Shown here: piece by piece, positions 1 to 20,000 of the stretch
Position numbering within the stretch: the stretch's first letter is position 1
Layout: each line of letters starts with the position of its first letter
Assembly (NCBI RefSeq): GCF_004010195.1
Contig: NC_057718.1
Span: forward strand, 72,719,615 to 72,739,614
Length of the DNA: 20,000 bases
From: Chiloscyllium plagiosum
Lineage: Eukaryota
Direction: 5' to 3'
The notes under the pieces: model-generated
What the model saw: only the letters and a program-made list of their open reading frames with translations
Databases searched by the model: none
What the model was told of the DNA's origin: nothing
Made by a program: the position numbers and the translations under genes

Positions 1-338
1 GAACAGATGTGATTTTCTAAAGCACGATGTTGCAGAGGAACACAATTGTCATGTTATAGCATAAGCTGAGTTATGAGCCTTAATTTGGTTGCTACAAGCA
101 AAAAGTTTAATTGTTTCAGAATTTGATTGTGTTTTAGAATTCCTTGATGAGTAGCTAAATTAAAGGCTGCTTGTGGTAATTTATGCACAACAATACCTAA
201 TTGGGAATGTCAAAGTGTAAGTATCTGGACTGGTACACAGTAAAAGTGTTGCAATAGTGTACCCTCAAATTTCATCACCTAGGATGGAATCCAACTACTG
301 CCATGAATGTCCTGGAGAAGAGAGGAAATAGGATTTAG

Positions 339-965
339 GCTTCTTGTCTTTCTTGCGCAGTGCCAGCAGATCAAAGATGACCTGCTTCCACTCTGATTCA
401 ATTGATACTGAGACAGCTAAGTCAAATAGGCAATTTTCAAAGTGGGCAGGGGTGCTTAAAGGGTTAAGTTGGAGGTTTCTACTCTCCCTCCAATATGTCA
501 AATTCACCTCTGCATGTTTGCAATGAGGTTTCTTGATGTGTTTACTGATTTCCCAAATTAGTCTCCATTTTGGTTTGAAACAAGCCAGGATCACTGAGTT
601 AATATGTATGTTTCAGCTCTTCAGGGATGCTTTGAGGCCATCCCTGAAGTATTTCTGCTGCATACTTGGCAGCTTTCTAACATGACTGTATTCAGAATAC
701 AGCAACTGTGTCAAGTACCGGTTATCATATATATGAACAGGTCCCATAGAGAGGAGATGGTGTGAATAATTAATGCCTCAATGATGTCAGGTTTCTTGAG
801 TTAGGAGACCTGTTGTTGGACCACATTTCTTGTCACTTTTTTTTTGAAAGATCTTGCATCTTGCGAAGGCACTACTTGTGATGCATGGTATCAGTGTCAG
901 CCTTGAATTACAATTGATAAGGTGAGAACTTTGCAATTTCAGTGGTGTAAGGCATGTGTCTTTCT
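339..965 (-). mobile_element. Degenerate RTE-clade LINE, 3' end of ORF plus tail
   Basis: Broken minus-strand translation gives 'CLRKM..', 'YLTQLLYSEY..QQKYFRDGLKASLKS' and 'KWRLIWE', which match the RTE C-terminal pattern (LPKQLLYSEL..RKRFKDTLKASLK..WR). It ends in gagtggaagcaggtcatc...aagaaagacaagaag, an RTE-type tail. Many stops and frameshifts. Confidence 0.7.
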
Positions 966-1289
966 GATATTTATTTCTGTTACTAGCTAACTAGGAGTTT
1001 GAGATTGATTTATTATTGTCACATCCAATCTCTCTGCTTCTAATGACCAGGAGTGCTGAAACACCACTAAATTCCCATACACTAGTCCACTGCAGCTGTT
1101 AAATGGGACATCAATCAGAACCTGATTTGATTCTCTACCTTTCCCTAATGTTCTGTCTACTCTTCCGAAAAGGAAGAGGAACATTTCTGAGTGACTGTAT
1201 TAGCATATATTCAGTTAATAAATATTTATATTTGGTGAAGGAGAGGACTGTAATTGTAAACGAATCAAAGCTAGTGGTAACAGTGAATG

Positions 1290-1580
1290 GGTGGGGATGT
1301 GAAGGAAGTGAATAATTGCATGGTAGGTGAGTGGAATGAACACTGCGAGGAGCAACAGGGTAGAGGGTAATGGTTGACAAGGGACAGTGATGTGCACAAC
1401 AGGGTACAGTGAAACTGTACTCACCTCATTTATCTGCTTAAGCTCTTCCACACTGATTTAAGGAACATCGTACTAAGCTGCTCATCTTTTGACCACCTTC
1501 AGCTGCAATTTCTTTGCTGTTGGTTCTTCTAACTTGTTGGGAAGCACTACTTTGATGCGATGCCTCAATATACACAGAAC
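1290..1580 (-). pseudogene. Possible relic of a Harbinger/PIF-type Myb/SANT (trihelix) gene exon
   Basis: One minus frame reads QQVRRTNSKEIAAEGGQKMSSLVRCSLNQCGRA*, loosely like the 'W.EIA..V...R...QC' trihelix motif. It is followed by a strong donor GAG|GTGAGT at 1425/1424 and a CT-rich intron-like tract. Degenerate. Confidence 0.3.
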
Positions 1581-1989
1581 TACATTAAGTGATAATAATC
1601 CCAATGCACAGATCTCTACGGTCTTGAAACTTCTTCATTTCTTGGTTCAACCTGCTAATTCCTCCAAATTGTTTGTTTAGATTGGCATCGAGATCTCATG
1701 CAGGTCAGCACCATGCTTGTTGCCACATACATTTGGAGCAAACCAAAAGTTTCATTCTAATTGGATGGTAGGGTTAAAATGCCACAGTCAACCTCAAAGC
1801 TCTTTCAGGATTCTCATTCCACAGCTTCAATCCTGTCTCAAAGTTGTAGCCCCAATTGTAATATGGAGAAATTCAACAAATAATTTACAAACAAATGTTC
1901 CCAGACATAGTAATTAGATACATGGCCAGATACACTGTTCAAGTGATGATAGCTTGGACACTGGAAGAAATCTCAGCTCATTTTCAAAG

Positions 1990-2170
1990 AGTGCAGAGCA
2001 ATGTTTTAGCCACAGCAAGAAAAGCAGATGGGCATCAATTTGACATGTTGTCTCAATGGCATCACCACCGAAAGTACAGCAGCATCTCACTATGGCACTA
2101 AAGTGTCATACTGGGATGACGTGCTCAAATGCTTATAGTAAAGCCCTGAAATAAGATGCCACCAACTTCA
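1990..2170 (-). mobile_element. Old SINE remnant (Deu-SINE/SacSINE1-like)
   Basis: gcagatgggcatcaatttgacatg...gcagcatctcactatggcactaaagtgtcatactggg...gtgctcaa resembles the reverse complement of the shark Deu-SINE body. Highly diverged. Confidence 0.35.
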
Positions 2171-2760
2171 ATACCATCAAGAATCTTTTAATCCTTTAGT
2201 GTGCTTTGCCATTCACCCATGCGCCTTAACCTGCTCATACTGATTTCCCATTTATAATTCTTACATATTGTTGCGATGCTGCTGTTGCCTCACTCACATT
2301 TATCCTTCACCTCAAAACAATATGATCTTTGTTCTAATTTCTAATGCTGAAGTACCATCCTTGATATATTATTTTGGATTCCAGTTGATTTTTTAAAAAT
2401 CCTGTAGCTTTTATATCATTAATTTAAAACTCTCCTACTTCTGGACCATTATGAAAATGGCTACTTTTGAAAAATCGTTTACTCTATCAATTTCCAATGT
2501 GAACTTAGATTCTGGTCATTATTTCCTAAATATTTTCTAATCTTTGAGCTGCTAATTTATTTTGTAATGTTATACATAACGAGACTGAGCACACTATAAT
2601 TCCTTGTTGGACGTGCAGCTATATTTGCAAACCAAGAATAATACATTGGCAACAAACATTTGGATGATTCCAACCTTTCTTTAGTCAACCTGTGCTACAC
2701 AACTCAATGTAGAAAATTACAAAGTGATAAAAATCTAAAACATTGGAATAATTAGTATAC

Positions 2761-2870
2761 CTGAATCAGGAGGTCCTTGGAAAAGTTATTAAAATAGTAG
2801 ATTGCATGCTCCTCTGGATTACTATGTCTGGTGCTTCTGGGGCCTATGACACAACCATTGTTATCAAAAC
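2761..2870 (-). CDS. DOP1A: DOP1A (DOPEY1) coding exon, 110 nt
   Basis: Acceptor atttatttAG|GT and donor CAG|GTatac. Phase-1 start. Translates (G)FDNNGCVIGPRSTRHSNPEEHAIYYFNNFSKDLLIQ, in frame with the 5428-5329 exon and matching vertebrate DOP1A (FDNNG..IGPRSTRHSNPEEHA.YYF). Confidence 0.93.
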
Positions 2871-2986
2871 CTAAATAAATTGAAGAACAGAGACTTAACC
2901 ATGCGCACAAATAAAATGTGTATCTAAATGTCTACTATAACACTTAGCTGATCTTTCTAAATTATTTCAATTTTTTTTTTACTTAC

Positions 2987-3135
2987 CAAATGGTAATCCA
3001 TTGAAGGAAAGCAAAAGAGTCACACACAGTTAATCAATACTAATCATTCACACTCAAAAGTCATGAATCACATTGATAGTTTACAGACTATATTTATTGA
3101 AACATCTAAAATTGACTCTTGGGAGCACTTTTGGC
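2987..3135 (-). other. DOP1A: Candidate cassette (poison) or alternative terminal exon in DOP1A intron, 149 nt
   Basis: About 70-nt AG-free, mostly pyrimidine-rich tract ending ccAG|GCC (AG at 3137-3136). Consensus donor TTG|GTAAGT at 2987/2986. Stops in all three frames. AATAAA at 3098-3093. No expression evidence. Confidence 0.45.
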
Positions 3136-3689
3136 CTGGATCAGAAGATTGCCCGATTCAGGTGCAGGGAGCAAGTGAGGAAATAAAAGTGAGACAGCAA
3201 GAGTGTGTCTCACGGAGCAAGCATAAACATTCATTTGAATCCGAACAGAGGGAGTCAGCCACCAAACACAGACACAAACAACCGCACATCCCTGCATGCA
3301 TTCCACTGAGGTTAATGTACTCGACCAAACTCCTTGGCTCTTCCCCAGTCTTTTGCCCCTTCCCTTGTGATCAAGACACGGAAGTCAGTCTATTTTTCCC
3401 TTTCTTATGTTGTTCTTCTTAATTAACCAAAAAAGGTTTAATCAGTTTCTTGACATTTTAAAAATAGTCATAGTTATTAATAACTCATTTTTAAAAATGC
3501 TCATATTATTGCTTTAGCATTTCTTTTGCTTAGCGGCTGATTTGCTTTCTCCAATTCAACTTATATTTTGAAATTCATGTTTAATGTCATGCCAAACCTT
3601 ATCTTTCTGAAATTGAGAAGAAATTGAAGTGTGGCCCCTCACATGAAAAGTTTTTAGTTTCAAGAGCAAATAAACCTTGTCTTCAACGA

Positions 3690-4170
3690 CATGAAACATT
3701 AGTTAGACTGCTTTTGGAGTCAGGTGTGCAATCCTGGTCTTCTTCTCTTAGGCAGAGTATATTTGCCATTGTGGAGTGGCTCACCAAGCTGATTCCCAGG
3801 ATGATGGGACCATCCTGCGAGAAGAGATTGAGGAGTCTGGTCCTGTACTCTCATGAGTTTAAAACAATGAAAGACCACCTCATAAATTCTTAATGACATA
3901 AATAGAATAAGTGTAGAAAGGATTTTTCCCCCAGCTGTGGGATCTAGAACCAAGAACCAAACAGACTCAGAAAAGAAAGGCAAACCATGTATAAGGTGCA
4001 AGACAAGGATGAATTTCTTCACTCGGGGAGTAGTAATTGTTTGTAATTCCTTCCTCCAGACACTGTGGAGTTGATTCATTAAGTTCAATTCAGAGATCTA
4101 CAAACTAACAACATCAAGAGATAAAAGGATACTAAGGGAATATAGCAGTGAGGCAGATGATTAGCAATAT
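3690..4170 (+). mobile_element. CR1-clade LINE 3' fragment, decayed
   Basis: WSSSLRQSIFAIVE.LTKLIPRMMGPSCEKRLRSLVLYSHEFKTMK matches the CR1 ORF2 C-terminus (WSP.LR.DI.ALE.VQRRFTRLIPGM.GLSYEERL..LGLYSLEFRRMR). Confidence 0.75.
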
Positions 4171-4179
4171 GGAAATAAA

Positions 4180-5120
4180 AGTGACTGAGTGATGGGAAAT
4201 AGAAAATAATGGTCAATGGATGTTTTTCAATTGTTAGGTTTGTAGTGCAGTTCCCCAGGAGTTGATATCGGGACCTTTGTTAATAATACAGATAGAATTT
4301 CCAAGTTTGCAGATGACTCAAAATTTTTGAAGAATTATAAATGGTGAGGAAGATAATCTGGAACTCCAAAAGGACATTGACAAGTTGGTAGGGTAGGAGG
4401 ATAGGTAGTGGATGAGGTGTAATGCAGAGAAGAGTGAGGTGACAGAGTTTGATTGGGACCACATAAGTTATGGGTATTGTGAACAGATCCATGAAGGTGG
4501 CAGCACAAGTGAAGAGAACAGCTGGTAAACTATAAGGTGCCCTCCATTTTATTAACAGGCGAATACAGCACAAGAATAATGAGGCGATGCTCGCCATAAT
4601 GCTGAAACCTCTATGAAGCTCTGGTTAGGCCCCAAGTAGACTCTTGTTTCCGATACTACACATCTCACTTTACTAACAAGGTAAGGATCCTTAAGGCAAG
4701 AGGAGACTTACCAGAATGGATGAAGGATTTTAGTTGCAAGGATAGGTTTGAAAAGTGGGGATTTTATTTCTTATAGCAAAGGAGGTTGAGGGAAGATTTA
4801 ATACAAGTTCAGTATATTATGAAAAACTTAGATAATGTAGCCAAAAATAACTGCTTCCATTAGCAGATAAAGACTAGAGGGTTTGGACTAGAGATTAAGG
4901 GAGAATGTAAGGAATTATATTGTTACACAGTAAATTAAAATAAACTTGCTGCTCACAAAAATTGTGGAAGCAAAAGTAGCCAAAGCTTGAAAGGAAACTG
5001 GATGAAATCTTGAAGTAACAACCTTGCATGATCAAGCAGAGAAAGTGGGACGGAGGATTGCTGTGTGGGGAATTGGTTGGTCAGATGGTTTCCTACATTG
5101 CTGTAAATGACTATGATGTC
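4180..5120 (+). mobile_element. CR1-clade LINE fragment (RT to 3' end), decayed
   Basis: gttccccaggagttgatatcgggacct (VPQG..LGP region) and tccaagtttgcagatgactcaaaa (SKFADDSK) at about 4300-4323. CR1-type 3' end ...ctgtaaatgactatgat. Confidence 0.75.
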
Positions 5121-5328
5121 ATGGAGTGCTTCCTTATGATGAGCAGATAAATGAACTTACTTTACTGGAGGAATGTAGGATCCCAGTATTTGAAATACAA
5201 ACTTTACATCAACATTCACTACATCTCCTTATGGGTTTCATATAAACCTGCCAGTGTTAAAGCACAGTTGGTGAGCTAAATGCATTTGCTGTTTTAAGTA
5301 CATGCATATGTGGATGATTCTAACTCAC

Positions 5329-5428
5329 CAAGGAGCCAGGCGTAAAGTCTACGGTTGAGAGACATATCTCTCCGAAGTACTACGTGTAGAGCTGCAGACA
5401 ATATCTGGATCATGTCTGGGCGAGTTGC
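5329..5428 (-). CDS. DOP1A: DOP1A (DOPEY1) coding exon, 100 nt
   Basis: Acceptor tttttttcttcccaaatAG|GCA and donor TTG|GTGAGT. Translates [33 protein letters not shown](G), which contains the Dopey family signature [13 protein letters not shown]. Phase 0 in, phase 1 out. Confidence 0.96.
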
Positions 5429-5564
5429 CTATTTGGGAAGAAAAAAACCATTTCCAGTAATATGGATGATTTAAAGCTGAAAGACATTTGTGCCATTGGA
5501 AGAAAATGTTTTATCCATGCTATTTTCTTTGCAAGGTCCTCCCTCCAAATTAATTCACACCATC

Positions 5565-5760
5565 TTTACTGTGCATTCAAGCCAGAGAACTTGAGGACTT
5601 AATCTAGGCTGATACTCCAAAAACATCGATGCAAAACTGGAAACGTACATTGCTCGAGATTATGTCCTTCAGTATATTAGACTTAAACTGCTTGCCAACA
5701 CAGGTAAATATTATAACATTATCCTCGATTGGGAAAACATTAACATCAGTATTGTAATCT
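5565..5760 (+). mobile_element. Old SINE remnant (Deu-SINE/SacSINE1-like)
   Basis: ttcaagccagagaacttgaggacttaatctaggctgatactcca resembles the B-box and following body of shark Deu-SINEs. Diverged. Confidence 0.4.
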
Positions 5761-5769
5761 ACAGACTCA

Positions 5770-6088
5770 GACTAAAACAAGATGTGGGTTTAAATCCCAC
5801 CACAAGAACTGGTGCAACTTAAATTCAAATTGATAAAATCTGGATTTGAAAGTCTCGGCAATTATGATCGGAATATCATTAATTATCATAAAATTCTGTC
5901 TGATTCAATGATGTCCTTTAGATAAGATGTGCTTCCCATACTCGGTTTGGCCTACATCCATGGCAATGTGGTTGACTCTTAGTTGGCCTCTGCAATGGCC
6001 TGGCAGGCCTCTCAAGTTCAGGGCCAATTAGGGAGTGGCAACAAATGCTGGCCATACTGGCAATGCTCATATCCCATAAAAGAATGAC
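5770..6088 (+). mobile_element. tRNA-derived shark SINE
   Basis: B-box-like gggtttaaatccc at about 5786-5798. Tail ggcaacaaatgctggccatactggcaatgctcatatcccataaaagaatga is typical of a common shark/fish retroposon 3' end. Confidence 0.6.
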
Positions 6089-6339
6089 ATTCTTTCAGAG
6101 CTTGAAGCACAAAGTTCCTTCTATCAGCCATCACAAAGATATTAAACAGTCAGTGTGTCCAACTAGTGATTACAGGACTTAACAAATGTTTTAAAACTGC
6201 CACTATGCCCTTCAAAATCGTAACTGCATCTCAAAAGTTAAATCCAACAATGACTGATCAAACCATTACAAGGAAATACTTGGTCTACAGCATGAAAACA
6301 GATCACTGTTCAGCTACTGGTCTCTGCTACACATGAGTA

Positions 6340-7000
6340 TCCTCCTGCCTTTCTTAATCCAAATATAAACAGCACATCATTCAATTTCTTTTGACTCTTT
6401 CTGCTAGGATGTCCCACATTCTTATCCTTCTTTAGAGAAAGGAATTTCTCCCAAGTTTCCCACTGGATTTGTGAACAATAATCACTTTCGGCCTCTAGGT
6501 ACCCTTCAGGGTTCTCTATTCTGTCCATGCAGTTCAACATTTCCGAATAAGTACATCTTCACAGTTTCAGTATCATCCTTCAACATTAAAGAAAGTGCAA
6601 ACAAAGTCCCTCCACATCCTTTCTATATTGTAGGAACCAGAACTGTGCCCAGATAAGTATGGGTCAATCAACATATAAGATGAATAGGAAATCACTACTT
6701 TTAAATTTTATTCCTTTAGAAATGTTTGGTCTGCTTTTCAAAGAAAATTTTCCAACCATCTTTGCTATGCTTAACAGTTCCTGTATCTGTGTTCCTTACT
6801 TTGTAGACCCATTTAAGCTTATGATCAAAGCAGTACACAGTATCCTTTATCTTCCTACCGAAACCTACCATCTTAGTTATAGATAATGGAATTTACAAGT
6901 TTGCATTAATATCTCATTGTATTTTACTGCAGGAATTCAATGTGGTAAATTTGTGTCACCAATTTTATTCACAACATTTTGTAGATGTTTTTGCACTGCA
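6340..7000 (-). mobile_element. Very old CR1-like LINE fragment
   Basis: catcctttctatattgtaggaaccagaactgtgc is the reverse complement of the CR1 'QFWSP' region. aaatttgtgtcacc resembles the reverse complement of the DDTK motif. Confidence 0.45.
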
Positions 7001-7096
7001 TCTTTGAAACACAGAAACATAGGAAACACGAACAGGTATAGGCCATTTGGCCTTGCTCTGCCATCCAATACGATCATGGCTGTTCATTCAACTCAG

Positions 7097-7215
7097 TAAA
7101 AACAAATACTGTAGATGCTGGAAATCCAAAATAAACACAGAATGCTGGATAAACTCAGTATGTCTCGCAGCACCTGTGCAAACAGAAACAGAGTTTCATT
7201 CATCTCTGAACTCTG
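7097..7215 (-). mobile_element. Penelope-like element terminal (pLTR) fragment
   Basis: aaaacaaatactgtagatgctggaaa...gcagcacctgtg. The same motif occurs at 19021-19046 next to the Penelope RT, and a related piece at about 17715-17775. Confidence 0.55.
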
Positions 7216-7222
7216 ATCCTTT

Positions 7223-7888
7223 TTTGCAAGGTTTGTAGCTCAGGTTGAGGTTTAGGGTATAGGTTTGCTCGCTGAGCTGTAGGTTTGATATCCAGACATT
7301 TCATTATCTGGCTAGCTAACATCATCAGTGGCGACCTCCAAGTGAAGCGAAGCTGTTGTCTCCTGCTTTCTATTTCTATGTTTGTCCTGGATGGGGTTCC
7401 TGGGGTTTATGGTGATGTCATTTCCTGTTCATTTTCTGAGCGGTTGTTGGATGGTATCTAGATCTGTGTTTATATGGCATTGTGGTTGGAGTGCCAGGCC
7501 TCTAGGAATTCTCTGGCATGTCTTTGCTTAGCCTGTCCCAGGATAGATGTGTTGTCCCAGTCGAAATGGTGGGTTTTTTTGACTGGGACAACACATCTAT
7601 CCTGGGACAGGCTAAGCAAAGACATGCCAGAGAATTCCTAGAGGCCTGGCACTCCAACCACAACGCCATAAACACAGATCTAGATACCATCTATCAACCC
7701 CTCAGAAAATGAACAGGAAATGACATCACCACAAACCCCAGGAACCCATCCAGGACAAACATATAAATAGAAAGCAGGAGACAACAGCTTCGCCTCACTT
7801 GGAGGTCGCCACTGATGTTTACTAGCCAGGTATGGAAATGTCTGGATATCAAACCTACAGCTCAGCGAGCAAACCTACATCCTAAACC
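7223..7888. mobile_element. Inverted pair of Penelope-like element 3' ends (GIY-YIG C-terminus plus pLTR)
   Basis: Arms 7249-7566 and 7577-7888 are reverse complements around a 10-nt spacer. The right arm encodes FDWDNTSILGQAKQRHAREFLEAWHS..AIN, a PLE GIY-YIG endonuclease C-terminus. Confidence 0.88.
7292..7336 (-). ncRNA. Minimal hammerhead-ribozyme-like motif in pLTR (degenerate)
   Basis: Minus strand reads CTGATGA-tgttagctagccagataat-GAAA-tgtc. Minimal hammerheads are an established feature of PLE pLTRs. The mirror copy at about 7812-7842 has a damaged core. Confidence 0.5.
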
Positions 7889-8747
7889 CTTTGATCCCTT
7901 TAACCTCAAGACTATATCCAACTCCTCCTCGATAGCATTCGATACTTTGGCCTCAACTGCTTTCTGGAGCAGAGAATTCCACAGGCTCTATGTGAAGAAA
8001 TTTCTCATCTCAGTCCTAAATGGCCTAACCTGTATCCTTAGATTATTACCGCCGGTTCTAGACTCCAATACTTTTATATTACAAATGTAAAGCGATAAAG
8101 TCATTAGAGTTTGTTCCCTATGTCTTTATATACAGTAATCATGATCATTCTGCTCATGGTCTGGAATTATCCACCTTCCTAACTAGTTTTTACATGGTCA
8201 CTGTGCTCTGTCTTCCCTAACTTCTTTTAATGTATGTAGGTGTAATCCACTTATAGCTGATATTTAATCCTCTTTAGCATACACAGTATCCATTAAGTTC
8301 TATCAAGCTTTCTTGTATTTGATTTAATTCGTTTTATGCATACTTTTTGCACAATATGTTGGAAATATACATGGAACAGAGGATATCAAAAACATAACTC
8401 ACCACTTTAATTCAATAATCTGCACCAAGTTCTACACTTAAGGAAGGCACAATGAAACATATGATATGATAAATGCATCACCCATTACCAACACCTTTCA
8501 CTCATGAACAACAATTTTAAGTTGTGAAAGTACTAGTAATGCTTCACTAATACCCCAACATCTTCAGCACTGATAGAAGCTGAAAACCAGGACTAAACAT
8601 CATTCTTTAAGCTGACAAAGTCTCATGAACTGACAGAGATTCTTCAGTACTGTAAAATTCTATGAATTAATCCAAATATTACACATATTGCAGCCAAGTG
8701 TGACAGCATCATTAATTTTCTAAATTTACAAATTATAGCAAATATAC

Positions 8748-8846
8748 CTGAAACAGATGAAAAGGGAAGCAGAACAGTATGAGATCCAAGGTGCTCCTCT
8801 GCACCAAAGCACTGGAGTCCTGAACTGAAACACTGACTGCTTCAAC
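8748..8846 (-). CDS. DOP1A: DOP1A (DOPEY1) coding exon, 99 nt
   Basis: Acceptor aattctgtAG|GTT and donor CAG|GTatat. Translates VEAVSVSVQDSSALVQRSTLDLILFCFPFHLFQ, phase 0-0, and joins in frame to ATRPDM of the next exon as in vertebrate DOP1A. Confidence 0.94.
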
Positions 8847-9040
8847 CTACAGAATTTTTAAAAAAAGATTAGTTTAGGATCTTGTTTTAGTGAAAACATA
8901 TTAAATCCATTCTGTATTAAAAATCAACTAGGACTGTCACTTCAGCACTCATGAAATCTGCAAGTCAATTCATACAAATGAAGTTAACTACTTTAACCAA
9001 ATGTTCAAACAACCAAAGCTACCTATCCTGCAGGCCAACT

Positions 9041-9147
9041 TAGAGCCATAGGGTCCTAGTGCATGGAGACAGGCCCTTTGGCCCAAAATGGTCCATGCTA
9101 ACCCCATTTGGCCCATATCCTTTTAAACCTTTCTTATCCATGTAACT
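9041..9147 (-). mobile_element. HER1/CR1 extreme 3' fragment
   Basis: catggagacaggccctttggccc...atttggcccatatccttttaaacctttcttatccatgta. Minus translation YMDKKGLKGYGPN is the CR1 ORF2 end. Confidence 0.7.
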
Positions 9148-9611
9148 GACTGAACAAACTGCCAAAGTAGTATTAAGATCACAGCAGCATTTCAATAAAT
9201 ATTTCTCAGCCAAACCAATCCAAGTTATTGCCAATGTGGAATCAATAATAATGCTTTAGAGTAAAAATTTCTTAGAGAACAGTGATAGCAAGATAGGGAT
9301 GTGCTACCACAGGGATCTACCAGAGTAGATGCATGGGGAACAAAATTAAATGTGTAGTAAAAAAGAAAGTGGTGCAAACAAATCTCTGGCAATAGACAGA
9401 CAGATAAAACCGGAACTTGGCAAGTGGAGTGCCACACAGCTAAATAATAGAGAAGCATTAGAGTGGTGATGAAGCATGTCAACGATTGCATAATGGTCAA
9501 AGAAAACCTAATTTCTAACCTGCATGCTGGTTTTAAGATGTACCAATTTTCACAAGTATGCTGCTCTACCTGACAATCATTGCATTTACGTAAACACTAT
9601 TCCTAAATTAA

Positions 9612-10074
9612 AAGATTTACGAGGATGTTGCCAGGGCTAGTAGTCCTGAGTTAGAGGGAGAAGTTGGCCAGAATAGGACTTTATTCCTTGGAACATAGAA
9701 GAATGTGGGGTGACCTTATTAGAATACATAAAATCATGAAGGGCATAGATAGATAGATGAATGCATGCAGTCTTTTTCCCCAGCGATGGGGAATTGAAAA
9801 CTAGAGGGTAAGGCGAGAGGGGAAAGATTTAAGGAGGATCTGAGAGACAACTTCTTCACAGAGACAGTAGTGCATATATGGAATGGGCTGCCAGAGAAAG
9901 TGCTTGAGGCAGGGATAATAGTAACATAATAAAAAACATTTGGATAGATACATTGATGGGAAGGGATATGGACCAAATGCAGCCAATTGGAACAAGCGGA
10001 GTGGGCACCACAGTCAGCATGGATCTGTTTGGGCCAAAGGGCGTGTTTCCATACTGTATTACTCTATGACTCTG
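9612..10074 (+). mobile_element. HER1/CR1 3' fragment
   Basis: Starts agatttacgaggatgttgccagg (RFTRMLPG) and ends gggccaaagggcgtgtttccatactgtattactctatgactct, an HER1-type tail. Confidence 0.8.
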
Positions 10075-10135
10075 TAAAAGACTGCCTGTGCAATGTACAG
10101 TACTGAATTGGGAAAGAAAATCCTGCAATTAAATA

Positions 10136-10315
10136 CAGGGCGACCCCCATATCCACAGGTCCAGTTACCACATCCCGAACGAGTAAAAGGAAAAATCCAG
10201 AACCGGGGACCAGGAGGCTGCCAGGAAAGCACACTTCCCATTTAAATGAAAGGGTTCATACCTATCCACAGTAGGTCCTGGAACGTATCCCCCTCGGTAT
10301 GGGGAGGGACTACTG
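10136..10315. mobile_element. Tc1/mariner-pogo (Tigger-like) MITE, 180 bp
   Basis: TA|CAG...CTG|TA ends (TA at 10134-10135 and 10316-10317). Imperfect TIRs CAGGGCGACCCCCATATCC and CAGTAGTCCCTCCCCATACC. The right end GGAACGTATCCCCCTCGGTATGGGGAGGGACTACTG resembles MER44/Tigger7 ends. Confidence 0.65.
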
Positions 10316-10409
10316 TATTGGAAAGACAACGATCCTGTCATAAAATCCATTCCCGATACATCAATTTGATCTTTCGTGTCCTTGCTGCTCACCAACTCGG
10401 TAATCTCCT

Positions 10410-10570
10410 TCAGCTGTACCGTTGGTGGCAATTATTTTAGCTGCCTAGATTACAAACTCTGGGATTCCCATCCTCAAATATCTCCACCTGGCTTTTCCTT
10501 TTTAAGATGTTACTTAGAACCTACATTTTTAACCACATTTGTATGCCAACTGCCTTAATTAATATTTTGC
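10410..10570 (+). mobile_element. L2-clade LINE 3' fragment
   Basis: ttggtggc..ttagctgcctag..aaactctgggattccc..tttaagatgttacttagaacctacatttttaacc (GG..FS..LW.S.P..FK..L.TY.F pattern of L2 ends). Confidence 0.55.
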
Positions 10571-10985
10571 ATTATGGTTTTCATAGAACTAATAATTTTG
10601 AGTGAGCTACAAGGTCAAAGAAAACATTTCAGACTAAAATTCAAGCTGAAGAAGGCATTTTGTTTTCTTCAACTTGGAATTAAATATACTAATTAATATA
10701 TTAACTAGTACAACTGATTATTCAGTCAGAAACAGGTGATTAAATAAGTAATAAGTCTCAATTGAACTACAATAGAAGCATCAATAATTCAACAGCAGAG
10801 ACATTAAAAGACTAAGAATTTCCTTAATAAGCTGTTGTAGTTTATGCGAGGAGGAATGTATAAACAGATAATTGCCCACAACCTGGGTCAGCAATAGATA
10901 GAACTACACGATGCTCTTAAGAAATGTACAACTAATGAAGGCCTATGAAAGCATGCAAGAGCTGCTCAAAATCTCTGTATCTCAT

Positions 10986-11289
10986 GATTAGATTAGATTC
11001 CCCACAGTGTGGCAACAGGCCCTTCGGCCCAACCAGTCAACACCGACCCTCCAAAGAGTAACCCACCCAGACCCATCTCCCTCTGACTAATGCACCTAAC
11101 ACTATGGGCAATTCACCTGACCTGCACATCTTTGGATTGTGTGAGGAAACCGGAGTACCTGGAGGAAACCCATGCAGACACGGGGAGAATGTGCAAACTC
11201 CACACAGACAGTCACCCAAGGCTGGTATCGAACCTGGGACCCTGATGCTGTGAGGCTGCAGTGCTAACCACTGAGTCACCGTGCCACCC
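10986..11289 (-). mobile_element. HE1-type V-SINE, near full length
   Basis: tRNA head gggtggcacggtgactcagtggttagc with B-box ggttcgatacc. V-domain tgtgtggagtttgcacattctccccgtgtctgcatgggtttcctcc. HER1-like tail ending in (aatct)n. Confidence 0.92.
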
Positions 11290-11616
11290 TTAAATGACGT
11301 ATTTAAAATGTGGCACTCAATTTCATTCTTGAACATAAGTGAACCATCACTGCCTCAAGGGCATAGAATTTGAAAGAGTTCCAGCCCTCAGTGAAAAAAT
11401 TCCTCCTCACCCAAGTCCTAATTAACTCACCAGTAAGGGGAAATATCCTTCCTGCATCTACCCCAGCAAACCCTGAAAGAGTTTTCTATTTTTGAATGAA
11501 ATCACTGCTCATTCTTCTAAACGCCAGAGGATATACATAGGGCAACACCTCCACCAGGAGGTAATTTGGTGAATCTTCATTGCACTCTCCCTATGGCAAG
11601 TATACATTTCCTTAAG

Positions 11617-11753
11617 ATCAACTCTTGTAGTGTAGTGCCAGTGTCCCAACCTCTAAGTCAGGAGGCCTATGGTTAAGTCCTGCTTCCACCTCCACCCCCA
11701 ACCTGCTACAAAAGTATGTTGCAACATTTCTGAACAGGTTGATTAGAAGTATC
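11617..11753 (+). mobile_element. Short tRNA-derived SINE with target-site duplication
   Basis: A-box and B-box-like tgtagtgtagtg..ggttaagtcc. Flanked by tacatttccttaag (11603-11616) and tatatttccttagg (11754-11767). Confidence 0.6.
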
Positions 11754-11993
11754 TATATTTCCTTAGGCAAGGATACCAAAGTTGCATACAATTCTCCAGG
11801 TGTGGTCCCACCAAAGCTTTGTATAACTACAGTAAGATATCTTTTGTTCCAATACACAAATTTTCTTGTAATGAAGGCAATTTAAACAATTTTCCTTCAT
11901 GACTGCAAGGTGTACCAACACATCAACCTTCAGTGGAATACGGACTAGGACACCAAAGCCCCTTTGAGGTTCAACATTTCTGACACTCTCATA

Positions 11994-14169
11994 ATGGAAT
12001 TAAACAAAGGAAATTACATAGGCATAAGAACAGGTTTGGTCAGAGTAGATTGGGCAGGATGAGCGGTGGCAGATGTTTAAGGAGCTTCTGAATTTCTCCC
12101 AACTAAAATACATCCCACTGAAGAAGATAGATGGTAAGGGGCGGGGGGAGATTTATAAATAAATAAAAATAAAACAATCCACGGCTAAACAAAGAGGTCA
12201 AGGACAATTTAAAGTCAAAAACTAAGGTATACCGTATTGCAAAAGGCCAGTGGCAGGTTGGAAGGTTAGATAACTTCCAATCATAAACAAAAGGATACTT
12301 AAAAAAAAACAGCCAAGGTAAATTACAAAAGAAAACTAGCACAAACATTAAAAAGAATAGCAAACCCTCTATAAATTTATAAAAGTGAAGAGTCACTAAG
12401 GTGTATGTTGGTCCATTGGAATTTGAAACCGGAGAGTTAATAGTGGGGAACACTGAAATGGCAAAGATGCTAAATCAATACTGTGCTTCAGTTTTCACGG
12501 TGGAGGACAGCATGGAATGGGAAAGTCACAGACAATAAAAAGATAGAACTTAGAACAATCAACATTCATAGGGAAAAGATACTCAGCGAACTACTGGGAT
12601 TGAGGGCAGACAGTTCCCAAGCCTGATGGCCTACATCCTAGATTATTAAAGGAAGTGGTGAGAGAGATAGTGGATCTATTGGTTACAACATTCCAAAATT
12701 CCCTGGATACGGGAAAGGTTCCAATGGATTGGAAAAATGCTAACATAACACCCTTATTCAAAACAGAAGGAAGAAATATGTAAGAAATTACAGACCAGTT
12801 AGTTTAATATCTGCTGTTGGTAAGTGATAGAATAAACTATCAAGGAAGCAATATCACGACATTTGGATAGTCAAAACGCTATCCATCAGAGTCAGTATGG
12901 TTTTATGAAGGGTAAATCATGTTTGACTAACTTGTTCGACTTCTTCGGAGATGTAACAAACAAAGAGGATAATGGGAATTCTGTAGATATCTGGACTTCC
13001 AGAAGGCATTTGATAAGGTGCCACACAAAAGGTTAATTCACAAAGTTGGATCATACGGTAATTTATTAGCTTGAATAGGTGACTGGCTGATGGACAGAAG
13101 ATAGAATCGGGATAAATAGATTTTTCTCTGGATGGCAAGATGTAACTAATGGGATGCCACAGGGTTCGATCCTTGGACCTCAGCTATTTACAATCTATAT
13201 TAACAACTTGGATACAGGGATAGGAGGCTCTATAGCCAAATTTGTGAACGACAAAACTGGGGGGTTTGGTAAATTGCGAGGAGAAAATAAGAACGTTACA
13301 AATGGATATAGATAGGTTAGGAGAGTGGACCAAAATGTGGCAAATGCAGCTTAATGTGAATAAGTATGAGGTCACGCATTTTGGTCAAAATAAAAATGGG
13401 AAGGCGACCTATTATCTAACTGGGAAGAGATTTTGGGGTACTCTGGTGCAGAGGGATCTGGATGTCCTCGTTCAACAGTCACAGAAAATTAGCATGCAAG
13501 CACAGGAGATAATAAAGAAAGCGAATGGAATGTTGACATTTATAGCTAAAGCAATAGAATATAAAGGTAAGGAAGCATTATTGCAAGTATAAAAGGCATT
13601 GGTGAGACCGCACCTGGAGTAGTATGAACAGTTTTAGTCCCCTTATCTGAAGTACGATGTAGTGGCATTGGAAGCAGTTCAAAGGAGGTTCACTAGATTG
13701 ATCCCACAGATGAGAGGTTTGTTGTATGAAAAGATATTGAACAGTTTAGGCCAATACTATCTGGAATTTAGAAGAATGAGGAGAGATCAAATTGAGGTAC
13801 TCAAGATGATAAAAGGCTTGGATAAAATAAATGTGGAGTGGATGCTTCCGTTTGTGGACCATTGTAGAACGATAGGTCATAGTCTTAGGATAACGGGTAG
13901 CAAATTTAAAACAGAGTTGAGGAGAATCTATTTCTCCCAAAAGGGTTGTGAACTTGTGGAATTCATTACACCAAAGTGCAGAGGATGCTGGAACAATGAG
14001 TAAATTTAAGGAGGAATTAGACAGGAATTTAATTGATAAGGGGTTGAAGAGTTATGAAGAAAAGCCAGGAAAATGGGGGTGAGGAGCATATCAGCAATGA
14101 TCAAATAGCAGAGCAGATTTGATGGGCCAATTGGCCTGTTTCTGCATCTCTCTCATGAACTTATGAAGC
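11994..14169 (+). mobile_element. 5'-truncated CR1 LINE (ORF2 pseudogene with RT), about 2.2 kb
   Basis: Motifs YRPVSL, FQKAFDKVPHKRL, GMPQGSILGPQLFTIYINNLD, degenerate FADD (FVND) and ALEAVQRRFTRLIP. Tail catgaacttatgaa. Flanks gacactctcata (11982-11993) and gacactccata (14170-14180). Confidence 0.92.
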
Positions 14170-14401
14170 GACACTCCATATTTCTGGTTTTCCTGAGCAT
14201 AAGCAGATAATCTTACATTTCTTGACACTGTGTTCCATAGGCTAATTCCTTTCCCAAGTGTTTAGCTTCTCCAAACCTCCTTGAAGCATTTCTACATACT
14301 TCTCATAAAGCACACTTCCGCCTAGTTTTGTTTCATTGAAAACTTTGAAATACTACATTTAATCCCCACATCTAAAATCATTGACATAGACTGTGAACAG
14401 C

Positions 14402-17400
14402 CATAGAGATGTACAACATGGAAATAGACCCATCCATGCCGATCAGATATCCAAACTAAATTTAGTCCCACCTGCCAGCACCTGGCCCATATTGCTCCAA
14501 ACCCTTCCTATTCATATAACCATCCAAATGCCTCTTAAATGTTGCAATTGTACTAACCTCCACCACTTCCTCTGGCAGCTCATTCCATACATGTACTACC
14601 CTCTGAGTGAACAAGTTGCCCCATAGGTCTCTTTTATATCTTTCCCCTCTTACCCTAAACCTATGCCCTCTAGTTCTGGACTCCCCAACCCCAGGGAAAA
14701 GACCTTGTCTATTTATCCTATCCATGCTCCTCATAATTTTGTAAACCTCTATAAAGTCACCCCTGAGCTTCTGACACTCCAGGGAAAACAGCCCCAGCCT
14801 GTTCAGCCTCTCCCTTTGCTCATATCCTCCAACCCTGGCAACATCCTTGTAAATCTTTTCTGAACGATTTCAAGTTTCACAACATCTTTCCGATAGGAAG
14901 GAGACCAGAAATGCAAGCAGCATTCCAACAGTGACCTAACCAATGTTCTGTACAGCCACACCATTACCTCCCAACTCCTGTACTCAATACTCTGACCAAT
15001 AAAAGAAAGCATACCAAACGCCTTTTTCACTATCTCTCTGTTCAGCAACGCTCTCATTACCTTACCATTAAGGTGTTTAAGTCCTGCTAAGATTTGCTTT
15101 CCCAAAATGCAGCACCTCACATTTATCTGAATTAAACTCCATCTGCCACTTCTCAGCCCATTGGCCCATCTGGTCCAGATCCTGTTGTAATCTGAGTTAA
15201 CCCCCTTCGCTTTCCACTATACCTCCAATTTTAGTGTCATCTGCAAACTTATTAACTGTACCTCTGATGCTCGCATCCAAATCATTTATGTAAGTGACAA
15301 AAAGTAGAGGACCCAGCACTGATCCTTGTGACACTCCTCTGGTCACAGGCCTCCAGTCTGAAAAACAACCCTACACCACCCTCTGTCTTCTACCTTTGAG
15401 CCAGTTCTGTATCCAAATGGCTAGTTCTCCCTGTATTCACTGATATCTAACCTTGCTAACCAGTCTCCCATGGGGAACCTTGTCGAACGCCTTACTGAAG
15501 TCCATATAGATCATATCTACCACTCTGCCCTCATCAATCCTCTTTGTTACTTCCTCAAAAAACTCAATCAAGTTTGAGAGACATTATTTCCCTCGCACAA
15601 AACCATGTTGTCTATCCCTAATCAGTCATTGCCTTGCCAAATACATGTACATCCTGTCCCTCAGGATTCCCTCCAACAACTTGCCCACCACCGACGTCAG
15701 GTTTATTGGTCCATAGTTCCCTGGCTTGTCCTTACCACACTTCTTAAACAGCGGCACCACGTAAGCCAACCCCCAGTCTTCCGGCACCTCACCTGTGACT
15801 ATTGATGATACAAATATCTCAGCAAGAGGCCCAGTAATCACTTCTCTAGCTTCCCACATAATTCTAGGGTTCACCTGATCAGGTCCTGGGGATTTATCCA
15901 CTTTTATGCGTTTCAAGACATCCAGCAATTCCTCCTCTGAAATATGGACTTTTTGCAAGATGTCACCATCTATTTCCCTACAGTCTATATCTTCCATATC
16001 CTTTCCACAGAAAATACTGATGCAAAATACTCATCTAGTATCTCCCCCATTTTCTGCGGCTCCACACAAAGGCTGCCTTGCTGATCCCCGAGGAGCCCTA
16101 TTCTCTCCTTAGTTACCCTTTTGTCCTTAATATATTCATAAAAACTCTTTGGATTTTCCTTAATTCTATTTGCCAAAGCTATCTCATGTCCCCTTTTTGC
16201 TCTCCTGATTTCCCTCTTAAGTATACTCCAAGGATTCACTCGATCTATCCTGTCTATACCTGACATATGCTTCCTTCTTTTTCTTAACCAAACCCTCAAT
16301 TTCTTTAGTCATCCAGCATTCCCTATACCTACGAGCCTTTCCTTTCACCTGAACAGGAATATGCTTTCTCTGGATTCTAGTTCTCATTTCTGAAGGCTTC
16401 CCATTTTCCAGTCATCCCTTTACCTGCGAACATCTGCTCCCAATCAATTTTTGAAAGTTCTTGCCTAATATGGTCAAAATTGGCCTTTCTCCAATTTAGA
16501 ACTTCAACTTTTAGATCTGGTCTATCCTTTTCCATCATTATTTTAAATCTAATAGAATTATGGTCACCTGCCCTGCCTTATTTTCCAAGAGTAAGTCAAG
16601 TTTTGCATCTTCTCTAGTAGATACATCCACATACTGAGTCAGAAAATTGTCTCGTACACACTTAAATTCCTCTCCATCTAAACCCTTAACACTATGGCAG
16701 TTCCCTACCATAGTGAAAGTTAAAATCCCCGACTATAACCACCCTATTATTCTTACAGATGGCTGAGATCTCCTTACAAGTTTGTTTTTCAATTTCCCTC
16801 TGACTATTAGGGGGTCTATAATATAATCCCAATTAGGGTCTATAATACAATCCCAATAACTGTCTCTCCAACTGATCCATTCGATCTGATAAGATTCGTA
16901 GCCAGCAGCATTTATGGCAGATATAATTCGCAGTAACCCTTAAACTCTCTAAACGCCCACATCTGACAAGAAGTGCATATCACTCTACTAAAGGCCATTT
17001 TTGCTCCTTCACAATCTACAATCTACAGAAAATAAAACAGTCTTATTCCTCTACAAACATTGCCCCAGGTTAAATCAATAGTTATGGCTTATATTTTAAG
17101 TCTAATCAAGAGACATATCTCCAAAAACATTTAATCAAGAAAGAACTTGCTCTACTCACTACTGCAGATTCTCTGTAGGCCACACTTAAAACAACGATTA
17201 AATTATCTGATTCTGTGCCATGAATTTCACCCAACAGTTTCTCAAAGATCAGCTGTGAATTTCACTGATTGATAATTTTCCCAGATGCACTCCAATGTCC
17301 AGCGATACACAAATTCAAACATCAAAGGCAGTAACTGTGCAGGTTTTCTCTCTCCTGCAATGACCTCACCATGTGCTTCCTTTGTCTGTTCTTCTCCCTT

Positions 17401-17586
17401 TTAAAACTGCTGTTGTTTTTACTTTTTTTCCAAAGTTCCAAAACAATGCAACAGCATATGAAACAGTAATTGCTGCTCCCGCAATTCGAGGAAATCACCT
17501 CCAGCACCTAAAATATCTTAAAAAAGGTGCAGCTGTTACAGCCAGAATTTTTTCTCATCCTCCATCTTGGATTACCCAGAATCCCC
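14402..17586 (-). mobile_element. HER1/CR1 LINE with 5'UTR, ORF1 start, internal deletion and ORF2 pseudogene
   Basis: 5'UTR 17586-16999. ORF1 start MAFSRVICTSCQMW..YICHKCC..LSDRMDQLERQL. ORF2 motifs YRPPNSQ, VGDFNF, KSPGPD, DFSKAFDKVPH, KFADDTK and RFTRMLPG. HER1-type 3' tail at 14402-14460. Frameshifts throughout. Confidence 0.92.
16858..16998 (-). pseudogene. CR1 ORF1 N-terminus (zinc finger plus leucine zipper), frameshifted
   Basis: ATG at 16998. CxxC...CxxC followed by a heptad-like LRILSDRMDQLERQL. One frameshift after FRE. Confidence 0.75.
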
Positions 17587-18254
17587 ACAGCTGGGGCCCA
17601 ATCTTTGCAGAAGCCCACTTAATCAAAGCCTGCCCATCTGAAACTGACTCATTGTTTTCTATTCTATTTTCTGCCCATTTATCAATTCTCAAACTGTACC
17701 ACGAAATGTGCTCTAACAAAAACAGCAAGTCTGGCAACATCTGTGAAGAGAAATCAAAGCTTTGGATCTGGTGAGTGTTCCTCCTATGTGTTCCAACTTT
17801 GTTTACCAACCTCTCATATTGTGGATGCAAATTATGTTGTTGCCACGAGACAAACCCCCTGGAATGTCACACCTAAAGATTTGAAGGAAATAACCCTTTA
17901 AAGGGGAAAGGGGCAAGTCAAAACAGACGAGTTTGCAATCTATCGTGATATAATGATAAGAAGAAGCTGACAACCTGCTGCTCAACAGCAAGATCCCCCG
18001 CTGTAGATTATGTCCCAAAGTACCTCTGGAGAATACACAAGGACAGGGGTTAAGAATCCAGTTTCAACTCTACTGGAATGTGCTGGTGGGACTGAATATT
18101 CTCACAAGTGACAGGAGGCTAATGACAATACATACTAACCTGGTTTTCAGTGTTAGCACACTGTGAAGATTATAGTTCAAGAACTATATCCTAGTTACCT
18201 GTGTTTCATGTCTCTCACTCAGCCAGCCGTCAACAAGCTAGCAAGGCAATCAAA

Positions 18255-18606
18255 AGGAAATAGGACCAGTGGGGCCAAGAAATAGCAGATGGAGTTTAAT
18301 TTAGATAAATACGAATTGTTGCATTTTGGTAAGACAAATCAGGACAGGGTTTACACAGTTAATAGTACAGGCCTGGGGAGTGTTATCAAACAGAGTCCCA
18401 AAGGCTCACGCGCATAGTTCCTTGAAAATAGAATCACAAGGATGATAAAGAAGGCATTTGACACGCCTGCCTTCATCGGTCAGAGCATTGAGTACAGGTG
18501 TTAGGACATCACTGTACAACTGTACAGGACATTGGTACGGCCACATTCGGAGTACAGAATACAGTTCTGGTCACCCTGCATAGGAAAGATGTTATTAAAT
18601 AGGAAA
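18255..18606 (+). mobile_element. HER1/CR1 ORF2 internal fragment
   Basis: QMEFNLDKYELLHFGK and LYRTLVRPHSEYRIQFWSP motifs. Ends abruptly where Penelope sequence begins. Confidence 0.8.
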
Positions 18607-19015
18607 GTCAAGAACGGGGTACGATGCTCAACTCATCGACCGCCAGTTCCGAAGTGCCACAGCAAGGAACTGTAATGACCTCCTCAGGACACAGACATGT
18701 GCTGCAACCGACAGGGTACCCTTCATTGTTCAGTATTTCCCAGGAGCTGAAAAATTATCCATGTTCTTTGTGACCTGCAACACATTATCAATGAGGATGA
18801 GCACCTCACCAAGACTTTTCCCACACCTCCACTACTTGCCTTTAAACAACCGCCAAACCTCAAACAGATCATAATTCGTAGCAAGCTGCCAGACTCTCAG
18901 GACAACTCCATACAACCATCACGGTAGATGCCGCAAGACGTGTCAGAGTGTGGACATAGATACCACCATTATGCTTGGGGACACCTCCCACCTTGTACAT
19001 GGCAGGTACTCATTT
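18607..19015 (+). mobile_element. Penelope-like element fragment (RT thumb to Cys-containing linker, Neptune-like)
   Basis: GYDAQLIDRQF..DRVPFIVQYFPG..TFPTPPLLAFKQPPNLKQIIIRSKLP..GRCRKTCQSVDIDTT. Confidence 0.75.
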
Positions 19016-20000
19016 GAGGTAAAAACAATGACTGCAGATGCTGGAAACCTCCTCCAAGACTTCCGTTTCCCCGGCCCCCAACGCTTCATCTTCACCATGG
19101 AGATCCAATCCCTCTACACCTCCATCCGCCATGACCAGGGCCTCCAAGCCCTCCCTTTTTTCCTCCCCAACGTCCCCCAACAGTACCCTTCCACCGACAC
19201 TCTCATTCGTTTTGCCGAACTGGTCCTCACCCTTAACAATTTCTCCTTTGAATCCTCCCACTTCCTCCAGACCAAAGGGGTAGCCATGGGCACATGTATG
19301 GGCCCCAGCTATGCCTCTTTGTTGGCTACGTAGAACAGTTGATCTTCCGTAATTACACCGGCACCACTCCCCACCTCTTCCTCCGCTACATTGATGACTG
19401 CATTGGCGCCACCTCGTGCTCCCGCGAGGAGGTTGAGCAATTCATCAACTTCACCAACACATTCCACCCTGACCTTAAATTTACCTGGACCATCTCTGAC
19501 ACCTCCCTCCCCTTCCTGGACCTCTCCATCTCCATCAGTAACGACCGACTTGACACTGACATCTTCTACAAACCCACCGACTCCCACAGCTACCTGGATG
19601 ACACCTCTTCCCACCCTACCTCTTGCAAAAATGCCATCCCGTATTCCCAATTCCTCCGCCTCCACCGTATCTGCTCCCAGGAGGACCAGTTCCACCACAG
19701 AACACACCAGAAGGCCTCCTTCTTTAGAGACCGCAATTTCCCTTCCCACGTGGTTAAAGATGCCCTCCAACGCATCTCATCCACATCCCGCACCTCCGCC
19801 CTCAGACCCAACCCCCCCAACCGCAACAAGGACAGAACGCCCCTGGTGCCCACCTTCCACCCTACCAACCTCCGCATAAACCAAATCATCCGCCGACATT
19901 CCCCCCACCCCCAAACAGACCCCACCACCAGGGATATATTTCCCTCCCCACCACTCTCCGCCTTCCGCAAAGACCGTTCCCTCCGTGACTACCTGGCCAG
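19016..20000 (+). mobile_element. Penelope-like element RT region, young, running off the window
   Basis: FTMEIQSLYTSI, LTLNNFSF, QTKGVAMGTCMGPSYA, LRYIDD, FLDL, YKPTDSHSYL and IPYSQFLRL. C-rich sense strand with few frameshifts. Confidence 0.92.

Follow-up and report, generated by a model that had tools for sequence, protein, structure and literature searches.

The exon 6-7 intron of DOP1A in the shark Chiloscyllium plagiosum likely holds a real conserved donor element, judging from its comparison with the orthologous intron of a bird-like locus (L028). Tentatively, and at a little under an even chance, we propose that this element ends a cassette exon (149 nt in the shark and 143 nt in L028) that is mostly skipped and carries a premature stop, likely subjecting transcripts that include it to nonsense-mediated decay (NMD). 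The window, i.e., the whole stretch of DNA that was analyzed, comprises 20,000 nucleotides of the forward strand (contig NC_057718.1, positions 72,719,615 to 72,739,614), and positions are counted within it unless a contig or locus is named. The segment at 2981..3022 appears to be the best-supported part of the finding.

Features of the DOP1A exon 6-7 region in the window
Feature	Position	Strand	Remarks
DOP1A coding exon 7 (G-FDNNG...DLLIQ)	2761..2870	-	110 nt; in-frame alternative acceptor 27 nt inside
Conserved element: UGC-bearing pyrimidine run, TGGA, TTG|GTAAGT donor	2981..3022	-	Without gaps, L028 has the same base at 19 of 35 upstream and 7 of 7 donor positions
Candidate poison cassette exon, 149 nt (3n+2)	2987..3135	-	Positional counterpart in L028; RNA shows skipping
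TGA that would end the DOP1A frame if the exon is included (codon 316)	3068..3070	-	Read from the sequence
AATAAA in candidate exon	3093..3098	-	Counterpart at L028:2779-2784
AG-free tract	3138..3208	-	Branch-like yUnAy adenosines at 3190, 3184, and 3176 (55, 49, and 41 nt ahead of the exon)
DOP1A coding exon 6 (ATRPD...LYAWLL-G)	5329..5428	-	Last Dopey_N exon; phase-1 donor GTGAGT; seen in spliced contigs

The three DOP1A coding exons on the minus strand of the window are exons 5 to 7, counted from the start codon. Mapping the shark DOP1A protein exon by exon around the window assigned DOP1A to contig G000:C9 and its paralogue DOP1B to C12, and protein comparison established the identity of the exon peptides to Chiloscyllium and Hemiscyllium proteins. 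The intron between exons 6 and 7 is 2458 nt long. Because exon 6 ends at residue 294 and the Pfam Dopey_N domain covers residues 11 to 295, the truncation that an earlier note on this DNA had placed just after Dopey_N is located exactly. Exon 7 contains an alternative acceptor, ATAG|G (window 2843-2870, minus strand), whose use drops FDNNGCVIG; it is present in L028 too and is used in 25 of 311 junction-spanning proteins, which come from sharks, rays, bichirs, frogs, reptiles, birds, and mammals. The large upstream intron contains fragmented ORFs (reverse transcriptase and endonuclease) at 12400-16700 and 18600-20000 that we take to be CR1/LINE-like, with what is presumably a Penelope-like reverse transcriptase at the window end.

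Re-reading of the sequence bore out the splice signals described in the earlier note. On the minus strand, the acceptor CCAG|G has its first exon base at 3135, and the donor TTG|GTAAGT follows the last exon base at 2987, giving an exon of 149 nt that ends 116 nt ahead of the exon 7 start (2870). The AG-free tract, estimated earlier at about 70 nt, measures 71 nt (3208-3138) and is 70% pyrimidine, unevenly so, with 78% in 3208-3160 and 57% in the last 23 nt. Since the branch-like adenosines lie 41 to 55 nt away, use of this acceptor would need scanning from a rather distant branch point. As had been noted, all three frames of the candidate exon contain stops, and the DOP1A frame is extended by GQKCSQESILDVSINIVCKLSM before a TGA at 3070-3068, 81 nt ahead of the junction, so that the product of inclusion would have 315 residues. 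The AATAAA at 3098-3093 and its GU-rich downstream tract are likewise present. Unspliced, DNA-like contigs of run X9 cover 2776-3222 with 0 differences, which confirms the bases.

Several other origins of the segment were rejected. The candidate exon region had a single match in three genome searches (a lower bound on copy number) and contains just short chance-like repeats, arguing against a repeat or mobile element. Two Rfam matches (E values of 2.7 and 3.8) fall outside the element and far under the gathering score, and a plus-strand ORF of 141 amino acids (2997-3422) has no homologue at an E value of ≤1. A U12-type intron was dismissed because the upstream donors are U2-type in both the shark and L028; a U12-like donor motif, GTATCCTTT, occurs at 4132 (minus strand) in the exon 6-7 intron.

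To place these signals against the background of the gene, splice matrices were built from 25 donors and 26 acceptors of shark DOP1A, with two mis-called junctions (one whole and one donor) left out. The candidate donor scored 9.4, above 14 of the 25 real donors and thus mid-range; the acceptor scored 3.1, above 2 of 26 real acceptors, and its -25..-4 tract exceeded none of the 26. In 224.6 kb of DOP1A introns, 39 of the 61 equally or more strong intronic donors have an acceptor at least as strong as the candidate's 30 to 250 nt upstream, or roughly one equally strong pseudo-exon every 5.8 kb; when an AG-free zone of at least 70 nt is required in addition, 3 of the 61 are left, the candidate among them. 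The heptamer GGTAAGT occurs 14 times in these introns, twice in the exon 6-7 intron, where the second donor-like site lies at 4712 (minus strand) with an acceptor 176 nt upstream. An AATAAA in a window of the candidate's kind is expected by chance in about 8% of cases. Judged on the shark sequence alone, the candidate looks like an ordinary pseudo-exon.

The comparison with L028 gives a different picture of the donor end. L028 is a vertebrate locus that was retrieved by a pattern scan of metagenome contigs and contains the complete orthologous intron (988 nt); its exon peptides are bird-like in 72 of 73 residues. It was the one orthologous intron obtained from metagenome contigs, and searches of viral_contigs and genome_contigs returned 0 matches. 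In L028, TTG|GTAAGT lies 104 nt ahead of exon 7, compared with 116 nt in the shark. Among 20,000 dinucleotide shuffles of the L028 intron, GGTAAGT fell 96 to 136 nt from the exon 53 times; TT stood before it in 7 cases, and TGGA at -14 was present as well in 0. In an ungapped comparison, 17 of the 30 nt upstream of the donor are identical between the shark and L028, the best value among the 3462 GGT sites that shark DOP1A contains in 280 kb. When the comparison was limited to the 16 GGTAAGT sites, the candidate ranked first with each of six window sizes; these sizes were picked after viewing the alignment, and the comparison concerns one orthologue. For comparison, the flanks of four constitutive acceptors share 8 to 12 of 30 nt. 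Longer windows weaken the match, which 12 control sites equal at 40 nt and 37 do at 60 nt. Local alignment of the last 300 nt without an anchor scored 19, compared with a shuffle mean of 20.5. These results suggest that the donor and the 30 to 35 nt ahead of it exceed chance once L028 is compared.

Upstream of its last 31 nt, the candidate exon is not alignable between the shark and L028. An L028 acceptor at 2756 nevertheless scores 9.4, compared with 4.5 for the real exon 7 acceptor of L028, and would open a counterpart exon (L028:2756-2898) of 143 nt, also 3n+2, with a stop 63 nt ahead of the junction. The chance of an AG as strong as this one in a 41-nt window is about 0.05. The acceptor surroundings are identical at 13 of 30 nt, a value that 4.9% of control AGs equal, and the AG-free tract at 3138..3208 could not be aligned to L028, where the AG-free zone measures 29 nt. 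AATAAA lies 119 nt ahead of the donor in L028 and 111 nt in the shark (chance of about 0.11). No conserved RNA pairing was detected, with the best partners sitting at differing places in the two species, and the donor is absent from the same intron of the paralogue DOP1B. Of the conservation of exon and splice sites for which the earlier note had proposed to look, the donor end was thus found, while the acceptor sequence is marginal and the exon body is not conserved in this one orthologue.

The earlier note had also proposed a search for junction reads. In all five RNA-like contig sets (X1 to X5), exons 6 and 7 are joined directly (5329>2870) in one contig each, at depths of 30.7, 8.4, 6.3, 6.5, and 7.2; four of these sets are one study under a second organism label. 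One raw read of run X10 has the same joint, and X11 gave 0 reads. The raw runs were sampled at 2% and 6%; eight of 20 listed runs were analyzed, and none of the 20 came from NMD-blocked material. The inclusion junctions 5329>3135 and 2987>2870 were absent from the contigs of X1 to X5 and from X10 and X11, at low depth and with contigs that drop rare forms. Since the contigs and the raw read give the direct joint alone, skipping of the candidate exon is the main form in the sampled RNA, with which inclusion at a low level or in particular tissues would be compatible. No RNA contigs lie over 2903-3407, and contigs join across that span. No reads marked 3' ends near the AATAAA in two poly(A) runs (sampled at 2% and 6%, with 4 and 0 reads placed), and no 5' ends were seen within the intron in the shallow RNA runs. 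Contigs of X1 also lie within the intron at 4152-4334 and 4888-5250, with a depth of 4 to 10 compared with 31 for the spliced form; they may be pre-mRNA, retention, or DNA.

Protein records were examined for the same junction. Of 533 proteins, 311 span it, including 281 canonical sequences, the 25 that lack nine residues, 4 that lack one, and 1 gene-model read-through. These proteins were the best matches and part of the cluster members (120 of 1260), and because the query used for ranking had no insert, sequences with an insert are disfavored in this test. None of the proteins examined ends in the predicted shark or L028 tail after spliced exons 5 and 6, and the best 15 short matches in the search for tails spliced to exon 6 were rejected because each resembles genomic read-through. 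Although exon 6 offers Met266 and Met282, the annotated lizard isoform P0345 begins at Met327, in exon 7, which points to a transcript model broken in or at the exon 6-7 intron. This counts as circumstantial evidence for a poison exon.

A stop located more than 50 to 55 nt upstream of an exon junction triggers NMD, and the distances of 81 nt in the shark and 63 nt in L028 both exceed this. The signals, frame, and stop can be read directly from the shark intron, and the poison exon is further favored by the conserved donor and by the L028 exon of the same size and phase that also carries a stop; the absence of inclusion junctions and the weak acceptor count against it. We infer inclusion, its regulation, and decay along the following lines. 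U1 would bind 2986-2981 and define an exon back to the first AG past the branch-like sites at 3190-3176, with exon definition reaching the nearest usable AG, some 145 nt upstream of the donor. Proteins on the conserved pyrimidine/UGC stretch at the exon 3' end would set inclusion in some tissue or state. Inclusion would introduce the premature stop, NMD would remove the message, and DOP1A dosage would be trimmed; with about 30 downstream junctions, the inclusion product would be an NMD substrate. The drift of the exon body would follow from the fact that, for a poison exon, only the stop matters.

The evidence was also weighed against readings that do without a poison exon. The conserved part is limited to the donor and the 31 to 35 nt ahead of it, which would suit a decoy, in which U1 and an RNA-binding protein bind although no exon is spliced and thereby tune retention, the choice of the 27-nt exon 7 acceptor, or cleavage at the AATAAA. 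The lack of inclusion in RNA, the conserved alternative acceptor 116 nt downstream, and the similar placement of the AATAAA ahead of the donor in both species (111 and 119 nt) fit as well. A decoy does not, however, account for the strong L028 acceptor at matching distance and phase, no conserved pairing partner was found, and retention of 2903-3407 is unseen because no RNA contigs lie there and contigs span across it; we regard this reading as unlikely, though a serious one. Conservation of a donor alone is also what an alternative first exon would require, with an internal promoter yielding a DOP1A protein without Dopey_N whose translation begins at the first downstream Met. The isoforms P0345 and P0303 (horn shark, MVGILQ start) are compatible with such an exon, but both also fit a poison exon and P0303 also fits skipping of exon 7; moreover, no 5' ends were seen in the shallow RNA and nothing upstream is conserved, which leaves an alternative first exon improbable. 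Similarly improbable is a pseudo-exon, i.e., chance splice-like motifs in an intron of 2458 nt that are unused beyond splicing noise. Its density of about one per 5.8 kb, the weak acceptor, the absence of inclusion reads, and the other GGTAAGT of the intron all agree with it, but the site had already been named when the L028 match was tested, and such a match is unlikely to arise by chance.

Two further readings keep an exon and change its kind. The earlier note had raised an alternative last exon, in which splicing to 3135 and cleavage after the AATAAA would produce a Dopey_N-only protein of 315 residues. The AATAAA with its GU-rich tract is in place, a CA at 3064, 29 nt past it, would keep the stop (one of two candidate CA sites in the shark follows the stop, the other precedes it), and Dopey_N-only isoforms exist in mouse and rat records. 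In L028, however, the CA sites 24, 35, and 46 nt after the AATAAA all precede the first in-frame stop (0 of 3 keep it), so a Dopey_N-only protein is not conserved; the shark and L028 tails are unrelated, the conserved downstream donor would not be required, and the rodent isoform ends one intron later. One record, P0002, continues from exon 6 with a tail like that of the shark (anchored score of 30, with 0 of 5000 shuffles reaching it over 27 tails), but BLASTP gave no alignment. At an exon 6 position occupied by Gln, Glu, or Asp in 19 of 19 cartilaginous fishes, this protein has the Arg of bony vertebrates; its N terminus is intron-like, and it matches another read-through tail equally (29), which indicates that it is probably bony-fish genomic read-through, unexplained and not junction evidence. 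The proposal of a last exon is thus weak, and we give it hardly any credence. Mammalian records P0019, P0116, and P0121-P0126 read into the intron after exon 7 and are Dopey_N-only proteins of 346 to 351 amino acids; the shark frame past 2760 (minus strand) reaches a stop after two codons, and an AATAAA lies at 2561. The remaining reading is an in-frame microexon of 12 nt (2998-2987) with a UG in place of an AG acceptor, which, perhaps in neurons, would insert LPFG in the shark or LHLG in L028 behind Dopey_N. TG|GA lies exactly 12 nt ahead of the donor and the frame is open in both species, so this reading accounts for the location of the conservation. A UGC stands within a pyrimidine run at equal offset, the shark has branch-like As 32 and 36 nt upstream, and DOP1A has a real neural microexon of similar layout. 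Neural microexons of the SRRM3/4 type are 3 to 27 nt long, are in frame, and have a UGC in the upstream tract; the 12-nt segment has this size, frame, and UGC, but not an AG acceptor. No AG occurs within 52 nt (shark, with the base confirmed by X9) or 62 nt (L028) of the donor, and the nearer AG inside the donor scores -1.3 and 1.7 as an acceptor. Use of this donor-internal AG as an exon 7 acceptor (extensions of 111 and 99 nt) was itself rejected for its poor scores and for stops in the shark. The L028 tract scores -4.1, under 26 of 26 real tracts, and L028 has no branch-like site 10 to 100 nt upstream. The 4-residue insert occurs in 0 of the 311 junction-spanning proteins among the matches listed, and the RNA has no inserted letters at the exon 6-7 joint. 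PMC2374985 describes human TG acceptors solely at distances of up to 28 nt from a working AG, and here no used AG lies that close, the nearest upstream AG being 41 nt away. That jawed vertebrates kept a 12-nt DOP1A microexon with a stand-alone UG acceptor for more than 400 million years therefore seems very improbable.

These readings differ in their consequences. According to PMC13186030, DOP1A is loss-of-function intolerant, and some neurodevelopmental patients carry truncating variants of it. If a poison exon is common to shark and bird, a human counterpart would be plausible; such an exon would be worth screening for deep-intronic variants, and oligonucleotides that make splicing skip it might increase DOP1A output. 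Should a decoy or a UG microexon be the right reading, the element would be a unit of 45 nt that can be dissected by minigene. A UG microexon would have been missed by annotation that demands an AG and would be an exception to the dependence of TG acceptors on a partner AG.

No literature record of an exon in the DOP1A exon 6-7 intron was found, VastDB and subscription papers being outside the scope of the search, and DOP1A had 0 matches in the supplements of PMC13187750, PMC9882217, and PMC4176328 (three of four files). A DOPEY1 exon-skipping junction in PMC8091538 (chr6:83152028-83153510) was rejected since neither its span of 1483 nt nor its flanks agree with this intron. The precedent for the 12-nt segment would be the TG 3' splice sites known from U2 introns, but these are always alternatives to a used AG at most 28 nt away, and the main text of PMC2374985 contains no DOPEY match. 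The neural microexon of DOP1A, PTRSMRV(L/I)CQ (30 nt), which is described in PMC12626420, is a regulated small exon with a UGC in its pyrimidine tract; it differs from the present finding in being in frame, with a canonical AG, 23 kb downstream, and present in annotated proteins. The shark genome encodes it as PTRSMRVLCQ at G000:C9:72699667-72699638 (minus strand), with canonical signals and an upstream UGC. Mouse Dop1a isoform 4 (UniProt Q8BL99-4, P0019, 346 amino acids) and its rat counterpart resemble the product of the alternative last exon in being Dopey_N-only (Pfam 11-295), but they contain exon 7, read into the next intron, and have no cassette in the exon 6-7 intron.

A comparable exon of the same gene is an NMD-stimulating cassette exon of mouse Dop1a (137 nt; chr9:86392668-86392804, GRCm39), which is likewise unproductive and 3n+2 and whose percent spliced in, according to PMC11188260, rises from 0.31 to 0.56 with cycloheximide in day-24 neurons. 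It differs in that it probably lies in another intron, six exons past the exon 6-7 intron. Presumably, with a shift of about -117,947 from GRCm38 to GRCm39, it sits 3.7 kb downstream of the 30-nt microexon, so it is probably not in the exon 6-7 intron. In the shark, a pseudo-exon-like segment of 100 nt at G000:C9:72688320-72688221 (minus strand), with an AG-free zone of 100 nt and a strong donor, lies between the microexon and the next exon, and the mouse NMD exon probably maps to this region. PMC11632617, one supplement of which has 0 matches to DOP1A or DOPEY1, describes conserved cryptic human poison exons that are, like the candidate, unannotated and in a conserved intronic element; they have GTEx junction support. 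The candidate is conserved over about 40 nt only. Such human exons are expected to be tissue restricted and under-represented in RNA-seq, according to the same paper. From its splice signals and its L028 counterpart, the segment at 2987..3135 is a candidate unannotated member of this well-known class of poison exons.
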